Source: an uncultured Methanoregulaceae archaeon
GTDB lineage: Archaea > Halobacteriota > Methanomicrobia > Methanomicrobiales > Methanospirillaceae
Direction of reading: 5' to 3'
NCBI GenBank assembly: GCA_963737635.1
Contig: CAVTTL010000001.1
Span: forward strand, 1,216,001-1,280,000
DNA length: 64,000 nt
Numbering within the stretch: the first letter of the stretch is position 1; every line of letters starts with the position of its first letter. The position numbers were made by a program, and so were the translations under genes. The notes under the pieces were generated by a model. That model ran no database searches. It was not told where the DNA came from and saw only the letters and a list, made by a program, of their open reading frames with translations. Below are positions 1-64,000 of the stretch, piece after piece.

Positions 1-938
1 GGGCCGACTTCAACCGGCTGGCCGTCGTACATCGGTATGCCAGTGCAGGCTTCCATCTGGGGGTTGACCTTGGTGCCGACCTTAGTGGTTCCACCGATGG
101 GGTACCGGGGCTCCTCAAGTGACACTTCCATCTCACCCATGTACCAGTCCCATGGCCGGACTTCCTTGAACCGCTCGATGTCCCAAGTGGGGCATTCCTC
201 AAGGCTTGAGCTGCCGTAGAATGCGTGGGTTGCCAGGTAGCCCTGGTTGTGGTAACCGAGGGTCTTGGGGAGTGCGACCTTCATGCCGCCAACGTCCACT
301 GACTCGCGTGCCTGGTAGTTCCGGAGGATCGCGATCATGAGATCCATCTGGGCCTTTGCAAGGGGCAGGGCCTCCTTGGCGAGGTCGTACATCTTGATCT
401 TTGCCTGCTCGGAACAGTTCCTGTACATACCACCGACACGGGTGTTTCTCGGGTGGATGCAGTCCCCGCCGGCAATCTGGCCGATGGTCTGACCGATCTC
501 ACGGAGACGCTGGATCCGCTTTGCAACGGTCCGGACGGGCTCTTCTGCCGTGAACGGGTTGATCTTGACCTCGGTGCCTGGTAAGTACAGGTCAGGGAGA
601 ATCAGAATGTCATGCAGTGCAATGCTGTGCAGCCGGTTTGCGAGCTGCAGGATGTGACGGAGCATCTTTGCGTCCTTTGGGATCTCGCACTTTATGGATG
701 CTTCCATCGCTTCGGTAGCCGCAAGGTTGTGGGCAATCGGACAGATACCACAGACACGGGATGCGATCTTCGGCACCTGTTCGGGGGTCTTGCCAACGGC
801 AAGCTTCTCGACGCCCCTCACCGGGGTAATGGAACACCAGTTACCCGTCTCAATGATACCTTGATCGTTAACCTTCAAGACAAGTTTTGAGTGTCCCTCA
901 TGTCTTGTGGTTGGGGAAATCTCTACAACTTTCGACAA
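1..938 (-). CDS. frhA: Coenzyme F420-reducing [NiFe] hydrogenase alpha subunit, 5' part (runs off left edge)
   Basis: Read by hand from a TTG at 938: MSKVVEISPTTRHEGHSK...RGVEK...RVCGICPIAH, which contains the Ni-binding RxCGxC motif. Absent from the ORF track because it is open-ended. Confidence 0.93.
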   Translation of the reverse strand, partial: MSKVVEISPTTRHEGHSKLVLKVNDQGIIETGNWCSITPVRGVEKLAVGKTPEQVPKIASRVCGICPIAHNLAATEAMEASIKCEIPKDAKMLRHILQLANRLHSIALHDILILPDLYLPGTEVKINPFTAEEPVRTVAKRIQRLREIGQTIGQIAGGDCIHPRNTRVGGMYRNCSEQAKIKMYDLAKEALPLAKAQMDLMIAILRNYQARESVDVGGMKVALPKTLGYHNQGYLATHAFYGSSSLEECPTWDIERFKEVRPWDWYMGEMEVSLEEPRYPIGGTTKVGTKVNPQMEACTGIPMYDGQPVEVG

Positions 939-1241
939 TATTATCGCCTCATGTTATGTTGCGTTGTTCGCGTTGCTGTACAAAATTACTCTATACATCT
1001 CTCATCTCTAGAGATAATTGACCGTACAAAGTACGTTCAACTCTATCTACAACGAGCCATTTTATAACGTTTATTGTTTTAATTTCCCGGTTTTCGAAGA
1101 AAAGAAAATAAGGAAAAATCGGTCATTAAAATAAAAACGGCGTGAAAATTACCGTTTTTTCTGCCGGCCGCGCAACAAGGCCAAAAAAAATTAACAATTA
1201 GGTTTTATTTTCGGGTCATTATTATTTTTCCATTTGTATTT

Positions 1242-2240
1242 TTAATCAGATGGCTTCCTTTCGCCATTGAGTTCATCCAGTAATTCCGCAAGCGTAGCCC
1301 TTCGTTCTGCATACGCATCATGCTGGTGGATACTTTCTTCATTGGTCTGCTTGATGGTGACCACAGCATCGCCCGGAAGATAATCAAATCCGGTCAGGAC
1401 TTTTTTTGCCATTTCCCGTACACAGTCTTCCACAAACCGCGGATTTTTATGCGCGGCAAGTACCACCGCACTTTCGTCGCCGCGTTTGAGGAGCTCGTAG
1501 ATACCGGCGCTCATGGACTCCTTGAGGATCCGTATAATTTTTTCAAGGTCAACATGTTGATCGTCGTCAGTCTCGATACAGAGGAATCCCCTGCCCCGCT
1601 GATTGTGGGTAGCCATCGGTACTTCGGCAAAAAACAGGTCGATAGTCTTCTGGTCGACGCCCAGATCTTCAAGGACATGGTTTGCCCGCTCTTTCATGAT
1701 ATTCTGTGCACAGGGACATGCTGTCATCCCCGTGACTTCGGCACCGATGCTTTTGCGGACAATCGGTTCTCGGAAGGTTCTTTTTGCAATTGCGCGTGCA
1801 TGTACTTTAACTACTTCGTGGCAGGTCGTATGGCTTACCGGTGTCTCGCGCTTTACCATGAACTCGCTGCGCATAAGGACCTCAGTACGATCGGCATACT
1901 CGTGACGATCGAGCAGCTTACGGGCTACCGCGCTGCAAAGATTTTCGATCTCGCTGACTTTACCGTCTATTGCCTGTTGAAGAACCTCATCAATTACCTC
2001 AAAATTCCTTGACAGGTTGGCACCTTTCAGGCTGCCGGGCAGGTCAACATAAACATCGAAATTCGAGATAAAAACGACCGGTCTTTTGTCCGGGCGGGTG
2101 ACTTCCACAAGTTTTTTTACATTTTTCACCCCGACCCGTGTCAGGTTGATTCTGACATCAGGTGATGTCGCCTGAACATCGGGCAGTTTCCCGCTGAACG
2201 GCTGGTCCGGGGCCTTATCGACTGCTACGTGATTAATAAG
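1242..2240 (-). CDS. mptA: GTP cyclohydrolase MptA (FolE2 family, methanopterin biosynthesis)
   Basis: Motifs LPDVQ...INLTRVGV, GANLSRNFE, TACPCAQ, THNQRG, ESIHQH. The frame stays open upstream of the ORF-track GTG (2129) to an in-frame TGA at 2241-2243, so the true start is uncertain. Confidence 0.9.
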   Translation of the reverse strand, partial: LINHVAVDKAPDQPFSGKLPDVQATSPDVRINLTRVGVKNVKKLVEVTRPDKRPVVFISNFDVYVDLPGSLKGANLSRNFEVIDEVLQQAIDGKVSEIENLCSAVARKLLDRHEYADRTEVLMRSEFMVKRETPVSHTTCHEVVKVHARAIAKRTFREPIVRKSIGAEVTGMTACPCAQNIMKERANHVLEDLGVDQKTIDLFFAEVPMATHNQRGRGFLCIETDDDQHVDLEKIIRILKESMSAGIYELLKRGDESAVVLAAHKNPRFVEDCVREMAKKVLTGFDYLPGDAVVTIKQTNEESIHQHDAYAERRATLAELLDELNGERKPSD

Positions 2241-2334
2241 TCATCGCATCCCCTGCTGGTTGTGCAAGTGTGCTTTTTTAGTTTTTCCATATAATATTTA
2301 TGTGCTTTGTTGCTGATATCAAAGGGATTACCCT

Positions 2335-3324
2335 ATGATGAAAAAATATTATGAAACCGATGCCGATCTGTCGGTTCTGAAGGGCAAAAAGATCGCCGTG
2401 ATCGGGTACGGTTCGCAGGGACGCGGGCAGTCGCTGAACTTACGGGACAGCGGCCTTGACGTGATCATCGGTCTGCGAAAAGGAAAGAGCTGGGACGCAG
2501 CAGTAAAGGACGGTATGACCGTCCTTTCTGTTGCTGAGGCGGCAAAGAAGGCGGATATTATCCAGATCCTCCTGCCGGATGAACTGCAGGCAGCCGTTTA
2601 CAGGAACGAGATTATGCCCCACCTCACCGAGAACAAGGTCCTGATGTTCTCCCACGGATTCAATATTCATTTTGGCCAGATTCAGCCACCGGCAAATGTC
2701 GATGTGATCATGGTGGCACCCAAGGGTCCGGGCTTTATGGTTCGGCGGCAGTACGAGGAAGGCAAGGGGGTTCCCGCACTTATTGCTATCTATCAGGATC
2801 ACACGGGGAAGGCGCACACGATCGCGCTTGCGTATGCCAAAGGTATCGGTGCGACGCGTGCAGTGGTCCTTGAGACCACCTTCCGCGAGGAGACCGAGAC
2901 GGATCTCTTTGGGGAACAGGTGGTTCTCTGTGGCGGGACTGCGTCGCTTATCAAGGCCGGATTCGAGACGCTTGTCGATGCCGGCTATGCCCCCGAGATG
3001 GCATACCTTGAGGTCTGTCATGAGCTCAAGCTGATAGTCGACCTTATCTACGAAGGTGGCCTCACGAACATGCGCCAGTACGTGAGCAATACGGCGCAGT
3101 ACGGGGACATGACAAGGGGTCCCCGGGTCATCGGGCCTGAAGCCTATGCCGCAATGGAAGAGATTCTTGGCGAGATCCAGAGTGGGGAGTTCGCCAAGGA
3201 ATGGATGCTTGAAAATATGGTCAACCGCCCGGTCTTTACGGCGCTCACCAAAGCCGATGAGGAACATCTCCTCGAAGAGACCGGCAAAGAAGTCCGGGCC
3301 ATGATGCCCCAATTCAGAAAATAA
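2335..3324 (+). CDS. ilvC: Ketol-acid reductoisomerase
   Basis: [37 protein letters not shown] motifs. Confidence 0.97.
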
Positions 3325-3429
3325 CCCGATTCTTTTTTTCCCAATATGTTAATGAAAATCTACGTTGTATCTGTGGATCTTTCTAAAGCATATGAAAAGT
3401 TTTTGGGCATGAGGTACGTTCTACTTTGT

Positions 3430-3921
3430 ATGAAAATCTGCATCATCTATCATTCGGAGACCGGCAATACCCGTCATGTCGCACAGCATATCGCGTCAGT
3501 AACTATCGACAGCCGCCTTGTCGAAGTAACTGACCGGAAAAAACATTCTGTCCTGACTCGTTTTCTTATGCAATGTCAGGCTGCGCGGAGTGAAAACAAG
3601 ACCGAGATCGAGCCGTCGCACCTAGATGTACGGGAATACGATCTTCTGGTATTTGGATCCCCGGTCTGGGCATTCAAGCCAACACCAGCCATCCATACGA
3701 TCATCAATGCGCTTGACAACTGCGAGAAGAAGCGGGCAGTCGCGTTTGTCACCTGTGGCGGCAGGCCCGGCGCGAGCGATGAGGTTTTTAAAAAATGGAT
3801 CGAGAGCCGGGGGATGATCTTTGCGGGATTCAGGTCAATTAACCAGAAGGACATCGAGGACGATGCAGTAAATGCCGATATGGTAGCGTTCGTGACCGCG
3901 GCGGGACCAAAACTGGGCTGA
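3430..3921 (+). CDS. Flavodoxin family protein
   Basis: [13 protein letters not shown]-binding loop; [11 protein letters not shown]. Confidence 0.85.
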
Positions 3922-4000
3922 GGGGATAGAGAAGAGGACAAGTTGTTTTCCAGTGCTGGGAAAGACTTTTGCACCCCCGCATCCTTTATATTATACTGGT

Positions 4001-4615
4001 ATGACGGACTCTTACGATAATCTCTTAAAAAAAGCCTACTCCCATATATCCGAAAAAAGCGCATCTTCGGAACGTTTTGTAGTTCCTGAGGCTAAGGCAT
4101 ATATCGAGGGTAAGACTACAATCCTCGAAAATTTTGCCGAGATCGCCGACAAAGTCCGTCGCGACAAAGATCACTTGATGAAGTACATCCTCGGAGAGCT
4201 GGGTACATCAGGAAAGATCGATGGCACCCGGGCGATATTCAACGGGAAATTCGAAATCTCCCTGTTTCGTACGATCATTAAGAACTACGTCGACGATTAT
4301 GTGATCTGTTCCGAGTGCGGGAAACCTGATACCCGGTTGGTCAAAGACGATCGGATCCTGCTCCTCCGCTGTGATGCCTGCGGTGGTCACCGCCCGGTCC
4401 GGAAACGAAAGGTAAGGACCGAACCGGTATCGGAGAACCTTGAAGAAGGTCAAGTCATGGACGTCGAGATCCAGTCTCTTTCGAAGCGTGGCGATGGCGT
4501 GGTAAAAATGGGGCGTTATATTATGTATGTCGCAAACGCAAAACCCGGCCAGAGCGTGAAGATCAAGATTTCCCGTATATCTGGTTCAATCGTCTTTACC
4601 GAAAGGGCCGAATAA
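4001..4615 (+). CDS. eif2b: Translation initiation factor aIF2 beta subunit with C-terminal TRAM domain
   Basis: ERFVVP, ELGTSG, zinc ribbon CSECGKPDT...CDACG, TRAM-like GDGVVK...VKIKI. Confidence 0.95.
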
Positions 4616-4762
4616 ATTCTCATACAGTCCTGCACCTGTCAACTCCGAGGCCATTCTTTTTTCTGACAGGTTTTCTTAATCTGCAGAAAAACCGGGTGCA
4701 GGACCGGGACAAACGTGTTACCTGATAAAAAAGTATTGAAACGGCGCGCTATGCCGAGAATC

Positions 4763-5038
4763 TTACTTTTGTTTTGAAATGCCTTTGATGAGTTCGTCGC
4801 AATTGCCAGAGAGTTTTTTGCAGGCTTTCTTTATAATAGTCAGGGGGTTTTTCTTTGTACTTTTTGTTGTGACCAGCAGTTCAGGGTCCGAGAACTGGAA
4901 CTCTATGGTATATTTTGCGACATCAACGTCAGGGTCTGTCAGAATTTCCTCGACAAGGGCATTCATGAATGTGTGACCCTCACCCTGGATAGTGAGTCGT
5001 GCCCTGTCTTTTTCGAGTTCAAGTACTTTTACAATCAT
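4763..5038 (-). CDS. rpoL: RNA polymerase subunit L (Rpo11)
   Basis: IQGEGHTFMNAL...VDVAKY; 91 aa. Confidence 0.9.
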   Translation of the reverse strand: MIVKVLELEKDRARLTIQGEGHTFMNALVEEILTDPDVDVAKYTIEFQFSDPELLVTTKSTKKNPLTIIKKACKKLSGNCDELIKGISKQK

Positions 5039-5135
5039 GCACCTATGTTTGGGAATCTGTGAACTATTAAAGTATGGGTTTAGGGCGGCATAGGACAACT
5101 TGAAAACACCTCAAGACAACGGAAAGTACCTTCTC

Positions 5136-5858
5136 TCAACTGAATGCAAAGACCTCGCCGTCATGTGCGAGGTGCGGGTACTCCCATGGCATCATATGGC
5201 TGATATGGATGCACCGGAACTCTTTGGGGTGCAGGCTTTCCGCAAGCGTGCAGGCATCGAGATAATTCATGTGCTTGGAAATCGACGTGTGTGAGGGAAC
5301 GAGGGCGTCAAGGAGAAGGAGATCGAGGTTTTCGAGCAATGTGAGGCTTCGGTGCGGAATGTCCCGGTTTGTATCCGAAGTATACGCGACCCGCACCCCG
5401 CATGCCTCAAAAACAAATCCGCAGGTGTACGCCGGTGGGTGTTTTACAATAAACGGCGTGATCGTGATACCGAAGAGATCAAACGGTACATACGGTTCAA
5501 CAGGATTTCGTTTGAAATCAAGGAACCGGAATATCTCCCCGCAGTACCGGAGCACCGGTTCAGCGGCGAAGACCGGTGGGACTTTCTGGATCCGGTAGAA
5601 CTCGCCAAGACCCATGAAATGATCGTAGTGCCCATGGGTCCAGATTATAGCATCGATATGCGGTGAACCAGTCCGGAGAAGCTGCTGCCTGAGGTCCGGT
5701 GAGGTGTCGACAAGGATATGATAGCCTTCATGTTCCACAAGGATGGAGGTCCGTAACCGGCCGGTACCGGTTGTATGCGCATGCCTGCATTGGGGGCAGT
5801 CACACCCTACCTTTGGGGTCCCGATTGCATCCCCGGTGCCAAGCAGTAAAAACTTCAT
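5136..5858 (-). CDS. MBL-fold metallo-hydrolase (PhnP-like)
   Basis: LGTG, CDCPQC, RLRTS, THGHYDH motifs. Confidence 0.9.
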   Translation of the reverse strand: MKFLLLGTGDAIGTPKVGCDCPQCRHAHTTGTGRLRTSILVEHEGYHILVDTSPDLRQQLLRTGSPHIDAIIWTHGHYDHFMGLGEFYRIQKVPPVFAAEPVLRYCGEIFRFLDFKRNPVEPYVPFDLFGITITPFIVKHPPAYTCGFVFEACGVRVAYTSDTNRDIPHRSLTLLENLDLLLLDALVPSHTSISKHMNYLDACTLAESLHPKEFRCIHISHMMPWEYPHLAHDGEVFAFS

Positions 5859-5859
5859 C

Positions 5860-7134
5860 TTACATCCAGTTCAGGTTCCGGATCGCCTCACGGTTCCTGA
5901 TCATACGTATCCCGGTTTCGAGATCTTTATTGTTTATGGCTTCGCGTTTATCCATGAGTGCCGAGAGAAGGGCCTCTTTTACCATCATCCGGATATCTGC
6001 ACCCGAGAACCCTTCCGTCATGGCTGCCATCTCCTGGTAATCGCAGGTACAGGCCATGGACGAGGTGACACTCTTTATGATTTCCCTGCGCATCTCTTCA
6101 TTTGGCATGGAGAATTCCACAACCTCATCGAACCGTCGCCATGCAGCTTCATCGAGGAGTTGCGGGTGATTCGTCGCGCCAATTAAAAGGACGCCGTTTT
6201 TGACAAGGCTGATTCGGTCGATATTTTTTAAGAGTGCGTTGACCGCCCTCTTCATCGCGCCGTGGTCATCGGTAACACGGCTTTTTGCGACAAAATCGAA
6301 CTCGTCGATAAAGAGAATAGAGGGAGAGAGCTTCTTTGCAAGCTCGAAGATCTTATCGATGTTTTTCGACGTCTCACCTAGGTACTGGGATGTAATCATC
6401 GAGAGCCTGACTTCAAGTACCGGCATATGCAGGGAGTGAGACATCGCAAGCGCAAGCGAAGTTTTCCCCGTACCGGGCGGACCGACGAACAGGAGTTTTC
6501 CCACTTCGTAAATACGGTGCCGGTTCAGGAAATCCCGGTGGTACAGCGCATGGTGGATCTTGTTGATAACTTCATTCTGTTCCGGTGAACAGACAAGATC
6601 ATCCATACGCTGTTCGACTTCCTCAGGGGCGCTCAGAATGACAAGATCCAGGGCCCCCCGGAATTTCTCATCCTCACCAATCAACTTAGAAATTTTGGTT
6701 TCGAGACTGGCCTTGGTATCCTCGTAGGGCGGGTTTGCCTTACGCACTTCCTGGTAAGAAATTCCTGTGTTGTCGGTCGATTCGAAGAAAAAGGCCAGGG
6801 CCGGGTTCTGGAGAGCGAGCTGTTTTCCTCCTTGGGCCAGGAACCATTCTGCAGCCGGGCGAAGGGTCGTGACTTTCAGACGCTGTCCGAACTCTTCATA
6901 GCAGACAAACGGGTTCTTTGCAATTTTCTCATGGGCATCTGCGATGTTGAGCGCGCGTCTTACCAGACCGTCGCTGACGTAGACAGGACGCTTAATGCAT
7001 TTGGTATCCCCGGAGCAGAAGATCTCCCGGCAAACCGGAGTCAGATCATTAAGATCAAGGGTAGGGTTCTGGTTGAATATTTCTGCAGTCAGCAGGACTT
7101 CCATGATTCGCAGGCTTTCCAAATCTCCGGACAT
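5860..7134 (-). CDS. AAA+ ATPase
   Basis: Walker A GPPGTGKT, Walker B FIDEFD, ATNHPQLLDEAAWRRFD, GFSGADI. Confidence 0.92.
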   Translation of the reverse strand: MSGDLESLRIMEVLLTAEIFNQNPTLDLNDLTPVCREIFCSGDTKCIKRPVYVSDGLVRRALNIADAHEKIAKNPFVCYEEFGQRLKVTTLRPAAEWFLAQGGKQLALQNPALAFFFESTDNTGISYQEVRKANPPYEDTKASLETKISKLIGEDEKFRGALDLVILSAPEEVEQRMDDLVCSPEQNEVINKIHHALYHRDFLNRHRIYEVGKLLFVGPPGTGKTSLALAMSHSLHMPVLEVRLSMITSQYLGETSKNIDKIFELAKKLSPSILFIDEFDFVAKSRVTDDHGAMKRAVNALLKNIDRISLVKNGVLLIGATNHPQLLDEAAWRRFDEVVEFSMPNEEMRREIIKSVTSSMACTCDYQEMAAMTEGFSGADIRMMVKEALLSALMDKREAINNKDLETGIRMIRNREAIRNLNWM

Positions 7135-7181
7135 GGTTGTAACCTTTATTATTTTACACCTGAATCTTTATACCTATCTTA

Positions 7182-8066
7182 TCACCGGGTCGTAACGATG
7201 CAACCGTCAGCAGTTACGATCAGGGTATGTTCGTGCTGTGAGACGAGCGAGCCGGGAATGTCGGCAAGGACGGGGTACCCGTAGAGGGTCCCGGATCGCA
7301 CGAGGCCGGGGAGCGTCAGGTCCATTTTTTTATCACTCAGCCAGCGCCGGGAGAACGGAAGCCCGTGGCGTTCCCGCACTTTTACCATGGCCGCGCGGGC
7401 AGAAGGGATACGGACCGGTTTTTCTGCGATCTGCGAGTAGATCTCGATCCGGGTCTTTTCCCCCACCCTCCCGCTTCCGGTCGTGGCGAATGGTTCTATT
7501 GCAAAGGCCGTGCCCTCCTCAAGCACCGAACCGCCGTTGATGGCGATGTTGGGAATGGTCGGGTCCCGGTGCTGTACATATTGGTCAAGGCCATGGCCGG
7601 TGAGGTTGGCGATGGGCCGGTATCCCCGGCTTGTAATCTCTTTCTCTACGACTGTCCCGATCTCTCCTGCGGTCACTCCCGGCCTGACCATGTGGATCGC
7701 CGCTTCGAGGGCCTCGCGGGACGCATCAAGGAGGAGCGCGTTGTTCCCGAGGTCGACCGTTGTAGCAGTGTCTGCGATATATCCGTCGATCTGCACCCCG
7801 AGATCGAGCTTGATCACGTCTCCCTTGGCAAAAACCCGCTCGTCACCCGGCGATGCCGTATCGTGCGCTGCATCTTCGTTTAAGGAGACATTGAGGGGGA
7901 AGGCAAGGTCGGCACCATTCTCCCGGACCCGGGCCTCCACGGACTCGACCAGCTCCAGAAAGGAGCGGCCTACCCGGATCTCCTGTGCGCTTTCCCTGAG
8001 GATCGCAGAGGCGAGTTTCCCTGCGGAAATATACTTATCCAGTATGTCGTCTTTCATCTTTTTCAT
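7182..8066 (-). CDS. map: Methionine aminopeptidase type II
   Basis: AFPLNVSLNEDAAH, DGYIADTA, NLTGHG, AIEPFAT, SQHEHT. Confidence 0.96.
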   Translation of the reverse strand: MKKMKDDILDKYISAGKLASAILRESAQEIRVGRSFLELVESVEARVRENGADLAFPLNVSLNEDAAHDTASPGDERVFAKGDVIKLDLGVQIDGYIADTATTVDLGNNALLLDASREALEAAIHMVRPGVTAGEIGTVVEKEITSRGYRPIANLTGHGLDQYVQHRDPTIPNIAINGGSVLEEGTAFAIEPFATTGSGRVGEKTRIEIYSQIAEKPVRIPSARAAMVKVRERHGLPFSRRWLSDKKMDLTLPGLVRSGTLYGYPVLADIPGSLVSQHEHTLIVTADGCIVTTR

Positions 8067-9190
8067 ACGATCAGCGACTCCTCAAATTTTGTGAAATCGG
8101 CAAAGCCTCGTGTACTGACCTCACCCATATTTTCGAGCCGCACACCACCTGTCCGGGATAATAAAGCCCGGGTTCGACCGTAACGACACATCCTGCTTCG
8201 AGCGCCGTTCCTGAAGGCCCTACTGTGGGTAGTTCATGGACCTGGAGCCCGACACCATGGCCGAGGTTATGGATGAACCCCCGGGTATCGCTCTCGTACC
8301 CCCGGCTTTTGAAATAATCTACGACAGCCTGATGTGCTTCCGCGCCTGCTACTCCGGCCTTTATATGTGAGATTCCGATCTGTTGGGCTTCGCGCACCGC
8401 TTCGTACATCTCGGCGATCTTCGGGTCCGGTTTTCCCTTTCGAGACCGTCCGGGTCATATCTGCGTAATAGCCCGTTGTCTCGTCCCGGGGAAACATGTC
8501 GATCACGATAGGCACATGAGGTTTCAGGGGTCCGCTTCCGATAATATGCGGGAATGCTGTATCCTCGCCACACGAGATGATCGTCTCCACCGCACGACAA
8601 CCCTCGTCCATGAGATGTTTATGCATTGCAATTCGTACGAGTTCCGAAGTAAGTGGCGCACCATTATGGTACAGGAGGCCTTTCCGTATCGTTGCATGCC
8701 TGATAAGCGAAATTCCCATGTCCATTGCGTGTTCGGTTTTTTTCTGGACCTCCTGCATAAGCCGGATCTCTTCAGGTGTCTTTTTTGCCCGTACTTTCTC
8801 GACCGTCCCTTCGTCCACGATCACCTGGCCCTGCTCCTCAAGCCCTCTCATAAGCGCCGCAGGGAGTGAGGGTGAGACAAGCAGGATCTTTCCAGTTTGT
8901 CCCGCGATCATCTGTGCGATCGCTTTCCATGGGTTTTTCTCTTTTTTCATGATATCGGGGAGCCCTGCCTGCGTGCGTGTCATAACCGCAGCAACCGACT
9001 CGCGGGAAGCTCTCTCGGCTTCCATCTGGGGAACGATAATGGTGCCTGGCTGCCTGCGTCTCTTAAAAAAGACAAAGGAGTCATGCATCACGAACCTGGT
9101 GAGGTAGCGCATATCGGCATCCTCCCCGGTGGCATAGTGCACAAAGGCATCTGCCTCGCACTTTTTCATGGCAGCGTCCAGTGGATCCAT
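8063..9190 (-). CDS. Xaa-Pro aminopeptidase (M24B); two apparent frameshifts near 8430 and 8150
   Basis: RAKKTPEEI, GYYADMTRT in one frame; HNLGHGVGLQVHELP, TVEPGLYYPG in the next; the last frame ends DFTKFEESLIV-TGA overlapping the map ATG. Confidence 0.85.
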
Positions 9191-9248
9191 TCCCGTACAT
9201 CTATGCACTGAAACGTCAAGTACTTTTATTCCCACATTCAACGTACGA

Positions 9249-9476
9249 ATGATGGACGAAACTGCAAAAGAACAGTTCAAGTGGAAATTCTACCGGCTGG
9301 CAGTCCAGCTCAACGCGATTGTCCTGCTTGTGGCGTTTTCGGTACTTTCGTATTTCCTTGTCCCAGCCCCGTACCGCCTTCCTGCTATACTCATAATGCT
9401 TGTCATCGCCCTCGTTCTTTCCTGGAACTTTGTCACCAGCTACCGTTTGACCAAGGCATGGCTTGATGAACATTGA
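9249..9476 (+). CDS. Small two-TM membrane protein, hypothetical
   Basis: 75 aa with two hydrophobic stretches; follows a TTTTATT promoter-like element. Confidence 0.65.
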   Translation: MMDETAKEQFKWKFYRLAVQLNAIVLLVAFSVLSYFLVPAPYRLPAILIMLVIALVLSWNFVTSYRLTKAWLDEH

Positions 9477-9523
9477 AGTAAAGGTATATACCGGGGGAGC
9501 GGGGATAGTTCCGCGGCGATCGC

Positions 9524-9808
9524 ATGCTCGAGAGGATGAAGGAGGAAATCGAACTCCTCAGCCGGCATATCGAAGTGGCCCGGACCGTGGCAGAGTACCA
9601 GCCGATCGGGATCATGAAACTTTCCGAGATCCTCGGTCTGCCGACCCACAGGATACGATATTCCCTCCACGTACTTGAGCAGCTTGGCTATATCCGCGCG
9701 TCACCGGAAGGAGCAGTTGCCACCGGGCAAACCCGGGAACTCTTCGCGCACTTAAACGAGGACCTGGACGATATTGTCCGTCTCGTAAACGCGATGAAAA
9801 GGCCCTGA
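9524..9808 (+). CDS. Winged-helix DNA-binding protein
   Basis: PIGIMKLSEILGLPTHRIRYSLHVLEQLGYI HTH pattern. Confidence 0.8.
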   Translation: MLERMKEEIELLSRHIEVARTVAEYQPIGIMKLSEILGLPTHRIRYSLHVLEQLGYIRASPEGAVATGQTRELFAHLNEDLDDIVRLVNAMKRP

Positions 9809-9940
9809 CCGGCAATTCCGCTGCAGCGTTCGCTTGCATGGTATCAGCTCAGTCATCCCTGCTGACCAGTCCGTCTCATCCCTTCCTTCGTTACCTTTAA
9901 AAAGGCCTACAAAGAATCTATAAAGGCGCAGGAAACTGTT

Positions 9941-10013
9941 GCCGCCATAACTCAGTTGGTAGAGTGGCTGGCTGTTAACCAGCATGTCACAGGTTCGAGT
10001 CCTGTTGGCGGCG
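9941..10013 (+). tRNA. tRNA-Asn(GTT)
   Basis: Acceptor GCCGCCA/TGGCGGC; anticodon arm CTGG CT GTT AA CCAG; GGTTCGAGTCC T-arm. Confidence 0.96.
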
Positions 10014-10018
10014 CTTAT

Positions 10019-10094
10019 GGGCCTGTAGCTCAGTTCCGGTTAGAGCGCCCGGCTCATAACCGGGCGGTCATGCGTTCGAATCGCATCAGGCCCA
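10019..10094 (+). tRNA. tRNA with CAT anticodon, probably tRNA-Ile2 (agmatidine type)
   Basis: GGGCCTG/CAGGCCC acceptor; CCCGG CT CAT AA CCGGG; body closely resembles the tRNA-Ile(GAT) at 18399-18472. Confidence 0.92.
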
Positions 10095-10219
10095 TTCCTT
10101 TCCTAGCCTTTTCGTTAGATTTTATTCTTCGATCGTCACTTCTGTTTTCCGCAAACGTTTCGAAGTTGCCTTGAGGTTATTTGGCAAAGTTTCTATGGCT
10201 GGAGAAACCAGCAACCTCT

Positions 10220-11251
10220 ATGGAATGCCCCGTGTGCGGTAGTGACTGCGTCCAATCGGCACCGGAGATAATCAGAGACCTTCATACAAGGTTCCTTCCC
10301 TGCCGGCGGTGCAGCATGCGGGTACTGGACAAACGTGCCCCTCTCTCTTCCCTTGAGTATACTCATCCCTGTTCCTGCGGGAAACGCTTCATCGATGACG
10401 TTTTCGCACACTTGTACGTGATCATGCGGGAAGAAGGCGATCTCACCCCCAACGACCCGCTTCTTTCGGTTGGGTCGCCGCTTATTCATCCCGGTATCGC
10501 AATGGACCGGCCCCCGTTTCTGCCGGTAAAATCCATGCTGTTGTTATCCGGACGAGTGCAGGAAAAAACCGCACGGCGGATTGTTGCCGAGGTTCCCGAG
10601 ATCCGGGGCGTTGTAAAAACCGGCGCTTACATCCCCGGGCTTGTCTCACTCGATCCCGTGGTGGTTCCGCGGACCTATACGATCCTTGCCGGCTGCGATG
10701 TCAGGGCCGATATCTACCCTCTTGCCACCGGGCCTCTTGTCATATACAAGCAGCAGTCCCTTATCCATGTGGAGTTTCCGCGCGCAGGGTATCCCAAGCT
10801 GCGGTCGGTTGCCGCTCGGGTGGGAACCCCACCGGTCCCCTTTTTTGTGGATGCCTGCTCGGGGCCGGGAACGTTGGGCCTTGCGGCTGCATGTTCCGGC
10901 GTCCCGCATGTAGTCCTTAACGACGCATGGTACGCATCTGCGTTCTGGTCAGCGTTTAACCTTGATATCAATAAGGTATATCTTGACATTGATGCGGTAC
11001 ACATCCTCAGAACTCTTGATGTCATGGCCCATCAACCGGTTGCCCGCGATCCGGTGAAAATTGCCGAAACTTCAGGCCGACAGGTTATCGAGGTTTATCA
11101 GGGAGATCTCCGGCAGCTGTATCGTGTTATCCCCCGGAATACCCCCCCATTAACTGCCCTGGATATTTTTGACAAGGAGAAGAAGGCAGAAATCTCACAT
11201 CTGATCAACGAGTGGCGCGTACGCATGGGTGGGGAAGCGTTTATCCCCTGA
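10220..11251 (+). CDS. Hypothetical protein with N-terminal Cys clusters and a SAM-binding (class I methyltransferase-like) motif
   Basis: CPVC, CRRC, CSCG at the N-terminus; FVDACSGPGTLGL followed by VVLND. Confidence 0.7.
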   Translation: MECPVCGSDCVQSAPEIIRDLHTRFLPCRRCSMRVLDKRAPLSSLEYTHPCSCGKRFIDDVFAHLYVIMREEGDLTPNDPLLSVGSPLIHPGIAMDRPPFLPVKSMLLLSGRVQEKTARRIVAEVPEIRGVVKTGAYIPGLVSLDPVVVPRTYTILAGCDVRADIYPLATGPLVIYKQQSLIHVEFPRAGYPKLRSVAARVGTPPVPFFVDACSGPGTLGLAAACSGVPHVVLNDAWYASAFWSAFNLDINKVYLDIDAVHILRTLDVMAHQPVARDPVKIAETSGRQVIEVYQGDLRQLYRVIPRNTPPLTALDIFDKEKKAEISHLINEWRVRMGGEAFIP

Positions 11252-11346
11252 ACCGCGTTCTGGGAGGCACCGTATTTGAGTTATATCCGAGGGAGATCCG
11301 GGTCTGAATATAACAAGGATTTATTGACCGGCAGACAAAGTTATAT

Positions 11347-11653
11347 GGGGACTAGCCCGGGTGGCTCGGCGTCACTTGTAACCCGAAACCGTCGGTACGC
11401 GGGGGGCGAAGTTTGACGAAGGCTGCAACGATCTGCTGGAGCCTGTGTATTCTGACGTTGAAACCTCGTCCCATGAGGTCGATGGCCGGGAATCAAAATT
11501 CCGGAGGGAATGGCGACCTGTTGCTGCGGGTACCGGTTCAGGCCCGGAAGGGAGCAGACTTACCGCAGACATCCGGCGCCCATGGGGTAACGGGGCGGAG
11601 GATGGGTACTTTGGTAAAAGCAGTAACGTACAGTCGACTGATAACACGTCCCC
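11347..11653 (+). ncRNA. ffs: Archaeal SRP (7S) RNA
   Basis: Terminal pairing GGGGAC/GTCCCC; Alu-domain TGTAACCCG; helix 6 ATTCC-GGAG-GGAAT; helix 8 CAGGCCCGGAAGGGAGCAG; TATA-like TTTATT about 25 nt upstream. Confidence 0.93.
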
Positions 11654-11668
11654 ACTTCTTGTGATACC

Positions 11669-12664
11669 ATGGCTAAAGTCACCATTATAGGTGCAACCGG
11701 CAATGTCGGTATGTTCGCTGCTTATGCAATTTCTGTCGATCCTCATGTCCATGAGATCCTGTTGTACGGCCGTGAAGGGCGTGAGGCTTTTTTAAAAGGG
11801 ATTGCCCAGGATTTTGCTGATTCCTTTGCAGCCCGGGGGACAAATATCAAGGTCACCTGTACAACCAATCTTAAGGATGTTGCTGGTTCGGATATTGTCG
11901 TCATAACAGCGGGCACTCCTCGCGGACCGGGCCAGGATCGTCTTGATTTGGCTCTCGGGAATGCGCGGGTCATCGCTCCGATTGCCCGGACTATCGGTAC
12001 GGTTGCACCGGATACCAAGATTATCATGGTCACAAATCCTGTCGACGTGATGACCTGTGTTGCCCTGAAATATTCCGGGCTCAAGCCAAACCAGGTCTTT
12101 GGCCTTGGCACCCATCTCGACTCGATGCGGTTAAAATCGCTGATCGCGACCTATTTCAAAGTACACGTCAGCGAGGTACACACCCGTATTATCGGCGAAC
12201 ATGGGGAGAGCATGGTGCCGCTCTGGTCTGCAACCACCATAGGTGGGATCAAGATTTCCAACCTGCCAGCGTTTGCACACCTCCCTGTACAGGACTTCAT
12301 CAATTCGGTGAAATCCAGCGGCGAGCAGATCATCAAAAACAAGGGATCGACAGTCTACGGTCCCGGCGAGGCAATCGCAACGCTGGTGAAAACAGTTCTC
12401 GGCGATGAAAACCGGATCCTTACGGTATCCTCATACGTGAAAAGTGAAGTCCACGGAATCGGCGGGGTCTGTATTGGCGTACCTGCCCGGATCAACCGGA
12501 ACGGCGCGTTCCCGGTTACCATAACGATCGACGAATCCGAGGTCATTGCCTACCGGGAATCCGTTGAGAAGATCCGCGCAACAATCCACCAGATCGTCGG
12601 TCAGCTCGGGAACGAAAAAGATCTTGATGCAGCCCCAAAAAAGGGCCGAAAAACCCGCGTGTAA
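11669..12664 (+). CDS. mdh: Malate/lactate dehydrogenase family protein
   Basis: IIGATGNVG, VITAG, VTNPVD, LDSMRL, IGEHGE. Confidence 0.88.
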   Translation: MAKVTIIGATGNVGMFAAYAISVDPHVHEILLYGREGREAFLKGIAQDFADSFAARGTNIKVTCTTNLKDVAGSDIVVITAGTPRGPGQDRLDLALGNARVIAPIARTIGTVAPDTKIIMVTNPVDVMTCVALKYSGLKPNQVFGLGTHLDSMRLKSLIATYFKVHVSEVHTRIIGEHGESMVPLWSATTIGGIKISNLPAFAHLPVQDFINSVKSSGEQIIKNKGSTVYGPGEAIATLVKTVLGDENRILTVSSYVKSEVHGIGGVCIGVPARINRNGAFPVTITIDESEVIAYRESVEKIRATIHQIVGQLGNEKDLDAAPKKGRKTRV

Positions 12665-12721
12665 AATCGTTTCCGAAAGATCTGCCGGATAATAAAAAGC
12701 GGGAATAAGGATAGAAAAAAT

Positions 12722-12979
12722 CTACGTGAGTGTCACTTCAATAATCTCTGCCCGCTCGACACCGGGGATGGTATTCAGTTTCCCCTCGATAGCATCTGTC
12801 TCGCCACCGGCATCGTTGACAATCACTGCAAGCTTAAGTGCTTTGAGCCCAAAGCCGATCGGCTCTTCTTTGATATCCTGAATGCCAGGCAGTTTCTCTT
12901 TGAGCGCGATTTTAAGTTTTCCCAGGTCGATTTCCGGTGATTCCGGCATGACCCTGATAATCACGGCAACGCTTCCCAT
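12722..12979 (-). CDS. ef1b: Elongation factor 1-beta
   Basis: VMPESPEID, EEPIGFGLKAL. Confidence 0.95.
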   Translation of the reverse strand: MGSVAVIIRVMPESPEIDLGKLKIALKEKLPGIQDIKEEPIGFGLKALKLAVIVNDAGGETDAIEGKLNTIPGVERAEIIEVTLT

Positions 12980-12982
12980 GCC

Positions 12983-13144
12983 TCACGGTCCCCCGAATCC
13001 GCATTTCGGGCAGATGTAAGGAATACTCTGTTCCCTGCACCGGTAACACCGGGTGATCTCGACACCACACGCTGGGCACGCAAAGACGGTTGAGCCCTCT
13101 TCTGCAAGCGGGGCGCTGCAGGATGTACATTTTTTATCTGTCAT
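12983..13144 (-). CDS. Small zinc-finger protein (DUF1610/HVO_2753 family)
   Basis: Read by hand, 53 aa: MTDKKCTSC...FACPACG..ITRCYRCREQSIPYICPKCGFGGP; usual position upstream of ef1b. Confidence 0.9.
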   Translation of the reverse strand: MTDKKCTSCSAPLAEEGSTVFACPACGVEITRCYRCREQSIPYICPKCGFGGP

Positions 13145-13189
13145 TCTCTCGCTCCTGTAAGGATTCCTATAGTATCTCTTTTAGTACCT

Positions 13190-13822
13190 TTAAAAGGTTG
13201 TACCAATGACGGTGCCGCGAACGGGCAGTCCTTCCAGCCACCGGCTGATTCCGCGTGTGTCGGTTCCATTGAGGATAAACGTTCTGATCCGGTGTTCAAG
13301 CACATAAGGAATAAAGAAAGGATCGAGGATATCAGTGGCCACGGTGTTGTCTACACGGGTCACCAGCTTCCCCTTATGAGTGATGCCATCTACGGATTTG
13401 AGCACCAAAAGATCGCCACCGACCTTACTGGCTACCCATGCTGCGATGGTATCGGACGTGACATCCCATGAATGGGGCAGGGGATCGTAGCGGCGCATGG
13501 CACAATAGGGAAGGATGACACACGTCTGTCCCGGGCGCGCAACCCTCGTCGTCGTTTTCATACCCAGCGCAGCGAGTGTCCACCCATACTGGTCCATGGC
13601 AGCACACGCCATCCAGTGGGCTGCGTCAGGGTCAGTGCGAGGCCCGGAATGTCGTACCACGTCGGCGAATGTCCCTCCCCCGGGTACGATTAAGAGGGGG
13701 CGGGCAGCAGAGCGAAGAACCGGGATGATCTCGGGACTGTGGGTTGCAAGGCTGCCTCCTAGTTTCACAACCGTGACAGGGGCTCCTTCTGTATTCTTGC
13801 CGCAGTGCTTTTGCCCTCTCAT
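13190..13822 (-). CDS. Amino-acid-kinase family protein, MfnE-like (methanofuran pathway kinase)
   Basis: VVKLGGSL, VPGGGTFAD, HWMA, LPHSWDVTSDTIAAW, LKSVDG. Confidence 0.8.
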   Translation of the reverse strand: MRGQKHCGKNTEGAPVTVVKLGGSLATHSPEIIPVLRSAARPLLIVPGGGTFADVVRHSGPRTDPDAAHWMACAAMDQYGWTLAALGMKTTTRVARPGQTCVILPYCAMRRYDPLPHSWDVTSDTIAAWVASKVGGDLLVLKSVDGITHKGKLVTRVDNTVATDILDPFFIPYVLEHRIRTFILNGTDTRGISRWLEGLPVRGTVIGTTF

Positions 13823-13991
13823 CTTCCAAGCATTCTTCCCCCTTATTATATAAAGGGCGGATATAACGCTTTTCTACCTCGCTCTTCTAAGGAAAGTCAG
13901 GTATCAATGGAGCACTCTGGCTGGCAGGAATTCACAATAAAAACAGAAAACAAGCGATCAGAACTGGCGATTTGCGGGAATTCGGGATTTT

Positions 13992-14300
13992 TTAGAATTT
14001 TTTGAGTGCACACTGGCAGACATCACAGAGATTGATGTCACTTTCTCCGGTTATTACTGCAAGTGCCCAGCGATCAATTATCGCATCGAGTTCGGAGGAC
14101 AGTTCAATTGCTCCGTATCCTCTTTTTCTGCTCATGTACTGGGATACCGCTGCGCGGGTGACGCCCAGTCTCTTGGCTGCATCGCTCTGGCTGAGGCCCT
14201 GGTTGTTGACAAGCCGGGAGACCATCTCCGCTCTCATTGGCGGCAGGAGGTTCCGTACCATGGTGTCGCAGTGCATGAGCGTGCAGGTGTGCTTTGTCAT
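13992..14300 (-). CDS. HTH (XRE-like) transcriptional regulator with C-terminal CxxC
   Basis: GLSQSDAAKRLGVTRAAVSQYMSRKRG; CDVC. Confidence 0.85.
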   Translation of the reverse strand: MTKHTCTLMHCDTMVRNLLPPMRAEMVSRLVNNQGLSQSDAAKRLGVTRAAVSQYMSRKRGYGAIELSSELDAIIDRWALAVITGESDINLCDVCQCALKKF

Positions 14301-14542
14301 ACGAGCGCCGGTTGAGATTCAGGGGAGATAATTGGCCTGTTCTGGTAGATAATCTGCCGCGCATCCCGGAAGTTGAACTTCTCGATTATGAGGTGGCGCT
14401 CTTTGAGTTTCTTCAATGCATACCGTACGGTCCGCGGGGCGAGCCGGCTTTTTTTAACCAGATCCTTGTGGGTCATGGCTCCACCGCTACCGAGTATCTC
14501 CAGTACCGTCCGTGAGGATGGTGGTAAGGGTTGCTGATACAT
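14297..14542 (-). CDS. Winged-helix HTH protein
   Basis: LPPSSRTVL..., MTHKDL...LAPRTVRYALKKL, DARQIIY; stop overlaps the next start. Confidence 0.85.
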   Translation of the reverse strand: MYQQPLPPSSRTVLEILGSGGAMTHKDLVKKSRLAPRTVRYALKKLKERHLIIEKFNFRDARQIIYQNRPIISPESQPALV

Positions 14543-14549
14543 GATAGAA

Positions 14550-14568
14550 ATGTTAACAGTGTTAACAT
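14550..14568. promoter_or_regulatory. Palindromic operator candidate ATGTTAACA-G-TGTTAACAT
   Basis: Perfect 9-bp inverted repeat 8 nt upstream of the wHTH start codon. Confidence 0.55.
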
Positions 14569-14745
14569 ATCAACTTGTCGGTGACCGTCCCGGTTTGTGA
14601 TTTTACGTAGATCGCCGAGGCCAGTCAGTAATTCAGGCATCACGGTGGAAAAAATAACTCTCCTCAGGCCCACCGTAAGCTAGAGGGGAAAATTAACATT
14701 GTGACCGGGCTTGGACACAAAGGGGGAGGTTATCCCCCATGAAAC

Positions 14746-15576
14746 CTATTTCAGGATCTCCAACGTTGCCGGGAAATTCCTGACAGTATGAGTGAGTGCC
14801 CCAAGACTGATCAGATCGGCACCGGTCCGCGCATAATCCCTGATGGTCCGTGCCGTAATACCACCAGAAAGTTCGATAGTAACCCGGTCCCGGAGACCGG
14901 CCTTTTCAAGATCCTTGATGGTCTTTTGGACGTCGTCCGGGGTCATGTTATCGAAGAGCAGGATATCGGCACCCACCTGTGCAGCCACAAGTGCATCGTT
15001 GGCCGTCTCCACTTCGATCTCGATCTTCCGGTAAGAACTTGCTGCCTTAGCCCGTCTGATCGCTTCGCTCACCGGCACGAGAACGAGGTGGTTATCCTTG
15101 ATAAGCACGCCGTCGCTCAGACCGGACCGGTGGGGATCGCCTCCCCCGAGTGTGACTGCTTTTTTATCCAACCGCCGCAGGCCCGGGCAGGTCTTTCGCG
15201 TTCCTGCCACGTGACAGCAGGGATTTTCGGCGTGTACCAGATCCCTCATTTTTCTTGTCTGGGTAGCAATTCCGCTCATCCTGCCGATGATATTAAGCGC
15301 AGTGCGTTCCACAAGCAGGATATTCTTTGCCGGGCCAGAGAGCGAGAGAATGATATCCCCGATCTTTACGACATCCCCGTCAGCGAGCTCCTGTTTTACG
15401 TCAACAGTGAAATGCGAAAAAAGGGCCCCGGCTTCCGCAAGGCCGGCAACGATACCGTCTTCCTCGGCCCGGATGACCGCCCGGCAGCATATCCCGGGAA
15501 TAATGGATTCCGAAGTCACATCACCGGACGGTGCATCCTCATCGATGAACTTCAACAGATATTCCAGCGGCACCAT
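14746..15576 (-). CDS. nadC: Nicotinate-nucleotide pyrophosphorylase (quinolinate phosphoribosyltransferase)
   Basis: EDAPSGDVT, ERTALN, TRKT, LIKDNH, EIEVE, LFDN, SGGI. Confidence 0.96.
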   Translation of the reverse strand: MVPLEYLLKFIDEDAPSGDVTSESIIPGICCRAVIRAEEDGIVAGLAEAGALFSHFTVDVKQELADGDVVKIGDIILSLSGPAKNILLVERTALNIIGRMSGIATQTRKMRDLVHAENPCCHVAGTRKTCPGLRRLDKKAVTLGGGDPHRSGLSDGVLIKDNHLVLVPVSEAIRRAKAASSYRKIEIEVETANDALVAAQVGADILLFDNMTPDDVQKTIKDLEKAGLRDRVTIELSGGITARTIRDYARTGADLISLGALTHTVRNFPATLEILK

Positions 15577-15594
15577 ACTATTGTCCCTCACACT

Positions 15595-16354
15595 TCATGT
15601 CCCGATAACAAGCGGGCTGTCGAGATTTTTTAAGAGTGACAGGATGGAAAGCGCTGCAAGATAACTCGTCAGCCGGGTTCTCGGGGCTGGGAAGATTGGT
15701 CACCCGGATATAGGTCTCGCCGAAATCGCCTTCGATAAAGAGTTCGTGGGTATTTTTGTCCGCTGCGGGATCTACCCAGAGTTCCACGTCCGCATCCTGA
15801 CCTGCGGCAAGGCCCATGGCAACAGCGACGTTCACATTCTTGGGATACGATTTGATACATTCGTGCGCTTTACCGGAGAAGATCTGCTGTCTTGTGGTTG
15901 CGGCAAGGCCCAGCGACTGCGGGCTTTTGGTGGTTTTCAAGAGCAATTTCGTTACTGGGGAGATCTGCCCGATCTTCAGGTTGTCCAGCCCGAATATTGC
16001 CCCGCTTGGGACATAGATCTTTGTCCCGGTTTTTCGAGCGATAGCTACGAGGTGGCCCCGGAAGACCGGATCGGTGAGCGCTCCGACGCTCATTATCACG
16101 AGGTTCTTCTTGTGCAGGAGGATCTCCTGTGCATGCGCCCGTGCCGCGCCAACTGACGCTGCCTCGACAACAATATCGATATCCGCATTAAGGAACGCCC
16201 CAAAATCGTTGTATGCCTCTCCATGGCAGATGCCGGCAATCTCCCCGGCTCGCTCGGGAATGGAATCATAGACTGCCGGGATCGTAAAACCTTCTGCATG
16301 CCGGGCGATGATATGCCCGATGTTGCCGCAGCCCAGCAATCCTATCCGTATCAT
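15595..16354 (-). CDS. nadX: L-aspartate dehydrogenase; apparent frameshift near 15672
   Basis: IGLLGCGNIG, VVEAAS, SVGAL, PSGAI, YPKNVNVA; the conserved NPxTSYLAALS end resumes in another frame. Confidence 0.9.
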
Positions 16355-16478
16355 GGTAAACACATTATGGTTGTCATGGATTAATGATTATCCTCAGGAA
16401 CACACCCGAAGAAAAATGGCTTTATTCGCAAAAAAACGACTTTTAACTGCTCCGGGCCAAAAAAGATATGGAGAAATA

Positions 16479-17753
16479 ATGGAACCGAGCCGATCCGGTG
16501 ATCCCAGCCATGATCCGGTAGCCGTATTTGCTGCGCTTGCAAAAAAACGGGTCTATATCGAGACATACGGGTGCCGCTTTAATTTTGGTGACACGGCAAA
16601 TCTCGTAGAAGTGCTCAGACAGTACGGAAGTACCTTTGTCGCATCACCGGACGATGCAGATGCGGTCGTTGTCAATACCTGCACGGTTGTCGGCCCTACC
16701 GAGCGCCGGATGCTCAGGCGGCTTATCGCATTGCGGGAAAAACCGCTCTTTGTCACCGGATGCATGCCCCTTGTCCAGCGGGAGGCGATCCTTGCGGTCT
16801 GTTCGCCGGTGATCATTCTTCCGGATGAGATCCGCGAAGCGTACCGGTCTGTACTGACTGTTACGCCGGGAAGTGTGGGAATCGTCCAGATCGCGCAAGG
16901 CTGCCTCGGGCGATGCACGTACTGCATTACGCGCATGGCGCGGGGGACGCTTGCAAGTTTTCCCGAGGACGAGATCCGTGAAAAAATACAGGCATTCACC
17001 AAGACAGGTACCTACGAGGTCCAGCTGACCGCTCAGGATGTTAGCGCATGGGGGCGGGATACAGGGCAATCGCTGCCTGACCTTCTTTATGGCCTTTGTG
17101 ACCTCCAGGGAAACTACTGTATCCGCGTCGGGATGATGAACCCGGCGACTGTACGCGGCATCCTTGACGAACTGGTGAATGCTTTTGACAGCGACCGGCT
17201 CTTCAGATTCGTACACCTGCCGGTGCAGTCGGGCTCAGATCGTATTCTCGAACAGATGGGACGGGATTACACGGTGCGGGAGTTTGAAGAGATAGTATCT
17301 GCTTTTCGCAGGAGATACCCCGGGATTACTATCGCAACCGACGTCATCGTCGGGTTTCCCGGAGAAACTGACGACGATTTTTCCCGATCTCTTGCCCTCA
17401 TTGGGCGGATAAAACCTGCCAAAGTCAATGTTACACGGTACTCATCTCGGCCGTTCACCGGGCCGTTTGCTGAAAAAGACTTCCCGGACGCGGTAAAAAA
17501 AGACCGCTCCCGGCTCCTCAGTGCATTCGCTGAAGAACAATATTCAACGCTCAACCGTCCGCTCCTTGGGACGACTGTTTCCTGCGTTGTTACTGAGAAA
17601 CTCCGCCCCGGCTCGGTCATGGCAAGGACCGCCTCCTACCAGGGTGTGGCCGTCAGAGAAGATCTACCGGTTGGGACTCCGGTAAAGGTCTATCTTAAAA
17701 AAGACCGGAAATATTTTTTTATAGGGGATCTCGTTTCCATCGTTCCGCCATGA
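16479..17753 (+). CDS. Radical-SAM tRNA methylthiotransferase (archaeal e-MtaB type) with TRAM domain
   Basis: IETYGC, VNTCTV, TGC, GCLGRCTYC, HLPVQSGS, IVGFPGET. Confidence 0.92.
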   Translation: MEPSRSGDPSHDPVAVFAALAKKRVYIETYGCRFNFGDTANLVEVLRQYGSTFVASPDDADAVVVNTCTVVGPTERRMLRRLIALREKPLFVTGCMPLVQREAILAVCSPVIILPDEIREAYRSVLTVTPGSVGIVQIAQGCLGRCTYCITRMARGTLASFPEDEIREKIQAFTKTGTYEVQLTAQDVSAWGRDTGQSLPDLLYGLCDLQGNYCIRVGMMNPATVRGILDELVNAFDSDRLFRFVHLPVQSGSDRILEQMGRDYTVREFEEIVSAFRRRYPGITIATDVIVGFPGETDDDFSRSLALIGRIKPAKVNVTRYSSRPFTGPFAEKDFPDAVKKDRSRLLSAFAEEQYSTLNRPLLGTTVSCVVTEKLRPGSVMARTASYQGVAVREDLPVGTPVKVYLKKDRKYFFIGDLVSIVPP

Positions 17754-17837
17754 GTGTAACGGCCGGAACGAGTGATTTTATAGCCGGAACATAAACTATT
17801 CTTGTTTTGCGCCGGATGGCGGATAACGGTGATACCT

Positions 17838-18374
17838 ATGGATGAGATCGAAGCCGGGTTTAAAAAGATCATGGAAAAGATTGACGATATGAAAAAAACG
17901 GAGGCCCGGTTATCGGAAGAGGTAAAGACCCATGATGGTGAACTTCTGGGGCGCATGGCAGCTATGGCAAAACCGGTAGTGAAATCGGTCGGCCTCAACC
18001 TGCTCAAGATCGGAAAGCAGGACACCAAAAATGAGCTCTACGATGCGAATTACTACACGGAGAAGATGATCATCCTCGGGAAAAGTGATCCGGCCCCGTT
18101 CCGCCCTGACGACCCGGCAAAAAAGATCACCGACCAGTTCTGTGTCCTCACGGAAAGGGGCAAACTGTTTGAATTGATGTACAGTTCAGACGGTTTTATC
18201 ACGGACTCCTACCTCAACCCCATCGATCCCAAATCCGCGATAGAAGGCTATGGGTACGATGTCATGTTCATGTTGTTCCAAGGAATGCATGACTACATGA
18301 AATCGGAGCAGGATCTTATATCGGCACTTGAAAAAGTAATCGGGTTTATCTTTGCGACGAATTGTAAGGCATGA
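17838..18374 (+). CDS. Hypothetical protein
   Basis: 178-aa ORF with typical codon usage; N-terminal coiled-coil-like segment. Confidence 0.7.
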   Translation: MDEIEAGFKKIMEKIDDMKKTEARLSEEVKTHDGELLGRMAAMAKPVVKSVGLNLLKIGKQDTKNELYDANYYTEKMIILGKSDPAPFRPDDPAKKITDQFCVLTERGKLFELMYSSDGFITDSYLNPIDPKSAIEGYGYDVMFMLFQGMHDYMKSEQDLISALEKVIGFIFATNCKA

Positions 18375-18398
18375 CGGTGATATTTCAAAACAAGAGTA

Positions 18399-18472
18399 TG
18401 GGCCCGATGCGATTCGAACGCATGACCTCCCGGTTATCAGCCGGGCGCACCACCGGGCTATGCTACGGGCCC
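18399..18472 (-). tRNA. tRNA-Ile(GAT)
   Basis: GGGCCCG/CGGGCCC acceptor; CCCGG CT GAT AA CCGGG; GTTCGAATC. Confidence 0.96.
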
Positions 18473-18598
18473 CGGAGGATTACCTGAAATTTACCTTATT
18501 AGTTATTCCACCAGAGTTTTTATAGGTTGTGAATGCCCGGGCAGACAGGATAATGCTATAGGGCTCCGTATCAAAAATACCTGTACGGATTTGGGATC

Positions 18599-20371
18599 AT
18601 GGAACGACACTATCTCCTCGGAAATGAAGCTATCGCCCACGCATGTCTTGAATCGGGCATCGGTTTTGTAAGCGGGTACCCTGGCACCCCATCATCGGAG
18701 GTGATCGATGTGTTGCGTGTACAAAGGGATCCAGCGTATCATGTAGAATGGTCGGTAAATGAGAAAGTCGCCCTCGAAAACGCCCTTGCTGCTGCATGGT
18801 GCGGGATTCGGGCGATCTGCACCATGAAACATGTCGGTCTCAATGTCGCTGCAGACCCACTGATGACGAGCGCTTACACCGGGGTGACAGGAGGTCTTGT
18901 GGTCATGAGTGCGGACGATCCGTTCGCCCACAGTTCCCAGAACGAACAGGATAGCCGGTGCTATGCCCATTTCGCCTGTCTTCCCTGCCTCGATCCCTCC
19001 GGGGTTCAGGAGGCTCACGACATGGTTGCCACGGCATTTGAAATCTCCGAGGAATTCAGGCTGCCAGTGCTGTTCCGCCCCACGACCCGGATATGCCATT
19101 CTAAAGGCGATATTGAACTCGGGACGGTTGTCAGGAACACTAAGACCGGGGAATTTCACAAGGATCCAAAACAATATGTCGTAATCCCAGCCCATACCCG
19201 GATCCTCCACAAAAAACTCAACGAGAAGCAACCTGCCCTCAAAAAGCGTCTGGTGGAGAGGGGGCTCAACCATTATACCCTCGGGGGAAAGACTGCCATT
19301 ATCGCAAGCGGTATCGGTGTATCTTATGTGCAGGAACTCCTGCCACCGGGCGTCTCGTTCATGAAGATAGGGGCGTACCCGGTGGACGAAGAATGGCTCG
19401 GGAAATTTGCACAACAGCATGAAAAGATACTGGTGATCGAAGAACTCGCACCAGTAGTCGAGGAAGCCGTGAGGCAGGTTGCCGGGTGCGTGCCAGTGTT
19501 TGGTAAGATCAACGGGTACGCCCCGTACGAAGGGGAACTTTCCCCGGCCGTTGTTGCGCTCATCATGACTAAATCTGGCTTCCTTGAGAAGAACCCTTTT
19601 ACAGCACATGAGCCCTTCCAGAATCTCCCCCAGCGCCCACCTATCCTCTGCGCAGGCTGCCATCACCGGGCTGCATTCTATGCCATGAAAAAAGTGTTTG
19701 GGGAGTCCGCGATCTATCCCAGTGACATCGGGTGCTACACGCTGGGACTTCAGCTCGGCGCCGTGGATACCACCATCTGCATGGGTGCCTCAATAACCAT
19801 CGGCAGCGGTATTGCAAATTGCGGCGAATCCCGGGATGTAGTCTGCTCTATTGGCGACTCGACCTTCCTTCATACCGGTATTCAGGGACTGATGAATGCG
19901 GTATACAACGGTGCGAATATGACTGTGGTCATTCTGGATAACCGGATCACGGCAATGACCGGCCACCAGCCCAACCCTAACACCGGGATAACGGCGGATG
20001 GTGTCGAGACACCTCCGGTCTCTCTTGATGCAGTCTGCCGCTCCTGCGGAGTGACATTTGTGGAAACGGTCGATCCCTATGATATGACCGGTATGCTCCG
20101 GGTGCTGGAGGCTGCAAAAGCAAAGAAGGGTGTCAAGGTTATCATCGCAAAGCAGATGTGCGTCATCGTGGCCCGCCGTGCAGGGGTAAAGCGGGGCGTT
20201 TATATGGTAAACTTTGAGACCTGTACCGGCTGCGGTACCTGTGTCCGGTTTGGCTGTCCCGCAATCGAGCTCGTTGACAAGAAAGCCCGTATCACTGAGC
20301 TGTGCAGTGGATGTGCGGTCTGCGCCCGGATCTGTCCGGTGGGTGCGGTATCCCGGGAGGCAAAGGAATGA
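18599..20371 (+). CDS. iorA: Indolepyruvate:ferredoxin oxidoreductase alpha subunit
   Basis: LLGNEAIA, YPGTPSSE, MKHVGLNVAADP, SSQNEQD, CAGC, DIGCY, GDSTF, C-terminal 2x[4Fe-4S] motifs. Confidence 0.96.
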   Translation: MERHYLLGNEAIAHACLESGIGFVSGYPGTPSSEVIDVLRVQRDPAYHVEWSVNEKVALENALAAAWCGIRAICTMKHVGLNVAADPLMTSAYTGVTGGLVVMSADDPFAHSSQNEQDSRCYAHFACLPCLDPSGVQEAHDMVATAFEISEEFRLPVLFRPTTRICHSKGDIELGTVVRNTKTGEFHKDPKQYVVIPAHTRILHKKLNEKQPALKKRLVERGLNHYTLGGKTAIIASGIGVSYVQELLPPGVSFMKIGAYPVDEEWLGKFAQQHEKILVIEELAPVVEEAVRQVAGCVPVFGKINGYAPYEGELSPAVVALIMTKSGFLEKNPFTAHEPFQNLPQRPPILCAGCHHRAAFYAMKKVFGESAIYPSDIGCYTLGLQLGAVDTTICMGASITIGSGIANCGESRDVVCSIGDSTFLHTGIQGLMNAVYNGANMTVVILDNRITAMTGHQPNPNTGITADGVETPPVSLDAVCRSCGVTFVETVDPYDMTGMLRVLEAAKAKKGVKVIIAKQMCVIVARRAGVKRGVYMVNFETCTGCGTCVRFGCPAIELVDKKARITELCSGCAVCARICPVGAVSREAKE

Positions 20372-20952
20372 CAAAAAGTTTCGATATCCTGATCGTAGGA
20401 ATCGGCGGACAGGGAACGATCCTTGCCTCCAATATCCTCGGAGAGGCCTGCCTTAGTGAAGGCCGACACGTGAAAGGTGCAGAGACACACGGGATGGCGC
20501 AGCGCGGAGGATCAGTTGAGACCCACATCAGGATTGACGGGCTGTACGGTCCTCTGATTGTGCCGGGTACTGCCGATCTCCTGATCTCCTTTGACCTGCT
20601 TGAAGCGCTCCGGTACTCCCATTACCTTAAAACCGGTGGGAAGATGGTAGTCAACCGGCACATGGTCCTTCCTACATCGGTCTTCGCACAAAAGAGCCCG
20701 GCGCCAACTGAAGACGAGATTGTCGAGCAGCTTGCGCGGTTTGATCCCTGCCTCATCGATGCAGATAAGATCGCCACAGAAGCGGGCAGCATTCTTGCCC
20801 AGAACGTGGTGGTCCTCGGTGCGGCCTCATCGTCGATCCCTTTAAAAGCTGAATCTCTTCTTACTGCCATTAAAAAACTTGTTCCGCCGAGAACTGTTGA
20901 AACGAATACAAAAGCTTTCGAGATGGGACAAGCGTTTGGCAGGATGTGCTAA
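20368..20952 (+). CDS. iorB: Indolepyruvate:ferredoxin oxidoreductase beta subunit
   Basis: GIGGQG, ETHGMAQRGGSV, EALR. Confidence 0.95.
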   Translation: MTKSFDILIVGIGGQGTILASNILGEACLSEGRHVKGAETHGMAQRGGSVETHIRIDGLYGPLIVPGTADLLISFDLLEALRYSHYLKTGGKMVVNRHMVLPTSVFAQKSPAPTEDEIVEQLARFDPCLIDADKIATEAGSILAQNVVVLGAASSSIPLKAESLLTAIKKLVPPRTVETNTKAFEMGQAFGRMC

Positions 20953-21665
20953 TGGGTTCTCTTGGGGCATTCGAGCCGGACACCCTGTATGAAGGGGACG
21001 CGCTTGCGCTCATGGAACAGCTCCCGGAGAAGACAATCGACCTCATCGTCACCGATCCCCCCTTCGCTATCAATTTTAAAGCACAGCGGCTCAATTATAA
21101 CCGGACCAGCAGCAACGTTATCGGAGGCTACCGGGAGGTCCCTCCGGAAGAGTACCGGGACTTCACGCAGCAGTGGATCGCCGAGGCAGCCCGGGTGCTA
21201 TCACCCTCCGGAAGCATGTATGTTTTCTCCGGCTGGAACCGGCTCCGTGACATTCTTGAAGCTATCGATGCGGCAGGGCTCACGACTATAAACCACCTGA
21301 TCTGGAAGTACCAATTCGGGGTTTTTACTAAGAACCGGTACGTCACCAGCCATTATCACATCCTCTACGTCGTAAAAGACCCAAAAAACTATACGTTCAA
21401 CAAAATTGACCACTATCCAGAGGATGTCTGGGTGATCAACCGCAAATACTGGAAAGGAAAGAAAAAGACGCCGACGAAACTTCCGCAGGAACTGGTACAG
21501 AAGATTATCCGGTATTCGAGCAATTCCGGGGATCTGATCTTCGATCCTTTCCTTGGCTCGGGTACCGTTGCAGTAGTCGCACAGCAGGAAGGCCGGCATT
21601 TCCTTGGTTTTGAGATCGTCCCTGAATATGTTGCCTTTGCCCGGGACAGCCTGACGAACCGGTAG
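20952..21665 (+). CDS. N4/N6 DNA methyltransferase, beta class, apparently orphan
   Basis: IVTDPPF catalytic motif precedes DPFLGSGT SAM motif. Confidence 0.9.
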   Translation: MGSLGAFEPDTLYEGDALALMEQLPEKTIDLIVTDPPFAINFKAQRLNYNRTSSNVIGGYREVPPEEYRDFTQQWIAEAARVLSPSGSMYVFSGWNRLRDILEAIDAAGLTTINHLIWKYQFGVFTKNRYVTSHYHILYVVKDPKNYTFNKIDHYPEDVWVINRKYWKGKKKTPTKLPQELVQKIIRYSSNSGDLIFDPFLGSGTVAVVAQQEGRHFLGFEIVPEYVAFARDSLTNR

Positions 21666-21748
21666 ATCCATAACCTTCCTGTTCCGGGAAGTGATCCCGT
21701 GCCGGGTGTTTTGGCTTATAGTACAAAAACGTCTCAGGAAAATGATAA

Positions 21749-21832
21749 CGCTGAGGGGGGGAATTGAACCCCCGAGGCACTTTCGCACCACAGGCTTTCC
21801 AGGCCTGCGCCCTACCGCTAGACTACCTCAGC
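21749..21832 (-). tRNA. tRNA-Ser(GGA)
   Basis: GCTGAGG/CCTCAGC acceptor; CAGGC CT GGA AA GCCTG; long variable arm. Confidence 0.95.
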
Positions 21833-21881
21833 AAAAAGTGTATCCCATGTATTTGCCGGGCATTTTTTTAATGCTATCCTT

Positions 21882-22832
21882 TCATGAGGCGTGTTTCGGT
21901 GCGCAGCCTTTTTTCCAGCCTTTCGGGTACGTACCCGGGGCAAGAAAAACCGCGGTCATAGCGATGAACAGGCCGGGTGTTCCGGGTTTCCATGAGGCTG
22001 AAGGAGCGAGCGCTTTTCCAAGACCGATAAATTCCCGTTTCCCTGAGAGAACGGCAACAATCTGATCTTTCCTGAATTCACCACAGCTGACAACACCGAC
22101 CCCTGCCAGCACCGCGCCGTGGCAGAGGGCGTCGATCGCGGTATCCCGCACGACAACAGTCGGGATATCGGGTACAGCCGCATCCACCGAAACGATCATC
22201 GCGTCAAGTGCGGCCCGGTTCCCGGCTGCCGCAGCACAACATGCATCTTGAAGATCGTGAAGCGTATGCATTGTCCTCTCATCAAAAGCACCCGACCGGG
22301 TACGCCGGAGTTCCTGCATGTGCGCTCCGGTTCCAAGCGCCAGGCCCATGTGGTGGCAGAGGGAGCGGATGTAGGTGCCGGCATCACACCTGACTTTCAT
22401 AAGTACCAGTTTTCCATCGACGCCTAGGATATCCAGTTGCTGGATGGTCCGAATACGAAGCAGGCGTTTTACTGCGCTTCTCCGGGGCGGGCGCTGGTAG
22501 ATCCGGCCCGTAAATTCCGCTGCCACCGCATCAATTTGCTGCCTGTCGACCACCTTGTGCAATCGCATCAGGCACACATACTCTTTATCGTGTTTTAAGA
22601 GTAGCGGGGCGAGGCGCACAGCATTCCCGAGCATAACCAGGAGAATGCCTGAAACCTGGGGGTCAAGTGTTCCTGCATGGCCCACCTTGCAGCCGAGTAT
22701 ATTTCCCACCCACGCCGCTACCTGGTGACTCGAGGGTCCCCGGGGCTTATCGATCACGATGATTCCAACCCCAAACCGGGGGAGATTAGCAGGGGCAGGT
22801 TCCAGATCCTGACATTCTTGTGCTGAGTTCAT
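21882..22832 (-). CDS. cbf5: H/ACA pseudouridine synthase Cbf5 (TruB family)
   Basis: DKPRGPSSHQV, GHAGTLDP, QRPP, GTYIRSLC, ELRRTRSG, PUA domain. Confidence 0.95.
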   Translation of the reverse strand: MNSAQECQDLEPAPANLPRFGVGIIVIDKPRGPSSHQVAAWVGNILGCKVGHAGTLDPQVSGILLVMLGNAVRLAPLLLKHDKEYVCLMRLHKVVDRQQIDAVAAEFTGRIYQRPPRRSAVKRLLRIRTIQQLDILGVDGKLVLMKVRCDAGTYIRSLCHHMGLALGTGAHMQELRRTRSGAFDERTMHTLHDLQDACCAAAAGNRAALDAMIVSVDAAVPDIPTVVVRDTAIDALCHGAVLAGVGVVSCGEFRKDQIVAVLSGKREFIGLGKALAPSASWKPGTPGLFIAMTAVFLAPGTYPKGWKKGCAPKHAS

Positions 22833-23521
22833 CGTACTACCCGTATCCGATCCCGGTATTCGTTTAACGCTGCAAGTGTTCCTTCAAGAGAACCGTCCCC
22901 CACAATCGCCGGGAAGGCTCCCATGCGCATCATCGCACCTGCAGTAATCTCCCCGATTGCCATCACCAGCAGATCCGGGCGCGGAGTCCAGATTGCCTTT
23001 GCATAGGACATCGCGCTGGTAAAAAGGAGAGCCTCTGCCCCGCCAAGATCCAGCGGTTCGTTCGTGGGTACAAGCCGGTAACACCGGAACTCCCGGGCGG
23101 CACCTCCTGCATGCGAAATCGCGTCAATAAGAGGAGCGTTTGGGACATCAGCCCTGGGGAGACCGATGGTCTTTCCTTGAATCCAGTCCCCCAGGTACGG
23201 GACAAAGTCGCGGGAATAGAAGCTGGGAAGGGTCTCGCTGGCAATCCCGCACCGTTCAAGCTCCCGTGCTGTTTCGGGCCCAATCGCGATGACCCGAGGG
23301 GGGTTTTTGAGAAGAGGGGCGATGATTTTCGCCGGGAGGGCACTGGTAAAAAAAAGGCAGTCGAATTCACCGCGGCCAACAGCCTCCGCAAATGCCGACA
23401 CGACCTCATGGTGAATCTCAGAGCGAAGCGGGTGGACGCTGTAGCACGCATGCCCGAACGCTGCGCACCGGGCTTTATCCCGTTCTTCCTTTCCTGCGAG
23501 ACGGGTGACTGCGATCTTCAT
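22829..23521 (-). CDS. hemD: Uroporphyrinogen-III synthase
   Basis: IAVTR, FFTSA, IAIGPETA, FTSA, AIGEITA. Confidence 0.88.
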   Translation of the reverse strand: MKIAVTRLAGKEERDKARCAAFGHACYSVHPLRSEIHHEVVSAFAEAVGRGEFDCLFFTSALPAKIIAPLLKNPPRVIAIGPETARELERCGIASETLPSFYSRDFVPYLGDWIQGKTIGLPRADVPNAPLIDAISHAGGAAREFRCYRLVPTNEPLDLGGAEALLFTSAMSYAKAIWTPRPDLLVMAIGEITAGAMMRMGAFPAIVGDGSLEGTLAALNEYRDRIRVVR

Positions 23522-23703
23522 TAAGAAATCATCACCCCGGAATAATAAGAGGGTATGTATTCTGGTTGATGTACGCTCCTTATTTCGATCGTTTCCGGAT
23601 AATTCCCTGAATGCGGATTAGGGTCAATTTAGCACTGCATGCAGCCACACTCAGTTTTCCGTGAGCCATTCTTTTTTTTAGCCGGGCGCCCTTAATCTGT
23701 ATC

Positions 23704-24580
23704 ATGCAGTCCTGCTGGTTTGGGGATGTGGAGGATGGAACGTGCACCCCTTTTATCGGTGATGCCGCCGCATACGCCCATAGGGTCCGGGAGATCCGTA
23801 CCAGCATGGACATCGTTGTTCTGCCAGACTGGCGCCAGGCAGTTACCTGCGGGGTCTGCCGCGACCGCGGGGAGTACCTATCTCTGCTCCAGAAAGTGTG
23901 TATCGCGGGATCGGAGCAGGCGGTCAGGGAACAGTATGCGGCAAAAGACGTGGAACTGCTCCAGATGGTCAGGACGCTTGACGAAATGGATACAGTGATC
24001 AACGTTCTCTCAGAACGGGTGGCTGACTGGTACCAGATCCGGCACCCTTCGTTCTCCCGCAAGTACCGCAGGACACCGGCGCATATGCTGGTCAAATCAA
24101 TCAGTGAGCGGAACCGGGGAGGAGCACTTGGAAAAGTCGCCGCAGGAATCACCGGCCTTGCCGAAACAAGGACCGCACTTGCAAAAGAGGTATCAGCCCG
24201 GGCATGCGAAGTGATGCCAAACACGAGTACGCTCATCGGCGGGCTTGTTGCCGCCCGGCTCCTCTCTCACGCAGGAGGCTTAAAGGAACTTTCCCGTATG
24301 CCCGCGAGTACCGATCCAGGTGCTTGGGGCCCGGACCGCACTTTTCATGCATATCCGGACCCAGGCACCATCACCCAAGCACGGGATCATTTTCCAGCAC
24401 CGGCGGGTACATAACGCTCCCCGCGAGGTGAGAGGAAAAGTCGCCCGGGTTCTTGCAGGAAAACTGGCGATTGCCGCCCGGCTGGATTTTTACCGGGGCT
24501 GTGCGGTCCCGGCCTTCCTTGACGATGCCCAGACACGTATCGATGTGGCTGGAACACTGAAGGGAGATGATCGGTCGTGA
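23704..24580 (+). CDS. nop5: C/D box sRNP protein Nop5/Nop58 (short form); apparent frameshift near 24313
   Basis: ERVADWY, MPNTSTLIGGLVAARL, MPAST in one frame; IQVLGA, SPKHGIIFQH, GKLAIAARLD in the next. Confidence 0.9.
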
Positions 24581-25188
24581 TCTATAGAGGCGATGTCCTG
24601 GTCTCGAAGGGTGAAGGAGGGGTCTATAATGAACGGATGCTTGACGGGTACCGGGTCTGGGACCCATACCGGAGCAAGCTTGCTGCCCTCTATCTCGTAG
24701 GCACCGGCATCGATCTCAACGCGGAGATGAAAGTACTCTACCTCGGCGCGGCTAACGGAACCACTGTATCGCATGTTGCCGATTATGTGGAGGTGGTGTA
24801 TTCCGTGGAATTTGCCCCGCGGCCGATGCAGGACCTGCTTGAAGTGGCACGTCGGCGTAAAAACGTTATACCCATTATGGCAGACGCGTCGTGCCCGGAG
24901 CACTATGCACCGCTTGTGGAAACGGTGGATCTCCTCTACCAGGATGTGGCCCAGCCTGACCAGGCAGCAATCGCCATCAGGAACTGCGTATTTCTTAAAA
25001 CCGGTGGCCAGCTTATCCTTATGCTCAAGACCCGGAGTGTGGATATAAGGAAAGAACCGGCAGTGGTCTTCCAGGATACGCTCGATATCCTCATGTCTGC
25101 TGGCATCACAGTACGTGAGAGTACATGGCTCGCACCGTACCATCAGGATCACGCTGCAATCGTGTGTACTCTCGAGCACCCGGTGTAA
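24577..25188 (+). CDS. flpA: Fibrillarin-like rRNA/tRNA 2'-O-methyltransferase
   Basis: WDPYRSKLAA, VLYLGAANGTTVSHVAD, YQDVAQPDQ. Confidence 0.96.
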   Translation: MIYRGDVLVSKGEGGVYNERMLDGYRVWDPYRSKLAALYLVGTGIDLNAEMKVLYLGAANGTTVSHVADYVEVVYSVEFAPRPMQDLLEVARRRKNVIPIMADASCPEHYAPLVETVDLLYQDVAQPDQAAIAIRNCVFLKTGGQLILMLKTRSVDIRKEPAVVFQDTLDILMSAGITVRESTWLAPYHQDHAAIVCTLEHPV

Positions 25189-25198
25189 GGAAATTACC

Positions 25199-25924
25199 AT
25201 GCCAGATAATATCCGTGTTTATTCTGCAGGCCCTCTGACTCTTATCGCGCTGATTGCGGTGATCGGGCTTATCGTCATCGTCATACCGCTGCTGTTTCTC
25301 GGTCTTGCCGGGAAAGCCATTACCAGTCTTGTCGGGCTCTCGTGGCTCACGGCGACTGCCCTTGTCATCCTGATCCTGCTGTGCAGTTTTGTGGACCTCC
25401 CGGTCTGGAAAGTCCGGCGGGAGACGATACGGGTACCCCACAGCGATACGGGGCAGTTTCCCGATGCATTTACACGATGTGAAAGCGGGGGTCTCTGGGA
25501 GACCACCATTGCGGTTAATCTGGGTGGAGCGATTATTCCCCTTGCCCTGTCATTTTATCTTCTGAACCGTGCGTCGCAGGTGATGAGCGGGGAGACGCTG
25601 TACCTGAGGGTTCTCGCCGGTATTTTGGTGGTCGCTGCAATGGCGTATGTGACGACCCGGGCAATGGTTGGCGTGGGGATACGGACACCGCTCTTTATTC
25701 CAGGCCTCACGGCACTTCTCTGCGGCGTCATTCTTGCCGGCGGCCTCGGTCTTTCAGCCGGGGTTATCGCATTTGTCAGCGTGACCATCGGTACCCTGCT
25801 CGGCGCAAACATTGCACACCTTTCCCATATAGGCGACCTTGAAGTGCCGAAGATCAGTATCGGCGGTGCGGGGACTTTTGGCGCAATCTTTATCGGCTGT
25901 CTTCTTTCAGCACTTATCGCGTAG
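25199..25924 (+). CDS. DUF1614-family membrane protein
   Basis: AVNLGGAIIP, GTLLGA, SIGGAGTF; multiple TM segments. Confidence 0.82.
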   Translation: MPDNIRVYSAGPLTLIALIAVIGLIVIVIPLLFLGLAGKAITSLVGLSWLTATALVILILLCSFVDLPVWKVRRETIRVPHSDTGQFPDAFTRCESGGLWETTIAVNLGGAIIPLALSFYLLNRASQVMSGETLYLRVLAGILVVAAMAYVTTRAMVGVGIRTPLFIPGLTALLCGVILAGGLGLSAGVIAFVSVTIGTLLGANIAHLSHIGDLEVPKISIGGAGTFGAIFIGCLLSALIA

Positions 25925-26032
25925 GGTAAGATCTTCTGGTTCCGGCATTCCGGGCAAAGGTTGGAATTGTTGTAAAATCTCCACCTGCAGGACCAAGTCA
26001 TGCGGAGTTTTGAAAATAACGCACCAAAAGAG

Positions 26033-26105
<73 letters not shown>

Positions 26106-26177
26106 ATATTGCCTCATTCTTTTTGAGGCTGGAGCCTAATTAAAGTGACGGCTTTTATGGATTGGCGGACTGGTGCA

Positions 26178-26903
26178 TCAGGCTTTTTTTGAACGGTCGC
26201 AACGCCCGCAGGCTTGGCAGACTTCCTGTATTGGCTGGATATATTCGCCCTTCCCGCAGAACGGTTCGATGTCGTGCATATCCCTGACATAATAAATGTG
26301 CGGGACAAGTGAAATATGGGTATAGGTGCCGCACGGTACGCCGAGCCGATCCGCTATGGACTTCTGGAGCTGGACAAGCGCATACATGTTTGCCCCGGCT
26401 GCGGTGAGCATATCATTACTCCGGAAGATCACCCTCATTGCCAGTTTCCTGTCGCGGAGCACACACTGCACGAGCTGGAGGCAGGGACAATCATCAAGTT
26501 TTTCATCAATCACCGGGTTCCAGGTGATAGCAATCGCCCGCCGGGTCTCGGGAGATTGCAGGAGCTTGTTTGCTATGTACTCGATCTGATCAATGTGAAC
26601 CGGAATCCTGTCAACAGAAAGCCGTTCACCCCAGTCAAAGAGCCTGCCGTGATAATCGTATTCAAAGGAAGCATGTGATCCATGCAGGAGATCACTCGCA
26701 TACTGTTCGACAAACTTCTGCTGGAACCGGGAATGGGAGCTCACCATCGGCCCGGCGAGCGGGGTATCGACTTGGAGGGCGACCTCTTCAAATTCGACGG
26801 TAGCTTCATCATCTTCGGTCTGGAGAACCCGGCCCTTTTCTAGGATCATCTTTACGACCAGTTCGTGTGCCCGCCCGATCGAAGGGGCCCTGATGACTCT
26901 CAT
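26178..26903 (-). CDS. thyA: Archaeal thymidylate synthase
   Basis: FEYDYHGRL, TRRAIAITW, PCL, FRSND, HIY. Confidence 0.88.
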   Translation of the reverse strand: MRVIRAPSIGRAHELVVKMILEKGRVLQTEDDEATVEFEEVALQVDTPLAGPMVSSHSRFQQKFVEQYASDLLHGSHASFEYDYHGRLFDWGERLSVDRIPVHIDQIEYIANKLLQSPETRRAIAITWNPVIDEKLDDCPCLQLVQCVLRDRKLAMRVIFRSNDMLTAAGANMYALVQLQKSIADRLGVPCGTYTHISLVPHIYYVRDMHDIEPFCGKGEYIQPIQEVCQACGRCDRSKKA

Positions 26904-27476
26904 GACACATGGGTTGGCGCCGGTATCATATATGTGTTAATAAGAGGCCGTACGATCATGGATTTCCCCCTCTTTCCAGATGCGGCCACCATGCGGGAAG
27001 AATTCTTCCCGGATTGTAATCGCCGTCTCAATAGGATACCGGGACCTGACATTATCTCATTTACGAGTACGCTGAGTACGTACATTGTATAGGCAGCATT
27101 CGATCCTCGATCTTATAGTAGTGTACTATATACTTCCCGATATCGCATACACTTATCGAAAGCAGATATAACTCGTACAGGCTCGTGCGCGAATCCGGCC
27201 GAACCTATAAAGAAATCAGATGCCTCAGGCTGGCACCTCCCTATGCTGAAAGGATGCCACAAAAACTCATTAAATCAGGTGAAATTGAAAAAGAGGGTAT
27301 TTCAGGCCCTGAAATGGGAAGCAAACCCAACCACAAAGGATATATTAGCTCTTTTACAAATATTCCTCCATATTCCGTTTAAACGGAGTATGGGGCTCGC
27401 AGAATCGTTATTCGGCAAATGTCGAAACGGTTCTCCGGCTTGAAATGTATGATGTAATAACTTTGGAGGAAAATGC

Positions 27477-30324
27477 ATGACTAAGCGATTAACGATTGCA
27501 CTTATTGCACTCGTCGCGTTGGTGCTTGTCGCAGTATTGCCAGTATCGGCAACTTACTACGATATCAACAACACGATCAATCAGGGCGCAGTAGTGTATA
27601 TTGGAGAACAGCAACTGAATGTTACCAATGCCACGGGTCCGATATACACCCATGGTGATACCGCCATTGGCTGGTGGTCACCGGCCGCAATCGTAGGCTA
27701 CTACGGCACCGACGGTCTCTATTCCGTTGAGTTCCATCACCAACAGTTCGTACTATATCTCCTCGGCTTCTTTTGGCGCCTATACTGGACCTTGGTACGG
27801 CGTTACTTCTACTAGCGTAGGCGACACCGTTACTGGTGCAGTCTTCAACGTCCAGGATCCGAGCGTCAGTGTTGATGTATGGGATGAAACCACCGCAACC
27901 GCCGTAACCGGCGGCACTGCTATCCAGGGTGACAACCTTACCTTCCGTATCAACACGAACCTGCAGAGTGCACTCGACCCGACCAAGCGTAGTCAGGATG
28001 TTATTCCTGGCGCCGCCCAAATCGGTAACATAGATATCAAGGTACACGGTTCTACCGGAAACACGTATACTTCGCTGTTTAACACCACCTTAGCAAATGG
28101 AGATTCAAATACCGCGAGCATTACCTCGCAGAATGTGAGCTCAGCACTGTGGTTCTGGGGTACAGTTGGCGGAGCAGTTCCAGTTACCTCCGGCGCGGGC
28201 TTTAACATCAACTATGTATGGAATTCCGCCGCAACCGATTCAAGCGGTCAGCTGGCCTACCCAGCTGGTGTGTACACTGTTGTCGCCCAGTCCAGACTTA
28301 ACGGGATGTACGATAACTACCTGAACGGTGGCGCAACCTATACCGGTAAGACGGTAAGCCAGCCCGCAACAGTTACCCTATCGTCCAACACGGTCGCGAT
28401 CTCGGCCAACGTCAACTCCGTTGTCCGCAGCAAGGCGTTCTCAGTTACGATCACGGGCAAGCCCTATGGTATCTACCACCTGTGGATCAAGGGAACCAGC
28501 ACCATGAATGGTAACTACGACAACCAGCCGCCGTACATCACCGCGAACCAGGCAAACGTCGTATTTGACCCGATCAACACGACCAGCATTCCCGCGGCTA
28601 ACAACCCGTACAACCCGGTCGCCGACAACGGTGCCTACGTAACCCAGTACGGTGTCTCTATCTGGAACGACGTTGCCCACGGCAATGATATTGGATCATT
28701 CCAAAACCCAGCAACGGCCTCCGGTGTCGACGCAACTGCAATCGGCAACGGTACGTTTGAATACGCCAACGTGTCTCTCGACCAGACCGGTACGAGAACG
28801 GTTCAGTGGTCGACGACCAACTGGACAAAGGCTCAGCAGTACACCATCCGTGTCGAGCAGGACTTCGGAACCTCCGCGAACCACAACTACAAGTATGATG
28901 AGGTTAACGTGCAGGTCCAGAAGGGTGCAGTCACTATCGTTGCCGCCGGCTCACAGAGCTACTACCTCGGCGAAGAGGTACAGTTCTCCGGTACCAACAC
29001 CGAATCCCAGACCACCTACCTGTTCATCGTTGGTCCCAACCTGGCCACCAATGGTGCCCAAATCGGGATGAACGCTCCAGCACAGTATCCAGTTACCAAC
29101 AACAATCCAGGCACGTTCCAGCAGGTTAACGTCCTCGGTGACAACACCTGGTCATGGGAGTGGGGTACCAGTAACGTCGCTCTCGACGCAGGTACCTATA
29201 CTGTCTATGCTGTCAGCGAACCCAACGATGCGAATAACTTAGCTAATGTGGCATACGGCACGGTCTCGATCATCCTTAAGGCACCGTTCGTCAGCGCGAC
29301 TGCATCACAGTCCACCGTTGCCCAGGGTGACCCGATCTACATTACCGGTACCGCACAGGGCCAGCCCTCAAAGGGAGTCCAGATCTGGATCCTCGGTAAG
29401 AACTTCGCTTACGTAGGATCCCAGTCCGTGAACAGCGATTCGTCGTTCTCGTATGAAGTTGAAGGAGCAACCACCGCAGGCTTGGCTACCGGCCAGTACT
29501 TCGTCGTTGTCCAGCACCCCATGGAGAACGGTGTGTTCGATGTTCAGGCAGTTCCGCCACCGCAGAACACCATCTCTGGCCAGTCAAGTGCAGGTCAGAC
29601 CTCGATCGTCTACACCGACAGCCCGAACAATCCGGGTTACTTCCCGAGTTCGGCAAATAATCTTGTTGGTTTCAATGGTACCGTTGACTTCTCACTTACT
29701 GGTAGCGGCGCCCTGCAGGGATCCAACGCTGCAGAGGCACTGGTACAGGCTATCAACAGTCCGAATGTCGATGATACCTACACCAAGCTCCAGTTCCTGG
29801 TAGAGACGCCGACCATCACCATCGACCCGATTGGTGACAGGTCTGTTGGTGACAAGTTCACCATCACCGGCGAGACGAACCTCGCTGTAGGTGACAACGT
29901 CCTCTTCACGATCTATTCATCATCATTCCAGCCGACTGATAAGACCCAGAGCGGAGAGTTCAGCGGCGCATCCGGCACTGTGGCAGTTACCCAGGGCACT
30001 AACGGACTGAACGCGGTCTCGTTCGATGTCGATGCTTCGACATTCAAACCGGACGAGTACCTCGTAACAGCATCTTCCGTTGGTCTCCCCATCTCAAGTC
30101 AGGCAACGGGTACTGCACTGTTCAACGTTCTTGAGCCAGGCACCACCACGGTAGCCCCGACCTCCGTTGCAACAGTCATGACCACGGCCGCTCCGACCAT
30201 GGTTCCAACCCAGATGGCAACCACTGTAGCACCCACCAAGACCCCGACACAGCCCGGGTTTGGTGCACTCGTTGCAGTGATTGGTCTCGGTGCAGTTGCG
30301 TTCCTCGTCGTGCGCAGGCACTGA
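27477..30324 (+). CDS. Major S-layer glycoprotein (Methanomicrobiales type) with signal peptide, Thr-rich linker and PGF-CTERM; apparent frameshift near 27698
   Basis: Signal peptide MTKRLTIALIAL..., VYIGEQQLNVT, SYYLGEEV, many NxT/S sequons, end PTQPGFGALVAVIGLGAVAFLVVRRH; strong codon bias; GGAGG RBS. Confidence 0.9.
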
Positions 30325-30336
30325 ACTAACATCTAA

Positions 30337-30351
30337 ATTTTTTCTTTTTTT
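30337..30351 (+). terminator. Oligo-T terminator after S-layer gene
   Basis: T-rich tract directly downstream of the stop codon. Confidence 0.6.
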
Positions 30352-30660
30352 GTCTGGTTCAACCAGAAGTTCCAATTCAGTCAAATATCCGCATTCACCG
30401 GCGGTATGTACCGGTAATGTCAACCGCATTTCATGGAAATCTCTACGTTAGTTCTCGCTCTTTTTCGAATGCGTGTTTTAACGCATTGCTTGTCGCATTG
30501 TCCGGGTTTTCTCCAAGAGCGTCCCCCAACGTAAAAGAGAATAAGATTTTTCGATCCCGGTATGGGTCCCGGGACGATTTTTTATGATGAACCGTCCTAT
30601 CTTCCAGTAACAGGGGCATATTCTCCCGATGAGGGAATTCCTGGTGCGTGGCGATTCTGT

Positions 30661-32188
30661 ATGAAACTTACCGTAAAAATTCTGGATATCGCAGCTCAGA
30701 CGCGGAATACTGCTCAACCGTCTCGATGCACGAAGTATCGGTGTACTGGATGGCGATCGGGTACAGATCATCAGCCCGAAAAATGGGGTTGCCGTCACCG
30801 CTGTTGTGGCTACGACTTCCACTCTTGAAGGGCAGGGAAGTGTCGGCGTTTTCCGGAGTACGAACCAGCGGCTGAACCTTGCCAACGGTGAGAGTGCTGA
30901 AATACGGGAGGCTGACCGGCCTGCCTCGCTCGATTTTATCAAAAAGAAGATGGATGGGGGGCGCCTTTCAAAAGACGAGACCCTGACGATTATAAAAGAC
31001 GTGGTCAATGATGACATCTCCCCTGCCGAACTTACTGCATTCATAACCGCATCGTATATCAATCCCCTCGACATGGATGAAGTGGAACATCTCACCCGGG
31101 CCATGGTCGAGACGGGAGAACAGATAAAATTTGCATCGCGCCCCATAGTCGACAAGCACTCCATCGGAGGAGTTCCGGGTAACAAGATCTCCCTTCTGGT
31201 AGTTCCCATTATTGCCGCAAGCGGCCTCAAAATCCCCAAGACCAGTTCGCGTGCCATCACCGGTGCCGGGGGAACTGCTGATCTCATGGAAGTCCTTGCC
31301 AATGTTGAATTCTCCGCACACGAAGTTCAGGAGATGACCGAGAACGTTGGAGGAACTATTGTCTGGGGCGGTGCCACCAATATCGCTCCGGCAGATGACC
31401 GTATCATCCTCCAGGAATACCCGTTCAAAATCGACGCCCGTGGCCAGATGCTTGCAAGTGTTATGGCTAAAAAGTTTGCTGTTGGTGCAAACCTGGTGGT
31501 CATTGATATCCCGGTGGGCAACCACACCAAGGTACCAACAGTGCAGGATGGCAGGAAACTCGCTCGCGAGTTCATCGAACTCGGCGAACGCCTCGGCATG
31601 AAAGTTGAATGTGCCCTGACCTACGGTGATATTCCGGTCGGCCATAGTATCGGTCCCAATCTTGAAGTCAAAGAAGCTCTCCGTGTGCTCGAAGGTGCAA
31701 CCGAGCCCAACTCGTTTATCCAGAAGAGCGTATCGCTCGCCGGGATCGCCCTTGAGATGTCCGGCAAAGCAGCCCGGGGGACCGGTGCTCAGATGGCACA
31801 GGAAATCCTTTCAAAGGGAAAAGCGCTCGAGAAATTCAGGCAGATCATCGAGATCCAAGGGGGCAATCCGAAGGTCAGATCGGAGGATATCATGCCCGGC
31901 GAACACCAGTTTGTGGTTAATGCACCAGCATCCGGCTATATCATTGAGATGAACAACGTGTCCCTGATCACCCTTGCGCGGATTGCAGGGGCTCCTCATG
32001 ACCGGGGGGCCGGCATCCTGCTTCACGCAAAAAAAGGAAAACTTATCAAGGCAGGTGAACCTCTTTTTACGATCTACGCCGACAGGGAGTGGCGGCTCCA
32101 GAAGGCAGTTGAAGAGGGGCGCCATCTCGTACCGGTGATAGTAGAAGGAATGCTCCTGGACCGGGTACCTTCCCTGTCTGAACTCTGA
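30661..32188 (+). CDS. AMP phosphorylase (thymidine phosphorylase family); apparent frameshift near 30695
   Basis: [11 protein letters not shown] then [10 protein letters not shown] in the next frame; [30 protein letters not shown]. Confidence 0.93.
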
Positions 32189-32247
32189 TGATGAGGAGAT
32201 ATCAAGAACCGATGGGATAAAATACGAGCAGGAGAGGATAATTTACT

Positions 32248-33636
32248 ATGTATCCATCTCGTTTTCGTTTCCTTTTTGCGCTGCTCTGCGTTCTCGCTTT
32301 CTGCAGCGCAGTACAGGCGACGAACCTGCTGATCACGGTGCAGGACAGTCTAGACAACACAACCATTTCCCACGCCACGGTTTACCTAGACGGGACCAAT
32401 GTCGGTCTGACTAACAACGCTGGTCAGTTCCTGCTCCAGTCGGGCCAAGGAGATCTCGACCTCATTATTACCATGGATGGTTATAATGACTGGACGGGAA
32501 CCGTGGGTGGAAATGTCACAAACCTTTCAGTAACATTGACCCGCAAAACCCTGTACCTGAATGTCTCTCTCTTTGATTCCAATACGCTCGAACCGGTATC
32601 CGGGGCGAACTTATTTTTAACATCTGAAAACTCCACCCAGGACGCTACTTCAGATACAACGGGTTCTGCAACATTCGGTGTAACCGCCTATACCTATTAT
32701 ACCCTCAATATCACGGCAGCAAACTACCAGCCCCGAAGCGCGACGATTGAGATCGCCGCAGAAAACCAGAATGTTCAGTACTGGCTGTTGTCTGAAAACC
32801 AGTATTCTTTTGTTGTCAAGGATCAGAACAGCTTTGCTCCGGTAGCCGGTGCAAGCATCAGCGTTAATTCGGTGCTCTTGGGAATGACCGATTCACGCGG
32901 TATCCTGATTGCGCCTATAACCCGGAACACTCCGGTTACAATTCAGATAACCAAGACGGGGTACCAAACAGAAAATCAGGTGCTCACTATCAGTACAAAT
33001 GAAGCAGTGGACTCTATTAGCCTCACTCCGGTTCCGGTCAGCGGCTCTATTTTAGTGTTCGATCAGCAGAACCAGCCCATCAGTGGTGCCGATGTCTCTC
33101 TTAACGGCACGGTCGTGGCTACCACAACGCAATATGGCCGTGCTATGCTCCAGAACCTCATTCCCGGCGACTATGCCATCGTGGTGAGCAAGACCGGTTA
33201 CACACCGGTAAGCGAGCAGATCGATATCGTTAATGAGTCCAGTGAATTCCCGCTGGTTCTCTCACTGGCTTCGGTGGAACAGACCCTCTTTGTTCAGGAT
33301 TCCGATCAGAAAAACATTGCCGGAGCCACCGTTCTTCTAAACGGTGCTGTTGCAGGAACCACCGATCCTCATGGCGAGCTGGACACTCAACTCACCTATA
33401 ACACATCCTATAATATCACGGTGACCCAGGATGGATACCTGCCCCAGATGGTCCAGCAGGAAGTTCCTGTCGGGAATACCACGAGTCCTCTTACCATCAC
33501 ACTTCAAAAGAATACAGACTGGGGATTTGTGACTCTTGTCGGAGTCGGTATCCTGATCGTGCTCTTCATATATGCAGTCATCCGGCTGGCAGGGCGCAGG
33601 AACCGGCATCATGTAGTAAAGCGAAACGAAATCTGA
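32248..33636 (+). CDS. Secreted, membrane-anchored protein with about five carboxypeptidase-regulatory/PEGA-like beta-sandwich repeats
   Basis: Signal peptide; repeated V.D....PI.GA.V..NG...G.TD..G......K.GY units; C-terminal TM plus basic tail. Confidence 0.82.
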   Translation: MYPSRFRFLFALLCVLAFCSAVQATNLLITVQDSLDNTTISHATVYLDGTNVGLTNNAGQFLLQSGQGDLDLIITMDGYNDWTGTVGGNVTNLSVTLTRKTLYLNVSLFDSNTLEPVSGANLFLTSENSTQDATSDTTGSATFGVTAYTYYTLNITAANYQPRSATIEIAAENQNVQYWLLSENQYSFVVKDQNSFAPVAGASISVNSVLLGMTDSRGILIAPITRNTPVTIQITKTGYQTENQVLTISTNEAVDSISLTPVPVSGSILVFDQQNQPISGADVSLNGTVVATTTQYGRAMLQNLIPGDYAIVVSKTGYTPVSEQIDIVNESSEFPLVLSLASVEQTLFVQDSDQKNIAGATVLLNGAVAGTTDPHGELDTQLTYNTSYNITVTQDGYLPQMVQQEVPVGNTTSPLTITLQKNTDWGFVTLVGVGILIVLFIYAVIRLAGRRNRHHVVKRNEI

Positions 33637-33754
33637 CGGATACGCGATACAAATCTTATTTTTTTCTAGAAAAGAGCATGGGTCACCGGTACAACAATGC
33701 ACGCGTCCCGAAATAGGATATTTCCCCGGACACGGTAACCGGTTCTACCAAAAA

Positions 33755-33826
33755 CGGACCCAGCGGGAATCGAACCCGCGTCCTTGGGTTCGAAGCCCAA
33801 GAGGATGTCCTCTACCCCATGGATCC
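33755..33826 (-). tRNA. tRNA-Arg(TCG)
   Basis: GGATCCA/TGGGTCC acceptor; TTGGG CT TCG AA CCCAA. Confidence 0.95.
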
Positions 33827-33882
33827 TTCCCAACCTATTTCCATCAAAAGATATTAAGCATTCTCTACCGATAGAGTACTGA

Positions 33883-34325
33883 ATGATACTGTCTGCCCAG
33901 GAGATTACCCGCCGGCTTTGCAGCAAAAAAGCACAGGAAACGTTAAAAATCGATCCCTATGCACCGGAATGTCAGCAGCCAGCATCCTATGATCTTCGTG
34001 CTGCCGAAGATGGCCTTCTTGCCCGGGGCATGTGTACGCTCGTACCGAGTATGGAATGGGTCGAGCTCCCCCGGATGTTGCCGGCACACTTCGCTGCCGG
34101 TCTTCGTTTGGCCGGAGAGGGGTATTAATGGGTGCGGGTTTTATTGACCCGGGATTCCGGGGCCAGCTGACTCTCTGCCTGACAAATATGGGACCACATG
34201 ATATCGAGCTCCACCGGTCTGAACGTCTAGTACAAATGATCCTGCACGAAGTAAAGAACGGAAATGAACGATATAACGGGAGATATCAGGACAGCACCGG
34301 GGCGGTAGGGGCAAAAGAGTCATGA
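33883..34325 (+). CDS. dcd: dCTP deaminase/dUTPase family; apparent frameshift in C-run near 34070
   Basis: MILS, QPASYDLR; then RSSFGRRG, GFIDPGFRGQLTL, YNGRYQ. Confidence 0.87.
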
Positions 34326-35275
34326 TACGTACGGAACGAAAGTATATCGAGATCCTGCGCATCTTAAAGGAGCACCGTGATCCAGTCGGTGCGAAGCGGC
34401 TTTCGGAACTGATGGCAGAACGCGGTTTTGTTCTGAGCGACCGGGCAGTTCAGTATTATCTCAGTTACTTGGACTCGATGGGTTTTACCGAGAAGATAGG
34501 GAATCAGGGCCGGATCCTGACACCCGCCGGTGTCCTCGAGACTGATAATGCCCTTGTTGATGACCGGATCGGATTTATTATCTCCAAACTTGAACGCCTT
34601 GCGTACCGGAGTACGTTTGATCCCGTAACCGGGACGGGAGATGTGGCGTACAATCTTTCCTTTATCCGTAAGGAAGATCTCGACCGTGCACTCCCGGCAT
34701 TTGATGAAGTTATCCGGGCCGGGTGCGGGTTCTTTAACGCTTACAGAATTCTCGATCAGGATCCCCGGGTGCCTCAGAATTGTGTCGGAGTAGTCACCCT
34801 GTGTAGTATCACCATGGACGGCGTTTTCCAGAGGAATGGTATTCCCGTGAGGATGGCGTATGGTGGGAGGCTGGAGATCGAGAATAACATACCCCGGCGA
34901 TTCCACGACCTGATAGGATACCGTGGAACGACTATCGATCCTCTCGAACTTTTCATCTCATCGGGCCTGACCTCGATCCACGACTTTGCCAGAACCAAGA
35001 CCGGTATCGCTCTTGCAAACGTCCGCGAAGTCCCCGATTCTGCACGCAGTGAGGTGGAAGAAACGATCCGGAAGATGAACGATTGTGGTTTTGTCTATCC
35101 GGTTACGATGGGTAACCAGGTATTCAACCTACCGGACAATCCCTATCGTCTCTCAATTGTCGCGTACAGCGGGCTCAACCATATCGGAAACTGTGTTGAA
35201 CAGGGCATTTCTATCCGGACTGAGATCGGAGCCGGGAACATTCCCTTCTCAAAAGTGGCAGAGAGCAATCGCTGA
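34322..35275 (+). CDS. NrpR-family regulator (wHTH plus single DUF128 domain, NrpRII-like)
   Basis: EILRIL..PVGAKRLS, DRAVQYYL, GRILT, TLCSITMDG, YRGTTIDPLELF, ANVRE. Confidence 0.88.
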   Translation: MIRTERKYIEILRILKEHRDPVGAKRLSELMAERGFVLSDRAVQYYLSYLDSMGFTEKIGNQGRILTPAGVLETDNALVDDRIGFIISKLERLAYRSTFDPVTGTGDVAYNLSFIRKEDLDRALPAFDEVIRAGCGFFNAYRILDQDPRVPQNCVGVVTLCSITMDGVFQRNGIPVRMAYGGRLEIENNIPRRFHDLIGYRGTTIDPLELFISSGLTSIHDFARTKTGIALANVREVPDSARSEVEETIRKMNDCGFVYPVTMGNQVFNLPDNPYRLSIVAYSGLNHIGNCVEQGISIRTEIGAGNIPFSKVAESNR

Positions 35276-35282
35276 TTTAGAA

Positions 35283-37574
35283 CTATTCATCGTCCTGTAT
35301 CGACATTTTTCCGCTTCTCTTCTTAGAAAGCGGGGAGACATTCCTCTGCTCTTCGGAAGCGTCCTCTTCTTCTGAGTCGGTCTTGGCTTTTTTTGTTCTG
35401 ATCTCCGTATGAAGAAGTGCCCCGTCTTTTACCCGCAGGGGCTCTTTAAGCGAGACAGATTTTCCCAGGAATATATCATCACGTGCCGGCTGGAGACGAT
35501 TCCTGATACCGAGTTTCACCTCTTCTTGAGACGGGGTTATTGAGGATCTTTTCAGTTCTATGGCAGGTTCAAGTTCTTCCTGGCGCGAAGGGCCTTTAGG
35601 AGTGGCGGACTCCTGGTACACAAATTCCCTACCGGTCCCTGTCTCTTTTTTCCTTTGCCGGATAATTGTTTTCTCGGTCTTTGCTGGCGCCGGTTCGGAA
35701 GGAGAGGTCGGCCTCTGAACTGGTGTCCTTGAAGTAACTCTTGCAATAATAGTTTTTGTTTCCGGCTGTTTGGCGATCCGGGACTGCACCGGGAATGCCT
35801 GAGTATTCCTGTCGTAAGAAATCGCGGATTTTATGATTTCCTTGCGTTCCTGCAGATCCCGCTCAATTGCCAGGTGATCCGGGTTTCTTTCTTTTACATA
35901 GACGTGTTTCAGTGGAAGGTTTCCTTCATAGCCCGATTCGAGCGATCTCCTCGCCGGTCGCCGTATTTCCTGTCCGGACGGCACGATACTCTGCTCTTTC
36001 GTTTGCCGGGGATAGACATCCTCCTCACGCTTTTCCGGAGACGCGATCAGCGGCTCTCTTTGTGAGATAACCTGTCTGCCGAGGAATTTGTGTTCCTCAG
36101 GACGGGAATGGATCTTTGTCGCCGAACTCCTCGTTTCTTCGAGAATGCGTGGCCGCACAACATCCTTGCGCGAATCGTCAGGTTCCATGGAATGGGTTGC
36201 CCGGATCGATGCCGGGAGAATATCCGGGTACTGGTCGGCCTCATAATCAGAGGAATGGAGCGAACTTCTCTTTTTGGGATTCTTCTCTGGGATATTGATC
36301 ATAACATCCCTGAGCTTTGTTCCGCTTGGAGCCGCCTTATTCTCAGGTTCACCGGAGTTTCGGATTTGTCCCTCTGGCTGGAGATTGAGTGACGATAAGG
36401 ATTCCCGAGGGACACCACCCCGGCTCTGATCCCGGATCTCCCGGATCTCGGTGATCCTAGGGATGTTTTCAAGTCCGCTCAAGACCACGATAATTGCCAC
36501 GTTTTCCGAGTTGGTGACCGGATAATCCCCGGATCTCATCTCCATACCTGCTATACTGCGGTCGATCCATTTACGGACCGTCATGAACCCTTTCATCGAT
36601 ATCTCGTGAGAAGGACCAGCCACGAGAATCAACGCCTTTGCGGCGCTGGTCATATCGCAGGGAATTGAGACCTCCTGGTAGATGGCTTTTTTTGCAAGAT
36701 CGATAATCCGTTCTGCACTCTTCCTCTGTTCCGCGGAAGTATCTGGCGTGTGTAATCGCGAGAGAAATGCGAGTGGGCTCTGGGACAGGTGCTCCACGGC
36801 ATACCCGATTGAGATAAAACCCATCCCATTAATGGTGTTAAGCACTTCGCTTGAATCCATCACGACTTCAGCGAGATCGATGCCTCCATCTGCCCGGAAC
36901 TCCCCGGCCCGCAGGATGAGGCTTATCCTCCGGATTATGCTCTGGTTCAGGAGTTTATAGGTGATCTCCTGGGCAGAGGGTTTTGGCTTGTTCCTTCCCA
37001 GTCCAAAGAGTCCGGGCCCCTTAGAGAGATCTTCGAGCAGCTGATCACGCCGGGCCGCGATCTTTTTTAACCAGGTCTCGTTATCAAACAGGATTGTCCC
37101 GTCGAGCAGGGGAGTGATGTTATCGACATCGTCTGCTGCTTTCGCCGACCTCCTTTCTCCCTCAGAAAGGGCAGGCAAGGTAACCAGGCCAAATATCGGC
37201 TCGGTCGTTGAAGCCTTCAGAGCGTATATAAGCTGCGGCACCGCATCCGTCATTCTGCCGCCCATACCTAAACAGAGCAGGATCGCGTCGGTTTCACATC
37301 TCTCCATATTTTGGATGCGTGACATAATCCCTGCCGTATCAATGGTTACGGGCCGGGAAGAGCCGGACCCCTGGCGAGAAATATCTGGTTCAAATTCGGT
37401 AAAATCGATCTTAGCCCGTTCGGGGAGCACTCGCAGCTGTGCCAGTGCATCGCTATCAATATCGACAGCGAGCGCCTGAACACAGGTGACCTTACTGCTT
37501 TTCCTGTCATTGGCATAAAGGGCCTCCGCTATCCGGCAGCCGGCGCCTCCCATGCCAATTGCAAGTACTCTCAT
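35283..37574 (-). CDS. Tubulin/FtsZ-family (CetZ-like) protein with degenerate signature and ~380-aa low-complexity C-terminal tail
   Basis: IGMGGAGCRIAE, LPALSEG, LFDNETW, EVVMDSSEVLNT, SIGYA, RSGDYP, VVLSG. Confidence 0.85.
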   Translation of the reverse strand: MRVLAIGMGGAGCRIAEALYANDRKSSKVTCVQALAVDIDSDALAQLRVLPERAKIDFTEFEPDISRQGSGSSRPVTIDTAGIMSRIQNMERCETDAILLCLGMGGRMTDAVPQLIYALKASTTEPIFGLVTLPALSEGERRSAKAADDVDNITPLLDGTILFDNETWLKKIAARRDQLLEDLSKGPGLFGLGRNKPKPSAQEITYKLLNQSIIRRISLILRAGEFRADGGIDLAEVVMDSSEVLNTINGMGFISIGYAVEHLSQSPLAFLSRLHTPDTSAEQRKSAERIIDLAKKAIYQEVSIPCDMTSAAKALILVAGPSHEISMKGFMTVRKWIDRSIAGMEMRSGDYPVTNSENVAIIVVLSGLENIPRITEIREIRDQSRGGVPRESLSSLNLQPEGQIRNSGEPENKAAPSGTKLRDVMINIPEKNPKKRSSLHSSDYEADQYPDILPASIRATHSMEPDDSRKDVVRPRILEETRSSATKIHSRPEEHKFLGRQVISQREPLIASPEKREEDVYPRQTKEQSIVPSGQEIRRPARRSLESGYEGNLPLKHVYVKERNPDHLAIERDLQERKEIIKSAISYDRNTQAFPVQSRIAKQPETKTIIARVTSRTPVQRPTSPSEPAPAKTEKTIIRQRKKETGTGREFVYQESATPKGPSRQEELEPAIELKRSSITPSQEEVKLGIRNRLQPARDDIFLGKSVSLKEPLRVKDGALLHTEIRTKKAKTDSEEEDASEEQRNVSPLSKKRSGKMSIQDDE

Positions 37575-37929
37575 GATCTCTCTTCAGGGAACCGGATAGG
37601 TACCCTTTAAACAACTGATTAATTATTCTCTCCTGAAGTTCAATATCTTATAGGATATACCATTTAAAAATGTGTACCGGTGATTTCCGGTCAGATCTCC
37701 GCTGATAACGAGCTAGGCTTCCCCGGCAGTTGGGCTGGCAAAGCCGTAATCGCGGTTTGAATATCGCCATCATCCTGCGTTTTTCCCGGATTGGTCCCCC
37801 ATTTCCGGACCATAATTCTGAAATGTCCTGTATCGGGCGCGAATCCGTGTCGCATATCCCCCGGGCCCAGCGTTAAATGATAATTTATTTAAATGGGCGG
37901 ACGGTAATACTCCATGAGGTGAACAAGCC

Positions 37930-38916
37930 TTGACATATGGAATTGAATTTGTACCCGGGAATGTCAATGTAAAGCAGGTTGTAAACTTCTGCAGACTTGC
38001 TGAATCCAAGGATATTGACTATGCATGGATAACCAACCACTATAACAACCGCCACTGCTATGCAGTCCTCGCGGCAGTAGCACAGGCGACCACCACCCTG
38101 AAGATGGGCCCGGGCATCATGAACTCGTTTACTGACACCCCGGCTGCAATGGCCTCGTTTATGTGCACTCTCAACGAAATCTCCGATGGACGTGCGGTGC
38201 TGGGTATCGGACCCGGTGACCTTTCTACCCTTCCGAAGATTGCAATCCAGCCCGAGAAACCCGTTGCCCGGCTCGAAGAAGCAATCACGCAGATCCGTAA
38301 GCTCTGTGCCGGAGAAGAAATTAAAAAGTCTGGCATGAAGTTCTTTGATTACGACGGTGCGAAGCTGACTGGTGTCACGCTCCCCGGCAAGAAGAGTATT
38401 CCGGTGTACGTTGGTGCACAGGGTCCCAAGGTTCTTGAACTCGCCGGAAAAGTCGGTGATGGTGCCCTCATTAATGCATCCAACCCCAAGGACTTCCAGG
38501 TTGCCATTCCGATCATCAAGAAGGCGTGTGATGCAGCCGGAAAGAAGAGCTTCGACATCGGTGCATATACCGCCATGTCCATTGACAAGAGTGAAAAGAA
38601 GGCACGCAATGCAGCAAAGATCGTCGCCGCCTTCATTGCAGCAGGTTCTCCGCCGGAACTCCTGACCCGCCACGGTCTTGACCTCAACAATGTCGCCAAG
38701 ATCAAGGCAGCACTCGGCAAGTTCGACTTCAAAACGGTTGGAGAGCTTGTGGGAGACAAGGAGATCGATGCGTTCACCATTGCAGGTACTCCTGAAATGG
38801 TCAAGGCAAAGTGCGACGACCTTACAAAGGCCGGCGTTACCCAGATCATCTTTGGTTCACCACTCGGTCCCGACATGACTACATCTATCCGCCTCCTCGG
38901 CAAGTATATCGTTTGA
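37930..38916 (+). CDS. mer: F420-dependent methylene-H4MPT reductase
   Basis: YGIEFVP, WITNHYNNR, LGIGPGD, GAQGPK, INASNP, GSPLGP; TTG start after GAGGTG RBS. Confidence 0.97.
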   Translation: MTYGIEFVPGNVNVKQVVNFCRLAESKDIDYAWITNHYNNRHCYAVLAAVAQATTTLKMGPGIMNSFTDTPAAMASFMCTLNEISDGRAVLGIGPGDLSTLPKIAIQPEKPVARLEEAITQIRKLCAGEEIKKSGMKFFDYDGAKLTGVTLPGKKSIPVYVGAQGPKVLELAGKVGDGALINASNPKDFQVAIPIIKKACDAAGKKSFDIGAYTAMSIDKSEKKARNAAKIVAAFIAAGSPPELLTRHGLDLNNVAKIKAALGKFDFKTVGELVGDKEIDAFTIAGTPEMVKAKCDDLTKAGVTQIIFGSPLGPDMTTSIRLLGKYIV

Positions 38917-39118
38917 GCAGATCGCGATTCTGCCGCAAAATACCCGCCGAAACAAGCCCCAAATGGGGCCTGTTGGCAGATAGTAAATCTTTTTTTTCCC
39001 CTTTTCCTTTCGATGGTGTTCCCTGTCAGACCGGTTGTTTTATAGTATCTCGTCCCGATAGAACGTGGCGTGCAAATGTCTATGTGGTCCCCGGAAGCAC
39101 TCTATTCAGGAGAGGGAC

Positions 39119-40045
39119 ATGTTTACCGTAACTGACGTTGCCACCGGACAGGGAACATTACAGTACCGTGAAGAAAACCTGACCGGGCTAAGATGTAGGA
39201 TCAGTCCCGAAAGGCTCAAGCGACGCATCGATCAGCCTCTTTCCCTTTCCGGAGAATCTGCCGGCTGTCCGTTCTGCCCGGAAAATGTCTTTTCCGTTAC
39301 CCCGACCTTTCCGGATGGATCCCGCATTGTACGTGGGGAAAGTGTGACGTTTCCCAACATGTTCCCGTTTGCTGCATGGCACACAGTGACGGTGATCACG
39401 AGAGATCATATAGTGTCTTCCTTTACCCGGCAGCAAATTGCTGATGCTCTCCATGCACAGACCGAATCACTCCTTCGGTATAACGGGTATCCCAGCATCA
39501 ACTGGAATTACCTGCCTTCCGCAGGGGCAAGTATTATCCATCCCCATATGCAGGGAGTTGCCGATCCGCGGCCCTCATGGTTGGCGGAGCGGTACCTCGC
39601 AGCCAGTAAAGAGTTTTCTGGAGGGACCAAAAGACGGTACTGGGATGCCGTGCGGGAGCAGGAAAGGTCATCGGACCGGTATCTCTTTGGTGATGAGATT
39701 CTCTGGTCTGCCCACGCGGTACCACTCGGCGAACGCGAGGTGCGAGGGATCCTGCCGGTCAGCCGGCTGGATGAGCTGGAAAACTATATTGAACCTCTTG
39801 CAGAAGGAATTCTTGAAATACTTGCACTCTACCAGAAACTGGGAACATATGCATTCAATATGGCCATCTTCTTTAGCAGGGAAAAAACAGACGATTTCTC
39901 TGCATTCTGCTCTCTGATCTCCCGGATCAACCCAAACCCCCTGTCAACGAGCGATTCGGCATTCATGGAACGTCTCCATAACGAACCTGTGATCCTGACC
40001 CTGCCCGAAGATCTCGGGCGGTACTACCGGAATGAAGGCCGGTGA
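39119..40045 (+). CDS. GalT-like (HIT superfamily) nucleotidyltransferase
   Basis: CPFCP, FPNMFP, NYLPSAGASIIHPHMQ. Confidence 0.85.
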   Translation: MFTVTDVATGQGTLQYREENLTGLRCRISPERLKRRIDQPLSLSGESAGCPFCPENVFSVTPTFPDGSRIVRGESVTFPNMFPFAAWHTVTVITRDHIVSSFTRQQIADALHAQTESLLRYNGYPSINWNYLPSAGASIIHPHMQGVADPRPSWLAERYLAASKEFSGGTKRRYWDAVREQERSSDRYLFGDEILWSAHAVPLGEREVRGILPVSRLDELENYIEPLAEGILEILALYQKLGTYAFNMAIFFSREKTDDFSAFCSLISRINPNPLSTSDSAFMERLHNEPVILTLPEDLGRYYRNEGR

Positions 40046-40099
40046 CCTCGTCGAAGAGTACGAAACGTAGCAAAAAAAAAGAAAAAAAAGTGAAAAAAT

Positions 40100-40942
40100 T
40101 TACTCGAATTTTGCAACGAGTTTGGTCTTGCGGACGAGCGTGCCATCCTTCTTGTGGGGCTGGCGCAGGATGCTGTCGCCTGCTTTCTCAAGCTCGCGGG
40201 CCTCGTCGCAGAGGACTGCTGCGGTTCTCATCATTTCGTGAGCGCTTGCAACGATTGGGATGTATTTCTCCCATTCCTTGGTCATGAAGCAGCCCTTGAC
40301 GTTCTGGCCTGCAACAGCAATGGCAATCTCGTGGGCAGCGCGTGCCTTTGCCAGCGCGAAGGGGTTGGTGAACTCGCCGTCGACCGCCTTATCGGTGGTC
40401 ATGATGATCTTCGGGAGCTCGATTTCAGTGCCCTTTTTGCCGGCTTTGACTTGGTCGATGACCTTGTCGAGAGCGATTTGGAGTTTGCGGAATGCACCGG
40501 TGATTGCCAGAACTTTGACGAGATTACCGTTGTAGTCGGCCATCTCGATGGGGTCGAGGAATTCGCGGCGTGCACCGATCATGGAGTCGGCCTTCATGAT
40601 GATATAGCCGAACTTGGTGTCAGCCTTGACGCCTTCCCATTCCTTCTTCGTGGTTACATCATCAGTGATGATGACCGTCGGGATACCTGCTGCAGCGAGC
40701 TGTTCGCGGGCGCCGGTCGGGCCGGGGAGAACACCGTTGGGGGAGACTACAATACAGAAGTCCGGTTTGTATGCCTTCAGGTTGGAAACGACACGGTCAA
40801 CATCTGCCGGCTCGAGTTTTGTACCACTGGTCGCCATGAATGTCTGCATGTCTTCACGGTCTGCTCTCTCGTCAAGAAGCAGCTCTGCCATTACACCACT
40901 TGCAATATTGCCTAACTTGGCAACTCCTACTTTAACAACCAT
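40100..40942 (-). CDS. mtd: F420-dependent methylene-H4MPT dehydrogenase
   Basis: [39 protein letters not shown]. Confidence 0.97.
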
Positions 40943-41171
40943 TGAAATTCACCTCTATTTGTTTTATAACACGATATTATGACCTAGTGTTCTTATAAAG
41001 ATTTTGAAATCAATTTTCACGCCGGATGCGCGGTTCTTTTCATGGTTTACGTCCGAACCTGTGACTTATGCGGTAAAAAAATATGTTCCGGAGGATATTG
41101 AAAATCTGCAGCATGTGTATCTTTGCGGATGACGCGATGTTAACGAAAAGTGTTTAAGTTCCCGGAATGGA

Positions 41172-41585
41172 ATGGATAGTATGAAAGATGGTCTTCTCAC
41201 CGACAGGCAGATGGAGGTACTTCGGTACCGGAAACAGGGAATGACCCAGCAGCAGATCGCAGACATCATCAGCACGTCCAAGGCGAATGTCTGTACGATT
41301 GAAAAATCTGCGATGGAAAATATCCGGCGGGCAAAAGAGACGCTTGAATTTTTGTATACCCTTGATGCTACACATCTTTGCACCATTCCTTCAGGAACAG
41401 ACCTGTTCGAAGTGCCGGGTATGATCTTTGCCGAAGCTGAAAAAGCCAAGATCAAGGTAAAATATGATACGATATCCCTTATTAACCGGCTCCGGGAAGC
41501 GCGACCCCAAGCGTACAAGGCCCGGTGCATCTGTGAAGATGTGCAGATCTATATCACAGATGAAGGGGAGATCTATTTCGGATAA
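41172..41585 (+). CDS. tfx: Tfx-family DNA-binding protein
   Basis: LTDRQMEVLRYRKQGMTQQQIADIISTSKANVCTIEKSAMENIRRAKETL. Confidence 0.88.
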   Translation: MDSMKDGLLTDRQMEVLRYRKQGMTQQQIADIISTSKANVCTIEKSAMENIRRAKETLEFLYTLDATHLCTIPSGTDLFEVPGMIFAEAEKAKIKVKYDTISLINRLREARPQAYKARCICEDVQIYITDEGEIYFG

Positions 41586-41661
41586 ATGCGCTATGCCGTT
41601 CGTTATTCCTGAACGACCCGGATGTTAAGGGACCGTAAGGAATACCGTGCCACGGAACACT

Positions 41662-41679
41662 GGCATAAATATATATGCC
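41662..41679 (+). promoter_or_regulatory. TATA-box candidate for the r-protein operon, embedded in inverted repeat GGCATA-N6-TATGCC
   Basis: TAAATATATA is the strongest TATA-like element between tfx and rpl3. Confidence 0.55.
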
Positions 41680-41699
41680 CTTTTAATCAATAGTTACGG

Positions 41700-42205
41700 A
41701 AGCCGATATGGGAGTATCCCTGCCGTACCTGTCTGTGAGACACATATGGCACCGGCGGAAATCATGCCCGAGACGACACCGGGAATGGTTTTGCCGTGGG
41801 TATTTCCCGATTGGTGACCTCCTCGTCTACGAGGAGGGTCCCGAGAAGGAGTTGTGATCCGTCACAACGGGCTGACAGAGTTGGATCTGACCGTGACGTA
41901 CAGGTGGACGTTTCCGTAACGGCCTGTTCCCCTGACTGATATCAGGGGATGCGTCAATGTCAGGGTCTTCTTTCGCGAGAAAAACACCGGGAACTAACTG
42001 GAGTGCAGAATATCTTCATTCCCGCTCTCCGGGTTCCTGGCCGACCGGTTCACAGGCAAGGCATACCACCGCGATATGCGGATGGCATATGCGTCGTGCC
42101 GGTGACACCGGATCGCGTGTTGGCTTACCGGACAGGCAAGTGATAACACTTCAGTCTCGGATTCATCTCTCTAGTTCGTGTCAAGTATAACCCAAAACAC
42201 GAATG
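41700..42205 (+). ncRNA. Candidate large structured RNA / 5' leader of the rpl3 operon
   Basis: No credible ORF; roughly ten helices found by eye plus end-to-end pairing 41728-41743 with 42117-42136. Confidence 0.6.
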
Positions 42206-42223
42206 CAAAGGAATGATTGACAC

Positions 42224-43237
42224 ATGCCAAAAATAAACAGACCACGCCGAGGCTCACTGGCGTTCAGCCCACGAAAACGTGCACAGAGCCCCATACCCAA
42301 ATACAAGTCTTGGCCACAGCGCACCGGCGCACCCGCGCTGCTGGGCTTCGCCGGCTACAAAGTGGGGATGACGCATGTCCTTATGGTCGATGACCACAAG
42401 GACAGCCCGACAGAGGGCAAAGAGATCATGGTACCGGTTACGATCATTGAAATCCCAACCATGAAAGTTGCTGCCATACGGGCATATTCGCAGGATACCT
42501 ACGGCCGACACGCATTGACTGAGATCTGGGCAGAGCCGTTGGATGAACAGCTTTCCCGCCGTGTAACCATGCCTAAGAATTACGACAGTACAGCTGCGAA
42601 GAAGAAATGTGCAGATGCGCTGGCAGCAGGGCTGGTGGCCGAGATCTACGCGCTTGCATACACCCAACCGGCAACTATGAGCGGTGTACCAAAGAAGGTG
42701 CCCGATCTCATGGAGATCAAGATATCTGGTGGGGATGTTGCAAAGCAGTACGAGTATGCTCTTGGGCTGCTCGGAAACGAAGCCCGGCTCAACAATGTGA
42801 TAGAGATCGGCGCGTATGCTGATATCACGGCCATCACTATAGGTAAGGGCACACAGGGTCCGGTCAAGCGCTGGGGAGTCATGCTCCGCAAGAGAAAGCA
42901 CTCGGTTGGCGGAAAAGAGCGTCATGTCGGTACTCTTGGACCCTGGAATCCCCACCACGTCCGCTGGGAAGTTCCCCAGAGCGGCCAGATGGGTTACCAG
43001 CAGCGCACCGAGTTCAACAAGCGCATTTTAAAGATCGGTGAAAACGGTGCGGAGATCACGCCGGCAGGAGGCTTCCTTAACTACGGCGTTGTCAGGAACG
43101 CGTATGTCGTTATCAAGGGGTCCATCCCCGGTCCGGCAAAGCGTCTTATCCGTATACGCCCGGCAATTCGTCAGGGAGAACATGTTATTCGCGCGCCCGC
43201 GATCCAGTTTGTGAGCGTCCAGAGCAAACAGGGGTGA
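42224..43237 (+). CDS. rpl3: 50S ribosomal protein uL3
   Basis: [32 protein letters not shown]. Confidence 0.98.
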
Positions 43238-43244
43238 TCAAGAG

Positions 43245-43991
43245 ATGAAAGCACAGGTTAAGACAATCGAAGGCGGCGTGGCAAAGGATATCGAACTCCC
43301 GGCCATGTTTTCCGAGGAATACCGCCCGGACCTGATCAAGAAGGCAGTGATGGCACTCCAGAGCACCCGGCGCCAGCCGCATGGTTCGTACCCGTTTGCC
43401 GGTATCTGTTCCTCCGCGGTCGGGTGGGGAAGTGGCAGGGGTGCATCGCATGTCCCCCGTCTCAAGAATGGTTCCCGTGCAGCTAAAGTCCCGCAGGCAA
43501 AAGGCGGGCGAGAAGCACATCCGCCGGTTACCGCAAAGGTGCTGATAAAAGAGATCAACACAAAAGAAAAACAGAAAGCATTCCGATCTGCTGTTGCAGC
43601 AAGCATCCGTGCTGATCTCATAAGCAGCCGGGGACATACGTTTGAAGGAAATGTTCCCCTGATCTTTGAGGACAAGTTCGAGACCCTCGGACGAACGCAG
43701 GATGTCATCTCCGCACTGACGAACCTCGGCGTATACAGCGATGTCGAGCGTGCAAAAGACAGCCGCAAGGTTCGAGCAGGCAGGGGCAAGCTTCGTGGTC
43801 GCAGGTACAGGCAGAGGAAGAGTCTGCTTATTGTTACCTCTGGCCCCGAGTTCCGCGCTGCCCGCAATCTTGCTGGAGTGGATGTTGTGACTGTCGACCA
43901 GCTCAATGTCGAGCACCTCGCTCCGGGCACGCAGGCAGGTCGCCTGACTGTCTGGACCGAAAGTGCCGTCACACGACTGGAGGGAAGGTAA
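43245..43991 (+). CDS. rpl4: 50S ribosomal protein uL4
   Basis: RPDLIKKAV, WGSGRG, RAGRGKLRGR, LAPG..GRLT. Confidence 0.98.
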   Translation: MKAQVKTIEGGVAKDIELPAMFSEEYRPDLIKKAVMALQSTRRQPHGSYPFAGICSSAVGWGSGRGASHVPRLKNGSRAAKVPQAKGGREAHPPVTAKVLIKEINTKEKQKAFRSAVAASIRADLISSRGHTFEGNVPLIFEDKFETLGRTQDVISALTNLGVYSDVERAKDSRKVRAGRGKLRGRRYRQRKSLLIVTSGPEFRAARNLAGVDVVTVDQLNVEHLAPGTQAGRLTVWTESAVTRLEGR

Positions 43992-44243
43992 ATGTCTATC
44001 TTAAAATACCCGTTTGTCACAGAAAAGGCCATGGTGCTTCTGGAAAACGAGAACAAACTCCAGTTCATTGTCGATAATAAGGCCACCAAACATGACATCA
44101 AGCGCGGGATCGAGAAGGCATTTGACCAGAAGGTAAAGCACGTCTGCACGCTTATGTCCATGCACGGCGAGAAGAAGGCCGTTGTGAGTTTCGAGAACGA
44201 AAAGGCCGCTGAGGAGATCCTGAGCCGGCTTGGCATTATGTAG
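43992..44243 (+). CDS. rpl23: 50S ribosomal protein uL23
   Basis: PFVTEKA, NKLQFIV, GEKKA. Confidence 0.97.
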   Translation: MSILKYPFVTEKAMVLLENENKLQFIVDNKATKHDIKRGIEKAFDQKVKHVCTLMSMHGEKKAVVSFENEKAAEEILSRLGIM

Positions 44244-44252
44244 GTGGGAAAC

Positions 44253-44969
44253 ATGGGACATCGAATTACTACACAGAACCGGGGCAGGGGAGGCCCGACC
44301 TATCGCGCCCCATCCCACCGGTATAAGGCTGAGTTGAAGCATATCGGAGACAGCACAAAGAAGATCACCGGCGCGATCATCGATATCGAGCACGACCCAG
44401 CGAGAAACGCCCCAATAGCCCTTGTGCAGCTTGAGGACGGTTCCAAGGTTTATATGCTGGTAACCGAAGGAATCGGTATCGGCGAGACCGTTGCCTGGGG
44501 AGTTGATGTCGAAGTCAAGAACGGGAACACACTCCCCCTCCAGAGCATCCCGACCGGGGCCTTCATCTGCAACATCGAATCACGCCCCAATGACGGCGGC
44601 AAGTTCGTTCGTTCAAGCGGGGTCCAGGCTGTTGTCGTCGACAAGATCGGCGAGCGTGTCGGTGTCAGGATGCCAAGTGGCAAGACCAAGTGGTTCAACG
44701 CGCGTTGCCGTGCCACCATTGGCATCGTCGCCGGTGGGGGACGCGTAGAAAAGCCGTTTGTAAAAGCCGGCAATAAATCCCATAAGATGAAGAACACCGC
44801 GTCCAACTGGCCGCGTGTCCGTGGTGTTGCCATGAACGTCATTGATCATCCGTTCGGCGGCGGTGGCCACCAACACACGGGTCGCCCCAAGACCATTGCC
44901 CGGGGTACATCTCCCGGCAGGACAGTCGGACATGTGGCAGCACGCCAGACAGGTAAGAGCAGGAAGTGA
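44253..44969 (+). CDS. rpl2: 50S ribosomal protein uL2
   Basis: HDPAR, WPRVRGVAMN, DHPFGGG. Confidence 0.98.
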   Translation: MGHRITTQNRGRGGPTYRAPSHRYKAELKHIGDSTKKITGAIIDIEHDPARNAPIALVQLEDGSKVYMLVTEGIGIGETVAWGVDVEVKNGNTLPLQSIPTGAFICNIESRPNDGGKFVRSSGVQAVVVDKIGERVGVRMPSGKTKWFNARCRATIGIVAGGGRVEKPFVKAGNKSHKMKNTASNWPRVRGVAMNVIDHPFGGGGHQHTGRPKTIARGTSPGRTVGHVAARQTGKSRK

Positions 44970-44974
44970 ACGGT

Positions 44975-45394
44975 ATGGCAGCACCAAAAAAGACCCAAAA
45001 GAGAATGCCCAGAAGGCGTGAAGAGTTTACCTACCGTGGGTATAAGATTGACGAGCTCAAGGCGATGGGATTAAGCGAACTCATTCCCCTGATGCCAGCC
45101 CGTGCACGCCGCAAATTCAACCGCGGGCTCAACCGCGGCGAAGAGACGTTGCTTGCAAAGATCCGGGGTGGGGATGAGAAGGTCAGAACCCACCTACGTG
45201 AAATGATTGTTATGCCCGAGATGATTGGAAAGAGTATTGAGATTTACAACGGCAAGGAATTCCAGAAAGTCGAGTTCCAGCCGGAGGCAGTTTTCCACTA
45301 CCTCGGTGAATTTGCACTCACCAGAAAGAGGGTTACCCATGGTTCCGCCGGTATCGGTGCAACAAGGGGCAGTAAATACGTACCGCTGAAGTGA
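44975..45394 (+). CDS. rps19: 30S ribosomal protein uS19
   Basis: FTYRG, RTHLR, HYLGEF, GIGATRGS. Confidence 0.97.
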   Translation: MAAPKKTQKRMPRRREEFTYRGYKIDELKAMGLSELIPLMPARARRKFNRGLNRGEETLLAKIRGGDEKVRTHLREMIVMPEMIGKSIEIYNGKEFQKVEFQPEAVFHYLGEFALTRKRVTHGSAGIGATRGSKYVPLK

Positions 45395-45865
45395 TGGAAA
45401 TGGCACGCATTGCATATTCAAAGAAGATCGAAGGCGATAATATCGCCAGGGGTAAAGCAAACGAGCTTTCCGTCTCTCCAAAGCACTCGATCGAGATCGC
45501 GGATTTCATACGGCATCAGCGCGTCAACGACGCGCTCAGCTATCTTGCCGATGTCGTCGCGCTCAAGAAAGCCATCCCGTTCCGGCATTTTAACCGGAAT
45601 GTCGCGCACAAGCGCGGCCTCCCCGGCAACTGGGATGCAGGACGCTACCCGGTCAAGGCCTCCAAGGCTTATATCAGGATTCTCGAATCGATCAAGAAGA
45701 ACGCGGAATATACCGGGCTTGACACGGAAAATCTAGAGATTATCCATGTCTCGGCAAACCGCGGGCGCGCCCAAAAGGCATTTTTCCCGCGAGCTGATGG
45801 GACGTGCATCTCCTAAAGCCCGCGAAACCGTGAATATCGAGATTGTGGTTCGGGAAGTGGCATAA
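45394..45865 (+). CDS. rpl22: 50S ribosomal protein uL22; apparent frameshift near 45795
   Basis: VSPKHSIE, GRYPVKA, PRA then MGRASP...NIEIVVRE in the next frame. Confidence 0.95.
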
Positions 45866-45866
45866 C

Positions 45867-46562
45867 ATGGCCGTTGAAAGGAAATTTATTTCGGAAGGTG
45901 TCCGTAAAGCCCGTGTTGAGAAATACCTGACAAAAGAGCTCAAGCGCGCAGGGTTCGGCGGCATGGATATTGCCCGCACGCCCCTTGGGACACAGGTTAC
46001 CATCTTTGCAGAAAAGCCGGGTATTGTTATCGGCAAGGGCGGCAAGCTCGTCCACCAGCTGACACAGAACCTTGCCCAGAACTATGGCGTTGAGTCTCCG
46101 CAGATTGAGGTTCAGCAGGTTCAGAACCCCAGCTTCAACGCCCAAATCATGGCAGAGAGGCTGGCAAATGCGCTCGAACGTGGCTGGTATTTCAGAAAAG
46201 CAGGCTCCAGTATCCTGCGCCGGGTCATGGATTCCGGTGCACTGGGCTGCGAGGTTATCATTGCTGGCAAGTTGACTGGCGCACGTGCCCGTACCCAGAA
46301 GTTCACCGAAGGCTACATCAAGCATTGCGGTGAACCGAGCAACACTATCGTCGAGAAAGGCTATGCAATTGCCATCAAGAAACTCGGCGTGATTGGCGTG
46401 CAGGTAAAGATTGTGCCGGCCGATGCAAAGATGCCCGACCACTTTGCGATCATCGAACAGGTAAAGAAGCATCCAGCGCCCACAGCGACGGTCACCGCTA
46501 TCGGTGATGTTGATAACGATGAACCGGCCCTTCCTGACGAGAATATCGACGAAGAGGTGTAA
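45867..46562 (+). CDS. rps3: 30S ribosomal protein uS3
   Basis: RTPLGT, KPGIVIGKGG, GKLTGARAR, LGVIGVQV. Confidence 0.97.
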   Translation: MAVERKFISEGVRKARVEKYLTKELKRAGFGGMDIARTPLGTQVTIFAEKPGIVIGKGGKLVHQLTQNLAQNYGVESPQIEVQQVQNPSFNAQIMAERLANALERGWYFRKAGSSILRRVMDSGALGCEVIIAGKLTGARARTQKFTEGYIKHCGEPSNTIVEKGYAIAIKKLGVIGVQVKIVPADAKMPDHFAIIEQVKKHPAPTATVTAIGDVDNDEPALPDENIDEEV

Positions 46563-46565
46563 TAC

Positions 46566-46770
46566 ATGGCAATCTTACGGGCACATGACGTCGGGCAGCT
46601 CACCGATGTCGAACTTCAGGAACAGATGGACAAACTCCGGATGGAACTTGTCCAGCACTATGGAAAAGTCAGTGCCGGCGGCGCAACTGAGAACCCTGGG
46701 CATATCCGGGAACTCCGGCGGTACCGTAGCCCGCCTGATGACCGAGAAGAACCGCAGGAGCCGCGTATGA
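46566..46770 (+). CDS. rpl29: 50S ribosomal protein uL29; apparent frameshift near 46720
   Basis: MAILR..., GGATENPGHIRELR then TVARLMT in the next frame. Confidence 0.93.
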
Positions 46771-47033
46771 TCTCCTGCCAGAACGTTACGAGGCATGAAC
46801 TGATCGGCCTTGACGTTCTGGTAGCTGGAGCTGCAAACCCGTCTCACCGCGGGGTAAGCGGAAACATCATCGATGAGACAAGGAATCTCGTTGCTATAAA
46901 GACGCACGCCGGAATAAAGAAGGTCCCAAAAGCCGGGACCACGTTCCGGTTTTGTCTTCCAGACAACACCCTTGTTGAGATTAATGGTTCCGTACTAATA
47001 CTGGCTCCAGAAAAGAGGCTCAGGCGAGCATAA
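46767..47033 (+). CDS. rnp1: RNase P protein component 1 (aRpp29)
   Basis: RHELIGL, GNIIDETRN, VPK, PEKRL. Confidence 0.93.
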   Translation: MISCQNVTRHELIGLDVLVAGAANPSHRGVSGNIIDETRNLVAIKTHAGIKKVPKAGTTFRFCLPDNTLVEINGSVLILAPEKRLRRA

Positions 47034-47051
47034 ACAAGAGAGGATACCATA

Positions 47052-47378
47052 ATGGCACAAAACATTGGATTGAACGTCCAGGCCCCCGAACAGGAGTGCA
47101 AGGATGTTAATTGTCCGTTCCACGGCACTTTACCGGTACGCGGCCAGGTGATTACCGGTAAAGTCGTGAGCGACAAAATGATGGGTACGGTCGTAGTTGC
47201 CCGGGATTACCTGCACTACGTCCGGAAATATAACCGGTACGAGAAGCGCATCTCGAAGCTTCATGCCCACAACCCGCCCTGCATTCAGGCAAAGGTTGGA
47301 GATCTCGTGAAGATCGCTGAGTGCAGACCGCTGTCGAAGAGCACTACGTATGTCGTCGTCGAGGTGCAACAGCCATGA
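47052..47378 (+). CDS. rps17: 30S ribosomal protein uS17
   Basis: [23 protein letters not shown]. Confidence 0.97.
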
Positions 47379-47773
47379 AGGCAAAGCAGTCCAAGACGCC
47401 AAGAGCGCTTGCGACGGGAACTAAGCTGACCTGCGCCGATAATACCGGGGCACGCGTCGTGCAAATCGTCTCTGTCTTCGGCTACCATGGTGTGCGCCGG
47501 CGCCAGCCCAAGATGGGACTTGGCGACATCGCGACGGTAACCGTGAAGAAGGGGACACCTGATATGCGCAAGAAGCTGGTGCGGGCAGTAGTTATCCGCC
47601 AGAAAAAAGAGATGCGCCGCCCCAACGGGCTCCGTGTCTCCTTCGATGACAACGCGGTTGTCGTTGTTGATGAGAAGAACGAGCCAAAAGGGACCGAGAT
47701 CAAGGGACCTGTTGCCCGTGAAGTGGCAGAGCGGTACCCCGAGCTCGGCTCGATGGCGACGATCATTGTGTGA
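47375..47773 (+). CDS. rpl14: 50S ribosomal protein uL14
   Basis: [20 protein letters not shown]. Confidence 0.97.
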
Positions 47774-47784
47774 GGTGCTCGGGT

Positions 47785-48150
47785 ATGGTCAGAATTGAAA
47801 GTTCACAACCGCGCAAGCAGAGAAAAGCGCGATATGATGCACCTTCGCACATGAAGTCCAAGTTCCTCAGCGCGCCGCTCTCGGCAGCGCTCAGGGAAAC
47901 ATATGCGAAAAAGACGGTTCGGGTAATTAAGGGTGATACAGTCAAGGTCACCCGCGGCGATCACACCGGGGAAGAGGGACTCGTCGATGGGATCGACACC
48001 CGCAATGTGAAGCTCATCGTCCATGGTGTCTCGTCCACCAAGGTTGACGGCACCGAAGTCCCGCGCCCTGTTGATGCATCAAAAGTGGAGATCACCAAAC
48101 TCAAGCTCGATGACAAGCGCCGCGTCGAAAAACTCGGGGAGAAGGAATAA
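47785..48150 (+). CDS. rpl24: 50S ribosomal protein uL24
   Basis: SSQPRKQRK, GDTVKVTRG. Confidence 0.96.
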   Translation: MVRIESSQPRKQRKARYDAPSHMKSKFLSAPLSAALRETYAKKTVRVIKGDTVKVTRGDHTGEEGLVDGIDTRNVKLIVHGVSSTKVDGTEVPRPVDASKVEITKLKLDDKRRVEKLGEKE

Positions 48151-48874
48151 TGTCAGATCATCTTAAAAGGCTCAACGCGCCGGATTCGTGGCACATCACC
48201 AAGAAGACCACGAAGTTTGTTGCAAAGACGGCGCCCGGCCCACACAATGCAAATGCAATGCCTGTTGCTGTCTGGCTCAGGGATCAGCAGGGCCTTGCCC
48301 GCACCATGAAGGAAGTCAAGCAGATCCTCAAGCAGAAGGACGTCATCATCAACGGAAGGCCCTGCCGGGATCCCAAGATGGGGATCGGCATTTTCGACGT
48401 GATCGCTCTTCCCCGTGTTGGCAAGTACTACCGGATGCTCCGGGATCTCAAAGGCCGGCACAAGACCGTTGAGATCGATGCAGATGCGGCCCAGAAAAGG
48501 CTCACCAAGATCCAGAACAAGACGACTATTACCGGAGGTAAAGTCCAGTTAAATCTCCGGTACGGTGCAAACGTCATAGCTGACAACACCTACAAGTCAA
48601 ACGACTCCATCGTCATCTCCCTCAAGCCCGAAGACCGGTTCAAGATCCTTGAACACTACCCATTTGCCGCTGGCAACATGGCGACGATCATCGGGGGCCG
48701 ACATTCCGGTAAAGTAGCGCGGATCGTCGAGATCATCAAGACCTCTGGCAGCGTCCCCAACAAGATTATCCTTGAGGACGAAAAAACCCGGGAGCGGTTC
48801 GACACTATCACACCCTATGTCTACATGATTGGAAAAGAGACCGTATCAAAAGCGAGTGGGGGATTGAGCAGTGA
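48150..48874 (+). CDS. rps4e: 30S ribosomal protein eS4; apparent frameshift near 48850
   Basis: HLKRLNAP, PGPH, GGRHSG; plausible end SEWGIEQ-TGA overlaps the rpl5 GTG. Confidence 0.95.
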
Positions 48875-49377
48875 CCGCAATGCGCGATATCCACATCGAT
48901 AAGGTTGTGGTTCATATGGGCGTTGGCGAAAGTGGTGAAAAACTTGTCAAGGCCGAAAATATCATGAAGACGATCACTCACCAGACCCCGATCCGCAGCG
49001 TTGCAAAGATGACGCAGCCGGCGTTCTCCATCAGGAAAGGTGCACCGATCGGCTGCAAGGTCACGCTCCGGGGAAAACCGGCGGAAGACTTTATCAAAAC
49101 CGCCTTAACCATCGTGAACAAAACGGTCTTTGAGAGCCAGTTTGATAAGAGCGGAAACTTCTCATTCGGTGTCGAAGAGCACACGGATTTCCCCGGAATG
49201 TCCTATGATCCTCAGATCGGGATCTTCGGGATGGATATTAACGTCGTGCTCGAGAGAAACGGCATCAGGATTGCCCGCCGCAAAATGCAGCAGAAGAAGC
49301 TTCCCGAAAAACAGCGCGTTAAAAAGGAGGACGCAATTGCGTACCTCAGGAAAGAATATGCCGTGGAGGTGCGGTGA
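48871..49377 (+). CDS. rpl5: 50S ribosomal protein uL5
   Basis: [29 protein letters not shown]. Confidence 0.97.
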
Positions 49378-49532
49378 TGGGTGGCGAAAGAAAGAAGATC
49401 TACGGTCGCGGCGCAAACGAGTGCAAGATGTGCGGGCGCAAGCAGGGGCTTGTCCGCCGGTACCATATCATGTTCTGCCGGCAATGCTTCCGTGAATGGG
49501 CACAGAAGATGGGCTTTAAGAAGATGAACTGA
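49377..49532 (+). CDS. rps14: 30S ribosomal protein uS14 (zinc type)
   Basis: Read by hand: [14 protein letters not shown]...CRQCFRE...GFKK; 51 aa. Confidence 0.96.
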
Positions 49533-49546
49533 GGAGTGACTGCACC

Positions 49547-49939
49547 ATGACACGATTAAATACTATTGCAGACGGGATGAGTGCGTTAAAGAACGCAGGT
49601 GACACCGGCAAGTCCGAGTGCATTATCGAACCCGCAAGTAAGCTCCTCGGCGCAATGCTGCGCATTATGCAGGACGCCGGTGACATTGCCGGTTTTGAGT
49701 TTATTGAGGATGGCCGCGGCGGTCAGCTCAAAGTGCATCTTACCGGGAAGATCAACAAATGCGGAGCGATATCACCGCGTTTCTCGGTCCAGCTGGCTGA
49801 GATGGAATACTGGGAGAAGCAGTACCTGCCCGGCAAGAACTTCGGGCTCATGATCCTTTCCACCTCACATGGCGTTATGTCGCATGTGCAGGCACGTAAC
49901 GAAGGCATCGGCGGAGAACTGCTCGGGTACGTCTACTAG
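49547..49939 (+). CDS. rps8: 30S ribosomal protein uS8
   Basis: [30 protein letters not shown]. Confidence 0.97.
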
Positions 49940-49951
49940 AGGGTGCGAATT

Positions 49952-50476
49952 ATGGCAAGCGTAAGAAAAGTCAGGATTCCCGATGGCGTCAAGGTGAAGC
50001 TTGAGGGAACGCAGCTCTCAGTCACGGGTCCAAAGGGCCAGCTCGTCCGCAGCGTCAGATTCCCACAGGTCAATGTGACCTGTGATGGCAAGGAAATTGT
50101 GATTGCGACCGAATCAAGCCGCAAAGAGATCAATGCGATGGTCGGGACGTATGAAGCACATGCCAAGAACATGTGCCGTGGCGTCACGGAAGGATTCGAA
50201 TACCGGATGAAGGTTGTCTACAGCCACTTTCCGATCCAGCTCAAGCTTCAGGGACAGCGGCTTGAGATTGCCAATTTCCTTGGCGAGAAAAAGGCCCGGT
50301 ACGCCGATATCGCTACCGGTGTCACCGCAAAGGTGGCAAACGACGAAGTGATCCTTACAGGTATCGACCGCGAACAAGTCGGAAATACTGCGGCAAATAT
50401 TGAACACGCCACCCATATCCGTTACCGGGACCCCCGGGTCTTTCAGGACGGTATATACATGGTACAGAGGGGCTGA
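49952..50476 (+). CDS. rpl6: 50S ribosomal protein uL6
   Basis: GPKG, YSHFP, NFLGEK, DPRVFQDGIY. Confidence 0.97.
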   Translation: MASVRKVRIPDGVKVKLEGTQLSVTGPKGQLVRSVRFPQVNVTCDGKEIVIATESSRKEINAMVGTYEAHAKNMCRGVTEGFEYRMKVVYSHFPIQLKLQGQRLEIANFLGEKKARYADIATGVTAKVANDEVILTGIDREQVGNTAANIEHATHIRYRDPRVFQDGIYMVQRG

Positions 50477-50484
50477 ACTGAGCA

Positions 50485-51240
50485 ATGACAACTGAAACCA
50501 AGCGACTGATCCGTGTGCGCACAGAGAAGGGTGCCGTCTTCAAGCGCGACGGGTTTGGCAAGAAGAGACAGCTCTCCGATTCATGGAGAAAGCCCCGCGG
50601 ACAGCACAACAAACAGCGGGAGCAGAAAAAGGCAAAGGGAAACCTCCCTAAGCCCGGCTTCGGCAGCCCGGTTGCGGTGCGCGGCATGCACCCCAGCGGG
50701 TTCTTTGAAGTGCTAGTGTTCACGGAAAAAGATCTCGAAAAACTTGACGCGAAGATCCAGGCGATCCGGATATCAGCCGGCGTCGGGGCACGCAAGCGCA
50801 AAATCCTTCAGGAGAAGGCTGTAGCGTCAGGTTTCAAGATCCTTAATACCCATGTGATCAAGGAGCGTGTTGCAGAAGAGGCCGAGACCTCCACCACGCC
50901 GGAAAAAGAGGCAAAGGCCAAGAAAGCCACAAAGGAAACTAAGAAAGAAGCACCGGCAAAGAAAACCGCCTCAAAGGCAGAAAATGCCAAAAAGAAAGGA
51001 ACAATGGAGAAAAAGCCGGTGAAAGCTGCCGCCTCCAAGTCCAAACCTGAATCTAAGGAAACCCCAAAGAAAGAAGAAAAAGCAGCAAAGCCAAAGGCAA
51101 AAAGCGCGGTAAAGGTTCCTGCACAGAAATCTGCTCCGGCAAAATCTGAAAAGAAACAGGCGGTAGCTGTTGAGAAACCCAAAGCAGAGAATGCCAAAGC
51201 AAAGAAAAAATCCTCATCCGGGGTGAAGAAGAATGACTGA
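50485..51240 (+). CDS. rpl32e: 50S ribosomal protein eL32 with ~125-aa Lys/Ala/Glu-rich C-terminal extension
   Basis: SWRKPRG, RGMHPSG, VGARKR, KILN, then low-complexity tail. Confidence 0.95.
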   Translation: MTTETKRLIRVRTEKGAVFKRDGFGKKRQLSDSWRKPRGQHNKQREQKKAKGNLPKPGFGSPVAVRGMHPSGFFEVLVFTEKDLEKLDAKIQAIRISAGVGARKRKILQEKAVASGFKILNTHVIKERVAEEAETSTTPEKEAKAKKATKETKKEAPAKKTASKAENAKKKGTMEKKPVKAAASKSKPESKETPKKEEKAAKPKAKSAVKVPAQKSAPAKSEKKQAVAVEKPKAENAKAKKKSSSGVKKND

Positions 51241-51685
51241 TGTCGCCATCCAGAGACGGATCGCTGCATCGATCTTAAAGTGCGGTGTCAACCGTGTCTG
51301 GTTCGATCCCGAACGCCTTTCTGACATCGAGAACGCCATCTCCCGCGAGGACCTGCGCGGACTTATCACTGACGGTGCGATCAAGGCACACCAGAAGAAA
51401 GGGGTAAGCCGCGGCCGGGCACGCGTGCGCACCGCGCAGCGGGCGTATGGTCACCGCAAGGGTGTAGGGAAACGGAAAGGCGCTCTTGGCGCGCGAACAC
51501 CGAGCAAGCGGGCATGGATCCAGAAGATCCGCGCGATCAGAAAAGCCTTGGTCGCGCTCCGTGAGGCAGGTACTATTGACCGGCATCTTTACCGGGTTAT
51601 TTACCGTAAAGCGGCCGGTGGGCAGTTCCGGAGTGTCGCACATATGAAAGCACAGATGGAAATCATTGCCGGGAGGATGAAGTAA
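51233..51685 (+). CDS. rpl19e: 50S ribosomal protein eL19
   Basis: QRRIAA, RVWFDP, KRKG..GAR, WIQKIR. Confidence 0.97.
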
Positions 51686-51686
51686 C

Positions 51687-52211
51687 ATGGCGACCGGAGC
51701 AAGATATTTCGTCGCCTTCCGGCGACGCAGAGAAGGCAGGACCGATTATTACCAGAGAACGAAGCTTGTTGTCGCCGATGCACCGCGCATGGTCGTGCGC
51801 AGGACAAACCGCCACATTATCGTGCAGATGGTTACTGCCGAGATGGACGGCGACAAGACGCTGGTATCGGCCAATTCTGCCGAACTTGAAAAATATGGAT
51901 ACACCGGGTCAACTGCCAACACGCCTGCAGCATACCTGACGGGCCTTCTTTTTGCCGCAAAAGCAAAGAAAGCAGGGCAGGACCGTGCAATCCTCGATAT
52001 AGGGCTCAACCGGGCCACACCTGGTGCACGGGTCTTTGCCGCGCTCAAGGGTGCAGTCGATGCAGGCCTTGAGATCCCGTATGGTGAAGGGATCGTTCCT
52101 TCCGAGGAAAGGCTCAAAGGTGAGCATATCGCGGCCCATAACAAGAATGCCGGCGATATCGTCAAGAATGTCGAGCAGGTGGCAGCCGCCATAAAAAAGG
52201 AGCTGGTGTAA
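51687..52211 (+). CDS. rpl18: 50S ribosomal protein uL18
   Basis: [30 protein letters not shown]. Confidence 0.97.
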
Positions 52212-52829
52212 ATGGCATACGAAAAGGCAGAATGGCGCCCGGTCACCGGTCTTGGCAAGCAGGTCGCTTCAGGAGAGATCAAGAGTATCGATCAGGTCCT
52301 TGAGAGCGGCAGGCCTATCAAGGAACCCGAGATCGTCGATATGTTCCTCCCCGATCTCGAAGACGAGGTTCTCGATATCGCCATGATGCAGAGAATGACC
52401 GACTCGGGCCGCCGTGTCCAGTTCCGTGCCGTCGTGATTGTCGGCAATAGGAACGGGTATATCGGCTTTGGCCAGGGAAAAGATGTTCAAGTCGGTGACG
52501 CTATCAAGAAAGCGATCACCAAAGCAAAGATGAACCTTGTCAAGGTGCGCCGCGGGTGCGGCAGCTGGGAATGCGGATGTAATGTTACGCACTCTATTCC
52601 GATGCAGGTTGAAGGAACGGCTGGCAGCGTCCGGGTCACCCTCAAGCCCGCACCTCAGGGAATCGGTCTTGTTACCGGTGATATCAGCAAAAAAGTGCTC
52701 GAACTCGCCGGGATAAAGGATGTCTGGACGTTTGCACGTGGACAGACACGCACGACGATCAATTTCGCAAAAGCGACATTCAACGCGTTAAAAGAGACCA
52801 ACATGATCCGTACCGGGAGGTCGGAGTAA
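52212..52829 (+). CDS. rps5: 30S ribosomal protein uS5
   Basis: [25 protein letters not shown]. Confidence 0.97.
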
Positions 52830-53292
52830 ATGTACGCGGTTGTGCAGGTCCGCGGCGTTGTTAACACACGCCGGGACATCAAAGACACCTTAAAGATGCT
52901 CCGTCTGCACCACATTAACCACTGCGTGCTCGTGGCAGATACACCCGAGAACCTCGGGATGATCCGGAAAGTAAAGGATTATGTTGCCTATGGTGAAGTG
53001 GATGCAGCAACTCTCGAAACCTTGCTCAAGACCCGTGGGCGCGTTATCGGAGATGATCCCTTAACAGATGACTACATCAAGTCCAATTCGACGTTCAGCA
53101 GCATCATCGAATTTGCACAGGCACTAGCTAAGGGAGAGTCCAGAGCTTCGTGACATCCCGGGCCTCAAGCCGGTTCTCCGGCTTCACCCGCCACGAAAAG
53201 GATACAAGACTACAAAGCGTACATTCGTACAAGGTGGAGCGCTTGGCTATTATGGTCAAGAGATCAATACTCTTCTCTACAAGATGAGGTGA
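52830..53292 (+). CDS. rpl30: 50S ribosomal protein uL30; apparent frameshift near 53143
   Basis: AVVQVRG, TLKMLRL, then [14 protein letters not shown]...GGALGY...LLYKMR in the next frame. Confidence 0.95.
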
Positions 53293-53296
53293 AGAG

Positions 53297-53734
53297 ATGC
53301 CGACCAACAAACGTTCAAAATACAGAGGATCGCGGACATGCGGCGGAGGTACCCATAAAAACCGCCGGGGTGCAGGAAATCGTGGTGGCAGGGGTCGCGC
53401 AGGTATCAACGCCCACCACTTTGTCAAGTGGTATAAAGAGATGGGAGGACCTGTCTTTGGTAAGGACGGGTTCTTCCATAACCCGGCAGTTATGGTTCCC
53501 GCCATGGATGTGGGGATTATCGACCAGATTGTACCCTCGCTTCTCGCTCAGGGAATTGCAAAACAGGAAGGAGATGCAATCATCGTAAACGCTGCCGATC
53601 TCGGGATCGAGAAGATACTGGGCAGCGGCAAGGTCAACCGGAAACTCAACATTTCCGCAGCATCATTCTCGGCACAGGCAAAGGCAAAGATCGAAAAGAC
53701 TGGTGGAAAGGCGCAAGTCGTCTCACCAATCTGA
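53297..53734 (+). CDS. rpl15: 50S ribosomal protein uL15
   Basis: RGSRTCGGG, RGGRGRAG, KILGSG. Confidence 0.97.
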   Translation: MPTNKRSKYRGSRTCGGGTHKNRRGAGNRGGRGRAGINAHHFVKWYKEMGGPVFGKDGFFHNPAVMVPAMDVGIIDQIVPSLLAQGIAKQEGDAIIVNAADLGIEKILGSGKVNRKLNISAASFSAQAKAKIEKTGGKAQVVSPI

Positions 53735-53750
53735 TTTTTTTGGTGAAATA

Positions 53751-55185
53751 ATGGGTGACCTGCTGGATCGAATGGAACCCCTTCTTGTTGCGATGCCCGC
53801 GGTCAAGAGCCCTGAGGGGCATGTCCATTTCAAGAATAAGCTGAATGTGGACACTGGGAATTTTAATTCTGTATTTTGCGCTTACGAACATTCCGGTATT
53901 TGGTCTCAATTCCGGTGGACAGGACGTATTCAATTATTACCGTGCCCTGCTCGGTGGGGCGTATGGGTCAATTGTTCACCTCGGTATCGGACCCATCGTC
54001 ACCGCTTCCATCGTACTCCAGCTTTTAAAGGGTGCCGATATCCTTCATATTGATACGAGTGAGACTCGCGGTCAGGTCATGTACATGGGGCTCCAGAAGA
54101 TCCTCATTCTCGTCATGATCGTGATCGAGGCTGCCCCCAACATTATCGGTGGGTTCATGCAACCCGATCCAACCGTTGCGGCACAGTTCTTCGGTGGCAA
54201 CCTTTTCGCTGTATCGCTGTTAATCTTCCTCCAGATTTGTATCGGCGGTGTGCTGATCTTTTTGATGGATGAGGTAGTCACCAAGTGGGGTATAGGTTCC
54301 GGGGTCGGACTCTTTATTATCGCCGGTATATCCCAGGCCCTTGTGAACGGGTTTATCAACTGGACCGCAGTCAGCGATCCCTATCCGATTGGATTTTTCC
54401 CGCGACTCTTCGCGGTCGTGCTTGACGGTGCGAATTTCATCCAGTATTTCGGTACGAATCTCCTCGCTTTTGCCACCACTATCGTCATATTTCTGATTAT
54501 CGTATACGTGGAATCCACCCGCATCGAAATTCCTCTTGCCCATGCCCAAGTGAGAGGAGCACGGGCGCGGTTCCCGGTCAAACTGATCTACGCCAGTGTT
54601 CTTCCGATGATCCTGGTACGAGTGCTCCAGGCTAATATCCAGATGGTCGGCATGTTCCTGTCTAACGTAGGTATTACCATCCTGGGAAAATTCAACGGAC
54701 AGACTCCTCAATCCGGCCTGATGTACTTCTTGGCACCCATCAACGGACCCACCGACTGGATGTGGTGGGTGACTGATCTCGGGCATGCACCATGGGAAGT
54801 TCTCCTCCGGATGGGCATCGATACCACGTTCATGGTGGTAGGCGGGGCTATCTTCGCGCTCTTCTGGATCAAGACCGCTGGTCTCGATTCAAAAGACGTG
54901 GCCCGGCAGATCCAGATGTCCGGCATGTCGATTCCCGGATACCGGAGGAATCCACAAGTGCTGGAGAAATATCTGGACCGGTATATCCCCCGCGTTACTA
55001 TCATCGGTGGGGTGTTTATCGGTATACTCAGTGTAGTCGCGAATCTCTTTGGTGTCATCGGAGCTGTAAGTGGTACGGGGTTGTTACTGACCGTGAGTAT
55101 CACCTATAGGCTGTATGAAGAGATCGCAAGCCAGCAGATCATGGAGATGTATCCGTTCATGCGGACGTTCTTTGGCAAAGAATGA
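53751..55185 (+). CDS. secY: Preprotein translocase SecY; apparent frameshift near 53845
   Basis: P.V..P.GHVHFKNKL then MWT, LGIGPIVTASI, KWGIGSG, IPGYRR, GTGLLLTV. Confidence 0.96.
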
Positions 55186-55202
55186 TTGATGAAGGGTCGG
55201 GA

Positions 55203-55775
55203 ATGGCAGGAAAAAAGGTCATTATCACGGGTGTGCCGGGTGTCGGAAAGACAACGGTAATCAACGAGGCATTGAGCAAGCTCAAAAGCGAAGGTGTGGA
55301 ATACCAGCCTATCAATTTTGGTTCCTTCATGTTCGAAGTAGCTAAGAGCGAGGGACTCGTGGAAAACCGTGATCAGATGCGATCACTTGACCGGGCAGAT
55401 CAGAAGCGGCTCCAGCAGCGTGCGGCGCAAGCGATTGCACAGATCCCCGGTAATGTCTTGATTGATACGCATGCATCGGTGAAAACCCCCAGAGGATACC
55501 TCGCAGGTCTTCCTGAATGGGTCCTCCGAGAGATTATGCCCGATGCGATCGTCCTTGTTGAAACGGATAATGACCAGATCCTCATGCGGCGTATAACCGA
55601 TGAAACAAGAATCCGGGATAAGGAAGGCTGGCGCGCAATTGCCGAGCACCAGGAGTTCAACCGATCCATTGCCGCTGCCTATGCCATGATGACCGGATGT
55701 ACCATCAAGATCATCACTAACGCCGATCACCTGCTGGATTTCGCCGCCGCGGAGCTGGCGACCGTCCTCAGGTAA
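55203..55775 (+). CDS. adk: Adenylate kinase (archaeal type)
   Basis: GVPGVGKTT, NFG, DTH, GYLAGLP. Confidence 0.96.
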   Translation: MAGKKVIITGVPGVGKTTVINEALSKLKSEGVEYQPINFGSFMFEVAKSEGLVENRDQMRSLDRADQKRLQQRAAQAIAQIPGNVLIDTHASVKTPRGYLAGLPEWVLREIMPDAIVLVETDNDQILMRRITDETRIRDKEGWRAIAEHQEFNRSIAAAYAMMTGCTIKIITNADHLLDFAAAELATVLR

Positions 55776-55794
55776 TCCTTTGAAAGGTGGGTCC

Positions 55795-56406
55795 ATGGAC
55801 TTTGGAAAATTCTGGGAAAAGTACGGGTTATACGTCGCGCTCCTCTTCATGTTCGTGATGATGTGGACGTATACGGTTCCTTGGCTTCGTACGGATGTCG
55901 GAAAGGGGATCGACGGGGTATTTTCCCCTCTGGTTACCCAGTTCGGGATCCCGTTTTTCATCTTGATTGTGATCCTCTCCGCCTTGACCGGGTTGTATTC
56001 CTCCGTTATCCAGAAGTACACAATCGATTACGAACGGATGACGGAGGTCCAGGACCGGATGAAGGACTTCCAGAAAGAGTACCGTGAAGCGATGTTATCT
56101 CAGGATGAAAAAAGGATCAAGAAACTGGATGTAAGAAAAGAGCGCATGATGCGCGAACAGCTCGAACTTTCCCAGCAGCAGTTCAAGCCTATGGGATATA
56201 TCCTCATCCTCACGGTCCCTATTTTTTTCTGGCTTTTGTACCGACTGAGCGAGATCAACAATACTATTACCTTCCCGTATTATGGGACCCTGAGCCTGAC
56301 GACTCCCGTTATCTGGGTCATTCCTGCATGGATGGCCTGGTACATGATCTGTTCCATCACGATCAGTCAGGTAATCAGGAAAGCCCTCAATATCGGGGGG
56401 ATCTGA
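55795..56406 (+). CDS. DUF106 / EMC3-TMCO1 (Oxa1 superfamily) membrane protein
   Basis: TM-coiled coil-TM layout; QFKPM, WYMICS, RKAL; usual position after adk. Confidence 0.9.
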   Translation: MDFGKFWEKYGLYVALLFMFVMMWTYTVPWLRTDVGKGIDGVFSPLVTQFGIPFFILIVILSALTGLYSSVIQKYTIDYERMTEVQDRMKDFQKEYREAMLSQDEKRIKKLDVRKERMMREQLELSQQQFKPMGYILILTVPIFFWLLYRLSEINNTITFPYYGTLSLTTPVIWVIPAWMAWYMICSITISQVIRKALNIGGI

Positions 56407-56954
56407 TGAGGATTACCGTGAGCGGGCTTCCCGGTAGCGGGACCACCTCACTCTCACGGTATCTTTCAGAGCACCACGGTTTTACCATGATCTCGGCGGG
56501 TGAAGTGTTCCGCCAGTGCGCAAAAGAGCACAACATGGAACTTGCCGAATTCGGCAGGCTTGCCGAGAAGAACCCGGCCTATGACAAAATGATCGACACC
56601 CGGCAAAAAGAGATCGCCGAGGAAAAAGACAATATCATCGTTGAGGGCCGGCTTTCGGGCTGGATGGTGGAAAAAGCGGATCTGAAGATCTGGCTCTTTG
56701 CCCCTATTGGCTGTCGGCTTGAACGAATCGTGTTCCGCGATCAGATCGCTGACATAGAGACTGCAAAAGCGATCACTCTCGAGCGCGAGCACTGCGAAGC
56801 GGTGCGGTACCGCCAGTACTATGATATTGATATCAACAACCTTTCTATTTACCATTTAATCCTGAACTCGGAGCATTGGGGGATCAAGGAGCTCGGGATG
56901 ATTGTCGATACTGCTGTTGACCAGGCGCAGGTAGATCGCGGAAAGGCCGCATAG
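56406..56954 (+). CDS. cmk: Cytidylate kinase
   Basis: ITVSGLPGSGTT, SAGEVFR, EGRLSGW, RYRQYYDID. Confidence 0.95.
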   Translation: MRITVSGLPGSGTTSLSRYLSEHHGFTMISAGEVFRQCAKEHNMELAEFGRLAEKNPAYDKMIDTRQKEIAEEKDNIIVEGRLSGWMVEKADLKIWLFAPIGCRLERIVFRDQIADIETAKAITLEREHCEAVRYRQYYDIDINNLSIYHLILNSEHWGIKELGMIVDTAVDQAQVDRGKAA

Positions 56955-57042
56955 CTGGTCATCTGATGGCAGTGAAATCCAGGTACCAGCACTATCCGAA
57001 TCTTCTTTTCTTTTGCCGTCTTTTTATCCGGGGGGACGTATA

Positions 57043-57467
57043 GTGAACGTGAATGATATCCACATCGCGATCGTCAGTTCATGGGATGAAGAAGAGATAG
57101 TAGCACTATACCGCGCCGGTGGCTGGTGGGAAGATTCGTTCGATCCTGCCGGTATTCCCGCGCTTATCAGAGGAAGTTTTGCCTTCGTGGTTGCGGCAGA
57201 CACAAAAACCGGCCAGGCGGTCGGTATGGGTCGGGCCCTTTCAGATGGGGTATCGGATGCATACATCCAGGATCTTGTAGTGCTCCCCGGTACCGGGGGA
57301 GAGACCTGGGAACCGCAATCGCCTCCCTGCTTATTGCGCGATGCCGGGATGCGGGCGTCTCCTGGATTGCCCTCATTGCCGAGCCAGGCTCAGAAAAATT
57401 CTATCTCCCTCTGGGATTTGCCCGGATGGAGGGGTATGTTCCCCTGATTTACCGCGGTGAATCCTGA
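57043..57467 (+). CDS. GNAT N-acetyltransferase; apparent frameshift in C-run near 57288
   Basis: VGMGRALSDG..AYIQDLVVLP then YRGRDLG...FYLPLGF in the next frame. Confidence 0.85.
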
Positions 57468-58361
57468 TGTTAAAGCAGGAAGATTTCAAGCCGGTGACGC
57501 TTGCTGACCGGGAGTTTTTCGAGCATCATTACTCGTTGTACCCGCAGACCCATAGTGACAACACGTTCACGAACATGGTCAGCTGGAACCAGATTGCCCA
57601 GTACCGATACGCTTACGTAAACGGCAACGTGATTCTCGCTAGTACTATTGCCGGGGTTACGAGGTTCCGCCCGCCTATCGGCCCCCGGGATCCTGGTCTT
57701 ATGAAAGATCTTATTCGCTTTGCACTGGAGATTGGAGACGATTCCCCGCTCGTCCTCATCGATCCGGAAACGGTCCGCTGGATCCAGGAGATCGATCCCA
57801 CACTTACTCTTATCCCGGACCGGAACCACTTCGAGTGACGTATACCTCGCGTCCGACCTTGCAGAGCTCCCAGGAAAGAACTATCTCAAGATCCGCAGCC
57901 AGCTCAATAAATTCAGGAAGAACTGCTCCCACACGGTCGAGCCAATTACCGCAGAAAACCGGGAGGAAGTGATGGAGTTCTTAGTGAAGTGGTGCGAGTG
58001 GAAGGGGTGCGAGAACGATCTCGTGCTCGCTCACGAGAAAGACGCTGTCTTTTTTGCAATCGAACATTTCACCGAACTACCCCTGCGAGGCCTGATGATC
58101 AGGGTCAATTCCCAGGTCGCAGCGATCTCTCTCTTCGAGCGGCTCAATAAGGATATGGCCCTTGTCCATTTTGAAAAAGGACTTCCCGACTGTGAAGGAA
58201 TTTACAAGGCAATCAATCAAGAGACCGCGGCTCTGCTGGTTGGAGATGTGACGTATATCAACCGGGAAAGCGATCTCGGCGTACATGGGCTCCGGGAGGC
58301 AAAGATGCGGTACCACCCGCATCACATGGTCGAAGTCTGGTCGCTCAAAAGGCAGACCTGA
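57467..58361 (+). CDS. DUF2156-family (phosphatidylglycerol lysyltransferase C-terminal-like) protein; apparent frameshift near 57837
   Basis: FTN..SW, YVY..DL..LPGK, VHFEKG, GIYKAIN, YINRESDLG..GLREAKMRYHP. Confidence 0.85.
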
Positions 58362-58508
58362 CGTCGATTAGATTCTCTGATTTTTCCAAGGGTCTTTTAT
58401 TTCCGAAAAAGATTCTGCTCCTTGCGTGCCACCAGAAATGTCCGGATGTCAGACAAGGGGGAGCGCAATTAGTATTGGAAAAGAGACGAAAGCGAGAAAA
58501 ATACCGGT

Positions 58509-59114
58509 TTAAGCCGGGAGATGCAACCCCAGTGTTCCCATTATCCCGGAGAAGATGAACTTTACTGCAATAGCGGCGACGAACATACCGAGGACTCTTC
58601 CCATGACATCCGTAACAACAGATCCGAGAAGGTTTTGGATGCCTGCAGAGAAATACAGGATTATCCAAGAAGCGACGAGAGAAAGAGTAATCGCTATAAA
58701 CGGGATGAATATTCCATAGTCATTGGAGAGGAGCATAACGGTCGTGATCGCACCGGGACCGCAGAGAATGGGTGTCCCGATCACCACACCGGCTGCCGTT
58801 GGAGTCTCGTTTTTGGACTTGCATATATCAAGCCCGAGGGCCATCTGCATACCCAGAAGGAACAGCACGACTCCGCCGGCGATCTGGAATGTCGAGAGGG
58901 TGAGGCCAAGTATATTGAAAATCGTGGTATTGAAGATAAGGAAGATATACATCAATGCCCCGGCAACTGCGACCGCGATGACTGCCTGCCTGTGGATCTC
59001 CCGCGATGACTGCCCTTTTGTCATACCCGCAAAGATCGGGACAGACAGGATCGGATCGAGGATAATAAAAAGCGCCGCAAACGCATAGATTAATCCTGAA
59101 ATAAAGTCCGCCAT
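58509..59114 (-). CDS. MarC-family membrane protein
   Basis: LFIILDP, FQIAGG, PILCGPGAITTV, RVLG. Confidence 0.92.
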   Translation of the reverse strand: MADFISGLIYAFAALFIILDPILSVPIFAGMTKGQSSREIHRQAVIAVAVAGALMYIFLIFNTTIFNILGLTLSTFQIAGGVVLFLLGMQMALGLDICKSKNETPTAAGVVIGTPILCGPGAITTVMLLSNDYGIFIPFIAITLSLVASWIILYFSAGIQNLLGSVVTDVMGRVLGMFVAAIAVKFIFSGIMGTLGLHLPA

Positions 59115-59349
59115 ATCAATACTTCTGATCATGCGCAGTGAAGACGGATAAATTCGCGGGTTTTGCGCTCGTTGTCTTGATTACCGGGATCAAATCCAGG
59201 ATTACCGGTACGTTGGAAGAGACGGTAATTTCAGCGAGCCGATTGCACACTACATAATATATAAGAGCCGGTAGTGGCCATCATCCGTTAGAGCGGGTGA
59301 GTACCGGGTAGGATGAAAAAGCCCGGATCATCCGGTCCGGAGAACACTT

Positions 59350-59955
59350 ATGCCAGAAACGAGGAAAGTTTCCGGATCTTCCGGAACCAGAGCTGCACAA
59401 CGGGTACGGAATCCGGCAACGTCCCCTGCGCGATCGAAAAAAACGGTGACGAAGAAAACGGCGGCACCGGCAAAGAAAATGTCGGGAATGAAAAAAGAAA
59501 AGAGCATTCCGGCCTCAAAAGGCAAGGCGGCCGGGAAAAAAGCCGGATCCCCTACAAAGAAGGTACCGACTTACAAGCTGAAGCGGTACCGCTGCCGCCT
59601 TTGCGGTTATGTCTACTCACCGCTCCGCGGAGAACCACACAATGGCATACCGGCGGGAACCCCCTTTGAAGACCTACCCGAAGATTATGTCTGCCCGGTC
59701 TGTGGCTACCAAGGACGAGGCAAGATTGGCAAATGGGGATTTGACGAATGGGCGCCTACGAAATACATATGTTCGATCTGCGGGTATGTGTACGACGAGA
59801 AACGTGGCGAACCCCACCGGGGCATAAAAGCCGGGACAAAATTTGATGATCTTCCTGAGGACTACAAATGTCCCGTCTGCGCCCAGGATCCAAATATCAA
59901 TGTCCAGTTCGGGAAGGTGTTTAAACAGGGATTCGAACCGCTTGATATCCCGTGA
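59350..59955 (+). CDS. Tandem two-domain rubredoxin with Lys-rich N-terminal extension
   Basis: Two CxxCGYVY...GxxFxDLPEDYxCPVC units. Confidence 0.88.
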
Positions 59956-60103
59956 GCTCGCGAAGAAACCTCATCACTTCCCTTATTTTTAAAATGGCCG
60001 GTGCCCTCAAGACGTAAACGGCGTAACTTAATACCTTATACATCCATGCTGAATGTGCACGCTACGCATATGATCTCATCTGCTGATGGTACGGGGGTGT
60101 GAG

Positions 60104-60559
60104 ATGCACAAGAGCCAGGATCCGGTGATGGAGCAGAAACGCGATGTGCTCGCCCGGTTCCTCGGCGTGGATAAAACTGCCCTTCGTATCTCAAACGGCC
60201 ACTTATACGGTTTTAAGGCTTTTTTCCACGGCAACGATGAAGCATATCTTGTTCTTTCCGACGCGGAGGCGACACAGGCAGCAGAGAATGCTGTCCAGGA
60301 AAAACTCTGGCTGATCGGTCTTGAATCCCTTTTTGCCTATTTTGATATCAGTTCTTCTCCCGCTGACCTTCTGGGGAAGATCAAAACAAAGGAAATCCGT
60401 CAGGCGAACGAAGAGATCAAAAAACTGATCCATCACACATGCGGGATGGAGCCGCTCAGAAAACGGATGCTCTCCTTTGGCAACCGAAAGAACCTGCTGG
60501 CAGACTATGATCAGGCCGAGCACTACCGGGATGGTTTCTTCATTTACCGCCTGTACTGA
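60104..60559 (+). CDS. Hypothetical protein
   Basis: 151-aa ORF with GGGGG RBS-like element; no family recognised with certainty. Confidence 0.65.
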   Translation: MHKSQDPVMEQKRDVLARFLGVDKTALRISNGHLYGFKAFFHGNDEAYLVLSDAEATQAAENAVQEKLWLIGLESLFAYFDISSSPADLLGKIKTKEIRQANEEIKKLIHHTCGMEPLRKRMLSFGNRKNLLADYDQAEHYRDGFFIYRLY

Positions 60560-60738
60560 CAGGAATCTCCTTTCTTCCGGCGTGCATTTGTTATTTACAA
60601 AATATTGCCGGGACGGATCTCTTCACTGGGTTCATCTCGTGTTGCTATGTTGAAATCCAGGATTTCTTTAGTTCTGCCTGTTTTTCCTACCCTTAAATAA
60701 TCGTTTTACCGGCTGACCTGTCTGGTTATACCGCCGCA

Positions 60739-61125
60739 ATGAATATACCTTCCGGCAGTTTATATCCTGTGATGACCCTCAGACGCCTGGTATTATCCTC
60801 CAAATGTGGATGTGTCCTCATCTTGGTGCTCTGTCTTCTATCCTGTGTGCCGGTGACCGGTGCCAGTGCCACCGATATATCTTATACCAGCGGTCCCGCG
60901 GTGCAGAATGTGACGTTGTCCCATGCCGCAGTGCAATTGGCACAGATTCCGCCCCCGACATTCGCGGTCGCTCCCCCTGAGCAGCCGACCGCCCCTACGC
61001 CACCGTATGAATCCGCCCCGGTATCAGCAGAAACAACTCCTGCCACTGCAATGCAGCCCTTATCTTCTTGCATCGCGGTGCTGGGGGTCGCTACAGTGAT
61101 CCAGTACCGGTCTACTCATCAATAA
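60739..61125 (+). CDS. Small secreted Pro/Thr-rich protein with hydrophobic C-terminal anchor
   Basis: Signal-peptide-like N-terminus, P/T/A-rich core, C-terminal PLSSCIAVLGVATVIQYR. Confidence 0.5.
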   Translation: MNIPSGSLYPVMTLRRLVLSSKCGCVLILVLCLLSCVPVTGASATDISYTSGPAVQNVTLSHAAVQLAQIPPPTFAVAPPEQPTAPTPPYESAPVSAETTPATAMQPLSSCIAVLGVATVIQYRSTHQ

Positions 61126-61207
61126 CGGCTTTTTTATTTCCATCGGGCATGCCGTTCTCTACCCGGGCAATTTATTACGGATGGGGCGTATTTTTGTACG
61201 ATGAGAT

Positions 61208-61816
61208 ATGGACGCTACGGCAATGCTTGAGGTGGCGCATCACCTTGCCCGGGTCGGACGGTATGACGAAGCTCTTGCCGAGTACGACAAAGTGCTGGCG
61301 ATCGACGCGAAGAACACTACAGTGCTCGAACAGAAAGGCGAAGTCTTTTACGCTCTCGGGAGGCATGAGGATGCCCTTGCCTGCTATGGCCGTGCACTTG
61401 AGATTAATCCTCACCTCCTGACGACTTGGTACGAGAAGGGATATACCCTGCGCAAGATCGGCAGGTACGAGGAATCGATCGCCTGTTTCGACCGTGCCCT
61501 ACTCTTGGACCCGGACTATACCCCTGCCCTTGCAAACAGGGGTTATGCATTAAACGCACTAGGGAGGTACGAAGATGCTATCGCATGCTTCAACCGCATC
61601 CTAGAAACCGGCCCGAATAACATCCGGGTGATGACCGCAAAAGGGATTGCCCTGCTGGGCCTCGGGCGAAAAGAGGAAGCACTTGCTATTTTCGATCAAG
61701 CGCTCAGCCTCAATCCGATTAACTCCTTTGTGTGGCAGCACCGGGCCGAGGTCCTGCGTTGTCTGGGGCGCAGTTCTGATGCCGAAGAGAGTCTTCGGCA
61801 CGTGTCTGGGTTATAG
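61208..61816 (+). CDS. Tetratricopeptide repeat protein
   Basis: About six 34-aa repeats of the type KG..L..LGRYEEA..CFDRAL..NP. Confidence 0.92.
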   Translation: MDATAMLEVAHHLARVGRYDEALAEYDKVLAIDAKNTTVLEQKGEVFYALGRHEDALACYGRALEINPHLLTTWYEKGYTLRKIGRYEESIACFDRALLLDPDYTPALANRGYALNALGRYEDAIACFNRILETGPNNIRVMTAKGIALLGLGRKEEALAIFDQALSLNPINSFVWQHRAEVLRCLGRSSDAEESLRHVSGL

Positions 61817-61894
61817 TGCCGTAAGCTCGAAGGAATAGAATACTGCACAAAGAAAAGATCTTTTTTTTTCGATTGCCCCCAAGGGTAAAAAAAA

Positions 61895-62932
61895 TTAGAT
61901 GAGTTTAAAGATGGGGTGGCTTTCTGATTTGCACTCGACGCCGAGCTGGCGGGTTGCCTCAAGGACGGTGATGTCTGTGTAGGCTTGTGCGGTGATCATT
62001 GCTTCGACGTTCTCAATCGGTCCGTACATAATCAGGTCGGCACCAAGGGTGCTTGCAATCATGTTGCAGCCGATATCGGGTGCGGACCATGCGGCCTGCT
62101 TGATACCCTCTATACCACCGAGGTAGTGGTGGGCCATCTGTTCGAGCAGGATATCCTTACCCTTATAGCCTTCTGCAAGGACGGAGGGGGTCTTGCTGGT
62201 GCCTTTCCAGCGCTTGAGCCACGTCCAGGAGACCGTCATGTTGTGGTACGCACCACCTGTCGGGTACCCGTGGATGGCTTTGCAGGCGAGGATCTCACGG
62301 TATGAGCCACCGGAGCCAAGGCCGAGCGGGGTTGCTGCAGTGTCCAGAATCGGGCGGGTAATTCCGCAGTATTCTGCAATCTCCAGCATTCCTTTAGTCT
62401 GGCCTGCGACGCCGCCTTCGACAAGCACTTTCTCACGGCCCGCAACTGACGGGTCTGCCGGGTTGAAAGCGAGCACAATCGCTGCGTCTACGTCACTGTT
62501 CTTTAAGGCCTCGATGCTTTCGGGTAGGATTGATCCGTTGATCGAGTTGTAGATCGCACGGTGTGCAAGCCCGACATCGGTCACGTACTTGCATGCATGG
62601 GCAAGCGCCTTCGGGACCGAGGAGTCCATCAGGAACGCAGTCTTGTTGTCGATACTGTCGAACCAGCTGAAATAACTCTCGAATGCCTCCCCGTATTCCG
62701 CAATGATCTGGATGAAATGCGGAATTCCGGTCATATCAGAGAGTACCTGACAGCGGTTCCAGAGTGCTTCTGCCTTTGCTTTGTCAATCTTTCCGGTCTT
62801 GTCGTCTAGCACGCACTCGTGCTTGTTGTAGAAGATTGAAGCACCCAATACGGTCGGGTATTCGCCAGGCTGTCCACCAATTTTGGTGCCGTTGAAGTCC
62901 CAGACCTTCTGTTCTTTCTCAAACTTGAACAT
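61895..62932 (-). CDS. mtrH: Tetrahydromethanopterin S-methyltransferase subunit H
   Basis: MFKFEKEQ, GGQPGEYPTVL, IYNSIN, YGPIEN, HPIFKL. Confidence 0.97.
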   Translation of the reverse strand: MFKFEKEQKVWDFNGTKIGGQPGEYPTVLGASIFYNKHECVLDDKTGKIDKAKAEALWNRCQVLSDMTGIPHFIQIIAEYGEAFESYFSWFDSIDNKTAFLMDSSVPKALAHACKYVTDVGLAHRAIYNSINGSILPESIEALKNSDVDAAIVLAFNPADPSVAGREKVLVEGGVAGQTKGMLEIAEYCGITRPILDTAATPLGLGSGGSYREILACKAIHGYPTGGAYHNMTVSWTWLKRWKGTSKTPSVLAEGYKGKDILLEQMAHHYLGGIEGIKQAAWSAPDIGCNMIASTLGADLIMYGPIENVEAMITAQAYTDITVLEATRQLGVECKSESHPIFKLI

Positions 62933-62947
62933 GTTTATTACACCTCA

Positions 62948-63688
62948 TTACACCAATGCCATCAATTTCTGGAGCATGAACAGCAGCATGACAAATACGA
63001 TCAAGCCTGCGACGAGGCCGTATAGTATGCCGATATCCCTCCCGATCTTTCTTCCAACACGCTGTGCCACTTCAGCATCCACGAACTCGAGTTTCTTCTC
63101 GATCTTGTCGAGTCTCTTCTCGATCTCGAGGAACTGGGGGTTTGCCCCTGCTGCTGCGACTTCAGCGCCACCGCCGGCTGCTTCCTTAACTTCGACGACG
63201 ATGGGGTCGCCAGCGAACGCGCCGGGGTCTTTGGCCTTGAGTTCGTTGATTTTGGCCTTGATGGCGGCAAGGTCCTCGGTCTCCATGATATTGACGACGG
63301 TAATCTGCTCCTGGAAGCGCTTGATCGCCGCATCATTGAGATTTTCAATGAAGGGGATAGCGCCTTCAGCGCCGACAATCCTGCCGTCCTTGACGCCGCC
63401 TTTATGGAGAGCGACCATGGACTGGCCGGAGAGGTGGCCCTTGACTTCGGTACCACAGAGGATCATGAACCTGATGTTGGGGTTGGCGATGTAATTGGCG
63501 ATGACCTTTTCAAGACCGAGGTTTTCGGTCTTACAGGAACCGCACATCGCTGCGCCCGCATCACAGATACCCTGTTCATCGAGGTGGGAACCCATGGTGA
63601 TAACAGCGACGCAGCTGTTTGCATCTCCTGAGTGGAAGTCGCCTTTAACGAGCGGCCATCCACTTGCCGGTGATTTCTTATCTGCCAT
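62948..63688 (-). CDS. mtrA: MtrA fused to an MtrG-like C-terminus
   Basis: [30 protein letters not shown]; C-terminus [11 protein letters not shown]...[13 protein letters not shown] is MtrG-like. Confidence 0.93.
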
Positions 63689-63699
63689 TTGTCTTCACC

Positions 63700-63900
63700 T
63701 CAGATCAGTAATGCTGGCACCACAATCAGGATCAACGCTATAAGTAGTCCCGCGACAAACGCGACGAGCCCGTTTGTAGAAACTGCTGACTCGATCTTGT
63801 TTGTACGTGCAAGGATCTGTGACTTGTAGCGGACGTTCTCGACCATGTTGTCGATTGCGACCATCCTGACTGGTCCTGCAGCTTTTGCTTCTTCTGCCAT
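63700..63900 (-). CDS. mtrF: Tetrahydromethanopterin S-methyltransferase subunit F
   Basis: IDNMVENVRYKSQILARTNKIESAV plus TM helix. Confidence 0.9.
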   Translation of the reverse strand: MAEEAKAAGPVRMVAIDNMVENVRYKSQILARTNKIESAVSTNGLVAFVAGLLIALILIVVPALLI

Positions 63901-63905
63901 CTCCT

Positions 63906-64000
63906 TCACCCCATCCACATGAATCCGATCAGGGCAAACGAGATGATCAGGCCGATCATCAGCCCTTCGATCTTCCCCGCATAGACACCAGCGGCAAACT
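63906..64000 (-). CDS. mtrA: 3' end of upstream mtrA (partial)
   Basis: [17 protein letters not shown]...TGA, the membrane anchor of canonical MtrA. Confidence 0.8.

Follow-up and report, generated by a model that had tools for sequence, protein, structure and literature searches.

What lies between tfx and rpl3, at the head of the L3-L4 ribosomal protein operon of an uncultured Methanoregulaceae archaeon? In the window (the whole stretch of 64,000 nucleotides that was analysed), the tfx-rpl3 gap occupies positions 41586-42223. It is 638 nt long and its longest ORF encodes 77 aa, in agreement with an earlier sequence-only reading, which had described a gap of approximately 640 bp devoid of a credible ORF. 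The large structured non-coding RNA that this reading placed ahead of the operon is upheld; it is conserved and is most plausibly a co-transcribed leader. The order of tfx, long gap and rpl3 was preserved in all 130 loci having both genes. The gap is very probably a transcribed non-coding 5′ leader (approximately 528 nt) of the rpl3-rpl4 operon and the remnant of a decayed PF02598/COG2106 SPOUT methyltransferase gene. To the whole explanation, in which this gene-derived leader also serves feedback by a ribosomal protein, we assign a probability of roughly 0.55.

Locus and architecture of the predicted leader

The genes and expression signals of the locus are as follows.

41172-41585, + strand: tfx, the upstream neighbour (Pfam TFX_C, E 1.8e-34)
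41662-41677, + strand: putative archaeal promoter (BRE/TATA), GGCATAAATATATATG; columns invariant in 20 of 20 genus sequences
41696-42223, + strand: predicted 5′ leader in full, supported by fold z-score, consensus structure and identity to relatives
42208-42213, + strand: Shine-Dalgarno-like AAGGAA of rpl3; AGG invariant in 20 of 20 sequences, unpaired in the consensus structure
42224-43237, + strand: rpl3 (uL3), first gene of the operon (Pfam Ribosomal_L3, E 1.3e-86)
43245-43991, + strand: rpl4 (uL4), second gene, its product being the ligand presumed by analogy (Pfam Ribosomal_L4, E 5.9e-39)

The putative promoter coincides with a TATA-like element already noticed at approximately 41667, and it was alignable with the promoter of an intact PF02598 gene in a related genus. 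In the genus alignment, the conserved TATA box lies approximately 30 nt ahead of a conserved 5′ block, and the leader start (approximately 41696-41698) was placed by this spacing. The window's leader, from its predicted start up to rpl3, contains no run of five or more T. Across the genus, 13 of 78 leaders had such a run in region D, and none (0/78) had one in the last two segments; the last 100 nt likewise contained none (0/78), by a criterion that weaker archaeal terminators can escape. The genus alignment also showed no further conserved promoter that could serve rpl3. Because a conserved promoter is present and the window's leader lacks a T>=5 run, a leader probably co-transcribed with rpl3 from the TATA box is the most plausible arrangement.

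The segment 41690-42223 had an MFE of −220.4 kcal/mol (z −5.63), and none of 100 shuffles folded equally well. The opposite (minus) strand also folded well (z −4.87), so the strand is not assignable from stability alone. The plus strand was assigned based on the promoter, the plus-strand Rfam match described below and the G-U pairs, which were the commonest form at 11 of the 89 consensus pairs and had earlier been taken as a sign of RNA-level structure. The consensus structure of the whole leader (89 pairs) was 97.0% paired compared with 92.2% in shuffles, and 19 pairs showed two-sided change. The leader displays base-pair covariation, with two-sided changes above shuffles both for the junction and for the consensus structure; most of the local helices drawn by eye in the sequence-only reading have been borne out, many of them through compensatory change. 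Moreover, identity to relatives was 0.78-0.81 in the leader and 0.52-0.57 at the 4-fold sites of rpl3, and the leader is far better conserved than neutral sites. Conservation covers the whole leader, the junction and beyond, and the leader was kept in at least five families of Methanomicrobiales with invariant blocks of 10-50 nt.

The structural elements of the leader, from 5′ to 3′, are the following.

41698-41820, + strand: 5′ domain, a three-way junction; same architecture in nine of nine independently folded genus sequences
41816-41840, + strand: hairpin B; forms in each of 70 distinct genus sequences, on stems of many different sequences
41841-41845, + strand: 5′ strand of a predicted long-range helix, CCGAG, partner 42156-42160; RNAalifold consensus, invariant
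41851-41868, + strand: hairpin C, GUUGUGA/UCACAAC; invariant, 100% paired in 102 sequences
41871-41876, + strand: 5′ strand of a predicted long-range helix, GCUGAC, partner 42119-42124; RNAalifold consensus
41878-41972, + strand: extended three-way junction; three inner helices closed by the stem 41878-91/41959-72
41974-41977, + strand: 5′ strand of the closing helix of region D, CGCG, partner 42114-42117; closes D in 15 of 15 single-sequence folds
41978-42113, + strand: variable region D, two to three hairpins depending on the clade; 15 of 78 leaders folded, length 114-165 nt across the genus
42114-42124, + strand: invariant block UCGCGUGUUGGC, 3′ strands of two long-range helices; genus alignment and consensus structure
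42156-42167, + strand: invariant block CUCGGAUU(C/A)AUC, 3′ strand of the outer long-range helix; genus alignment and consensus structure
42177-42201, + strand: hairpin CGUGU/ACACG, shortly 5′ of the ribosome-binding site; no variation among 20 sequences

Several helices drawn in the sequence-only reading recur in this structure. The 5′ domain contains the helices 41702-13/41805-15, 41718-20/41798-800, 41722-27/41745-50 and 41753-62/41787-96, with compensatory changes in helices 2, 4 and 5; the helix previously claimed at 41754-41795 corresponds to 41753-62/41787-96 and showed compensatory change at three pairs. The helices claimed at 41816-41840 and 41851-41868 were recovered as hairpins B and C, and the one claimed just ahead of the ribosome-binding site as 42177-81/42197-201. 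The stretch matching hairpin B encodes TSSLEEG in a related genus with an intact gene, and hairpin C is also present within the coding sequence of gene-bearing Methanomicrobiales. MAFFT with RNAalifold returned no structure for the hairpin B segment, where variable stems were misaligned, and per-sequence folds were used instead. The helices claimed at 41987-42040 and 42061-42092 hold for the MFE structure of the window, but region D differs across the genus. The claimed long-range stem 41728-43/42117-36 was not confirmed: it is missing from the MFE structure, and its 5′ arm lies in a local hairpin (helix 4) that covaries independently at 6/6 pairs.

Regarding the long-range helices, the pairing 41871-41876/42119-42124 showed only one-sided, pairing-preserving changes (GC to GU and UG to UA; 3/20), and the closing helix of region D is invariant within the genus. 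When the long-range helices were sought by eye in another genus, only this closing helix had a compensated look, and the two-sided change seen there is a hint only. Covariation is uninformative for three long-range helices and two hairpins, which do not vary. A candidate pairing of 42160-67 with the ribosome-binding region (42211-42218) was 91.3% paired and showed no covariation, and variants break its pairs.

RF03135 in the leader and in a methyltransferase gene

The core of the leader (41887-41963, + strand) matched the Rfam family RF03135, a ribosomal protein leader candidate named L4-Archaeoglobi, with 48.4 bits (E 1.3e-8; gathering score 34.5 bits) and over the full model (1-85 of 85). 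The earlier statement that no family matches is therefore wrong. The large leader proposed as undescribed was in part already catalogued, its core being a known candidate family; RF03135 covers only 77 of approximately 528 nt. The multi-way junction claimed at 41883-41968 was confirmed as the three-way junction 41878-41972. Across 102 Methanomicrobiales sequences, it was 97.1% paired versus 92.1% in shuffles (0/500 as high) and contained 200 two-sided-change cells versus 65.9 in shuffles (0/500 as high); slid controls were 43-52% paired. The RF03135 junction, with its conserved loop nucleotides, is retained across classes. It occurs once per genome, always at the rpl3 locus, and here it sits 260 nt from the rpl3 start.

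A sensitive scan of the gap for other Rfam families gave only sub-threshold chance matches (sn2429, mir-663 and HgcC). The idea of a uL3/uL4-binding rRNA mimic found no support: the best match to the organism's own 23S rRNA scored 18.3 bits, below the shuffle median of 20.3, in a comparison made at the sequence level only. Missing rRNA mimicry is common to many accepted leaders. In the available portion of Eckert & Weinberg 2020 (PMC7247131), RF03135 is described for Archaeoglobi only and rated '?', and its ligand uL4 is assigned by analogy only ('Prior', rating '?').

Elsewhere in the phylum, an RF03135-bearing PF02598/COG2106 SPOUT methyltransferase gene is located directly 5′ of rpl3. RF03135 was detected in 82 of the 151 genomes of the phylum sample; 126 of these genomes lie outside Methanomicrobiales, 74 of them carrying RF03135 and 72 of the 74 also PF02598. 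At all 31 loci checked, RF03135 lay within a PF02598-like ORF, and at the named loci having a PF02598 match (seven of nine scanned) it always lay within that match. Two Archaeoglobi MAGs are among these loci, with open frames of 254 and 298 aa spanning RF03135. In Archaeoglobi, haloarchaea and Methanothrix, the host gene's stop codon adjoins or overlaps the start of rpl3, indicating a shared transcript and probably coupled translation.

Among 57 distinct RF03135 sequences, nearly all coding-embedded, pairing was 91.5% versus 82.3% in shuffles, and 21 pairs showed two-sided change versus 14.4 (0/500 shuffles as high), in an alignment that was fitted to the covariance model. In haloarchaea, synonymous codon identity was raised around RF03135 (0.69 versus 0.56, p 1e-6) and in the Methanothrix group the signal was weak (p 0.08), the interval for this test having been picked after the profile had been seen; lowered synonymous change around RF03135 is clear only in haloarchaea. 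A literature search found no report of RF03135 overlapping COG2106 coding sequence, a point on which the supplement of PMC7247131 may bear.

Origin and possible function of the leader

The PF02598 gene has been lost in Methanomicrobiales almost always. In the class sample (151 genomes), PF02598 was found in 3 genomes and RF03135 in 87 (81 above cut-off), and a Pfam model search at E<=10 did not find PF02598 in the genome from which the window comes. A profile built from 78 genus leaders matched the intact gene of a related genus within its coding sequence (E 9e-34) and also matched the promoter and 5′ UTR of that gene (E 1e-5). The leader core is homologous to the part of the gene that encodes the OB insert. 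Translated similarity (E<=1e-3) was present in 48 of 95 ORF-less gaps and involved residues ~80-182 only, and the 3′ third of the leader showed a marginal colinear similarity of 42 to the 3′ part of the gene (shuffle 95th percentile 37.5, maximum 46). Sequence comparison establishes the homology of the leader to the gene, and what the window holds is a relic of a PF02598/COG2106 gene, not a gene. The sequence-only reading had regarded an Rfam match and remnant protein homology as telling against it; both were found, yet the RNA stands, as together they explain its origin and do not abolish it. In a second lineage with a decayed PF02598 gene (genomes G206 and G234), RF03135 scored below the family cut-off, indicating that its retention after gene loss is not universal. 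No report of a COG2106 gene relic in Methanomicrobiales was found in the literature, and here too the supplement of PMC7247131 may be relevant.

In the ancestral state, the RNA three-way junction (RF03135) would have resided within coding sequence, over the codons of the OB-fold insert, and the methyltransferase gene would have stood first in the operon, as in other classes of the phylum. When the protein was lost in Methanomicrobiales, selection probably held on to the promoter and 5′ UTR as well as the junction with its adjacent hairpins, and the remainder was probably reshaped into the 5′ three-way junction, the variable region and the predicted long-range helices that enclose the core.

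Most likely, the leader acts in cis on the L3-L4 operon, as a control element or for stability. With odds slightly short of even, one of the ribosomal proteins that the operon encodes might bind the junction in cis, surplus protein lowering operon expression; uL4 is proposed as the ligand by analogy only. Surplus ribosomal protein would then stabilise the compact fold and bring operon expression down, the candidate routes being mRNA decay, an effect on transcription or accessibility of the ribosome-binding site of rpl3. Because the junction is 260 nt away from the start of rpl3, direct control of translation is not an obvious mechanism. More tentatively, a regulatory RNA that once acted from within coding sequence could have outlived its host gene, the dead gene having been recruited whole as a multi-domain RNA of ~530 nt that senses ribosomal protein(s) or ribosome-assembly state and exerts control over the operon. 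If true, the conversion of a gene to a riboregulator would be documented here, with natural knock-out evidence for an RNA-level action of RF03135, apart from the once-encoded protein.

A somewhat unlikely alternative is that the leader serves mRNA stability, processing or the balancing of expression, without specific protein feedback. In gene-bearing lineages, a strong structure in the first coding sequence would set the ratio of a low-abundance methyltransferase to the highly expressed ribosomal proteins or mark a processing site, and after gene loss a structured 5′ end would be kept to protect or mature the operon mRNA. The location of RF03135 in a coding sequence that shares its transcript with rpl3, stop abutting or overlapping start, is consistent with such a role, as are the conservation of the entire leader rather than of the junction alone, the absence of rRNA sequence mimicry and the distance of the junction from the rpl3 ribosome-binding site. 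However, a generic stabiliser needs no three-way junction with loop nucleotides conserved across classes, and a processing site is not known. It is improbable that the operon promoter merely serves an independent or processed stable ncRNA acting in trans, for example, in ribosome biogenesis. An RNA of ~500 nt that is multi-domain and strongly conserved, with a compact core enclosed by long-range helices, does come closer to large structured RNAs than to short ribosomal protein leaders, but a conserved terminator signal before rpl3 is absent, a second conserved rpl3 promoter was not seen in the alignment, the homologous sequence is mRNA coding region in gene-bearing relatives, and the single copy per genome is always at the rpl3 locus.

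Compensatory changes well over shuffled and slid controls, conservation far above that of 4-fold sites and retention in five or more families of Methanomicrobiales, where blocks of 10-50 nt stay invariant, make it very improbable that the leader is a neutral, functionless pseudogene remnant whose folding is a by-product of G+C-rich sequence, even though its derivation from a dead gene is real, folding is strong on the minus strand too (z −4.87) and a clearly decaying PF02598 pseudogene is known in another lineage. Slimmer still is the chance that a small protein remains encoded, either as a relic of the OB domain or as an upstream ORF from the AUG at 41708. This AUG is conserved in 74 of 78 leaders, and local translated similarity to the OB insert persists. 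Nevertheless, the OB-similar segments are in different frames with stop codons between them, as read from the sequence and in line with the translated hits being short and separate, the alignment indels are not multiples of three, and the Pfam model gave no match at E<=10. The upstream ORF ranges from 2 to 82 aa with unrelated sequences and was rejected as a conserved peptide.

These results bear on the standing of RF03135, which moves from a doubtful '?' entry to a better-supported RNA element because compensatory changes occur where the overlapping frame is dead and covariation where it is alive. The family description is also corrected: in most lineages examined, the 'leader' lies inside COG2106 methyltransferase coding sequence. 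Moreover, the locus offers a clear case of a coding gene decaying to a dedicated structured leader. To our knowledge, nothing has been experimentally shown about the regulation of the archaeal L3-L4-L23-L2 operon; Haloferax volcanii, which has both RF03135 and PF02598, is a concrete experimental system, in which RF03135 is alterable by synonymous mutations.

Comparison with known systems

The leader of the E. coli S10 operon is autoregulated by L4 via attenuation and translational repression, as experiments have shown. Both it and the present leader are structured RNAs heading a uL3/uL4 operon, the analogy behind the family name. Unlike the present leader, the E. coli leader is bacterial, is much shorter and lies beside the first start codon, and the two are not homologous; its mechanism was demonstrated experimentally, whereas the leader described here is known from sequence alone.

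Archaeal ribosomal protein leader candidates presented in the available portion of PMC7247131 include S15-Halobacteria, S15-Methanomicrobia and eL15-Euryarchaeota. Similar to the present leader, these are cis-acting structured RNAs upstream of ribosomal protein genes and were found by comparative genomics. In contrast to it, as far as that portion of the paper extends, their length is only tens of nucleotides, some are similar to rRNA binding sites, a likeness not found for the present leader at the sequence level, and none is reported as derived from a coding gene.

The available parts of two papers describe the PF02598/COG2106 SPOUT methyltransferase with its OB-fold insert, as in MT1 of Methanothermobacter (PDB 1k3r; PMC1829167), and report PF02598/COG2106 genes in ribosomal protein operons of diverse archaea, A. 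fulgidus included (PMC2584109). The leader shares with this gene its position directly upstream of rpl3, a homologous promoter and 5′ UTR, and a central 170-200 nt homologous to the OB-insert codons. Unlike the gene, the gap has no intact ORF (at most 77 aa versus ~250-320 aa) and no Pfam match, and its frames are broken.

With RF03135 (L4-Archaeoglobi), the leader has in common a full-model match over the gathering score, the same three-way junction and a location on the same strand upstream of rplC-rplD-rplW-rplB (here, uL3 at 42224 and uL4 at 43245, both +). It differs in that the family spans 77 of ~528 nt, Methanoregula flanking it with extra domains, and in distribution, RF03135 being reported for Archaeoglobi only in the available portion of PMC7247131 and occurring here in 82 of the 151 genomes that sample the phylum. 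In gene-bearing lineages, RF03135 lies within coding sequence rather than in an intergenic leader.

The predicted leader of the rpl3-rpl4 operon and its RF03135 core

In the window, the ribosomal-protein genes rpl3 (uL3) and rpl4 (uL4) are preceded by tfx and a gap in which the longest ORF has at most 77 aa. The genes and RNAs in question are as follows (window positions).

9941-10094, 18399-18472, 21749-21832, 26033-26105 and 33755-33826: six tRNA genes (Rfam scan)
11345-11655, + strand: ordinary archaeal SRP RNA (RF01857; Rfam scan, 177 bits)
40100-40942, - strand: mtd (Pfam MTD)
41172-41585, + strand: tfx (Pfam TFX_C)
Between tfx and uL3: gap of 638 nt
42224-43237, + strand: uL3
43245-43991, + strand: uL4

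The closest named relatives were Methanoregula MAGs (tfx protein 99% identical). The order tfx, long gap, rpl3 was found in all 130 loci holding both genes, and these loci provided 97 distinct gaps, mostly of 600-700 nt. Elsewhere in the window, a 326-aa ORF (39065-40045, + strand) without a Pfam match at E<=0.001 adjoins mtd and carries a histidine-rich stretch, HPHMQG, read by eye.

The Rfam scan of the window identified RF03135, the 'L4-Archaeoglobi' ribosomal-protein leader candidate, at 41887-41963 (48.4 bits over the full model, where the gathering score is 34.5); beyond it, no family reached its threshold in the gap. The multi-way junction proposed in the sequence-only reading is real and coincides exactly with this match. 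The extensive folding described there also stood against shuffles, the RNA 41690-42223 having a minimum free energy of -220.4 kcal/mol (z -5.63) that none of 100 shuffles equalled. The complement folded strongly too (z -4.87), so energy alone gives no strand assignment. Three things favour the + strand: conservation of the promoter, the Rfam match, which lies on it, and G-U pairs, the commonest form at 11 of the 89 consensus pairs. We infer that the leader itself is transcribed. A candidate upstream ORF from the conserved AUG at 41708 was rejected: its length varies (2-82 aa) and it lacks conservation.

Covariation and conservation of the leader

The RNAalifold consensus of 20 genus sequences contained 89 pairs in 15 helices. 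Pairing was possible in 97.0% of cells versus 92.2% in shuffles (0/500 as high), and two-sided change occurred in 19 consensus pairs versus 14.0 +/- 1.6 (0/500), while slid controls were 38-44% paired. For the core, the extended three-way junction at 41878-41972, 102 distinct sequences from several Methanomicrobiales genera were 97.1% paired versus 92.1% in shuffles, with two-sided change in 200 cells versus 65.9 (0/500) and slid controls at 43-52%.

The 5' domain (41698-41820) is predicted to form another three-way junction, which was the same in 9/9 independent single-sequence folds and covaries in three helices. Hairpin B (41816-41840) formed in all 70 distinct sequences, with stems of many sequences. 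The structure of region D (41978-42113) varies by clade, and CGCG/CGCG closed it in 15/15 folded leaders chosen from 78; these 78 are what remained of the 97 distinct gaps once 19 missing at least one of seven anchors had been set aside. The hairpins 41851-41868 (hairpin C) and 42177-42201 and the predicted long-range helices 41841-41845/42156-42160, 41871-41876/42119-42124 and 41974-41977/42114-42117 never vary; covariation therefore speaks neither for nor against these five. A different long-range stem, 41728-41743/42117-42136, had been suggested from the sequence; it is absent from the minimum-free-energy structure and clashes with a covarying local hairpin (helix 4, 6/6 pairs). Between 42160-42167 and the ribosome-binding region, 91% of cells were pairable, with no covariation.

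The genus alignment of 20 sequences showed the following invariant blocks, with variable stretches between them.

41662-41677: TATA region
Beginning about 30 nt 3' of the TATA region: 5' block
41841-41892: 50-nt block
Around 41959-41981: invariant block
42113-42124: UCGCGUGUUGGC
42156-42167: CUCGGAUU.AUC
Preceding the ribosome-binding site: hairpin

Leader identity to the window was 0.78-0.81 in the four closest genomes and 0.56-0.59 in distant genus members, compared with 0.52-0.57 and 0.31-0.41 at the four-fold degenerate positions of neighbouring rpl3, indicating purifying selection on the whole leader, the leader values being somewhat inflated by alignment optimisation. In the genus represented by one locus (L026, genome G025), four or five tandem units of 10-12 nt, resembling the conserved UCUUCGCGA block, directly follow the junction (about 355-430 of the 605-nt gap).

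RF03135 within the methyltransferase gene of other lineages

RF03135 was detected in 87 of the 151 class genomes sampled (81 over the cut-off), in 90 of the 151 phylum genomes (82 over it) and in the Haloferax volcanii control. In loci from other classes, the match lies 380-530 nt upstream of rpl3, within an ORF whose end reaches or overlaps the start of rpl3. This ORF is PF02598 (Methyltrn_RNA_3; E 1.3e-48 and 1.3e-56), the SPOUT methyltransferase of COG2106, which carries an OB-fold insert and is described in PMC1829167. The match fell within a PF02598-like coding stretch in 31/31 loci tested. Among nine named loci scanned, it was inside PF02598 in all seven with a match; one ANME-2 and one Alkanophaga locus had none. 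The seven include two Archaeoglobi MAG loci (L246, L249), where frames of 254 and 298 aa stay open across the match and the PF02598 stop codon overlaps the rpl3 ATG (ATGA); in Methanothrix (L183) the junction is TAAATG. This overlap or abutment suggests that the methyltransferase and uL3 are translationally coupled.

Among 126 phylum-sample genomes outside Methanomicrobiales, RF03135 was present in 74, 72 of which also had PF02598; seven had the gene alone and 45 neither. The two with RF03135 alone (G206, G234), from a second lineage with gene decay, had below-cut-off matches of 31-32 bits; immediately 5' of rpl3 in both lies a PF02598 pseudogene in evident decay, with no open frame above 109 aa over the match (L258, G206:C1:1541800-1545300; L259, G234:C80:3000-6500). 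G229, of the same genus as this lineage, kept an intact gene. The element is thus not automatically retained once the gene is lost. In two genomes of one genus (G194:C1:2228222-2228975 and G203:C8:219411-220164), the PF02598 match was split into two parts, one of which contained an internal TGA; this may reflect a frameshifted or split gene or early decay.

A covariance model built from the Methanomicrobiales core gave 59 matches in a search that covered 77 of about 113 gene-bearing or pseudogene loci. The 57 distinct rows were 91.5% paired versus 82.3% in shuffles (0/500), with two-sided change in 21 pairs versus 14.4 +/- 1.7 (0/500) and slid controls at 35-53%, values biased in favour of structure because the alignment was fitted to the model. 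Synonymous codon identity also rose around the element.

Synonymous codon identity (same amino acid) around the element; the test region was chosen once the profile had been viewed
Haloarchaea (23 sequences): in region 0.69, outside 0.56, p 1e-6
Methanothrix group (27 sequences): in region 0.68, outside 0.63, p 0.08
All (107 sequences): in region 0.50, outside 0.42, p 0.005

Gene loss and the probable role of the retained RNA

PF02598 was found in just 3 of the 151 class genomes (two genera), exactly those with longer tfx-rpl3 gaps (1079 and 1602 nt); the 33 genomes sampled from the window's genus all lacked a match, and none was detected in the window's own genome (90% complete) even at E<=10. 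Across Methanomicrobiales, the DNA-binding regulator gene tfx lies directly 5' of the operon promoter whether the PF02598 gene is intact or not. A profile of 78 genus leaders matched one intact gene within its coding sequence (E 9e-34) and also the TATA box and 5' UTR block (E 1e-5). In the intact gene, hairpin B corresponds to codons TSSLEEG and hairpin C to VVLSHN, followed by the junction and a hairpin coding FRCTPE. The sequence-only reading had counted remnant protein homology against its candidate RNA, and such homology is present, though it accounts for the RNA's origin and does not do away with the RNA: translated similarity, solely to residues ~80-182 (the OB insert), remained in 48/95 ORF-less gaps (E<=1e-3). 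The window's own similarity is weak (21 aa, 57% identity, E 4e-4, permissive settings), its pieces lying in different frames with stop codons in between. Among five RF03135-negative genomes of the order, four showed significant leader-profile similarity; the four loci also holding tfx all had gaps of 588-763 nt.

The gap is a non-coding descendant of the operon's first gene. On this reading, the RNA structure already existed within that gene's coding sequence; upon loss of the protein, the structure, promoter and 5' UTR were kept, and the rest of the dead gene was remodelled into additional structured RNA.

Because the element is kept without the methyltransferase, it arguably does not serve that protein, and a role for the downstream ribosomal-protein genes is more likely. 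We favour feedback through an operon-encoded ribosomal protein, with a probability of roughly 0.45. The leader shows no sequence mimicry of 23S rRNA. Next, and rather unlikely, is that the element acts without a protein, on stability, processing or the balance of expression. Against an independent sRNA gene in the gap argues the lack of a terminator-like T-run between the leader and rpl3.

Our literature searches returned no report of RF03135 within COG2106 coding sequence, or of the dead gene persisting in Methanomicrobiales as a conserved, structured leader of ~530 nt. Both the RF03135 family at the core and the place of COG2106 in the operon are already known. In its account of the motif, PMC7247131 gives it for Archaeoglobi, upstream of rplC-rplD-rplW-rplB, suggests uL4 as its ligand on grounds of analogy and rates the motif '?'. 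A passage in PMC2584109 notes that, in Pyrococci, A. fulgidus and H. salinarum, COG2106-family genes occur within operons of ribosomal-protein genes.
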